From a virus (Duplodnaviria > Heunggongvirae > Uroviricota > Caudoviricetes): a DNA stretch of 41,015 nt. Both the position numbers and the translations under genes were made by a program. The stretch lies in IMG/VR virus record IMGVR_UViG_2537561977_000014; one strand, 5' to 3'. Each line of letters starts with the position of its first letter. Within the stretch, counting starts at the first letter, position 1. The notes under the pieces are model-generated. The model was not told where the DNA came from. It worked only from the letters and a program-made list of their open reading frames with translations, and did no database searches. Of the stretch, positions 1-41,015 are shown in pieces.

Positions 1-408
1 CCGGGCAGTGATGTGATTGTCTGCGCTGAAATGGACGAACAGTGGGGCTACGTCGGTGCTAAATCACGTCAGCGCTGGCTGTTTTACGCGTATGACAGGA
101 TACGGAGGACGGTTGTGGCGCACGTCTTCGGTGAACGCACTCTGGCCACACTGGAGCGTCTTCTGAGCCTGCTGTCGGCCTTTGAGGTCGTGGTATGGAT
201 GACGGATGGCTGGCCGCTGTATGAATCACGCCTGAAGGGAAAGCTGCACGTTATCAGCAAGCGTTACACTCAGCGCATTGAGCGACATAATCTGAATCTG
301 AGACAACATCTGGCAAGGCTGGGACGGAAGTCACTGTCGTTCTCAAAATCGGTGGAGCTGCATGACAAGGTCATCGGGCATTATCTGAACATAAAACACT
401 ATCAGTAA
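1..408 (+). CDS. insB: IS1 transposase InsB segment (5' partial at window edge)
   Basis: ORF 13-408 translation identical to the 34685-35080 ORF; recognisable IS1 InsB sequence (..[52 protein letters not shown]..). Confidence 0.85.
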
Positions 409-423
409 GTTGGAGTCATTACC
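1..423 (+). mobile_element. IS1-family insertion sequence, partial copy (window starts inside the element); right terminal repeat ends at 423
   Basis: Bases 1-423 are identical to 34673-35096 of the complete IS1 copy; ends with the IS1-type terminus ...cactatcagtaagttggagtcattacc. Confidence 0.9.
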
Positions 424-737
424 CGAATTTTATAAGTATTTCTGGACACTTTTCTCCTTATAAGAATCGTTTTGTAACGTTCAATCCAGTCTGCCATAGT
501 AAATGAGTCGAACCCTTTAAGTTTTTCAATTAAGGCAGCAGGAGAGTAGTTTTTGTATATATAATGATTTGCTTCAATTGCCTGCGCTACTGCATCTCTT
601 CTTGAAATTTTACCTAGTGTAAATTCTTCTTTCGTCAGAGGGTTGCGCCAGTAATATGCTTTGTCTCTCCTTCGATATGTTAAGTTTCTAGGCAAATTGG
701 GATCGTATTTTTCCGCTGCATGTTTTAACTTCTCCAT
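424..737 (-). pseudogene. int: Lambda-type tyrosine integrase, N-terminal ~105 codons only; reading frame runs straight into the IS1 end at 423
   Basis: Translation ..PNLPRNLTYRRRDKAYYWRNPLTKEEFTLGKISRRDAVAQAIEANHYIY..WIERYKTILIRRK.. resembles the arm-binding N-terminus of lambda Int; catalytic domain absent from the window. Confidence 0.65.
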
Positions 738-968
738 TAACGGACTGTCTCTCCCTTGTCGCCCATTAGGCTGATGGTGTGTTATATCGGTATCAACCTT
801 ATTTGGGTTGATATAGAAAGCCTCCGGAACCACCCTGTAACTCCTCCCGTGTAGTTCAGGTGCAGGATAAATGTTTCCATTCCTTGCCCATCGTCTCAGC
901 GTTGATATTGATGGTGGGTTATCCGGATATCTGAGTTTTCCCCACGTTTTGAGTGTCACAAGATTCAT
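738..968 (-). CDS. xis: Excisionase (lambda Xis-like); in the same frame as the int fragment in the ORF track, exact boundaries uncertain
   Basis: MNLVTLKTWGKLRYPDNPPSISTLRRWARNGNIYPAPELHGRSYRVVPEAFYINP resembles lambda Xis (MYLTLQEWNARQRRPRSLETVRRWVRECRIFPPPVKDGREY..). Confidence 0.5.
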
Positions 969-1074
969 TGCCATACCTCTCACGATATGACCGCCAGTAA
1001 ATATACAGAATACTGGCGGGTGTGGTTGATTTTTAATAATCAGCTATGAAGTTCTAATCTGGATATAATGAAAT

Positions 1075-1287
1075 TCACGAGGACTGAAGTTTCTCGCAAT
1101 TAAAATTTATCAGTTTTACTTTCTGCTCTCTGGAAACGCCTGCTTCTTTTTCCCCTGAGAGCATTTTTTCGCATTCTGATTTCGTTAGTTTTGTCTTTGA
1201 GTATCTTGTCCAGCTGGTAGGAGATCCACCTTCCTTTTCAATAGTGGCTGTAATTTTATACATGAACACCTCCATTAATATTTTCAA
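1075..1287 (-). CDS. Hypothetical small phage protein (70 aa)
   Basis: ORF in operon orientation between ATPase gene and xis; no recognisable motif. Confidence 0.4.
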   Translation of the reverse strand: MKILMEVFMYKITATIEKEGGSPTSWTRYSKTKLTKSECEKMLSGEKEAGVSREQKVKLINFNCEKLQSS

Positions 1288-1313
1288 AAACCGTGTCCAA
1301 AATGCACTTGGTT

Positions 1314-2411
1314 TTACACCGGAATATTCTCATCGTATCCTGCTTGTTGCGTTTCGTTTTGTGTTTGTGGATCCGGGAATGCATATTCAACGCCTTCCAG
1401 TTCAATCCATAGTGCATTACGACCAGCTTTGATTGTCGGCCAGTCCATACCTTTGATTCTTTCCCATGAGCGGGAGGTGAATGTTTTTTCCAGCAAATCA
1501 GCTTTTGCGCGTTTGGCGTCGTTACTGGTGCCCCCATGGTGCTTGTTGAGCAACTCGATAATTTCATCAAGTGCGATTTCTTTTGCACGCTTTTCTTTTA
1601 GCCATGTCGGTGTACCGTCGTTGGCAAATAATTCACTGTTATCCCGTGAGGTATCGATGCCGAGGTGTTCACCTCCCAGGTTAAGAAACTCGATATGAGG
1701 AAGAAAGTTTTTAAATGTTGGGTTTGAAAATACCTGTCCATCAATACGGGTGGAGCGATCTTTTAGTATTCTGGCGGTGCGCCACACCTGACCGGTTTCT
1801 ATGTTCATTTGCTTCTCCATCTGGATCAGGATGGAGGGTTCATAACCGGTTTCTGTTTCTGCTTTCATTTTTATACCGGTTTTTGCCAACTGGCGTTTGC
1901 CATCATCACCTTCGAAAAAGTCATACTCATATCCTGCACGCCCGCACATAATAATGTGCGCCTGACTGTTAACAAATCGATCGGTAAAGCGTCGCCACTC
2001 CTGTTTGAGCCACGCCCAGTCTGAAAATTCCAGTCCTCGTTTACGGTTTCGGCGTCTGGCATACTCGTCGCATAATCCGGTCCAGAAGTGACTGATGGAG
2101 TCGATGATCATTACGGAACCGCTGCTTTCCGCTTCATTAATGGCTTCAAGCAGATCAACAAACGAGCGGGTTTTTGCCGTAAATAATTCGATATTTTCCG
2201 CATCAAAGCGGGGTTTAACCCAGTCAGAGCCTGTTTCTGTGTCCAGAAACATTACCGGGCGGTTACCAGCTTCAATTCCCCGTTGCCGCATAAGCATTAC
2301 CAGACCAATAGCCAGTTCGCTTGCTGTGTAGGTTTTGCCGTCGCCAGCAAACCCCATAATTCCTGCTTTTAGATAGGCCTGTGTGTTTATTGCTCGTTGA
2401 AAAAGCGCCAT
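1314..2411 (-). CDS. P-loop NTPase, RecA-like fold (AAA_24/Sak4-like), probably recombination-associated
   Basis: Walker A GFAGDGKT and Walker B-like VMIIDSIS in the N-terminal half; sits where lambdoid recombination genes lie (upstream of xis/int). Confidence 0.6.
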   Translation of the reverse strand: MALFQRAINTQAYLKAGIMGFAGDGKTYTASELAIGLVMLMRQRGIEAGNRPVMFLDTETGSDWVKPRFDAENIELFTAKTRSFVDLLEAINEAESSGSVMIIDSISHFWTGLCDEYARRRNRKRGLEFSDWAWLKQEWRRFTDRFVNSQAHIIMCGRAGYEYDFFEGDDGKRQLAKTGIKMKAETETGYEPSILIQMEKQMNIETGQVWRTARILKDRSTRIDGQVFSNPTFKNFLPHIEFLNLGGEHLGIDTSRDNSELFANDGTPTWLKEKRAKEIALDEIIELLNKHHGGTSNDAKRAKADLLEKTFTSRSWERIKGMDWPTIKAGRNALWIELEGVEYAFPDPQTQNETQQAGYDENIPV

Positions 2412-2416
2412 AGATT

Positions 2417-2716
2417 TTAGTCCTCCAAATCAATATCAACCTGGTGGTGGGCAATGGTTTCAGCCATGTACCGGATGTGTTCTGCCATGCGCTCCTGAAA
2501 CTCAACATCATCATCAAATGCGTGGCTGATTGCCTGTTTATTGGCACCGTGGCGTTGCAAATGGTCGATGCAGAGCGATTCAAACAGGTGCTGAGGCAGA
2601 CCTTTTTCCAGGTCGTCCGCCAGTTCCGTTTCTTTTTCTTCACGAACGATCTGCTGGTAGTGACGAGCCCATGCCATTTCTTCAATACGATCAAAAATCG
2701 GGTAAGCGCTCATCAC
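2417..2716 (-). CDS. Hypothetical early-region phage protein (99 aa, acidic)
   Basis: ORF tightly packed in the minus-strand operon; no recognisable motif. Confidence 0.5.
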
Positions 2717-2918
2717 TGGTCACTCCAAAATTTTCAAGCTTGTTGGCAATCATCATTGCGATGTCAGGGATTGCAGGCGCATAGGCTATGCACGCAGGAT
2801 TCGCACATAAACCGTAAACCGCCGCAATCAACACCTGTTTTTTCCAGTTGAGTTCATCTTCGCCAGTTTCATTATTGCTATCATTATGCTGATCGCTGCC
2901 AGCGTTCTCCGGTAACAA
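2691..2918 (-). CDS. Hypothetical small protein (75 aa) with a hydrophobic C-terminal half
   Basis: ORF overlapping the 3' end of the upstream large gene; hydrophobic stretch [29 protein letters not shown]. Confidence 0.35.
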
Positions 2919-4630
2919 ATCATCAGCTTTTTCCGTTTACTTCGGCTCTTCTTCCTGTGCTTCATCTGGTTTTTTTCGTCAAAAGTTTCCTGATAAGTTG
3001 CGTCTCCCATCACCGCGCCACAGTCAGGGCAGTTATCCTCGCCAGTCTGATTGCAGGGTGTTCCCTCCTCCGGTTCGCTGTTCTGGTGCTGTTTATCTTC
3101 AGTCTGTCGCACTTCATTTTCCGTTTTTTTGACTTCATTTGAGGAGATATGATGACCGGGAATCCATTTCGAATCATTCGGGTCGCTAATCCCTTCAACA
3201 AATTCTCCGCGAGAGGCAGCCAGTAATTTGTCTGCATCGACAGGATTTTTGGGCGGAATGTTTTTCTGGGCTTCATGGAGTTCTGTCCGCAGTTTCTGAT
3301 ATTTCGCATCAACAGCATTTACCTGTGACTGAGTATCCAGCGGCTGCGTGTCCTGATGATGTTCAGTTGCATCCGGTTCCACTGTTTCAGCCGTTGCCTG
3401 TTCATCTGCCATTGCGCAAGATGGTTGCGGTTTTTCTTCATCATCCTGTTTTCCTTCTTCTGTTACACGTTGCGGCATCGGGGCAGAGGAGCGACCGCAG
3501 GCAATATCCACGATTTCCGGATCAGGGTTGGCATGATCGGTTTCAGTCAGTACCTTGTTCAGATATTCAGTGACGTGCGCGGGGATGACCTCGATACCAA
3601 TCGGTGCTTCTTTCACTAACGCAACCACGATGGCGCGGGAATAATCCATCCCGCCAGGCATGGTGATGAATTTGTCGCGGAAAACAGAAAAGGGCGGTTT
3701 ATTTTCAGCGATAATTTCCTCGACACGTTTAGCGTGTGCCGGATGAAGGTTATAAATGTCCACGTCCATTGAACGAGCCAGTACGCCAGTGGCTACGTCG
3801 CGCGCCAGTGACGTCAGATCGTGAACGAAACCTTCGCCGCGATCGGTGAGGTTCCCGCCGCCAGCATTAGCACCGGAAGCCGTGCGAGTGATACGCGAAA
3901 CACGATTTCCTTTCATCCACTCTTTTGTCAGCAGACCGCGATCGGTGTAGTTGGCATCCAGATATGCTTCGAAAAAAGCAGTCATCAGTCCCAGATTTGA
4001 ATTGCCAGGATTAGGGAAAACTTTGTCAGTATCACGCACGAGTTTGTGGAGGTCGCGAATCTCCAGCGGGTCGAGCAGACTGGTTTTATGCGAAACAGCC
4101 AGAGCAGTAACAGCCGGTAGTTCTTCATCCCGAGCAATGTGTAATGCCTGGAGTTCGTCGCGTGAAACGTGCGTTACCGGTTTTTCGCTGCCGTGTTGCG
4201 CAAGCCAACGAATGGGCAGTTCCTGACCGGAAACTGGCAGGAGCATGTTCTCCTCAATTTCTGTCATGTCTTCGCCGTTGACGTTGGTATTGTCAGTGCT
4301 GGCTGGTTTGTCCTGAACAGAGGGAGAAGATGCGATAAATACCATTGTGATGCCATCTTCCCCGCCTTTTTCGTAACGGTTGCAGAATTCCGTATCAAAC
4401 ACGCCTTCTGGTGGGAGGTCATCAACAACGGGCAAATTGACGCGAACAGGTTTTTTAAAGTCATCTTCATCGTAGCCAGCATCGTCAATCGCAACAGCAC
4501 CACGGGAGATGGCAATGGATAATTTTTTCGCTTCAGCCCAGTAAAAACCGCCTTTAATACCGAGGCGTTTTCTTACTTTGTCATTTTTTGCTTCGTAATA
4601 CAGTGGGTAAACTTGTTTATCGGTGCTCAT
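2828..4630 (-). CDS. Large acidic early-left-operon protein (~600 aa), function unknown; occupies the recE position of Rac-like prophages
   Basis: Long uninterrupted ORF; start chosen at ATG 4630 (MSTDKQ..), preceded by GAGG ~10 nt upstream; Cys cluster CPDC near C-terminus; no nuclease motif recognised by eye. Confidence 0.6.
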
Positions 4631-4663
4631 TGTTTTTAACCTCAACTCATATTCAGATTGCAT

Positions 4664-4948
4664 AAAAGAAACGAACTGATGATGCGATATGAGAGAGTTC
4701 TTTCAGTCGTTGATAACTGATACCGTATTTCTTGTCAGCCTCTTCAATGCGAGCTGTGAGTAATGCAATTTCTTTAATGGCACATACACAACAATCAAAT
4801 GTTCCCAGAACGTAACCGTCATCAATAATTACCGTGACGTTTTCTTTTGGGAAATCTGAATGAAACTATGTAATGTATTCCCACATTTAAATTCGGCGAG
4901 AGAATCGTTAATAACATCAAGTTCAATTCCACATTCAATAATGCTCAT
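4664..4948 (-). pseudogene. Small early gene (~92 codons) split over two frames by an apparent frameshift
   Basis: ATG at 4948 with AAGGAA RBS gives MSIIECGIELDVINDSLAEFKCGNTLHSFI.. then stop; the -1 frame continues ..[52 protein letters not shown]..; switch falls in a TTTCCCAAAAGAAAA tract. Confidence 0.3.
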
Positions 4949-5021
4949 TGCTGTTTCCTTTTTAAGGTTGAGTGAATCCCTGCCATTGCTGGCATAAATT
5001 CAGTTTCGAATATTCAGTTAA

Positions 5022-5309
5022 TTAAAGTTCGTGTGCCATCTTGTCTTTTTCGGCACAAGCTGCACTGCAATATTTTCGTTTCTTTCTGGCAATCATGTTT
5101 CCATGCATATAAATAAGCTCGCCAGTAAAAGCTTTTTCAGGTAAAAACTGTTTATTGCAGAGATGGTAATCACATTGTATTAAATCCGGGTCACCTTTTT
5201 GCTGGAGAATTTTTCTGATTCTCCACAGCCATTTTTTAATCCCGGTATGACTGATGGTCTGCCTGAGGGCAGGTGTAAAACAATAATCAAGCATGGGGTT
5301 CATATCCAT
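5022..5309 (-). CDS. Cys-rich small protein (95 aa), putative zinc-finger
   Basis: Cys pairs CDYHLC and CSAAC; basic residues; ORF in operon orientation. Confidence 0.45.
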   Translation of the reverse strand: MDMNPMLDYCFTPALRQTISHTGIKKWLWRIRKILQQKGDPDLIQCDYHLCNKQFLPEKAFTGELIYMHGNMIARKKRKYCSAACAEKDKMAHEL

Positions 5310-5348
5310 AGCTCCATTTTTATTTTAAGGAAAGCAACTGCTCTACGG

Positions 5349-5872
5349 TCATGTTTTAATTGCGCCCCGGTTTACAAGAGTCCAGCCCTGTTTTTCCAGA
5401 TAAAACCGGAAAGTCTCCAGGGTACAGACCAGTGCGCCATCAGGAACGGTTTCGGTGAATTCGACATTGCCGAATTTGTCGAAGTGAACAACCAGAGTGC
5501 GACCATCACCCGGAATCATCTTGTCAGCAGGTGGGGTGTTATTCTGGCGCAGTTCGGCCTCCATGCGGTCGAACTCAGCAATGTAGGCTTCTTTGAATGC
5601 GGCGGCTTTTTGCCAGTGAAGCCCATCACCAGGAAAACGAAGCCGTTTTTGGTGATTTGGTACATTGGGCGTTTTTCGCCTTTGGTGTCGGTGTAGGTGA
5701 CCGACACAAAATTGTGTTCGTTAAAATTTGATGAGCAGTCTAAATTGCGAATTTTATCCAGCACACGTTCGTGGCGTTTGCCGAAGAACTCCGCAATAGC
5801 AACAGACGTAGTGACAGCGCGACCATTTTCGATGGTTACGTCAGGGTGAGAAAGGGCAGGGATAGTAGCCAT
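5349..5872 (-). pseudogene. rha: Phage regulatory protein Rha family, frameshifted
   Basis: N-terminal frame ..AIAEFFGKRHERVLDKIRNL..PMYQITKNGFVFLVMGFTGKK then nonsense; C-terminal homology (MEAELRQ..) resumes in another frame (ORF 5349-5564); frames are reconciled by one extra A in the A5 run (plus-strand TTTTT at 5587-5591). Confidence 0.65.
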
Positions 5873-6140
5873 TTTAGTGGCCTCCTTAACTGTTTTAGTC
5901 TGCGATTACCAGTTAGTAGCTGGTGATCGGGTGTCAACTAGAGCCAGTTAAGAAGCTCCGGGCATATTCCCCTTACGGGTATTGTATTACGCCTCTCCAC
6001 CCGATCTTTGTACGGATGTGCCGTATTTCAGGCATAAAAAGCCGCAAGGCTATCGGGTGCGGATGACCGCTTAACTGTTTCTAGTGCGATCATCTTGCAA
6101 CAATGCAGGTTGCTTTGTCAATATCCCGGATATCAGAAAG

Positions 6141-6172
6141 CAAAAACCCCTGAACTGGTGGGGACAGGGGCG
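6141..6172 (-). terminator. Rho-independent terminator downstream of the toxin gene
   Basis: Minus-strand hairpin CCCCTG-(12 nt loop)-CAGGGG followed by TTTTTG. Confidence 0.5.
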
Positions 6173-6190
6173 CTACTAAATGTGTAATTG

Positions 6191-6511
6191 CTAAACTCTG
6201 ATCAATCGTCTGAACAGTAACTGTTTAATATCCTGACGTTGGGAAAGAATCACGTGTGCAGTGATAATATCCTCCTCGACAGAGTACAGCACTCTGTAGC
6301 CTTCTGGTGTGTTGCACTCTCTGTATTTAGCCACGCCAAGCTTGAGCAACTCCGGGCATAACTGACATCCGGACGGGAATGCAGTAACTCTTGTTTCAAA
6401 TCGCTCAAGAATTTCTGCTATTACAGGGCGTGGGTCAATGTCGTTACTCCGGAGATGGTCGGCAATTTGCTCAAGGCTTGTTCTGGCGGTAAGTGTGTAT
6501 TCAACCTGCAT
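6191..6511 (-). CDS. Type II toxin, RelE/ParE superfamily
   Basis: ~106 aa with C-terminal ..EGYRVLYSVEEDIITAHVILSQRQD.. signature; immediately downstream of a Phd/YefM-like ORF. Confidence 0.7.
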   Translation of the reverse strand: MQVEYTLTARTSLEQIADHLRSNDIDPRPVIAEILERFETRVTAFPSGCQLCPELLKLGVAKYRECNTPEGYRVLYSVEEDIITAHVILSQRQDIKQLLFRRLIRV

Positions 6512-6532
6512 AGTTAACCTTAGTTGTTAAAG

Positions 6533-6751
6533 CTATCCAGCAACTGTGCTTTGAAAACACGCGACTTCAGACTTGTCGTTTTCTGAAATAGTGAGAAGTT
6601 TCAGTAACGCAATAGCGTTCTCGCGTTCCTGTTGCTGCTCATAGGATTCAATTACGTATGCAGGAACACCATTCTGCGTGACAAGAATGGGTTCCGCCAG
6701 GTCCAGTGAGGCTGCGTTTTTCTTGATGTAGCTGATAGTTTCTATTTTCAT
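6533..6751 (-). CDS. Type II antitoxin, Phd/YefM-like
   Basis: 72 aa; ..PILVTQNGVPAYVIESYEQQQE.. resembles Phd/YefM; 21 nt upstream of the toxin gene. Confidence 0.65.
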   Translation of the reverse strand: MKIETISYIKKNAASLDLAEPILVTQNGVPAYVIESYEQQQERENAIALLKLLTISENDKSEVACFQSTVAG

Positions 6752-7153
6752 ATGGGTGTTCCTTTTTTCATTGGGAGTTATAATTTAGTCTGAATTTAGT
6801 TTTCTCGCAAGTGGCGGAAGCCGCCAGTTTGGTTTGTTCAAAAAGTCACATCCCGACCCTGCGTTCCGGTTCTGCGGATATATCAGGGCATTCGGCGGCA
6901 CCCCGAATTGTGGTTTACGTGACAGCCCGGTTCATATTGTTAAAGAGCGGCGGATTTCAGGTGTGGAAATCCCCTGCACGAATAACGGTTAATTCGCGCA
7001 TAATTAATTAAATAAATTTTGTTGATGCGGTGCCTGGTGCCTCCAGGTGACGTTAACCAGTTAACAATTAACGCCGGAATAAGGGATTTTCCTTACTGTT
7101 TTAACTGTTCCGCGTGCGCTCAGCCGCATTCACCGCATCACAAAATTCACTTT

Positions 7154-7212
7154 AAAAAGGGCGGCAGAGCAAAACTGATGCCGCCAAAAGTTTCATCGCC
7201 AACAACTCAATC
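7154..7212 (-). ncRNA. dicF: DicF-like small RNA candidate (Qin-type cell-division inhibitor sRNA) with intrinsic terminator
   Basis: Minus-strand ..UUUGGCGGCAUCAGUUUUGCUCUGCCGCCCUUUUU: 7-bp GC stem plus U-run; resembles remembered E. coli DicF core; lies downstream of dicA and the ydfA-B-C-position ORFs as in Qin. Confidence 0.45.
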
Positions 7213-7515
7213 TGGAGATGTTGTGGCGGGTTGTCACTTAATCGTATGGTCAACCTGACAACCCGGTGGACATTTGCGAGGAACGGAGAAACCCCGCCAT
7301 ACTTACCGCCGCGCCATTTCGCGGATTGCCACAACCGGAAGCGCACGGTCGGCGAAAATTTAACGACAGGCTATCTATGACCAGCTACCTCGCCGTGCGC
7401 TTTCGTGTTGTGTGCCTGCTTTTAACCACGTCAGGCGAGGTGGTTCCTGTTATTCCCCAACAACAAGAAATTTGTATAATCTGAATACCCCAACAATAAG
7501 AAGAGTGAGCAAGTG

Positions 7516-7911
7516 ATGTTTGATCTATCATTAGCGATGTCAGCTCTCAAAGAGACTGCATCAATGTTAAAATTATTCAATGAAGCAAAAACTCAGGCTG
7601 AGGTTGATCGCGCTGTGTCTGAAATAAACTCTAAGTTGTCAAGCATTCAGCTTGAATATTTGTCTCTCATTGATGAGCTGACAATCTCTAAAAGCAATGA
7701 GGCTGCGCTCAAAGCAAAACTCACGGAGATAGAAAAGTTTAAGTTCCAAAGTGAAGACTGCGAACCTCGCCAATTGATTACTGGAACGATTGTGTATGCC
7801 AGACAGTGCAATACTAGCTCTGGCAAGATTACCATGTATTTTTGTCCAGAATGTTTTGCGAAGAGAGCAATATCTATATTGCAACCTTTCCCTTATCGAG
7901 GAAGGCGATAA
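7516..7911 (+). CDS. Hypothetical protein: N-terminal coiled coil plus C-terminal Cys4 zinc-ribbon-like motif; AT-rich moron on the opposite strand to flanking genes
   Basis: ORF of 131 codons; Cys pattern C-x14-C...CPEC; TATAAT at 7475-7480 flanked by direct repeats CCCCAACAA(C/T)AAG; visibly lower GC than neighbours. Confidence 0.55.
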   Translation: MFDLSLAMSALKETASMLKLFNEAKTQAEVDRAVSEINSKLSSIQLEYLSLIDELTISKSNEAALKAKLTEIEKFKFQSEDCEPRQLITGTIVYARQCNTSSGKITMYFCPECFAKRAISILQPFPYRGRR

Positions 7912-8101
7912 TATACGAAAACTCAATGTCCCTCCTGTAAAAATGAGTATCTCATGGACTACAATTTCAATAATGATTTTTGAGTCAAGGTATTCAGATT
8001 TTTAAAGAACATGCCGGATACTCACCCGTGTCCGGCGCACGCACTCCACCTCACCCGTGGAGAACTCCTTAATTACCAACCTTGGCTTCGTTGGTTAGCC
8101 A

Positions 8102-8320
8102 TTAACGCTGGTATGTAATCATTCTGGCAATGCTTAATGCCGCTGCTTTTTCCAGCCTGGTGATATCCTGCTCCTGAGCGGACAGATTTTCGGCCTCCTT
8201 AGCCCGGGCTTCATTGGCCCACTTCAGGTCCTGCGCAGCCTGAATTTTCTGGTGCATCCACTCATAAAGTTCATCATCGGTATAGTCTGGCGCGATGATG
8301 ACGGGGTCACGTTTCTGCAT
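8102..8320 (-). CDS. Small phage protein (72 aa) in the YdfC position of a Qin-like dicA operon
   Basis: ORF; position between the YdfB-position ORF and the DicF-like RNA. Confidence 0.5.
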   Translation of the reverse strand: MQKRDPVIIAPDYTDDELYEWMHQKIQAAQDLKWANEARAKEAENLSAQEQDITRLEKAAALSIARMITYQR

Positions 8321-8349
8321 ACCGATTCCTCGCAGTGCTGTTTCGCTTA

Positions 8350-8478
8350 TCAGCCGTTAGATTTTGCCGAACTGGAAAGCGCCTGTTTAAACTCACTGAA
8401 GCTGAGAGCTTCTTCGCCTTCGGCAAGGCCTTCGAAGTATTCTTCGTAAGCCTTTTTCATGATTGTGTCGAAATCCAT
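8350..8478 (-). CDS. Small protein (42 aa), YdfB-position ORF
   Basis: ATG at 8478 to stop at 8350 gives MDFDTIMKKAYEEYFEGLAEGEEALSFSEFKQALSSSAKSNG; size and position match Qin ydfB; below the ORF-track cutoff. Confidence 0.4.
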   Translation of the reverse strand: MDFDTIMKKAYEEYFEGLAEGEEALSFSEFKQALSSSAKSNG

Positions 8479-8479
8479 A

Positions 8480-8689
8480 TTACTCACCTGAGTTTCTTTC
8501 CAGCCAGCGACGCGCGCCAGATTCGGTTTTAAACGTTTTGCTTTTGGTATACGTCATCGCGGTGAACGTGCCGTCCTGGTTGGGGAACACGCCGTACACC
8601 AGAGATTCGTTGTTGCCAAGATCGATAGTATTCATGTTGACCCCATTTCCCCTTAACGCCGGGGTAGCGGAACTGTTTGCTGAGAACAC
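8480..8689 (-). CDS. Small phage protein (69 aa), YdfA-position ORF
   Basis: ORF downstream of dicA on the same strand. Confidence 0.5.
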   Translation of the reverse strand: MFSANSSATPALRGNGVNMNTIDLGNNESLVYGVFPNQDGTFTAMTYTKSKTFKTESGARRWLERNSGE

Positions 8690-8716
8690 CGTGCGGTGTC
8701 TTGATGAATGAAATTT

Positions 8717-8765
8717 AGAATAACCTAAGGTGTGCGGTCAAGATTTTTATGTAGAAAACCTAAGT
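8717..8765. promoter_or_regulatory. Operator-like direct repeats (TAGAAnAACCTAAG x2) between dicA and the downstream operon
   Basis: AACCTAAG at 8723-8730 and 8758-8765; same CTAAGG/CCTTAG half-site as the dicA-dicC intergenic palindrome. Confidence 0.4.
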
Positions 8766-8836
8766 TTTTTGATGTAAAAAACACAAGTGTTTGAAAGTTT
8801 GTGCTTTTTATTACAGGGTGTGGAGAAAAAAGGGGA

Positions 8837-9244
8837 TTATTTGTTTGCGCTTCTTTTGCGAGCTTTGAGTAGTTCTTCAAAAAGTTTGTTGAAATTTTCA
8901 ACTCGAGCACGCATCTCTGACAACAGGGCCTTTTGCTCTGACTCAGGCAGTGCGTCGAACAGTTGAAGTAACTCTTTTTGATCTTCTGTCAGAATGGCTG
9001 GCTGATTATCCGGGATCGGTTCGCCTGGTTGTTTATCTTCATCCCCAAAAAGAAGCCAAGTCGGTGAGCACTGAAGCGCTTGGCTCAGTGCGAATAATCT
9101 TTTCCCCGCCGGCTGTGTTTCATCTCTTTCCCATTGAGAAATTGTTACGTGAGCCACTTTGACCAGCTTACCTAATGCGGCCTGAGACAGTTTTAATTTT
9201 TTACGCCTATGTAAGAGGCGAGCACCGAAGGTTTCGTTTTTCAT
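8837..9244 (-). CDS. dicA: Prophage repressor, DicA-like (HTH_XRE)
   Basis: 135 aa; ..QAALGKLVKVAHVTISQWERDETQPAGKRLFALSQALQCSPTWLLFGDEDKQP..MRARVENFNKLFEELLKARKR closely resembles E. coli DicA; divergent from a DicC-like gene. Confidence 0.85.
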   Translation of the reverse strand: MKNETFGARLLHRRKKLKLSQAALGKLVKVAHVTISQWERDETQPAGKRLFALSQALQCSPTWLLFGDEDKQPGEPIPDNQPAILTEDQKELLQLFDALPESEQKALLSEMRARVENFNKLFEELLKARKRSANK

Positions 9245-9264
9245 ATTAGGGAATTCTAATTTTT

Positions 9265-9311
9265 CTTGACTTAGGTTTCTCTACGATCTAGTTTCCTTAG
9301 GAAAATCTAAG
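9265..9311 (+). promoter_or_regulatory. Divergent promoter/operator region between dicA and dicC
   Basis: TTGACT at 9265-9270; palindrome CCTTAGGAAAATCTAAGG at 9294-9311 overlapping the RBS of dicC. Confidence 0.4.
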
Positions 9312-9320
9312 GAGCTCGAT

Positions 9321-9548
9321 ATGTTGAAAATTGATGCTATAGCGTTTTTTGGCAGCAAAACAAAGCTTGCCAATGCCGCAGGAGTTAGGCTGGCAAGCAT
9401 TGCTGCATGGGGGGAACTGGTTCCTGAAGGTCGCGCGATGCGCCTGCAAGAGGCATCTGGCGGGGAACTTCAGTACGACCCCAAAGTTTATGACGAATAT
9501 CGTAAGGCAAAACGACCTGGGAAGGTGATTCATGAAAATCAGGCATGA
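9321..9548 (+). CDS. dicC: Cro-like regulator, DicC-like
   Basis: 75 aa; MLKIDAIAFFGSKTKLANAAGVRLASIAAWGELVPEGRAMRLQEASGGELQYDPKVYDEYRK resembles E. coli DicC. Confidence 0.8.
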   Translation: MLKIDAIAFFGSKTKLANAAGVRLASIAAWGELVPEGRAMRLQEASGGELQYDPKVYDEYRKAKRPGKVIHENQA

Positions 9549-9954
9549 GCACATCGAATCAGTGCTGTTAGCCCTGGCAGCCGAAAAAGGGCAGGCGTGG
9601 GTCGCTAACGCAATTACTGAAGAATATCTGCGGCAGGGGGGCGGCGAATTGTCTCTGGTACCAGGCAAGGACTGGAACAATCAGCAGAATATCTATCACC
9701 GTTGGTTGAAAGGTGAAACGAAAGCGCAAAGGGAAAAAATTCAGAAACTGATCCCTGCGGTTCTGGCAATTCTTCCGCGTGAGCTGCGTCACCGACTCTG
9801 TATCTTCGATACCCTGGAACGCCGTGCATTACTGGCGGCGCAGGAAGCGTTGAGTACGGCAATTGATGCGCATGATGATGCTGTCCAGGCCGTTTACCGG
9901 AAAGCACATTTCAGCGGTGGTGGGTCGCCCGGCGATTCTGTCGTAGTGCATTGA
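9532..9954 (+). CDS. Early regulatory protein (140 aa), YdaT-like position
   Basis: ORF overlapping the dicC stop; size and position as in Rac ydaT. Confidence 0.5.
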   Translation: MKIRHEHIESVLLALAAEKGQAWVANAITEEYLRQGGGELSLVPGKDWNNQQNIYHRWLKGETKAQREKIQKLIPAVLAILPRELRHRLCIFDTLERRALLAAQEALSTAIDAHDDAVQAVYRKAHFSGGGSPGDSVVVH

Positions 9955-9998
9955 TTGAAATTAATCGTGCCGGATTGTTTTGTTCGGTATCAGTTAAA

Positions 9999-10417
9999 TG
10001 TAACGCTGCGAGCGTTACAAGGTGAAAACAAATGGCTTCAAACTGGATAAAGCTCGAGGTTATTACGCCGGATAAGCCGGAAATATTCAGGCTTGCTGAG
10101 ATTCTGAATATTGATCCAGATGCCGCATTAGGGAAGGTTATTCGCTTCTGGGCATGGGCGGATCAACAAATGATAGACGGTAATGCAGATTGTAACGCTC
10201 GCGGCGTTACAAAAAGTGCAATAGATCGCATCACTTTTATGTCTGGTTTTGCTGATGCGTTAATTCAGGTTGGATGGCTGGTCGAAAATGACGGTGGGCT
10301 TTCTCTACCTAACTTTGAACGTCATAACGGAAAAAGCTCTAAAAAACGGGCGGTTACAAACGAGCGAGTAACAAAAATACGCGAACTGAAACGAAAAGGT
10401 AACGCTGCCAGCGTTAC
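9999..10417. repeat. Three copies of a 21-bp palindrome (T/G)GTAACGCT-N3-5-AGCGTTACA at 9999-10019, 10191-10211 and 10397-10417
   Basis: Read directly; first copy just upstream of the replication gene, other two inside its coding sequence. Confidence 0.6.
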
Positions 10418-10814
10418 ACAAACGGATCAAAAAGCGTTACCAGAGGAAGAGGAAGATCTAAATACTGATCTCCCCCTAAATCCCCCTCGCCAAAAACGAG
10501 CGTCTAAAAAATTCGAGCCGGAGGCTATTGAGCTGCCCGATTGGTTGCCGGAAACACTCTGGCATGAGTGGGTCCGGTTCAGACAGGCATTGCGAAAACC
10601 GATTCGAACGGAGCAGGGCGCTAACGGGGCGATACGGGAACTGGAAAAATTCCGTCAGCAGGGTTTTACACCTGAGCAGGTGATTCGACACAGCATCGCC
10701 AATGAATACCAGGGCCTGTTCGCGCCGAAAGGTGTTCGGCCTGAGACGTTGCTCCGACAGGTTAACACCGTCTCGTTGCCGGACAGTGCGATCCCGCCAG
10801 GCTTCAGGGGGTAA
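10032..10814 (+). CDS. Phage replication initiation protein (O-like/YdaU-like)
   Basis: 260 aa ORF immediately upstream of a DnaC-like gene; contains internal palindromic repeats. Confidence 0.65.
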   Translation: MASNWIKLEVITPDKPEIFRLAEILNIDPDAALGKVIRFWAWADQQMIDGNADCNARGVTKSAIDRITFMSGFADALIQVGWLVENDGGLSLPNFERHNGKSSKKRAVTNERVTKIRELKRKGNAASVTQTDQKALPEEEEDLNTDLPLNPPRQKRASKKFEPEAIELPDWLPETLWHEWVRFRQALRKPIRTEQGANGAIRELEKFRQQGFTPEQVIRHSIANEYQGLFAPKGVRPETLLRQVNTVSLPDSAIPPGFRG

Positions 10815-10820
10815 CGGACC

Positions 10821-11567
10821 ATGAAAAATATTGCGACAGGCGGCGTTCTGGAACGCATCCGCCGACTGACCCCGCCACATGTAACCGCCCCATTCAGAAC
10901 GGTAGCGGAGTGGCGCGAGTGGCAACTTGCTGAAGGCCAGAAACGTAGCGAGGAGATCAACCGCCTGAATCGCCAGTTGCGGGTGGAAAAAATTCTGAAT
11001 CGCTCAGGCATCCAGCCGTTGCACCGTAAATGCTCGTTTGCGAATTACCAGGTGCAGAACGACGGCCAGCGATACGCGTTAAGCCAGGCGAAATCCATCG
11101 CCGATGAACTGATGACCGGGTGTACAAATTTTGCGTTCAGCGGAAAACCTGGTACCGGGAAGAATCACTTAGCGGCAGCTATCGGGAATCGCCTGCTGAA
11201 AGACGGTCAGACAGTGATTGTGGTTACCGTGGCTGATGTTATGAGCGCCCTGCACGCCAGCTATGACGACGGGCAGTCAGGCGAAAAATTTTTGCGGGAG
11301 CTGTGCGAAGTGGATCTGCTGGTTCTTGATGAAATTGGCATTCAGCGCGAGACGAAAAACGAGCAGGTGGTGCTGCACCAGATTGTTGATCGCCGGACAG
11401 CGTCGATGCGCAGCGTGGGGATGCTGACAAACCTGAACTATGAGGTGATGAAAACATTGCTCGGCGAGCGGGTGATGGATCGCATGGTCATGAACGGCGG
11501 GCGCTGGGTGAATTTTAACTGGGAGAGCTGGCGTCCGAATGTTAGCCATTCGAGGGTTGTTAAGTAG
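10821..11567 (+). CDS. Replicative helicase loader, DnaC/IstB-like ATPase
   Basis: Walker A GKPGTGKNHL and Walker B LLVLDEIG; typical lambdoid P/DnaC position. Confidence 0.85.
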   Translation: MKNIATGGVLERIRRLTPPHVTAPFRTVAEWREWQLAEGQKRSEEINRLNRQLRVEKILNRSGIQPLHRKCSFANYQVQNDGQRYALSQAKSIADELMTGCTNFAFSGKPGTGKNHLAAAIGNRLLKDGQTVIVVTVADVMSALHASYDDGQSGEKFLRELCEVDLLVLDEIGIQRETKNEQVVLHQIVDRRTASMRSVGMLTNLNYEVMKTLLGERVMDRMVMNGGRWVNFNWESWRPNVSHSRVVK

Positions 11568-11581
11568 TTTCAGGAGGATTT

Positions 11582-12004
11582 ATGGCGAAACCTTTTACTC
11601 CCGAACAGCGGGAAGAACTGAAGACGCGAATTGTGGAACTCGTGCATCAGGACGGTCGGGTCACGATTCGGCAGTTGTCAGATGAAACAGGTATCAGTCG
11701 TGCGTCTGTCGGTCGCTTATGCATGGAACTGGTCGCAAGTGGTGATGTATATAATTCTGGCTACGGCTTATTCCCGTCTGAACAGGCTCGCAAGGACTGG
11801 CAAAGCGCCCGCAAAAAACTCTCGAGAGTAAAGGTGAGGAAACCGGTTGTTGTTGATCCGGACCTTATCTGGTCATTACCTGACGGAGAAATACGCCGCT
11901 ACGACAGGCGCCTGAATATAATCTGTCGCGAGTGCCGGAAGAGCGAAGCTATGCAGCGTGTACTGGCTTTCTATCAGGGTAATTTTCAGGAGGCGATACT
12001 GTGA
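11582..12004 (+). CDS. Hypothetical nin-region protein, probable winged-HTH
   Basis: 140 aa; ..RVTIRQLSDETGISRASVGRLCMELV.. HTH-like segment. Confidence 0.5.
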   Translation: MAKPFTPEQREELKTRIVELVHQDGRVTIRQLSDETGISRASVGRLCMELVASGDVYNSGYGLFPSEQARKDWQSARKKLSRVKVRKPVVVDPDLIWSLPDGEIRRYDRRLNIICRECRKSEAMQRVLAFYQGNFQEAIL

Positions 12005-12061
12005 ATGAAATTAGCTATCAGGCTTCAATTACCGCTGGCATTCGCATCAAAGGAGAGGAGC

Positions 12062-12418
12062 ATGGAAATAAAACCAGAAGATGAGTTAAGCAATATCGTT
12101 TTATTTCCGATAAAAGAGGATGACCCTCGTAATCAGGTTAATTTTCTTTATGAGCCATCGGAAAGACCATATTGCCATCACGCCTCTGTACGGGTTGACG
12201 AAAAAGAGCGTCAGGTCCGCTGTAAAATCTGCGGTGCGGTTGTGGAGCCGTTTGACTGGATGCTCTCTGTGGCAAAAAGAGAAACCAGACTGGCAGATGA
12301 TGTAAGGCTATTGCGCCAGGAGGAACAGGAAAGGCGGAGAAATATAGAAAAGCTGATACAGATTGAGCGTAACGCGAAAGCGCGGATACGCAGGGCGACA
12401 AAATCCAGAACTGAATAA
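12062..12418 (+). CDS. Hypothetical protein with zinc-ribbon-like motif (HH..C-x2-C) and coiled-coil tail
   Basis: ATG 12062 preceded by AAAGGAGAGGAG; PYCHHASVRVDEKERQVRCKICGAVV. Confidence 0.5.
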   Translation: MEIKPEDELSNIVLFPIKEDDPRNQVNFLYEPSERPYCHHASVRVDEKERQVRCKICGAVVEPFDWMLSVAKRETRLADDVRLLRQEEQERRRNIEKLIQIERNAKARIRRATKSRTE

Positions 12419-12565
12419 TTAAATTTAGCACTGTTAAAAATTTAATCCTTAACCGGAGGGATTTCTGCACCCTCAAATCATCAGGAGACCGCCCGAAAGG
12501 GCGGGGAGCAGTCACACATCTGTTTCCGATAGCCCCGTTCTAATGCTACACTCTTTGATATTTTT

Positions 12566-13252
12566 ATGACCCCAATAAACATATTTATGACAGTTGCTGA
12601 TTTCAAACGGCCCAAATTGGAGCTCCCAAACGGGGCAAACAAACTACTACTGCACTCTTGCTGTGCTCCATGTTCCGGTGAGGTGATGGAGGCGCTTCAG
12701 GCCTCGGGAATCGACTACACCATCTTTTTCTACAACCCGAACATTCATCCTCAGAAAGAGTATTTAATTCGTAAGGATGAGAATATTCGCTTTGCTGAAC
12801 AACACGGCGTGCCGTTTATTGATGCTGATTACGACACAGACAACTGGTTTGAACGAGCCAAAGGAATGGAATGGGAGCCCGAACGAGGGATCCGTTGCAC
12901 CATGTGTTTTGACATGCGTTTTGAGCGGACAGCGCTGTACGCCGCTGAAAATGGTTTCAGTGTGATCAGCAGTTCACTGGGCATTTCACGCTGGAAAAAT
13001 ATGCAGCAGGTTAACGACTGTGGGCGGCGAGCCGTCGCGCATTATCCGGGCATGGTGTACTGGGATTATAACTGGCGCAAGCAGGGCGGCTCGTCCCGTA
13101 TGATTGAAATCAGCAAGCGCGAAAAATTCTATCAGCAGGAATATTGTGGCTGTGTGTATTCTCTGCGCGATACCAATCTACACCGCAAATCTCAGGGACG
13201 CCCTCTTATCAAAATTGGTCAACTCCACTACGGTAAAGAAGAGAAGGAGTGA
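12566..13252 (+). CDS. Epoxyqueuosine reductase QueH-like (DUF208)
   Basis: Conserved [11 protein letters not shown] motif plus CTMCFDMR and EYCGCV Cys clusters typical of QueH/DUF208. Confidence 0.7.
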
Positions 13253-13479
13253 TTTTATGGGGCACCTTTCTGATTGATTTCATATTGGCGAGGTAAGTAG
13301 AATGACTGCGGGTGCTTGAGGCTATCTGCTTCAGGCATGAACACCAAAAGGCAGATAGAGAAAAGCCCCAGTTAACATTACGCGTCCGGCAAGACGCTTA
13401 ACATTAATCTGAGGCCAATTTCATGCTTTGCACATGTAGGTTAGCCTCTTACATGCCGAAAGGCAAGGAGAAGCAGGCT

Positions 13480-13635
13480 ATGAAGCAGCAAAAGGCGATG
13501 TTAATCGCCCTGATCGTCATCTGTTTAACCGTCATAGTGACGGCACTGGTAACGAGGAAAGACCTCTGTGAGGTACGAATCCGAACCGGCCAGACGGAGG
13601 TCGCTGTCTTCGTAGACTACGAATCCAGGAAGTAA
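13480..13635 (+). CDS. hok: Hok/Gef-family type I toxin (HokD/RelF-like)
   Basis: MKQQKAMLIALIVICLTVIVTALVTRKDLCEVRIRTGQTEVAVF.. matches the Hok family; GC-rich fold-back hairpins and terminator in 13640-13760. Confidence 0.8.
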   Translation: MKQQKAMLIALIVICLTVIVTALVTRKDLCEVRIRTGQTEVAVFVDYESRK

Positions 13636-13884
13636 GAGTGACCGGGCGGGGAGCTGATCCCATCCCCGCCCACCTCTGATGTGTCAGGCATCCTCAACGC
13701 ACCCGCACTTAACCCGCCCATCGCTGTGATCTCTCAGCGTTTCGGCGGGTTTTTTGTTGTTTATTTCCGGTGAATTTGATTCGCGCACCTTCGCAGATAG
13801 AATCGACTCACTTAAGTAGCGCGCAGGGAGAAGAGGGATGGACCCCGAACAGGGGAGAGCTATTTATCTGGAAGGATTCTGAAG

Positions 13885-14172
13885 ATGAAAATCGAAGAAT
13901 TGCGTGAAATTTTTAGTGAAAATGGCCTCTATGCTGTGCGCGTTGAGAATGGAGCGATTGTCAGCCATTGCCGCATTAGATGTTTGCAATCTCAACAAAG
14001 GAAGAGCGGTGCTGTGTTATTTTATTTTTGTAATGGACTTCTGACGGACGGTTTTATTTTGCGTGAGGACGAATTTGTCACATCATTACGGGTTTTGAAA
14101 GAGATTGGTTTTAAGGCTGGTTTTCTGCTTTTGCTGAAGAATAAACTCATCTACAATCTTGAGCAGGATTGA
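13885..14172 (+). CDS. Hypothetical protein (95 aa), rem-position ORF
   Basis: ORF between hok and DUF1367 gene, same order as Qin hokD-rem-ydfU. Confidence 0.45.
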   Translation: MKIEELREIFSENGLYAVRVENGAIVSHCRIRCLQSQQRKSGAVLFYFCNGLLTDGFILREDEFVTSLRVLKEIGFKAGFLLLLKNKLIYNLEQD

Positions 14173-14210
14173 ACTCCTGCTGTGTAACACCGTGCCACCG
14201 GAGAAAGCCG

Positions 14211-14810
14211 ATGGCACATATACAACTGGTCAAACAAACCTCTTCCGGATTACTTCTCCCGGCGACGCCGGAGAGTTGCGATTTTCTGCATCAAATCAAA
14301 ATAGGTGAGTGGATACACGCAGACTTTAAGCGTGTGCGTAACTACGCATTCCACAAGCGTTTTTTCAAACTCCTGCAACTGGGTTTCGATTACTGGACTC
14401 CGGTCGGTGGGGCGATCACGCCTCGCGAACGAAAACTGGTGTCCGGTTTCGTTGATTACCTGTGTGAATCAGTAGGCCGGGAACATACGCCAGCTCTGAG
14501 CGAAGCCGCAGAGCAATATCTGAATACAGTTGCGACACGCAGAACCCGTGATACGGCATTGCTAAAGTCGTTTGAGGCTTTCCGCGAGTGGGTAGCCATT
14601 CAGGCCGGATTTTACACCGAGCATTTTTATCCGGACGGTAGCCGTGGGTGTCGGGCGAAATCTATCGCGTTTGCGAATATGGATGAAACCGAGTTTCAGC
14701 AGGTTTATAAATCTGTACTGAATGTGCTGTGGAACTGGATTCTGTTCCGTAAATTTTCCTCTCCGGAACAAGTCGAAAATGTGGCCGCGCAGCTGCTGGA
14801 GTTTGCGTAA
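14211..14810 (+). CDS. DUF1367 family phage protein (YdfU-like)
   Basis: ORF; conserved position upstream of the Q-like gene; start placed at MAHIQLVK. Confidence 0.55.
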   Translation: MAHIQLVKQTSSGLLLPATPESCDFLHQIKIGEWIHADFKRVRNYAFHKRFFKLLQLGFDYWTPVGGAITPRERKLVSGFVDYLCESVGREHTPALSEAAEQYLNTVATRRTRDTALLKSFEAFREWVAIQAGFYTEHFYPDGSRGCRAKSIAFANMDETEFQQVYKSVLNVLWNWILFRKFSSPEQVENVAAQLLEFA

Positions 14811-15040
14811 TGGTGGATTTACTTAAAGCGGCGCGGGGGCAGATGTGCACCGTCAGAATTCCTGGCTACTGCAATCACGATCCGGAAACGTCTGTGCTGG
14901 CGCATTACCGACTGGCGGGAACGTGCGGAACAGCGATAAAGCCACACGATATGCAGGCAGCGATTGCCTGTAGCTCGTGCCACGATTTAATCGACGGGCG
15001 GGTAAAACCAGCGATTACACCAAAGAAGAATTACGCCTGA
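14810..15040 (+). CDS. DUF1364-like Cys-rich protein (YbcO-like), possibly frameshifted near the 3' end
   Basis: ..CTVRIPGYCNHDPETSVLAHYRLAGTCGTAIKPHDMQAAIACSSCHDLID..; a conserved-looking C-terminus (..EELRLMHAEGVFRTQEIWRKEGYL) continues in another frame. Confidence 0.5.
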   Translation: MVDLLKAARGQMCTVRIPGYCNHDPETSVLAHYRLAGTCGTAIKPHDMQAAIACSSCHDLIDGRVKPAITPKKNYA

Positions 15041-15095
15041 TGCATGCAGAAGGTGTTTTTCGCACACAAGAAATCTGGAGAAAGGAGGGATATTT

Positions 15096-15650
15096 ATGAT
15101 TTACCCAACGAATACAGGAAAAAGCGGAGAACACCTTCGTCTCACCACGCTGGAAAGTGTCTGGATTCAGGGAAAACTACGTATGTGGGGGCGCTGGTCG
15201 TATATTGGTGGCGGTAAGACGGGGAATATGTTTAACCTGATGTTGACCTCTAAAAAGCTGACAAAAACGGCAATTAACGAGGCGCTCCGGAGGATGAAAA
15301 AAGCAGGTCTGAACAAGTCTGAACTTGAGGCTTTTTTGCGGGATATGATTAACGGTAAGCAAAAGAGCTGGCTGGCGCATTGTACTGATGCAGAGGCGTT
15401 ATGTATTGATCGGGTCATAAGTGAGGTGCTGGCAGAGCATCTAGGATTGATTAGCGTCCTTCGGCAACGGTATGAGGGGCGGGGGATGACCAAACGCAAA
15501 ATGGCTGAACTGCTGAATGATGCACACCCGAAATGGAGTTTAAGAACCTGTGAAAGACGCATTGAGCATTGGCTAAAGGTGGCAGAATTTATTTTGTACA
15601 AACCAATGGTTATGGCTTTTGGTATAGAGAAAAAAGTTATTGCTTTTTGA
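15096..15650 (+). CDS. Putative late-gene antiterminator (Q-like) by position
   Basis: 184 aa ORF immediately upstream of a strong terminator, tRNA cluster and lysis cassette; assignment positional. Confidence 0.45.
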   Translation: MIYPTNTGKSGEHLRLTTLESVWIQGKLRMWGRWSYIGGGKTGNMFNLMLTSKKLTKTAINEALRRMKKAGLNKSELEAFLRDMINGKQKSWLAHCTDAEALCIDRVISEVLAEHLGLISVLRQRYEGRGMTKRKMAELLNDAHPKWSLRTCERRIEHWLKVAEFILYKPMVMAFGIEKKVIAF

Positions 15651-15728
15651 CGTAAAAACTGCTTCAATTCTTGTACGCTTCGCAAAGCTGTACCGCGAGG
15701 CGAATAGCAGACATGGACATTTGAAAGA

Positions 15729-15751
15729 GCCCGCTTTATGCGGGTTTTTTT
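15729..15751 (+). terminator. Rho-independent terminator (tR'-like) after the Q-like gene
   Basis: GCCCGC-TTTAT-GCGGG followed by TTTTTTT. Confidence 0.65.
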
Positions 15752-15839
15752 ATACCTGAAAAACGGCACAGGACGTTAAACGTGCTGGTGGTCAGATGAG
15801 TTTGCAGATGTGATGACATATGGTTATTATTCTGCCTCC

Positions 15840-15916
15840 GGCCCTTTAGCTCAGTTGGTCAGAGCGAGCGACTCATAATCGCCAGGTCGCTGGTTCAAGT
15901 CCAGCAAGGGCCACCA
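15840..15916 (+). tRNA. tRNA with CAT anticodon, ileX/ileZ-like (tRNA-Ile2, or Met by anticodon)
   Basis: Cloverleaf folded by hand: acceptor GGCCCTT/AAGGGCC, anticodon loop CTCATAA, T-loop TTCAAGT, 3' CCA. Confidence 0.85.
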
Positions 15917-15917
15917 A

Positions 15918-15994
15918 CCACCACTAGCTCATCCGGATAGAGCATCAACCTTCTAAGTTGACGGTGCGAGGTTCGAGTCCTCGGTGGTGGGCCA
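15918..15994 (+). tRNA. tRNA-Arg (TCT)
   Basis: Acceptor CCACCAC/GTGGTGG, anticodon stem TCAAC/GTTGA, loop CTTCTAA, T-loop TTCGAGT, CCA. Confidence 0.85.
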
Positions 15995-15996
15995 GC

Positions 15997-16072
<76 letters not shown>

Positions 16073-16075
16073 TAT

Positions 16076-16150
<75 letters not shown>

Positions 16151-16441
16151 GTCAGAGTCTTTCAGTCTGCGATGATGGGAAATCCCGGAGTGACTGAAAG
16201 ACGTTTAAGTTATGAATGATCGCCTTTTTTTGCAAAATTGCTGTGCAGAAATACTAACCTTCGGGCGTGCGATCATTCATAAGCACTCTGCTTTTATTCC
16301 GATTAACTGTGAGTGGTTTGTTGGATAGAGTGCTTTCCTTACTGTATATATCGTTTCGCCCGCTTTTGCGTTTTTTCTTTTCAAATCCCTTTCATTTCTC
16401 AGTGTAAAACTACGCCATCCGTTATTTGCGGAGGTGAGGCT

Positions 16442-16657
16442 ATGAAATCCATGGACAAAATTTCAACGGGCATTGCCTACGGCACCTCCGCCGGCAGTGC
16501 CGGCTACTGGTTTTTGCAGTGGTTGGATCAGGTCAGTCCATCACAGTGGGCTGCGATTGGTGTGCTGGGAAGTCTGCTTCTGGGGCTTCTGACTTATCTG
16601 ACGAATCTGTATTTCAAAATAAGAGAAGATAAGCGTAAGGCTGCGAGAGGTGAATAA
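16442..16657 (+). CDS. Holin, phage-21 S-type (pinholin)
   Basis: [71 protein letters not shown]; two TM segments; RBS GAGG upstream. Confidence 0.85.
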
Positions 16658-17154
16658 TGTCGCCATCATTACGCAAGGCTGTTGCAGTTGCTATTGGTGG
16701 CGGGGCTGTTGCTATAGCATCTGTGTTAATCACTGGCCCAAGTGGTAACGATGGTCTGGAAGGTGTCAGCTACATACCATACAAAGATATCATTGGTGTA
16801 TGGACTGTATGTCACGGACACACCGGAAAAGACATCATGCCTAGTAAAACGTATACCGAAGCAGAATGCAAAGCTCTCCTGAATAAAGACCTTGCCACTG
16901 TCGCCAGACAAATTAACCCGTACATCAAAGTCGATATACCGGAAACAACGCGCGGCGCTCTTTACTCGTTCGTTTACAACGTGGGCGCTGGCAATTTCAG
17001 AACATCGACGCTTCTTCGCAAAATAAACCAGGGCGATATCAAAGGCGCATGTGACCAGCTACGTCGCTGGACATATGCTGGCGGTAAGCAATGGAAAGGG
17101 CTGATGACCCGTCGTGAGATTGAGCGTGAAGTCTGTTTGTGGGGGCAGCAATGA
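16657..17154 (+). CDS. SAR endolysin (lysozyme-like, signal-anchor-release type)
   Basis: N-terminal Gly/Ala-rich weakly hydrophobic segment then lysozyme-like domain; start overlaps holin stop. Confidence 0.8.
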
Positions 17155-17621
17155 GCAGAGTCACCGCGATTATCTCCGCTCTGGTTATCTGCATCATCGT
17201 CTGCCTGTCATGGGCTGTTAATCATTACCGTGATAACGCCATTACCTACAAAGAGCAGCGCGACAAAAACGCAAGAGAACTGAAGCTGGCGAACGCAACC
17301 ATTACTGACATGCAGCAGCGCCAGCGTGCTGCTGATGCACTCGATGCTAAATACACGAAGGAGTTAGCCAATGCGAAAGCTGAAAATGATGCTCTTCGGC
17401 GCAAGCTTGATAATGGTGGTTGGGTGCTCGTCAAAGGAAAATGCCCTGTGCCATCCTCAGCCGAAACCTCCAGCGCCTCCGGCATGGGCAATGATGCCAC
17501 CGTCGAACTCTCTCCAGTTGCTGGACGAAACGTTCTCGGTATCCGGGACGGAATCATCAGCGACCAGACAGCATTGAGAATGCTTCAGGAGTACATCAGG
17601 ATCCAATGCCTTGGGGGGTAG
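17139..17621 (+). CDS. Rz (i-spanin)
   Basis: N-terminal TM segment then coiled-coil periplasmic domain; directly after endolysin. Confidence 0.75.
17371..17577 (+). CDS. Rz1 (o-spanin lipoprotein) embedded in the +1 frame of Rz
   Basis: Signal peptide with lipobox VVGC, proline-rich mature region; fully nested in Rz. Confidence 0.7.
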
Positions 17622-17709
17622 CGGTAATTTTACTCATTATCCTTCAAATCAGATTCTGTTGTCAGAGGAATGGGGGAAGCTGGATTCGCAAGAGCTTTTT
17701 ATGGGCAGT

Positions 17710-18222
17710 TTAGCTAAAAAAAGGCAACACGAAGCTAAAACTACCAACATAAAGTGCTGACCAGCTAGCAGCTGAAATCAGACTCACTGTATACACTTTC
17801 ACTGGATGAAGTTGCAACATTCCTGCCACCAAAGGAGCAATATAACGCAGCACGGCGATAAAGCGCGAAGTGAAAAGTATTGACACAGAGTTATTTTGCA
17901 ACTGAAGGCGAACCCGTTCTATTGTATTGGAACGGCTCGATATTATACATGCAAGTTGAGGGATATGCCCAATTATTATACCAAGATGGTAATTAACGAT
18001 AGTACCGCACCATGCGCCACTCATGACCGTGATTCCAGCTTCCCATGGTGAAAGAGTCGTCTTGCTGACTGTAATTACAGTGGCCATCATAATTGATGCT
18101 GGTGGCAATATCGCCGAAATGAGTAAAGTGGATTTTGTGAACGCTATTATAAAAAGAAGCCCCCATAGGCGATATGGATGAAGTACAAAATAGTTCATCA
18201 AAGCATTTATCCACTCCATCAA
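17710..18222 (-). CDS. Polytopic inner-membrane protein, DedA-family-like; opposite-strand moron between lysis and terminase genes
   Basis: Several hydrophobic segments; motif ..FTSRFIAVLRYIAPLVAGM.. resembles the DedA R-x-x-P..AG signature. Confidence 0.45.
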   Translation of the reverse strand: MMEWINALMNYFVLHPYRLWGLLFIIAFTKSTLLISAILPPASIMMATVITVSKTTLSPWEAGITVMSGAWCGTIVNYHLGIIIGHIPQLACIISSRSNTIERVRLQLQNNSVSILFTSRFIAVLRYIAPLVAGMLQLHPVKVYTVSLISAASWSALYVGSFSFVLPFFS

Positions 18223-18416
18223 TGTCTTTCCTTCTGTGAATTTTTCTTTGCTATTTAACCGTGATACGACTTAATTTAGGCTTAAACACCTTACATTTAC
18301 AAGGTACTCCTGTGGGGGGCCCTGCCACGGAGCGTCGCAGGAGTGAGTGATGAGGAAGAATTAAAGCAACCTATTGTGACAGGCAGCGATAACAGTAAAT
18401 CACAGGAAGCATAATC

Positions 18417-19181
18417 ATGGCAAAACCGGACTGGGAGGCCATCGAATCGGCATACCGGGCCGGAGTCCTTAGCCTCCGTGATATAGGCGAGAAATACGGC
18501 GTTACAGAAGGGGCTATCAGGAAGAGGGCCAAAAAGCTTGGTTGGGCACGCAGTGGCGGTACGCAGGTTTGCAAAAATGGTACGCAAAAAAGGAAAGTGC
18601 GTACCAGCAGAAAGCCTGCCATTACTGGCCTTACACAAAAAAGTACGCAACTAAAAACAGAATCTACACCGGATACGAAACCGATACGCGGAATGCGTAC
18701 CGATCCCCCGACTAACCCATTCCAACCCGGTAACCAGCAGGCATTAAAACACGGTGGTTATGCCCGTCGCCTTCTGCTCAAAGATGAGGTGATAGAGGAC
18801 GCTAAAGCGTTGACGCTCGAGGACGAATTATTTCGCCTTCGTGCTAACAACCTTGTCGCTGCAGAGAATATTGGCCGGTGGTTGGTGTCGCTGGAAGATG
18901 CTAATGGGGACCAGGAAAGGAAGATGCTGATTGAAAATATCAGCGCCGCCGAGAAAGCAATGATGCGCAATACAGTTCGTATTGAGTCCATCGTTGGCAC
19001 GCTTGCGACGGTAGGAAAAATATTTGCTGATACAGCCTACCGCAAGGCCGCCACTGATAAGGTGTCTCTGGAGGCTGATCGTCTTCGCCGTGATGCAGGT
19101 ATTGATGATGGCAATGGAGAGCGTGACCTCAATGACTTCTACTCTGACATCCAAACCGACGCTGAATCCGGCTTTACGTAG
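18417..19181 (+). CDS. Terminase small subunit
   Basis: N-terminal HTH-like segment (..GVLSLRDIGEKYGVTEGAIRKRAKKLGW..); immediately upstream of terminase large subunit. Confidence 0.65.
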   Translation: MAKPDWEAIESAYRAGVLSLRDIGEKYGVTEGAIRKRAKKLGWARSGGTQVCKNGTQKRKVRTSRKPAITGLTQKSTQLKTESTPDTKPIRGMRTDPPTNPFQPGNQQALKHGGYARRLLLKDEVIEDAKALTLEDELFRLRANNLVAAENIGRWLVSLEDANGDQERKMLIENISAAEKAMMRNTVRIESIVGTLATVGKIFADTAYRKAATDKVSLEADRLRRDAGIDDGNGERDLNDFYSDIQTDAESGFT

Positions 19182-20535
19182 TTTCTGGACTATGCGGGCA
19201 CGTAACAAAGTGCTTTATGGTGGTCGGTCATCGTCAAAATCATGGGATGCCGCTGGCATTGCCATATTTCTGTCGAATAAATACACCCTGCGTTTTTGTT
19301 GTGCCCGTCAGATCCAGAATAAAATCGAAGAGTCGGTGTATACCCTGCTCAAAATTCAGATAGACAGGTTTGGTCTGCGGCACCGTTTCCGTATTCTGAA
19401 CAACAAAATCATAAACCGGGTTACTGGCTCGGAATTTGTTTTTTATGGATTATGGCGCAACATCGAAGAAATTAAGTCACTGGAGGGGATCGATGTGTTG
19501 TGGCTGGAAGAAGCCCACGCACTGACGGAATACCAGTGGAAAATTCTGGAGCCAACGATCCGTAAAGAGGGTTCGGAATGCTGGTTCATATTCAACCCCG
19601 GACTTGTTACTGATTTCGTCTGGCGCAACTTCGTTGTTGATCCGCCCGAAGGCACTCTCATCCGCAAAATTAACTATGACGAAAATCCGTTTCTGTCTGA
19701 CACCATGCTTAAGGTTATCGACGCGGCGCGACGCCGTGATCCGGATGGTTTTAAACATGTGTATGAGGGCGTTCCGGAGTCTGATGATGATGCGGCAATC
19801 ATCAAACTGTCTTGGATAGAAGCCGCAGTGGATGCGCACAAAACGTTAAATTTCGAACCCAGTGGAAGAAAGCGTATTGGCTTTGACGTGGCTGACAGTG
19901 GTACAGATAAGTGCGCTAACGTTTACCGTCACGGATCCGTTGTTTTCTGGGCCGACGAATGGAAGGCCAAAGAAGATGAATTACTGAAGAGCTGCCAGCG
20001 TACTTATCAGGCGGCGCTGGAGCGTGAAGCAGATATTGTTTACGACTCTATCGGTGTTGGTGCGTCTGCCGGTGCTAAATTCTCTGAAATTAACGCTGAC
20101 CGGAAGAGCGAGAACGCATACGCGCGACGTGTGAATTACCAGAGGTTTAACGCCGGTGCTGGTGTGCATGAGCCAGATGACGAGTACAACGGCATCCCCA
20201 ACAAAGACTTTTTCGCAAATCTTAAGGCTCAGGCATGGTGGCTGGTGGCTGACCGTTTCAGAAATACGTTTAACGCCATTAACAACGGAGAACAGTATCC
20301 TGTGGATGAGCTGATCAGCATAGATTCTCGTTGTCCGTTGCTTGAAAAGCTGAAACTGGAACTGACAACACCTCATCGTGATTTCGACCGTAACGGACGT
20401 GTGATGGTCGAAAGTAAAAAAGACCTCGCAAAACGCGAGATACCGTCACCAAACGTTGCTGATGCATTCATTATGGCCTTCGCGCCAATCGATACATCGC
20501 TGGATATCTGGGAACAGCTGGGGAGACAGGCCTGA
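19132..20535 (+). CDS. Terminase large subunit
   Basis: ATPase N-terminal region (..YGGRSSSKSWDAAGIAIFL.., ..VLWLEEAH..) and C-terminal nuclease-type acidic residues; start ATG 19132 with GGAG RBS. Confidence 0.8.
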   Translation: MTSTLTSKPTLNPALRSFWTMRARNKVLYGGRSSSKSWDAAGIAIFLSNKYTLRFCCARQIQNKIEESVYTLLKIQIDRFGLRHRFRILNNKIINRVTGSEFVFYGLWRNIEEIKSLEGIDVLWLEEAHALTEYQWKILEPTIRKEGSECWFIFNPGLVTDFVWRNFVVDPPEGTLIRKINYDENPFLSDTMLKVIDAARRRDPDGFKHVYEGVPESDDDAAIIKLSWIEAAVDAHKTLNFEPSGRKRIGFDVADSGTDKCANVYRHGSVVFWADEWKAKEDELLKSCQRTYQAALEREADIVYDSIGVGASAGAKFSEINADRKSENAYARRVNYQRFNAGAGVHEPDDEYNGIPNKDFFANLKAQAWWLVADRFRNTFNAINNGEQYPVDELISIDSRCPLLEKLKLELTTPHRDFDRNGRVMVESKKDLAKREIPSPNVADAFIMAFAPIDTSLDIWEQLGRQA

Positions 20536-22001
20536 TGGCACGAAACAAACAAGCCCTGCGGCGAACTGTGCAGGCCACAGCTGATGGTTATGAGAATTTT
20601 ATTGCCCGCGTAGGGATGCAGACACCTAACCAGCACTCAGCATCCACCTACCGGGCTAATTTCACCAGTCGTAACCGCATGCTGGTGGAATGGTCCTATC
20701 GTTCATCCTGGATCATCGGCGAAGCAGTCGATGCTATCCCGGATGATATGACCCGCAAAGGCATTCGCATCACTTCGGAAATTGATGCAAAAGATCGTGG
20801 CATTCTCGAATCACAACTGGATGAGTTGCAAATCTGGGATGCGCTGAATGACGTGCTGAAATGGTCGCGCCTCTACGGCGGCGCGGTGGGTTTCATCATG
20901 ATTGAGGGGCAGGCACCAATGACCCCGCTGCGACCCGAAACCATCGGTAAGGGCAAGTTTAAGGGGATTCTCCCGCTCGACCGCTGGATGGTCGACCCGG
21001 CACTGACCCGCCGCATTAAAGATATGGGGCCGGACCTGGGTAAACCTGAGTTTTACGATGTGGTGACCACAGCAACGGGAATTCCTGCCTGGCGCATTCA
21101 TCACAGTCGCCTGATTCGCTTTGATGGCGTCACGTTGCCATTTCAGCAGAAGATGACCGAGAACGAATGGGGAATGTCGGTTGTAGAGCGTATCTGGGAT
21201 CGTCTTACCGCGTTCGACAGCGCTACTGTCGGCGCGGCGCAGCTGGTCTACAAGGCGCATTTGCGTACCTACAGCGTGGAGAAGCTACGCGAGCTTATCG
21301 CACTTGGTGGTCCTGCGTATGAAGCGTTGCTGAAGAATATCGACCTGATTCGACAGTTCCAGAGTAATGAAGGCATGACGCTCATGGACTCGCGGGATAA
21401 GTTTGAAACCCATCAGTACAGCTTCAGTGGTCTGGATGACATCCTTTCGCAGTTTGCAGAACAGATTAGTGGCGCTGTTGGTATCCCACTGGTGCGGTTG
21501 TTCGGACAGTCCCCGAAAGGATTTTCTACCGGTGATGCAGACCTTGCCAACTATTACGATCGCATCAGTTCGTTGCAGGAGAGGCGTTTACGTCTTCCGG
21601 TGCGGCGGATACTGGACATCATGCATCGTTCGGAACTTGGCAAGCCGCTGCCGGACGATTTCACGTTTGAGTTTAACCCGCTCTGGCAAATGTCTGATGT
21701 CGATCGCTCAACGGTGGCGTTAAACACCACCAACGCAATCAGTACGGCGCTGGGTGATGGTCTGATGACACTGAAAGCCGCTATGACTGATTTGCGAGAA
21801 AATTCTGACGTAACCGGCATCGGGGCATCCATTACCGACGAGGACATCGAGAATGCCGAAGATGAAGCGCCGCCCGGCATCGGCGAACCTGATGACGAAC
21901 CGCAGGAGCCGTCAGGCGGAAATCCGGTATCGAACCAGCCTACGCAGGATAGCGAGGGCGGTCGGAGACATCGTAAATGGTCGCTACGATGGTTCAAATG
22001 A
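20535..22001 (+). CDS. Portal protein
   Basis: 488 aa ORF directly after terminase; start overlaps terminase stop. Confidence 0.75.
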   Translation: MARNKQALRRTVQATADGYENFIARVGMQTPNQHSASTYRANFTSRNRMLVEWSYRSSWIIGEAVDAIPDDMTRKGIRITSEIDAKDRGILESQLDELQIWDALNDVLKWSRLYGGAVGFIMIEGQAPMTPLRPETIGKGKFKGILPLDRWMVDPALTRRIKDMGPDLGKPEFYDVVTTATGIPAWRIHHSRLIRFDGVTLPFQQKMTENEWGMSVVERIWDRLTAFDSATVGAAQLVYKAHLRTYSVEKLRELIALGGPAYEALLKNIDLIRQFQSNEGMTLMDSRDKFETHQYSFSGLDDILSQFAEQISGAVGIPLVRLFGQSPKGFSTGDADLANYYDRISSLQERRLRLPVRRILDIMHRSELGKPLPDDFTFEFNPLWQMSDVDRSTVALNTTNAISTALGDGLMTLKAAMTDLRENSDVTGIGASITDEDIENAEDEAPPGIGEPDDEPQEPSGGNPVSNQPTQDSEGGRRHRKWSLRWFK

Positions 22002-22635
22002 CAGTATCACGGAAATTATTGCGGCGCTGGAGCGTTACAGTGAAATCATCACCCCCTGGGCGACAAAGGTCGCGGAAAACTTTACTGCGGACCTAACCCG
22101 GCAGAACGAGAAAGTTTGGCGGCAACACAGCAAGAACATCAGTCGCGAGCTCCGCAATCTTGTGGAAAGCGCTCCTGTGGGCCAGGTGATGCAATCCATC
22201 ATCGCCGAACAGGTCAAGTACATCAAATCTCTGCCTCTCGAGGCCGCAGACAGGGTGTACGACATCCAGAACAAAGCGATAGAGGCTGTTGTCACCGGTG
22301 GTCGGGCGGAGCAGTTTGCTAAAGAGATTGCATCTACCGGCGATGTTGCTAAGTCTAGGGCCGATCTGATTGCCCGAACGGAACTGGGAAGAGCAACGGG
22401 CGCGCTGGATATGGCCCGAGCGATAGCTATTGGCTCGGATGGTTATATTTGGCGTACAGCCGATGATGGCGATGTCCGAGATTCCCACGATCACATGAAA
22501 GGTAAATTCGTCCGCTGGGATTCACCTCCAACTTTGGACGGCATGACCGGCCACGCGGGCGAGCTGCCAAACTGCCGCTGCTATAAAGAGATCGTGTTTG
22601 TTCGCGTTCCATTCGCAATGAAAAGGGCAGCATAA
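21853..22635 (+). CDS. Head morphogenesis protein (phage Mu F / SPP1 gp7-like)
   Basis: C-terminal ..RTADDGDVRDSHDHMKGKFVRWDSPPTLDGMTGHAGELPNCRCY.. typical of this family; 5' end overlaps portal ORF by ~150 nt. Confidence 0.65.
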   Translation: MPKMKRRPASANLMTNRRSRQAEIRYRTSLRRIARAVGDIVNGRYDGSNDSITEIIAALERYSEIITPWATKVAENFTADLTRQNEKVWRQHSKNISRELRNLVESAPVGQVMQSIIAEQVKYIKSLPLEAADRVYDIQNKAIEAVVTGGRAEQFAKEIASTGDVAKSRADLIARTELGRATGALDMARAIAIGSDGYIWRTADDGDVRDSHDHMKGKFVRWDSPPTLDGMTGHAGELPNCRCYKEIVFVRVPFAMKRAA

Positions 22636-22638
22636 CCC

Positions 22639-23859
22639 ATGAAATACTTTTTTGAGACCAGGCTCGGGGAAACCCGATACCGCCTGGCTGACGGCTCGTT
22701 GCTGTGCAAAGACGTGCCGATAGGACGAACAGGTAAGCAGCTCTATGGTGCTGATGACCTGCCAAAACTGAAACCCGATAAGTTCGGTGAAATAGTCGTC
22801 ACGCGTTCTCCTGAGCAGGTATTCCATCCGGCCACGCTTGCCTCATTCGAAGGGATGAGCATCACGATCCTGCATCCTGAAGATGAAAACGGGAATGTGC
22901 GGCTGGTAAATCCCGAGAACTGGAAAGAGCTTGCTGTCGGGCACCTCCAGAATGTCCGGCGCGGGACGGGTGAGCAGTCTGATTTGATGCTGGCTGACCT
23001 TATCGTCAAAGACGAAAGCGCCATTCAGCTTATCGAAGATGGCCTGCGCGAAGTGTCGTGCGGCTATGACGCGGAGTACGAGCAGACCGAGCCAGGTAAA
23101 GCCGAGCAGGTCGATATTACCGGAAACCATGTGGCTCTTGTCCCTAAAGGCAGAGCCGGAAATCGTTGTGCAATTGGAGACAGAGACACAATGGCAAATC
23201 AAAAGAAAAACTGGTGGAACCGCATGCGTGCGGCCATCAAGACAGGAGATGCCGACACCATGAACGAACTGGTGGAGTCGGCTCCCGCATCGGTTACAGG
23301 AGATGAGGGGGATTTGCCGCAGGGCGTTAATCTCAACATCAACCTGTCCCCGCAGCAACCACTACCGGACAAAGCACCAGAGATGGGCGGAGATCCAACC
23401 GGCGACAGTGATGATGACCTCAAAACATTACTGAAAGCCCTGCTGGCTAAGCTGGAAAGAAATGCCACGGGCGATAACGATAATAAGCCTGACGATAATC
23501 CGACCGGTGACGGCGAGGACGATGAAGAGGAAACCACGATTACTGGTGACTCAGCCTGGCGTGCCGAAGTTATCGTTCCGGGTATCGATCTGAGCCGTAA
23601 GATGAAACCGACCGCGTTCAAACGCGAGGTTCTGGCTTCTGCTGACAAAACGCTGGTTCGCCAGATAGTCGGTGATGCGGATATCCGCAAATTACCGAAA
23701 CAATCGGTCGACATGGCGTTTAATGCCGTGTCTGAGGTTGCCAAAGGGCGAAACACCCGCGCCACCACCGGCGATGCACAGCGCCTAAACATGGGCATGA
23801 CCAGTATCGCTTCCCTGAACAAACAAAACGCTGAATTCTGGGCAAGCCGTAAAGGGTAA
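22639..23859 (+). CDS. Phage head structural protein, probable scaffold (acidic, low-complexity C-terminal half)
   Basis: ORF between head-morphogenesis and capsid genes; D/E/G/T-rich region. Confidence 0.5.
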   Translation: MKYFFETRLGETRYRLADGSLLCKDVPIGRTGKQLYGADDLPKLKPDKFGEIVVTRSPEQVFHPATLASFEGMSITILHPEDENGNVRLVNPENWKELAVGHLQNVRRGTGEQSDLMLADLIVKDESAIQLIEDGLREVSCGYDAEYEQTEPGKAEQVDITGNHVALVPKGRAGNRCAIGDRDTMANQKKNWWNRMRAAIKTGDADTMNELVESAPASVTGDEGDLPQGVNLNINLSPQQPLPDKAPEMGGDPTGDSDDDLKTLLKALLAKLERNATGDNDNKPDDNPTGDGEDDEEETTITGDSAWRAEVIVPGIDLSRKMKPTAFKREVLASADKTLVRQIVGDADIRKLPKQSVDMAFNAVSEVAKGRNTRATTGDAQRLNMGMTSIASLNKQNAEFWASRKG

Positions 23860-23862
23860 AAA

Positions 23863-24369
23863 ATGAATAATGTATTTCTGTACCGGATGCCTGTTGGCAT
23901 TGCCGGGGCTGTCTCTCGCCCGCAGGACTTAACCGTCGAACCGGTGGTCCTTAAATCCGATAACGCCTTCGCTGCCTATGGCCTGGCTGGTAAATACGAT
24001 GATGACGGTTTTTTCGTGCCGCTGGCAGATGGTGATACCGCAGACAAGGTGAAGGGGATCTACGTGCGCCCTTATCCGACCACGTCGCAGCCGGACATGG
24101 TTCGCCAGGTGGGAACAGGCAAGAACTTCCCGGGCGACGCCATGAAGCGTGGCTACGTGACCGTTAATCTCGGTTCTGATTTTGATGCCAGCACTATCAA
24201 AAAAGGCGATCCGGTATACGTTGTCGTCTCCACTGATGAATCCATCAAAGTGCCGCTGGGTGGATTCATGTCCACGTCAGTCAGTGGCAAAAACGTGGTG
24301 CTGACCAACGCTGAATTCACAGGTGCCGGTGATGCTGACGGCAATGCAGAAATTTCCTGGAAGATTTAA
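23863..24369 (+). CDS. Phage head structural protein (possible decoration/cement protein)
   Basis: 168 aa ORF immediately upstream of the major capsid gene. Confidence 0.45.
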   Translation: MNNVFLYRMPVGIAGAVSRPQDLTVEPVVLKSDNAFAAYGLAGKYDDDGFFVPLADGDTADKVKGIYVRPYPTTSQPDMVRQVGTGKNFPGDAMKRGYVTVNLGSDFDASTIKKGDPVYVVVSTDESIKVPLGGFMSTSVSGKNVVLTNAEFTGAGDADGNAEISWKI

Positions 24370-24380
24370 GGAACAGACGA

Positions 24381-25322
24381 ATGATTACTTTTGATCAGGC
24401 AACCGTTGACAGCTCTGGTGCCTTTCTCATCGGGGAGCTGGAGCGACTCGACCAGACGCTGAACCTGCCACTGGTGGGGTACACCTGGAGCCGCGATATT
24501 CAACTGCGTGAAGACGTCTCCATCGCAGATGACATTTCCAGCTGGACGAATACCAGCTTCGCCGCTGCGGGTACTGGCGCAAATCCGAATGGAAAAAACT
24601 GGGTAGGCAAAGACTCAACCGCTATTGCTGGCGTGAACGTGGATATCGGCAAATCCGGTAACCCGCTGAACCTGTGGGGGATGGAACTTGGCTGGACGGT
24701 CATAGAATTGCAGGCTGCTCAGCAGGTCGGCCGCCCGATTGATACGCAGAAGTATGACGGTATGCAACTGAAATGGCAGATGGATAACGATGAACAGGTA
24801 TATGTTGGCGATTCCGCATTAAACCTGAAAGGCCTTGTTACCCTGGACGGCGTGCCTGTCAACAACGCTGCCAAAACGTGGGCAACCTCAACACCGGACG
24901 AAATCCGCGCAAGCATTAACCAGGTGCTGTCTGATGCGTGGGCCGCTTCTGGTTACTCTGTGGTTCCGCGTGATTTGCTGATCCCGCCTGAGCAGTTTGC
25001 TCTGTTGTCCAGCATCATCGTTTCATCTGCAGGTAACCAGTCCCTGTTGACGTACCTTCAGACCAACACCATCAGCTATCACCAGAACGGTGTTCCGCTG
25101 AATATCCGCGCGGTTAAATGGCTGAAAGGCCGTGGTGTGGGGAATAAGGATCGCATGGTTGCGTACACCAACGATAAAAAATACGTCCGCTACCCGCTGG
25201 TTCCGCTTCAGAGCGTGCCGGTGCAGTATCGCGGTCTGTATCAGATCGTCACTTACTACGGCAAGCTGGGTGCAGTCGAGCCAGTGTACAAAGAAACCAT
25301 TTCGTACGTTGATGGCATTTAA
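24381..25322 (+). CDS. Major capsid protein
   Basis: 313 aa ORF at the expected position after scaffold-like genes; strong coding character. Confidence 0.65.
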   Translation: MITFDQATVDSSGAFLIGELERLDQTLNLPLVGYTWSRDIQLREDVSIADDISSWTNTSFAAAGTGANPNGKNWVGKDSTAIAGVNVDIGKSGNPLNLWGMELGWTVIELQAAQQVGRPIDTQKYDGMQLKWQMDNDEQVYVGDSALNLKGLVTLDGVPVNNAAKTWATSTPDEIRASINQVLSDAWAASGYSVVPRDLLIPPEQFALLSSIIVSSAGNQSLLTYLQTNTISYHQNGVPLNIRAVKWLKGRGVGNKDRMVAYTNDKKYVRYPLVPLQSVPVQYRGLYQIVTYYGKLGAVEPVYKETISYVDGI

Positions 25323-25549
25323 CAGCCATATGGCCCCCTGGCGGGGCCATTAAGGATGACCCGATGGCAAAAATAATGCAGTAATACACGTACATACCCC
25401 GTTTGTGCTCACGCTTCCCGACGGTTCGCGGCGCGAGTTTGTTAAAGGCCGTCATGCAGTGGAGGAAGACGTTGCCACGCACTGGTTCACTCGTGCGCAC
25501 GCGGAAGTATCCGTTGGCAAAGCCACAGACGCGCGTAACGAGGTAAAAA

Positions 25550-25957
25550 ATGCCAAAGAATCAAAGTCTGCCAGCGGTAAGTGATTTTCGCCGCGACTTC
25601 CCGCAGTTTGCTGACCCTGCCAAATATCCCGAAGCGCAAATCCAGTTTCGTCTGAATCTGGCCGATGAACTGCTGAGCGAAAACGTCACCGAAAAAAAGT
25701 TGTTTCCGTACTTTGCCGGATTGTTCGTTGCGCACTACATGACGCTCTGGGCGGCAGACAGCCGGGCGATGCTGGCTGGTGGTCCGGGCGGTTCAACCAA
25801 TGGTGTTCAGTCCTCAAAGTCCGTGGATAAGGTAAGCGTCAGTTATGACACCAGCGCGACGCTGAATCCTGATGCAGGTTTCTGGAATAACACCCGATAT
25901 GGCGCTGAATTTTATCAGTTGATCACGATGTTCGGTGCAGGCGGTCGCCAGCTATGA
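25550..25957 (+). CDS. Head-tail connector/head completion protein (putative)
   Basis: ORF in the head-tail joining module; positional call. Confidence 0.45.
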
Positions 25958-26508
25958 GTTTCAAAAGCGGTGTAACAACGAGGGTGGATAACGCTCAGGC
26001 CATTCTGGATGCGCTCAGGTCGTTAACCAAAAAAGATGTGCTGGTCGGCATCCCTTCGGAAGACAGCGAGCGGGATGATGTTCCGTTTGGTAATGCGGGC
26101 ATCGGTTACCTCAACGAATACGGCTCACCGGCGCAAAACATCCCGCCACGACCTCACCTGGTCCCCGGCGTTAAATCGGTAGAAGAACAGACAGTGCCGC
26201 AGCTCAAAGCAGCGGCGCAGGCTGCGCTTGATGGTAATGCGGCGGGTGCGGAAAGAGCGCTCAACCGTGCCGGAACGCTGGCCGCTAATGGCGTCAGGCG
26301 TTACATGACCATTACCGGCTTTACGCCGCTTGCTGACAGTACTGTTGAAGCCCGGGCTCGTCGGGGGCGCAAGGGGGCAACACTGGAACTTGCCCGGCGT
26401 GCTGCTGGCGAATCTCCGGGAACCGAACTGGCGAAACCATTAATTGACACCGGGCAATATCGCAGAGCGATTACCCATGTTGTGAGGGATAAAGATGCCG
26501 ACTCTTGA
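25954..26508 (+). CDS. Head-tail adaptor/neck protein (putative)
   Basis: ORF with 4-nt overlap to the upstream gene; positional call. Confidence 0.45.
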
Positions 26509-26884
26509 TGTAACAGATGTGCTTTTTGACCCCGATTTTTGCGACTTCAATTTGTGGGTAACACGCCGTGTGCAAACGGTGGATGAGGATGGGATCGGCA
26601 GCGACAGCGAAGTTAAAAAGCAGTTTGCCGGAGTCGTTACTGTTGATCGCTCTCTGGAAAACCGTCGTATGCAGGCCGGGCAGGTAATCAGTGGTGCAAT
26701 TCTGATTGTGACGACTGAGCGACTGACGCAGGGACAGACTGGCCGTGATGCCGATATCGTGACGTATCAGGGCCGTGATTATCGTGTGACTTTCGTCGAC
26801 CCGTATACAGCGTATGGTGCCGGATTCGTTCAGGCGCATTGTGAGTTGCTGCCGTTTGATGGGGGAATTCCGGTTGAGCAATAA
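26495..26884 (+). CDS. Tail completion/neck protein (putative)
   Basis: ORF translationally coupled to neighbours. Confidence 0.45.
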   Translation: MPTLDVTDVLFDPDFCDFNLWVTRRVQTVDEDGIGSDSEVKKQFAGVVTVDRSLENRRMQAGQVISGAILIVTTERLTQGQTGRDADIVTYQGRDYRVTFVDPYTAYGAGFVQAHCELLPFDGGIPVEQ

Positions 26885-27422
26885 CACCAGCACAGAGCGC
26901 GGATGGCTGATACCAACCAGTGGCGATCCGGATTATGACGAAGCGCTCGACAGGCTGTTAAGCCAGTGGATGCGTAACGTTTCCGGTCTGTCTGCCGGGA
27001 TGGTTCGTCCGCGCTGGCAGAAAGAGCAGCCGCCACTGCTACCGGCTGAAACGAGCTGGTGTGCGTTTGGGGTTATCGGATGGTCAGGTGATGACAGTCC
27101 GGCATTCACCAGACAGACCGATGATGGCTCTCAGCTCTGGCGGCATGAAACGATTGAGTGTATGGCTTCGTTTTATGGTCCGGCGGGGATGGTGTATGCG
27201 TCCCGGTTTCGTGACGGTATATCTGTGCCGCAGAACAATGCAGCACTGAATGCGCTGGGGCTGTCTCTTGGCGATTACACAGGTCTGACTCCCTTCCCTG
27301 AACTTATTAATCAGCAATGGGTCCGCCGCTACGATATGACGGTGCGTCTGCGCCGGAAGGTTGTGCGCGAGTACGGTATTAAATCGCTGGTGGAAGCACC
27401 AGTCATCTTTTTCGGAGATTAA
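26859..27422 (+). CDS. Tail-associated protein preceding the sheath gene (putative)
   Basis: ORF; start at ATG 26859 overlapping upstream gene end. Confidence 0.45.
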   Translation: MGEFRLSNNTSTERGWLIPTSGDPDYDEALDRLLSQWMRNVSGLSAGMVRPRWQKEQPPLLPAETSWCAFGVIGWSGDDSPAFTRQTDDGSQLWRHETIECMASFYGPAGMVYASRFRDGISVPQNNAALNALGLSLGDYTGLTPFPELINQQWVRRYDMTVRLRRKVVREYGIKSLVEAPVIFFGD

Positions 27423-27425
27423 GCT

Positions 27426-28571
27426 ATGGCACAGGGCTTGCCTGTATCAAACGTTGTTAATGTTGATGTGATCATGTCGCCGCGTGCAGCATCAGGGCGA
27501 AATTTTGGTGCATTACTCATTCTCGGCCCGTCCACAATCATTCCGGTAAGTGAGCGCATTCGCCGTTATTCTGCTGCGGAAGATATTGGAAAAGATTTTG
27601 GCGTGGAATCACCAGAATATAAGGCTGCGCAGGTGTTTTTCTCACAATCACCGAAACCTCAGGAGGTTTTTGTTGGTCGTTGGGTGAAAACGAAGGGAGA
27701 CAGCGAACAGGCCACGCCTGAGACGCTGGAGCAGGCTGTGAATGCCATGCTTGATTATACTTCATGGTATGGGCTGGGGATTGCAGACGATGCAGATATT
27801 CCGGATGCAGACTGGCTGAAAGTGGCTGCGGCGATCGAATCCTCTTCTGTAAGCCGTATTCTGGCGATTACGACAAGCGATGAGAAATGCCTGCAGACTG
27901 CATCCAGCGATGATTTGGCATCAAAACTGAAAACCGCCGGATATTCACGCAGTTTTATTCAGTATTCATCGGGTAATAAATACGCTGCGTTATCTGCATT
28001 TGGCCGGGCATTCACGGTTAATTTCAATGGCAGTAATACCGCGATTACGCTCAAGTTTAAGCAGGAGCCGGGTGTCGGGTATGAAACACTGACAGTCAGC
28101 CAGGCATCGGCACTTGATGCAAAAAACTGCAATGTATTCGTGTACTACCAGAATGATACGGCTATCCTCCAGCAGGGAGTGATGGCTAACGGCGATTTCT
28201 TTGATGAACGCCACGGCCTGGACTGGTTACAGAATTATGTGCAGACCAACCTCTATAACCTGCTTTATACCAGCACCACGAAAGTACCCCAGAGTGAAGC
28301 CGGTATTACCCGACTGTTATCAAGTGTTGAAAAATCACTGGATCAGGCCGTTCAGAATGGACTGATTGCTCCGGGCGTATGGAACGGTGGCGACCTTGGT
28401 CAGTTGTCATCAGGTGACACGCTGCCCAAAGGTTATTACGTATACGCCCAGCCGCTGGATGAACAGGCACAATCAGAACGTGAAGCCCGTAAGGCTCCGG
28501 TGATTCAGGCTGCAATAAAACTTGCAGGCGCGGTTCATTACGCTGACGTACAGATTAACGTTGTTCGCTAA
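27426..28571 (+). CDS. Contractile tail sheath protein (DUF3383-like)
   Basis: 381 aa ORF followed by small tube-like gene, chaperone with frameshift, and tape measure: canonical myovirus order. Confidence 0.65.
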
Positions 28572-28581
28572 GGGGAAGTGA

Positions 28582-29022
28582 ATGTCTACCTATTCTTTTA
28601 TGGATGTCACTGCGACGCTGACCGGGCCGACCGGTTCGATTGACCTCGGGTACGGTTCGGCAAGTTCTGAAGAGGGGATTGTGGTTGCGATGGGCGGTCC
28701 TAAAAACACCATGACCATCGGTGCTGATGGCGAAGTGATGCACAGTCTCCATGCAGATAAAAGCGGGACGATTACCGTTAACCTTCTGAAGACATCACCG
28801 ACAAATAAAAAATTGTCGCTGGCGTATAACGCACAGAGCCAGTCTTCTGCCACATGGGGGAATAACGTTATTGTGATCCGAAACAAGGTCAGCGGCGACA
28901 TCATCACGGCACGCAGTGTTGCGTTCCAGAAACAACCGGATAACGCCAACGCTAAAACCGGTAATACGATGCCGTGGGTGCTTGACTGCGGCAAGATTGA
29001 CCAGGTTCTCGGGGAGTTTTAA
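28582..29022 (+). CDS. Tail tube protein
   Basis: 146 aa ORF directly after sheath gene. Confidence 0.6.
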   Translation: MSTYSFMDVTATLTGPTGSIDLGYGSASSEEGIVVAMGGPKNTMTIGADGEVMHSLHADKSGTITVNLLKTSPTNKKLSLAYNAQSQSSATWGNNVIVIRNKVSGDIITARSVAFQKQPDNANAKTGNTMPWVLDCGKIDQVLGEF

Positions 29023-29025
29023 TAC

Positions 29026-29478
29026 ATGGAATTCGAAATCAAAGGCGTGAAATATCGCGCGGCAAAACTCAGCGTTTTTGACCAGCTGAAAGTGACCCGC
29101 AAACTTCTGCCGGTGCTGGCAGGAATGATGTCAGATTTCGGGAGCATTCGCTCCCGTTTGCCTGCTGACGGCAAAATAGACACCGTGAAATTCGAGCAGT
29201 TAAAACCGGTGTTTGAAACCATGCTCCCGCGTATCGCTGAGGAACTGTCTTCCCTGACCGAAGATGACACCAGTGCAATTATTCATCCCTGTCTTGCGGT
29301 GGTGTCGCGGCGTCATATGGACGGATGGGTGCCGGTATTTACCCAGGGCGAACTGATGTTTGATGATATTGACCTGCTGGTCATGCTGCAGCTGGTGGCG
29401 CGGGTGGTCGCCGATTCGCTAGGAAATTTTTTGCAAGGACACCCTACCAAAGAGACGCCCATCCCGCCAGCGGAATAA
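29026..29478 (+). CDS. Tail assembly chaperone; -1 slippery site A_AAT_TTT at 29424-29430 would extend the product to 29675
   Basis: ORF upstream of tape measure; -1 frame stays open to 29675 (..FNSLPGGEDFILRPALAFHIDQKDLNSGAVDLCRIALLNDYLDMCEDNDVRVEKW..). Confidence 0.6.
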   Translation: MEFEIKGVKYRAAKLSVFDQLKVTRKLLPVLAGMMSDFGSIRSRLPADGKIDTVKFEQLKPVFETMLPRIAEELSSLTEDDTSAIIHPCLAVVSRRHMDGWVPVFTQGELMFDDIDLLVMLQLVARVVADSLGNFLQGHPTKETPIPPAE

Positions 29479-29655
29479 CCTTCAATAGCCTGCCGGGTGG
29501 TGAAGATTTTATTCTTCGTCCGGCGCTTGCCTTCCATATTGACCAGAAAGATCTTAACAGTGGTGCGGTAGATCTCTGTCGCATCGCGCTTCTTAATGAC
29601 TACCTTGATATGTGCGAGGACAACGATGTCCGGGTAGAAAAATGGAGAGAGGATA

Positions 29656-31608
29656 ATGAACGCCGAGACTATTAAAGATTTCCTCGTCTCGCTTGGCTTC
29701 AGTGTGGATGATGCAGGAGCGAAAAAGTTCGGTTCTGTCCTCGCCGGTACAACTGCAAATGTCATCAAAATGGGGCTGGCTGTTGAAGGAGCTGCGCTGT
29801 CCGTGGTGGCCTTCACGGCTAAGATCGCCTCCGGTCTGGATAATCTTTACTGGGCGTCACAGCGCACCGGCGCGACAGTCCAGGGAATTCAGTCTATTGG
29901 CTATGCGGTTTCGCAGGTTGGCGGCAGCGTGGACGCTGCGCGATCTTCTCTGGAAAGCCTCTCCCGGTTTATTCGTAACAATCCCGGTGCAGAAGGCTTT
30001 CTGAATCGCCTGGGCGTACAGACCCGTGATGCCAGCGGTAACATGCGTGACATGGCCGCTATTTTTACTGGTGTAGGCCAGAAGCTCAGCGGTATGCCGT
30101 ATTACCGGGCTAACCAGTATGCGCAGATGCTGGGCATTGACGAAAATACCCTTATGGCTATGCGTCGCGGAGTGGGGCAGTTCAGCGCTCAGTATTCAGA
30201 AATGGTGAAAGCGATCGGATTTAATGCCGATCAGGCTGCCTTATCGTCAAACCGGTTTATGACCTCGCTGAAATCGCTCGGTGAAATGGCCGGGATGGCG
30301 CGGGACAAAATCGGATCGAATCTTGCGGACGGACTGGCGGGGCAGATTGATAACCTGCGCAAAAAGATAATTGAAAATTTTCCCAAAATTGAAGTCACCA
30401 TCACAAAGGTCATAAAGGGGATCCTCTGGCTGGGTGAGATAGTCGGGCGGGGTGCATTCCGGATAGTCGATGGTGTCGGAGATATCATCGAGTGGTGGGG
30501 GAAACTGGATGCCGAAACGAAAACCCTGATAGAGGTTATCGGCGGTCTGGTTGTCGCCATGCGGATACTTAACTCTACTTTCTGGATGTCACCTATAGGG
30601 CTGATTACCGGTCTGATCGTGGCTCTCGGTCTCTTGTGGGAAGACTACAAAACATGGAAAGAAGGCGGTAACAGTCTTATCGACTGGGAAAAATGGCAAC
30701 CAGCAATAGATAAAGCGAAGGATGCGATCACCTAGCTTCGTGATCACCTTCTGGAACTAAAAGATGGTGTTGGCGGCTGGCAAAATGCACTGGAAATCCT
30801 CGGTACATTCATCGCGGGTGTCTGGGTATCCAAGGTTCTGGGGGCTTTCGGGAAAATATCAGGTTTGCTGGTCCCGCCGTGGTTAAAAGGCTGGATGGCT
30901 TATGCTGCGTATTTGTACTCTGATCGCGAAAATATTGGTGCCAGTGCGAAGTCATCCTGGGATTACACGAAACAAAATATTGGAGATTCATTGCGCTGGC
31001 TTGGCATTGATACCGATTTTGGTCGTAATCCTCATACCGTAAAAGGCGCAAATATTCAGTCAGATATTCCAGGTGCTGAGCCGGAACAACATGCGCAGTC
31101 TACGAAGCGTACTTTAGCCGATCGGAATAACAATCCAGGGAATATTCGCCCGGTGAGCGGTAAAGGGTTCCGGTTTTTCGAATCAGCTCTTGAGGGCTGG
31201 GAGGCGATGAAAAACCAGCTCATGCGTTACTTTACCGGGAAAACAACCGGACGGGCATTACAGACTATTCAGGATATTGTCAGTACCTGGGCCCCGGCAG
31301 GTGATAACAACGATCCGAAAAAGTATGCACAGGATGTTGCGAAATGGATGGGAGTATCACCGAATGCAATATTGAATCTTACAGATCCCCGGACTATGGG
31401 AGCATTGATGCAGTCGATGGCGCGCAAAGAAGGTTATTCAAACTGGAACAGCCCGCTGGCGTATCAGGCCGCCGCTGGCAACCTTAACCAGCAGACTGTT
31501 ATAAATGTTCATGGAGTTAACAACCCTCAGGAGGCGGCTAATCTGATCGCTGACAAGCAGGGGGCTGTAAATGCCAGGGCGGTACAGCAATTGAAAGGAC
31601 CTGCGTAA
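29656..31608 (+). pseudogene. Tail tape measure protein interrupted by an in-frame amber (TAG) codon at 30733-30735
   Basis: ORFs 29656-30735 and 30865-31608 are in the same frame, separated only by TAG; sense sequence resumes immediately (..DAIT*LRDHLLELKDGVGGWQNALEILG..) with no ATG/RBS for the distal part. Confidence 0.65.
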
Positions 31609-32258
31609 TGGACTTTTTATCTGTTTTACTGCAGCAGCGAACCCGCTCAATAGGAATCATTATTCCTGATGTGGTTATTACCGAAAAGCACACTGACGCC
31701 TTGGAAATTACGGAACATCCGGTTGAACAGCCCACGAATGCTGGTGCCAGTGGTGAGGGCGCTGGTTACATATCAGAACACGCATTCAGGCGCCCTTCTG
31801 AGGTTGTGATGGAAACCGGTTTTTCCGGAGGCGGATCGCTGCTTGATTTTGCCAGTAACCTGACTGCTACCAGTTTACTGGGGCTGAGCCCGAAAGAACT
31901 GTATCAGGAACTGCTTAACCTGCAGCGGAATCGTATTCCTTTCGATGTGACAACCGGCAAGCGTATTTACAACAATATGTTGATAAAAACGCTGGAGGTC
32001 ACGACCGATAAGAGTAGTGAAAATGTGCTTCTGGCGACACTTACCCTCAGGGAAGTAATTATTACCTCCACGCAGTCAGTCAGGGTTGCCCCGAAAAACA
32101 ATATGACCGAGGGAGTCGGAACGTCTGCTGTGCAGAATACAGGCACCAAAACAACGGTGCCGCCGAATAATTCCATTCTGAAATCGCTGCCACAGATGGC
32201 GCAAGAAGGTATCTCCACTGTTGATGGGTATTTGAGCAATTTATTTCTGGGAAGGTGA
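31608..32258 (+). CDS. Tail/baseplate protein (putative)
   Basis: ORF overlapping the tape-measure stop. Confidence 0.45.
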   Translation: MDFLSVLLQQRTRSIGIIIPDVVITEKHTDALEITEHPVEQPTNAGASGEGAGYISEHAFRRPSEVVMETGFSGGGSLLDFASNLTATSLLGLSPKELYQELLNLQRNRIPFDVTTGKRIYNNMLIKTLEVTTDKSSENVLLATLTLREVIITSTQSVRVAPKNNMTEGVGTSAVQNTGTKTTVPPNNSILKSLPQMAQEGISTVDGYLSNLFLGR

Positions 32259-32261
32259 TTC

Positions 32262-32564
32262 ATGAAAGCCGTAGAAATCCCACTGGTTGCTGACAATCAG
32301 ACTTTTGCCACCACAATTAACGGTTCGGTTTATCACCTGTCTGTCATCTGGCGAGGCGAGTGCTGGGTTCTGGATCTTGCTGACAGCAATGGCTCCGCCA
32401 TTATATCAGGTATACCGATGATTACGGGGGCTGACCTGCTGGCACAGTATCGATATATGGATCTGGGTTTTTCTCTGGTGGTGCTCTGCGACGTGGCAGG
32501 GCAGGAGAATCCGACGCAATTCGATCTTGGAACGCTCTCACACCTCTATGTTTTCACGGAGTAA
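32262..32564 (+). CDS. Small tail/baseplate-associated protein (putative)
   Basis: 100 aa ORF in the tail module. Confidence 0.4.
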   Translation: MKAVEIPLVADNQTFATTINGSVYHLSVIWRGECWVLDLADSNGSAIISGIPMITGADLLAQYRYMDLGFSLVVLCDVAGQENPTQFDLGTLSHLYVFTE

Positions 32565-32566
32565 CA

Positions 32567-33607
32567 ATGTCGAAAAACTGGATGCGTCACTTTGAATTAT
32601 TGCTTGTTGATGATAAGGGCGACGGGATAAAAATTTCTGAGCTTAAAGTCACTTTCAATATTCAGAAAATGCCTGCGACCATATTTAATGGATTTGTTGG
32701 AAATTTTAAGGTTTATAACCTGTCTCCTACCACTCAGAACCGGATTATGCAGAAGGAGTTTTCGCGTATACAGGTTATTGCCGGATACAAGGGGCAACCG
32801 GATGCAGCAGGTAATTATCCTGATGAAAACGTTGGTATGATATTCAACGGAGATATCCGTTTTACTGTCACTGGTAAAGATAATGCCACAGACAGTTGGA
32901 TCATGTTGCAGTGTATTGACAGCTGGGAAGGCCACCTGAACGCAAGTGTGAAAACCACAGTGGCTGCTGGCTGGAAGTACAGCGATCTTTTCAGTCTGGG
33001 TATGAAATCATTCGAACCATATGGCATCGAATCCGGTGCAGTTCCTGACATGCCTGAAACGGTATTTCCCCGAGGTCGCGTTGTTTATCAAAACACATCA
33101 AGGTTGATGAATCATATCGCAGGGCAGTGTAAAGCTAACTGGTGGTATGAAAATAATCTGGTAAATATTGTTCCTGAAGATAAATATATTGGTGTTGCTA
33201 CGGTGTTGAATGCTAACACCGGGCTTATCAGTATGCCACAGCAGACGATGGGAGCTGGCGTAAATGTCAGATGTCTGATTAATCCAAATATTAAGCTCGG
33301 TGGGCTTATTCGTCTGGATCAGGCATCTGTATACCGTGCCTCTTTGAGTAATGACCAGGTGGCGAAATCGCCAGCACGACTGGATGAGTCTGAAAGCGAC
33401 GGTAATCTCTACGTTAACGGTCTGCCAGGCATGTCACAGCCTGCCAGCATTAATACTGACGGTGATTACATTGTGGGCAGCATTGATTATACTGGCGACA
33501 CCCGAGGGCAGGCGTGGTATATGGACCTGCTTTGCCTGGCTAAAGGGAGTAAAAGTTTACTCACTCCTGATACGATAGCGAAAATAAGTGGGGTACCAAA
33601 TGCTTAA
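32567..33607 (+). CDS. Baseplate protein (putative)
   Basis: 346 aa ORF; last structural gene before AT-rich cargo and IS1. Confidence 0.5.
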   Translation: MSKNWMRHFELLLVDDKGDGIKISELKVTFNIQKMPATIFNGFVGNFKVYNLSPTTQNRIMQKEFSRIQVIAGYKGQPDAAGNYPDENVGMIFNGDIRFTVTGKDNATDSWIMLQCIDSWEGHLNASVKTTVAAGWKYSDLFSLGMKSFEPYGIESGAVPDMPETVFPRGRVVYQNTSRLMNHIAGQCKANWWYENNLVNIVPEDKYIGVATVLNANTGLISMPQQTMGAGVNVRCLINPNIKLGGLIRLDQASVYRASLSNDQVAKSPARLDESESDGNLYVNGLPGMSQPASINTDGDYIVGSIDYTGDTRGQAWYMDLLCLAKGSKSLLTPDTIAKISGVPNA

Positions 33608-33842
33608 ATGGATCTTATTACTGGTATATTTTGTGACTTTGTCTTCTGTGGCTGCGGTAACATGCACCACTTCAAATACAGGAACAACTTACTGTACTGG
33701 TACAGACAGTAGTGGTTCTACAGTTAAAACAGAATCTTATACAACCAATACAGGTACTACGTATACCACAGGAACGATTAATGGGAGTGCAGTACATCGT
33801 GAATGCCAGGCGACCAATACTGGCACAACGTACTGTAATTAA
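33600..33842 (+). CDS. Small secreted Cys-containing protein with NTGTTY(C/T)TGT tandem repeats
   Basis: Signal peptide MLKWILLLVYFVTLSSVAA; mature part has three NTGTTY repeats and four Cys; AT-rich. Confidence 0.5.
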   Translation: MLKWILLLVYFVTLSSVAAVTCTTSNTGTTYCTGTDSSGSTVKTESYTTNTGTTYTTGTINGSAVHRECQATNTGTTYCN

Positions 33843-33877
33843 TTTTTTTAAGAAATCAGCTATAAGAGACATTTGTA

Positions 33878-34219
33878 ATGAAGAAAATATTCCTTCTCGC
33901 AGTGTTGACTCCAACAATTTGTGTAGGTGGAACGCTGAATGATTTTTTTGGACTGCACACCTCACTGGCTGATAACTACATCATCAAGAGAGAGATCACA
34001 AATAGGGCTGTTTCTAATGCGGCTATGGACGCTGTATCTAATGGTCGTGAGGCGGATTTTGGTGATGAGTTAATGAAAGAACATGGTGATAGTTATGGTG
34101 AAATAGCTCTGCGTCAACTCGCTTTCGAGTGCGGTTATTCTTTTTCCGATAGTGGCCAATCTCTTACGATTCTAAAAAAAGAAGAATGTAGATTGGTGCT
34201 ATCTGAAAATAAGAAATGA
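33878..34219 (+). CDS. Small secreted protein of unknown function
   Basis: N-terminal signal peptide MKKIFLLAVLTPTICVGG; AT-rich; followed by a terminator. Confidence 0.5.
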   Translation: MKKIFLLAVLTPTICVGGTLNDFFGLHTSLADNYIIKREITNRAVSNAAMDAVSNGREADFGDELMKEHGDSYGEIALRQLAFECGYSFSDSGQSLTILKKEECRLVLSENKK

Positions 34220-34282
34220 GTTCGCTAAATTAACTTTTCACGGTAATTGCTTCTATCACCATGGAAAGAAAACTAGCTACAT

Positions 34283-34308
34283 AAAACCCGCCTTCGAGTG
34301 GGTTTTTT
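34283..34308 (+). terminator. Rho-independent terminator after the secreted-protein genes
   Basis: AAAACCC-(10 nt loop)-GGGTTTT followed by TT. Confidence 0.45.
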
Positions 34309-34383
34309 GCTTTCTGGAGGCATATGAAGGTAATGCTGCCAACTTACTGATTTAGTGTATGATGGTGATTTTAAGGTGCTTGC

Positions 34384-34683
34384 GTGGCTTCCATTTCCAT
34401 CAGATGTCCTTCCTGCTCCGCTACTGAAGGCGTGGTGCGTAACGGCAAAAGCACTGCCGGACATCAGCGCTATCTCTGCTCTCATTGCCGTAAAACATGG
34501 CAACTACAGTTCACTTACACCGCCTCTCAGCCCGGTACGCACCAGAAAATCATTGATATGGCCATGAATGGCGTCGGATGTCGCGCCAGTGCACGCATTA
34601 TGGGCGTTGGCCTCAACACGGTTTTACGTCACTTAAAAACTCAGGCCGCAGTCGGTAACCTCGCGCATACAACCGGGCAGTGA
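34384..34683 (+). CDS. insA: IS1 InsA (zinc-finger DNA-binding protein); variant 3' end because the frameshift-window A-run is A5
   Basis: [85 protein letters not shown].. matches IS1 InsA; A-run at 34635-34639 has five A. Confidence 0.85.
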
Positions 34684-34684
34684 T

Positions 34685-35080
34685 GTGATTGTCTGCGCTG
34701 AAATGGACGAACAGTGGGGCTACGTCGGTGCTAAATCACGTCAGCGCTGGCTGTTTTACGCGTATGACAGGATACGGAGGACGGTTGTGGCGCACGTCTT
34801 CGGTGAACGCACTCTGGCCACACTGGAGCGTCTTCTGAGCCTGCTGTCGGCCTTTGAGGTCGTGGTATGGATGACGGATGGCTGGCCGCTGTATGAATCA
34901 CGCCTGAAGGGAAAGCTGCACGTTATCAGCAAGCGTTACACTCAGCGCATTGAGCGACATAATCTGAATCTGAGACAACATCTGGCAAGGCTGGGACGGA
35001 AGTCACTGTCGTTCTCAAAATCGGTGGAGCTGCATGACAAGGTCATCGGGCATTATCTGAACATAAAACACTATCAGTAA
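34685..35080 (+). CDS. insB: IS1 InsB (transposase catalytic part)
   Basis: Translation matches IS1 InsB; identical to the partial copy at the window start. Confidence 0.85.
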
Positions 35081-35096
35081 GTTGGAGTCATTACCG

Positions 35097-35582
35097 ACAA
35101 AACGATATTCGGTCACCTGGCTTTTTTCGGAAGACGACAAAAACTGGTATGAAGAACTGAAGAATTTCGCCAGCGACACAATAAAAATAGCTTACACCGG
35201 AGACGGTCGTGTGGTGTGGGTCGGTAAGGATGTGACAGGCATCGAGCCACGCAATGCCAGTGTTATTGAAGTTCCTGATATTACCGCTAACCGACGGATT
35301 ACCGCGCCGGGTTACTGGTTTTACCGCAATGATGAATTTGTCTTTGACTACAGACTCAAAGCGGAAGATGAGCGTGATGCCCTTCTGGCTCAGGTCAGTG
35401 CCCGGACAGGGGAATGGGAAGAAGACCTGCTGCTGGGGTTAATCAGCGACGAAGATAAAGAAAAGCTGAAAGCCTGTCGTATTTACGCGAAATCACTGCA
35501 GGCGATGGATTTCAGCGCCATCACTGATAAATCCTCATACAACGCCATTGAATGGCCCGTCTCTCCGGAAGGTTCTTCCTGA
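35097..35582 (+). pseudogene. tfa: Tail fiber assembly protein (Tfa) lacking its 5' end; reading frame begins at the IS1 boundary
   Basis: ..WLFSEDDKNWYEELKNFASDTIKIAY..VIEVPDITANRR..IEWPVSP resembles Tfa proteins; no native start codon. Confidence 0.6.
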
Positions 35583-35605
35583 TTTAATTTATCGCGAGAA
35601 AAACA

Positions 35606-36874
35606 ATGTCTGTAGTGATATCAGGTGCGCTGACTGATGGCGCAGGTATCCCCATGTCCGGATACCATATTATTCTGAAATCCCGGGTAAACACCCCGGA
35701 AGTGGTTATGCACACTGTTGCTGATGTGATGACAGGAAACGATGGTGAATACTGTTTCCATGCGCGGACTGGAAAATATGGTGTGTATCTGAAACAGGAC
35801 TGGCGCAACGAGTACAACGTTGGCGACATTGCTGTATATGAGGACTCAAAGCCCGGCACGCTGAATGACTTTCTGATTGCTCCTGATGAGGGCGACCTGA
35901 AACCGGATGTCGTCAAACGCTTTGAGGAAATGGTGGCGCAGGCGCAGCAGAGCGCCGGGGCCGCAGCCGGAAACGCACAGCAGACGGCGCAGGATGTGGC
36001 GGCAGCCGCAGGTTATGCCCGCGCAGCAGAACAGGCCAAAAATGACATTGATGCTGCGCTGACCGGCACTCTGAAAACGGCTAACCATCTGTCTGAAATC
36101 GCAGCAGCAGGCGAAAAGGCACAACAGAAGTCCCGGGATAATCTGGGGCTGAAAAGTGCAGCCACGATGGAAGCACAGAGCGACATTTACGACCGGACAA
36201 AAGGCCGTCTGGCGATACCCGGCGCATTCGGCTTTGGGCGTGCTTTTCTGCCTGAAGATGTTATCCGTTTTGACACTAAGAGTGATTTCCTGGCCTGGGT
36301 AAGGAATGCGCTGCCAGGTGAATATTCCGTTGCTGGCCCCTACGACATCATCATACCCGACACACGGTTTGAAGGGGTGCTCAGCATCCGGTGGACTGAT
36401 GCACGCCCTGAGACAACAGAACCGAGGTACAGAGCCAAATCCCTTACTTTTTACGGCATTAACGGCCCCATTTATCACACCCGCTACTGCTACTGGCCCA
36501 TATCCAGACTGACTGGCTGGGTGAAAATAAATATAACCACAGAAGATATTATTTACAGAATCGTGGCGAGCTCTGTCCGCAACAGATGGGGAGACCCTGA
36601 CATTGGCGGGCTGATTATTGCTGCGTACCAGGGAGAAGCTGACGGTGATAAAGTCATCAGACTTGTCAGGGGGCAGTCATACAGAGGCTCACGACTGGGA
36701 CCGGTGGGGATTTCAGTGCCCAGTACTCCCACCGGAACGTATATAGCATCCCCACAATTTTTCATTACGGGATGTTCAGAGCATTCATTACCGGGGTCAT
36801 ATTGCGCCCTGTCCGGGGTGCCGGATGCACATGTCTCTGGCGCAATGCCCGGGCTTTTTATTCGCACATCGTGA
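35606..36874 (+). CDS. Side tail fiber protein (lambda Stf-like N-terminal domain)
   Basis: N-terminus MSVVISGALTDGAGIPMSGYHIILKSRVNTPEVV..YGVYLKQDW..VYEDSKPGTLNDFL resembles the prophage tail-fibre N-terminal domain of lambda Stf. Confidence 0.8.
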   Translation: MSVVISGALTDGAGIPMSGYHIILKSRVNTPEVVMHTVADVMTGNDGEYCFHARTGKYGVYLKQDWRNEYNVGDIAVYEDSKPGTLNDFLIAPDEGDLKPDVVKRFEEMVAQAQQSAGAAAGNAQQTAQDVAAAAGYARAAEQAKNDIDAALTGTLKTANHLSEIAAAGEKAQQKSRDNLGLKSAATMEAQSDIYDRTKGRLAIPGAFGFGRAFLPEDVIRFDTKSDFLAWVRNALPGEYSVAGPYDIIIPDTRFEGVLSIRWTDARPETTEPRYRAKSLTFYGINGPIYHTRYCYWPISRLTGWVKINITTEDIIYRIVASSVRNRWGDPDIGGLIIAAYQGEADGDKVIRLVRGQSYRGSRLGPVGISVPSTPTGTYIASPQFFITGCSEHSLPGSYCALSGVPDAHVSGAMPGLFIRTS

Positions 36875-36884
36875 GGAATGCACC

Positions 36885-37447
36885 GTGGAAATTAAAAAAA
36901 TCATTAATCCCCGTTATACCGAAAGTGGCGCAGTAGACTGTGACGTTTTTTTGACGACAGGGACCAGGCAGTCCCCTACACAGCCACCGCTGATGATGTC
37001 GCTCCGACGGGTCAGCAAATCTGGCAGGAACTGCAAAGCGGCAAATGGGGTGAGATAGCCCCATTCACTGTGACACCAGAAATGCTGGAAGCGGCCAGAG
37101 AGGCCAGACGTCAGGAAATTGAAGCATGGCGCGCAGAACAGGAGGCGAAGCCGTTCACGTTTGAATGGAACGGTCGTATCTGGAATGCTGGTCCCGACTC
37201 ACTGGGCCGCCTGTCCCCGGTAGTCATGCTGGCAAAATCTGTCACAGCACAAACACATATGGCGTGGAGCGATGCCGATAATCAGCAGGTGAAACTGTCG
37301 ATGCCGGAACTGGAAGAACTGGCGGCAGCAATGGTGCAGGCGCAGGTCGATCGCAACGATGAGATTTATCGCCGTCAGCGGGAGATGAAAGAGGAGCTGA
37401 GCAGTCTGGATGATTTGGCTTCAATTCGGGCGTTTGACGTTAAGTAA
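36885..37447 (+). pseudogene. tfa: Tail fiber assembly protein (Tfa) with a frameshift in a T7 homopolymer (36946-36952)
   Basis: GTG 36885 after GAGGAA gives VEIKKIINPRYTESGAVDCDVF then shifts; family sequence continues in frame of ORF 37070-37447 (..YTATADDVAPTGQQIWQELQSGKWGEIAPFTVTPEMLEA..); one extra T would join them. Confidence 0.65.
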
Positions 37448-37561
37448 TGAATAAGCCGCAACTGGCGGAATCACAGAAGACCGCTTTGCTTACCGAGGCG
37501 GAGTCTGTCATCCGGCCGCCGGGGCGTGCGGTCAGGCTGAACAGGGAAACGGATGAATCCG

Positions 37562-37590
37562 GGGAGGCCCGGGGGCGGGCCTCTGTTTTT
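37562..37590 (+). terminator. Rho-independent terminator downstream of the tail fiber/tfa operon
   Basis: GGAGGCCCGGGGGCGGGCCTC hairpin followed by TGTTTTT. Confidence 0.55.
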
Positions 37591-37626
37591 CCGGAGTCAG
37601 TCCGGTCTGTGGTTTATGCGATGTGA

Positions 37627-39342
37627 TTATGAATGGTGCAGTTGTGAGCCGTTTTCAGGCAATCGCAGGGCCAGTACCTCGTCAGTCAGCTGACGGTAAA
37701 TCTGCTGTTCAGTCTCACGCATCACCTGTGCACCGGCTTCCCTCTCCGCATCCGCATCACCGCTCAGACCTGATGCTTTCAGCCGGTCAGCCACCCTCTG
37801 AGGGTACTCATTCTCCAGCATCTCATATTTCTGCTCTTCTGCCAGCGCCCAGCGGTCAGCTTCCGTACGCTTCAGTACAGCATGCCATGGTCCCCAGAGG
37901 GAGAACCAGTCCGTAAATTCATTCTCTTCACGGCTTCTGACCATGGCTTCGGCAGTGCGGAGGTCATTTGCTGTCACTCCCGACACGCCATAGAAACGCA
38001 TTTCCTTCACGGCAGTGGAGAGCTGAAGTTTCTCTGCGAGCATGGTCTGGAAGGCCAGGTAGACTTCTATCTCATCCACAAAATGGAGAGTTCTGACTTT
38101 ATCCCGGGCAATGTCCTCCAGAATTTCGAGGCGGAACATTTCCCTGCCCAGGGAGAGCAGAGCGCCGGTATCATTATCGAAAAGGCCTTCTGATGCCTGA
38201 TGGACCAGGAGGGTTTTCCGGAGATTGTTCCATGTGAGCGCGACACGGTCCTCACAGCTCTCAGTGGCATCAGCAGCAACAGTGAAAGACTGCTGTCGAA
38301 GCTCCGCAGAGGCACTGAGTTTTTCCAGCCATGCAGCGACCTGTTCACGGAATCCGGAGGTATTGCGTGCAGAGACGGTATCGGAAAGGCGGTCAAGGAA
38401 CGCGGAAAAGGTGTTGGCATGCTCTTCATGTTCAAAAGCATGCCATATCTGTGATACATCAGATTGTTTGTTTTCCGGGAACCATGCTGTCACGGCATCA
38501 GCCAGGGGGCGATGGAGTGTATTCTGTTGTCCGTCACTCATGGAGAAGTAAATCCGTGGGCCGTGGTAGTCCGGTTGGGCGGTTTGTTGCGACAGAGACT
38601 CCCTGATCCGTGAGGACAGAGGATTGTCTTCGAGGATGATAGTGCAGGTCGGATCAAGGCTAAGTATATTTTCCGGAATGTGTGTGATGCGATTCTCGCG
38701 GCACCGGAAAAATATCTCGGTTTCCTCTGAGTGATGATTTCTTACAGGTACGGCTGGTAGGCTTTCCAGAAGATTAGTACTTACATCGAGCGCTTCCAGT
38801 GATTCAGGTAACTCAGGGAGAAATGTCAGCTGGTTATTTCTTACTGAGAGCACTTCCAGCGATGTAGGTAATTCAGGAAGCATGGTTAGCTGATTGTTAT
38901 CTGCATTAATATATTCCAGCAATGCAGGCAATTCAGGAAGCATGGTTAGTTGGTTGTTATCTACATCAAGATGTTTCAGAGATGCGGGTAATTCAGGAAG
39001 TGTTGACAGGTGATTGTCACAGGCGTCAAGGTATTCCAGCGATGCTGGCAATTCTGGTAATGATATTAGGGCATTCTGAGTAATTTCCAGAACAGTGATT
39101 TGAGGTGGTAAGTTGTCAGGTAGCGAGGACAGATTTAAACGATTCAGTTGAAGCTCACTGAACTGATTGATGAGACATTCTTTAAGTAGGGAGACCGCTT
39201 CATTCCGATTTTCACCGGGGAGCGCTTGTTTTTCCCATTTATCCCATGCTGAAAAGTAATCAGCATATGTACCGGAAATAGTGTTATAAAAAGAATTTTG
39301 GGACAATGAAAAGTTATTATTTATCGGTAACATGATGGACAT
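37627..39342 (-). CDS. ipaH: IpaH-family type III secretion effector, novel E3 ubiquitin ligase (N-terminal LRR domain, C-terminal NEL domain)
   Basis: 571 aa; N-terminus MSIMLPINNNFSLSQNSFYNTISGTYADYFSAWDKWEKQALPGENRNEAVSLLKECLINQFSELQLNRLNLSSLPDNLPPQITVLEIT; tandem 20-residue LxxLPxLPxxLxxLxxxxNx repeats; NEL signature ..AADATESCEDRVALTWNNL.. with catalytic Cys. Confidence 0.9.
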   Translation of the reverse strand: MSIMLPINNNFSLSQNSFYNTISGTYADYFSAWDKWEKQALPGENRNEAVSLLKECLINQFSELQLNRLNLSSLPDNLPPQITVLEITQNALISLPELPASLEYLDACDNHLSTLPELPASLKHLDVDNNQLTMLPELPALLEYINADNNQLTMLPELPTSLEVLSVRNNQLTFLPELPESLEALDVSTNLLESLPAVPVRNHHSEETEIFFRCRENRITHIPENILSLDPTCTIILEDNPLSSRIRESLSQQTAQPDYHGPRIYFSMSDGQQNTLHRPLADAVTAWFPENKQSDVSQIWHAFEHEEHANTFSAFLDRLSDTVSARNTSGFREQVAAWLEKLSASAELRQQSFTVAADATESCEDRVALTWNNLRKTLLVHQASEGLFDNDTGALLSLGREMFRLEILEDIARDKVRTLHFVDEIEVYLAFQTMLAEKLQLSTAVKEMRFYGVSGVTANDLRTAEAMVRSREENEFTDWFSLWGPWHAVLKRTEADRWALAEEQKYEMLENEYPQRVADRLKASGLSGDADAEREAGAQVMRETEQQIYRQLTDEVLALRLPENGSQLHHS

Positions 39343-39461
39343 TCAGTTAAAGCCGATGGACAAATGGCTTTGTTAAAAGAAATAAGTAGGAGTTTTTATG
39401 AAGTTCATTCCATGAAATGAACTTCAGCACTTTTTTATTATAAAAGGACAAACAAAATTGG

Positions 39462-39477
39462 CTGTAAAAAACGATAC
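39462..39477 (-). promoter_or_regulatory. MxiE-box-like motif with downstream TATAAT (39437-39442) in the ipaH promoter region
   Basis: Minus-strand GTATCGTTTTTTACAG versus remembered consensus GTATCGTTTTTTTANAG; ~120 nt upstream of the ipaH ATG; TATAAT ~20 nt downstream of the box. Confidence 0.55.

Positions 39478-41015: not shown

Follow-up and report, generated by a model that had tools for sequence, protein, structure and literature searches.

Two small genes for predicted exported proteins occupy an exchangeable hub-spike slot among the baseplate genes of a temperate myophage lineage

What do two small genes that lie between a baseplate gene and an IS1 element contribute to a prophage, and did they come with the insertion sequence? 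The genes, ORF1 and ORF2, are located in a 41,015-nt stretch of DNA (the whole stretch is hereafter called the window), which is a defective Shigella/E. coli prophage with a nonsense codon in TMP and a 4.3-kb deletion. The prophage belongs to a lineage of SEN34/Mulock-like temperate myophages with a lambdoid regulatory region. A previous sequence-only reading described the pair as an AT-rich two-gene cassette for small secreted proteins that resembled toxins or adhesins, with its own terminator, at the end of the tail module. The two genes, the predicted export of their products, the AT-richness and the accessory status were upheld in the present analysis, whereas the position, the reading of IS1 and the terminator, the notion of a unit and the toxin or adhesin likeness were not.

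ORF1 (33600-33842, + strand) encodes an 80-aa precursor, and ORF2 (33878-34219, + strand), which begins 35 nt after ORF1, encodes a precursor of 113 aa. ORF1 matched no PHROG, Pfam or NCBIfam family and was left unannotated in RefSeq relatives. Its family is rare: a set of 5.8 billion proteins yielded only ~10 clusters, every one of 77-80 aa. ORF2 matched the phrog_13007 profile (1.9e-38; residues 1-113 on positions 1-116 of 116), and its family comprised 8 close relatives and, at 50% identity, 21 clusters; almost all of these proteins measure ~110-120 aa, carry a signal peptide and share two conserved cysteines. Where dS was measurable, dN/dS was 0.13-0.31 for ORF1 and 0.33-0.43 for ORF2. Purifying selection on both genes (dN/dS < 0.45) spanned genera, and both families kept their length, cysteines and motifs at 45-55% identity. 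These comparisons directly support the assignment of ORF1, with its family of 10 sequences, and ORF2 as real genes under purifying selection. The GC content of the cassette was 39.1% compared with 49.1% for the window, as the claim of AT-richness required, and only 2.9% of equal-sized windows were equally AT-rich.

Export was assessed using a rule-based test with four criteria, not SignalP. The ORF1 product has a positively charged start (MLK), a 22-residue uncharged hydrophobic run and small residues at -3/-1 (SVA/A; predicted signal peptide, residues 1-18; 33600-33653, + strand), and the ORF2 product has a positively charged start (MKK), a 17-residue uncharged hydrophobic run and small residues at -3/-1 (CVG/G; predicted signal peptide, residues 1-17). 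As controls, seven cytoplasmic tail proteins encoded in the window were put through the same test, and none passed. Signal-peptide features were found in 11/12 distinct members of the ORF1 family, 10/11 of the ORF2 family and 94/98 of a third family described below, and they persisted among homologues although the signal sequence itself diverged. With these features, the failing controls and the agreeing homologues, the earlier description of two small + strand genes for secreted proteins stands. A lipoprotein reading of ORF2 at Cys15 was rejected: PTIC, with Ile at -1, does not fit the lipobox [LVI][ASTVI][GAS]C, and the cysteine is absent from homologues. ORF1 also showed no lipobox, its first cysteine lying four residues past the predicted cleavage site. 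The conserved Cys pairs and the Sec-type signals would, as expected, fit folding in the oxidising periplasm.

Mature ORF1 is predicted to be a Thr-rich protein of ~62 aa with four cysteines (C22, C32, C69 and C79), which were invariant in the 10 homologues, and the family also shares three conserved TGTT motifs. The motif (S/T)NTGTTY(C/T) occurs at residues 25-32, 49-56 and 72-79, with spacings of 24 and 23 residues. The three copies and four cysteines had thus been recognized correctly, but the copies are not in tandem. The AF2 model of ORF1 is a six-strand beta-meander (pLDDT 82.5), in which the copies, evident from the DNA repeat, the alignment and the model, form the turns of successive beta-hairpins: copy 1 (NTGTTYC; 33675-33696, + strand) that of hairpin 1 with the C22-C32 staple, copy 2 (NTGTTYT; 33747-33768, + strand) that of the middle hairpin, which lacks cysteine, and copy 3 (NTGTTYC; 33816-33837, + strand) that of hairpin 3 with the C69-C79 staple. 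In the model, C22 and C32, as well as C69 and C79, face each other within their hairpins. The model directly supports a predicted architecture in which a Thr-rich beta-hairpin unit occurs three times and cross-strand Cys pairs staple its first and last copies; fold comparison of ORF1 returned generic beta-sheets only. ORF2 was modeled as mainly helical (pLDDT 75.6; helices 34-54 and 61-84), and, together with the conserved C85 and C104, the model directly supports a predicted helical hairpin with a Cys-tethered tail.

On the left, the pair is bordered by the baseplate hub gene (32567-33607, + strand; 346 aa, E217 gp41-like), identified by Pfam E217_GP41 (3.4e-7), phrog_196 baseplate hub (7e-79) and synteny. 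Its last 8 nt overlap the start of ORF1. On the right lies an intrinsic-terminator-like hairpin with a 9-bp stem (34283-34306) and a T-run (34283-34313 in total, + strand). In 103/141 related loci, whatever the cargo, a similar hairpin (AACCCGC..GCGGGTT and a T-run) lies just upstream of the spike gene, and therefore the terminator belongs to the slot and not to the ORF1/ORF2 cassette, to which it had been ascribed. No Rfam match near the gathering score was detected in the region. A remnant of the spike-gene ribosome-binding site (GGAGG), together with a base aligned to the first base of the spike start codon of relative L001, follows at 34316-34328 (+ strand), and the alignment to L001 stops at 34328 (L001 9929, where the annotated spike CDS begins). 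IS1, with InsA and InsB frames, extends from 34329 to 35095 (+ strand; Pfam Zn_ribbon_InsA, HTH_Tnp_IS1 and DDE_Tnp_IS1) and stands in place of 4,298 bp of intact prophage; the loss begins in the spike gene and ends within the tail-fibre-assembly gene. The latter gene forms the right edge of the deletion (35096-35582, + strand; Pfam Caudo_TAP and L001 alignment) and lacks its first 59 nt, position 35096 corresponding to L001 14228 and the gene starting at L001 14169. In intact relatives, the cassette is located between the hub gene and a Gp138-type spike gene, in the middle of the baseplate genes. Its seemingly terminal location in the tail module is thus a product of the IS1 deletion. The adjacency to IS1 had been noted correctly, but it is not a mark of cargo: relatives have the same cassette without IS1, which rules out IS1-borne or IS1-targeted cargo.

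We surveyed 150 related hub-spike loci for the contents of this slot. In nine distant relatives (alpha-proteobacteria and Pseudescherichia), which carry the same baseplate gene set, the slot was empty and hub and spike abutted. The first gene encoded an exported protein in 140 of the 141 filled loci, and one locus was unclear. This gene belonged to an unrelated 111-aa family, phrog_3443, in 116 loci (match at 7.4e-48), to the ORF1 family in 19, and encoded a lipoprotein or other signal-peptide protein in five. Neither phrog_3443 nor phrog_13007 has an assigned function in PHROG. ORF2-family genes were present in 18 loci, never in first position and behind one or two other exported-protein genes. 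Further, the ORF1 family occurred without ORF2 in eight loci, and ORF2 followed an unrelated first gene in seven. An obligate two-gene system is therefore ruled out, and the pair cannot be regarded as a unit. A fourth exported family was found in the slots of L010 and L015, and additional cargo included Arc/Arc/antirepressor genes and a recurrent pair with a HEPN-like motif. The hub of L015 is 91% identical to that of the window, and its ORF1 and ORF2 are 58% and 26% identical, respectively; the hub of L003 is 96% identical and its slot is filled by a different family. By these sequence comparisons, slot content is decoupled from hub divergence.

All of the ORF1 homologues that were found lie in the hub-spike slot, and the ORF2 homologues lie there or elsewhere in the same tail-module type, remote relatives of ORF2 being placed beside toxin-antitoxin genes at other insertion points of that module. 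A tblastn search of 50,697 phage records with ORF1 and ORF2 gave no match. Sequenced phages hold only the alternative first-slot family, labelled hypothetical and once "putative exported protein."

The genes show several characteristics of morons in the Juhala/Hendrix sense, which are extra transcription units in phage genomes: presence is patchy among related genomes (empty in 9/150, with contents varying beside 96%-identical hubs), base composition deviates from that of the tail genes (39.1% versus 49.4% GC), and a terminator is present, although it is the slot-wide hairpin (103/141). Because hub and spike abut in nine relatives and contents are swapped beside near-identical hubs, the genes are accessory, not structural. 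We consider it very probable that this recombination-prone slot carries ORF1 and ORF2 as accessory genes independent of each other.

These data also bear on the idea that the products help to build the baseplate, either as structural parts or in its assembly, for instance as a hub-associated protein or chaperone. Their location between hub and spike, the translational coupling of ORF1 to the hub gene and the near-universal presence of a first-position gene in Enterobacterales members of the lineage would agree with such a role. However, the signal peptides send the products out of the cytoplasm, where tails are assembled, hub and spike abut in relatives with the same baseplate genes, and unrelated families substitute for one another beside near-identical hubs. 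Further, searches of Pfam, NCBIfam, the structural categories of PHROGs and PDB sequences showed no similarity to tail-fibre chaperones, structural tail families or solved baseplate components; such a match would have contradicted the sequence-only reading. A structural role is thus highly improbable.

A moron would also have a promoter of its own, active in the repressed prophage. The promoter search gave a single match to the consensus (33465-33493; 9/12), of a quality expected by chance and outside the exchanged module, to its upstream side; before ORF2, no convincing promoter was found. As the start of ORF1 overlaps the hub gene, ORF1 is probably translated from the tail-operon mRNA. Overlaps of 1-8 nt between the first slot gene and the hub stop were present in most loci. 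The lack of a convincing promoter, together with the overlapping start, points to genes that are expressed late and not in the repressed prophage. This speaks against exclusion of the classical kind, the genes for which need to be expressed in the repressed prophage. Late transcripts antiterminated by Q, for which the window encodes a Q-antiterminator-like protein (15096-15650), would be expected to read through the conserved slot terminator.

We also considered a late periplasmic role in the lytic cycle of the phage itself, not in defence of the lysogen. Possible forms are masking of receptors or inactivation of cell debris so that progeny are saved, shielding of infected cells against lysis-from-without caused by sibling tails, and modulation of lysis. 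The overlaps with the hub stop, which imply late tail co-expression, the promoter search and the retention of the first-gene position across 140 loci are consistent with this role, and T5 Llp, for which such saving of progeny has been proposed, offers a precedent (PMC9586334). On the other hand, the window already contains a complete lysis cassette away from the hub-spike slot, including genes for lysozyme (16657-17154) and an Rz-type protein (17139-17621). Further, non-homologous families can replace one another at the first position and distant relatives have nothing in the slot, so that no fixed lytic step can depend on these proteins. We regard a late lytic role as somewhat unlikely, and it overlaps in part with exclusion, because protein and target could be shared and the timing alone would differ.

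The toxin- or adhesin-like character suggested earlier amounts to a moron for host fitness or virulence, whose secreted toxin-, bacteriocin- or adhesin-like peptides would act on competitors or the animal host. The products are small, exported and contain cysteines, the AT-rich cassette lies in a prophage that carries ipaH, a true virulence cargo gene (37627-39342), and full-length copies of the cassette are rare (6/5,426 complete E. coli genomes). However, we found no sequence or fold evidence for this role: Pfam, NCBIfam, PHROGs and PADLOC yielded no toxin, bacteriocin, adhesin or defence match, the PADLOC result for ORF1 being a spurious Cas5d match (E = 0.043) and ORF2 giving none. A Sec signal delivers a protein only to the periplasm in a Gram-negative cell, and the vicinity has neither a secretion system nor an immunity gene, and no double-glycine leader. 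Moreover, the homologues are confined to the same phage slot or tail-module type in hosts such as Yokenella, Cronobacter, Pantoea, Trabulsiella and Hafnia, which include non-pathogens and plant-associated and environmental Enterobacterales. We therefore consider this role quite improbable.

The empty slot in distant relatives, the interchangeable exported families and the immunity- or defence-like cargo make protection at the envelope, that is, superinfection exclusion in a broad sense, the most likely function of ORF1 and ORF2. We put it forward as a tentative best guess. As periplasmic proteins, ORF1 and ORF2 would impede penetration or DNA entry when phages with this tail type arrive. One Pantoea stewartii genome contains five prophages of the lineage, and thus any exclusion would be narrow or weak. 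A literature search by accession, PHROG number and phage name turned up no functional work.

Envelope protection must also be weighed against periplasmic functions unrelated to exclusion, such as modification of envelope stress or host physiology, and against the view that the genes are functionless passengers. The prophage is indeed decaying, as its nonsense codon and deletion indicate, and many morons act on host physiology (PMC3594210). However, purifying selection across genera opposes the passenger view, and the strict tie to this tail-module type argues for a tail-related role. This alternative is unlikely.

A bolder form of the exclusion proposal is that the genes first after the hub (ORF1, phrog_3443 and the lipoproteins) constitute an unrecognised functional class of periplasmic "tail-immunity" proteins. 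Produced together with the baseplate, these would disable the apparatus with which this contractile-tail lineage punctures the envelope or cuts peptidoglycan. The disulfide-stapled Thr-rich beta-hairpin repeat of ORF1 would then represent a new fold type, and further specificities would be contributed by ORF2 and the fourth family. We consider this extension speculative and unlikely to hold in full.

If envelope protection is the function, a temperate myophage lineage of Enterobacterales, with hosts including Escherichia/Shigella, Klebsiella, Salmonella, Pantoea and Serratia, would possess a fixed, recognisable position for envelope-acting anti-phage proteins, with several unrelated small-protein families at one marked site. 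Such proteins can decide the success of therapeutic phages against Klebsiella and E. coli lysogens and would be of interest for phage therapy. If the exclusion proposal is wrong, what remains would be a decayed prophage with genes for two exported proteins, both hypothetical. ORF1 is a real small-protein gene that standard annotation skipped.

The proposed exclusion would be analogous in its logic to that of T5 Llp or Cor, HK97 gp15 or T4 Spackle, and the characterised exclusion proteins showed no homology to ORF1 or ORF2. T5 Llp and phi80/N15 Cor are small exported phage proteins that block infection at the envelope and whose genes lie beside tail or receptor-binding genes (PMC9586334; PMC3594210). 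Unlike ORF1 and ORF2, which lack a lipobox and have no sequence similarity to them, they are lipoproteins. HK97 gp15 is encoded by a moron in the tail operon and blocks DNA entry (PMC3594210). Like the present genes, it is an accessory gene inside a tail operon, and the exclusion by its product, which acts in the envelope, depends on the incoming phage's tail (PMC3594210). However, gp15 is a YebO-related inner-membrane protein with its own promoter and terminator, whereas ORF1 and ORF2 appear to be soluble periplasmic proteins with no promoter found and no Pfam YebO match. T4 Spackle (gp61.3), a helical periplasmic protein of 75 aa in its mature form with a disulfide, inhibits the tail lysozyme gp5 (PMC7677548). 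Spackle (PDB 6X6O) showed no sequence similarity and no fold match to ORF1 or ORF2, and, in contrast to these genes, it is encoded by an early gene of a virulent phage outside the tail operon. Nevertheless, Spackle is similar to ORF2 in that it is small and phage-encoded, with a cleaved export signal, a mainly helical mature domain of <100 aa and one disulfide (PMC7677548). The tape-measure gene of the present lineage contains a lytic-transglycosylase (SLT) domain, which would be a comparable target here.

The two plus-strand genes ORF1 (33600-33842, 80 aa) and ORF2 (33878-34219, 113 aa) were spaced 35 nt apart, and the ATG of ORF1 lay 8 nt inside the end of the preceding gene (32567-33607), which encodes an E217 gp41-type hub. 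A hairpin with a 9-bp stem and a T-run (34283-34313) followed, and then IS1 (34329-35095). The GC content of the cassette was 39.1%, whereas it was 49.1% over the window and 49.4% over the tail genes, and only 2.9% of equal-sized windows were as AT-rich. From these coordinates and GC values, the physical observation of the sequence-only reading (two AT-rich ORFs within 33600-34310, a hairpin and an adjacent IS1) was largely confirmed. Its interpretation was borne out in part.

That reading also placed the pair at the end of the tail module and tied it to IS1. Genes for a Dit-like protein, a Pam3 gp18-type plug and the hub lie upstream. In E. coli genomes carrying the same cassette without IS1, the pair is followed by genes for a Gp138-type spike, a sheath initiator, baseplate J, a wedge and a tail fibre. 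The pair are therefore mid-baseplate genes, held between hub and spike in intact relatives; their terminal position is secondary, and the cassette occurs independently of IS1. When the window was aligned to L001, an intact relative, 31000-34328 matched L001 6601-9929 and 35096-38000 matched L001 14228-17133, indicating that IS1 replaced 4,298 bp, starting at the first spike codon and ending inside the tail-fibre-assembly gene. This removed the genes for the spike, sheath initiator, baseplate J and wedge, together with tail-fibre remnants and the opening 59 nt of the tail-fibre-assembly gene, and thus the prophage is unable to make tails. Further, the tape-measure/lytic-transglycosylase gene (29656-31608) contains a premature stop (TGG to TAG, codon 360, 30733-30735); a 99.9%-identical relative has this gene intact, at 651 codons. 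The prophage in the window is defective.

Just past the tail-fibre genes is an IpaH-type type III effector gene (37627-39342, minus strand; LRR_TTSS and NEL E3 ligase domains). This is the element's true virulence cargo, and it suggests Shigella or enteroinvasive E. coli as the host.

Both ORFs are genes. BLASTP relatives of ORF1 formed about 10 clusters among 5.8 billion proteins, all of 77-80 aa and 44-93% identical, with four invariant cysteines (C22, C32, C69 and C79), three conserved T-x-TGTT-Y motifs and a signal peptide of variable sequence and conserved properties. The exact ORF1 protein was absent from a 15-billion-protein collection. In other genomes with the same cassette, RefSeq called ORF2 and skipped ORF1, which its pipeline left unannotated in every E. 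coli genome inspected (L001 9201-9443; L002 6201-6443). ORF2 had eight close relatives and matched phrog_13007 over its full length. Among 1.84 billion representatives, a profile search yielded 21 clusters; nearly all measured 108-124 aa and had a signal peptide, the conserved N-terminal motif G-T-[LIV]-[DN]-D-F-F and two conserved cysteines. For pairs with unsaturated synonymous change, dN/dS was 0.13-0.31 for ORF1 and 0.33-0.43 for ORF2; that the pair has no function is one of the weaker readings. Literature and phage-record searches found no published function for ORF1, ORF2 or the other families described below that follow the hub gene.

Signal peptides were assessed by simple rules on a positive n-region, an uncharged stretch of 9 or more, mean hydropathy and early position. 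ORF1, ORF2, 11 of 12 distinct ORF1 homologues and 10 of 11 distinct ORF2 homologues passed, and seven cytoplasmic tail proteins from the window, used as controls, all failed, which supports the claim of secretion. Alignment predicted cleavage at SVA|A in ORF1 and CVG|G in ORF2. ORF2 was rejected as a lipoprotein, as its Cys15, preceded by Ile, is not a conserved residue. AF2 modelling of ORF1 (pLDDT 82.5 overall and about 90 for the mature part) predicted a six-strand beta-meander of three hairpins, with C22/C32 facing across hairpin 1 and C69/C79 across hairpin 3. An NTGT motif would lie at each turn, so that the "tandem repeats" of the sequence-only reading are better described as hairpin units 23-24 residues apart. 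This unannotated family with stapled hairpin repeats has some novelty. A toxin-like nature, which had been suggested from the repeats and cysteines, was not supported, and a toxin or adhesin role is a weaker alternative. In the ORF2 model (pLDDT 75.6), a helical hairpin is followed by a C-terminal tail that is poorly defined and contains the second Cys. By rules and model, both have the features expected of periplasmic proteins with Sec export and disulfide bonds.

We gathered loci with hub relatives from species-representative genomes and viral contigs, and located both hub end and spike start in 150. The two genes abutted or overlapped in nine (alpha-proteobacteria, Pseudescherichia and one Rosenbergiella) and were separated by 0.3-3.3 kb in the other 141. 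The first gene in this slot, usually overlapping the hub stop codon by 1-8 nt, belonged to the phrog_3443 family (~111 aa, signal peptide, two Cys) in 116 loci, the ORF1 family in 19 and a lipoprotein family in four; one locus had another signal-peptide protein and one was left unclassified. That the hub gene is so regularly followed at once by a gene for an exported protein also has some novelty. ORF2-family genes occurred in 18 loci, never first, in slots starting with ORF1 (11) or phrog_3443 (7). A fourth exported family (121-136 aa, signal peptide) accompanied ORF1 and ORF2 homologues (L010 6675-7040; L015 4780-5190), in a gene order that differed between Cronobacter and Trabulsiella. The accessory nature proposed for the pair was borne out by the nine abutting loci and the interchangeable families; a structural role is likewise a weaker reading.

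Slot content is uncoupled from hub divergence: relative to the window, the L015 hub was 91% identical, its ORF1 58% and its ORF2 26%, and L003 (E. coli 5CRE51) had a 96% identical hub with a different family in the slot. The L003 cargo (3559-5110) consists of two Arc-family genes with a P22 antirepressor-like gene, an immI-like region lying among baseplate genes. A two-gene unit that recurs in the slot, encoding proteins of 243-273 aa and 123-142 aa (L008 5225-6366; L143, L159, L030, L043 and L055), may be a defence or toxin-antitoxin pair; the smaller protein has a conserved SRAYY..H motif that looks HEPN-like, and the L008 pair had no Pfam matches. In tail modules of this kind, remote ORF2 relatives occurred at different insertion points, with toxin-antitoxin genes around them.

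Accessory genes, features of exported disulfide-bonded proteins, interchangeable families and the tie to one type of contractile tail together make an envelope-level anti-phage function, namely that of excluding phages whose tails are of this type, the best-supported reading, and we infer it on these grounds. Against exclusion, no promoter was found for the pair, and translation of the first gene is coupled to that of the hub gene, which points to late expression; the main rival is a role late in the cycle of the phage itself. Further, one Pantoea stewartii chromosome (ATCC 8199) carries five separate prophages of the lineage (L022, L047, L049, L052 and L061).

The hairpin had been taken as the cassette's own terminator. 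It is present with its T-run, but the same form (AACCCGC-loop-GCGGGTT) precedes the spike gene in 103 of the 141 loci, whatever the cargo. In most of the lineage's Enterobacterales members, this hairpin divides the tail and baseplate genes. Any transcription of the slot in the prophage state would presumably stop there. The early/regulatory region encodes a full-length QueH (epoxyqueuosine reductase) homologue (12566-13252). Downstream of it, the window has a Q-antiterminator-like gene (15096-15650), so that late transcripts could read through the terminator.

The closest precedents for the proposed exclusion are so in logic and not by descent: in the membership tests, neither ORF resembled Spackle in sequence or fold, matched the gp15 relative YebO in Pfam or had a lipobox. 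One precedent is T4 Spackle, a small, helical periplasmic inhibitor of the tail lysozyme that contains a disulfide (PMC7677548). Another is HK97 gp15, a moron in a tail operon that excludes in a manner dependent on the tail of the incoming phage (PMC3594210), and the others are the receptor-blocking lipoproteins Llp and Cor (PMC9586334; PMC3594210).
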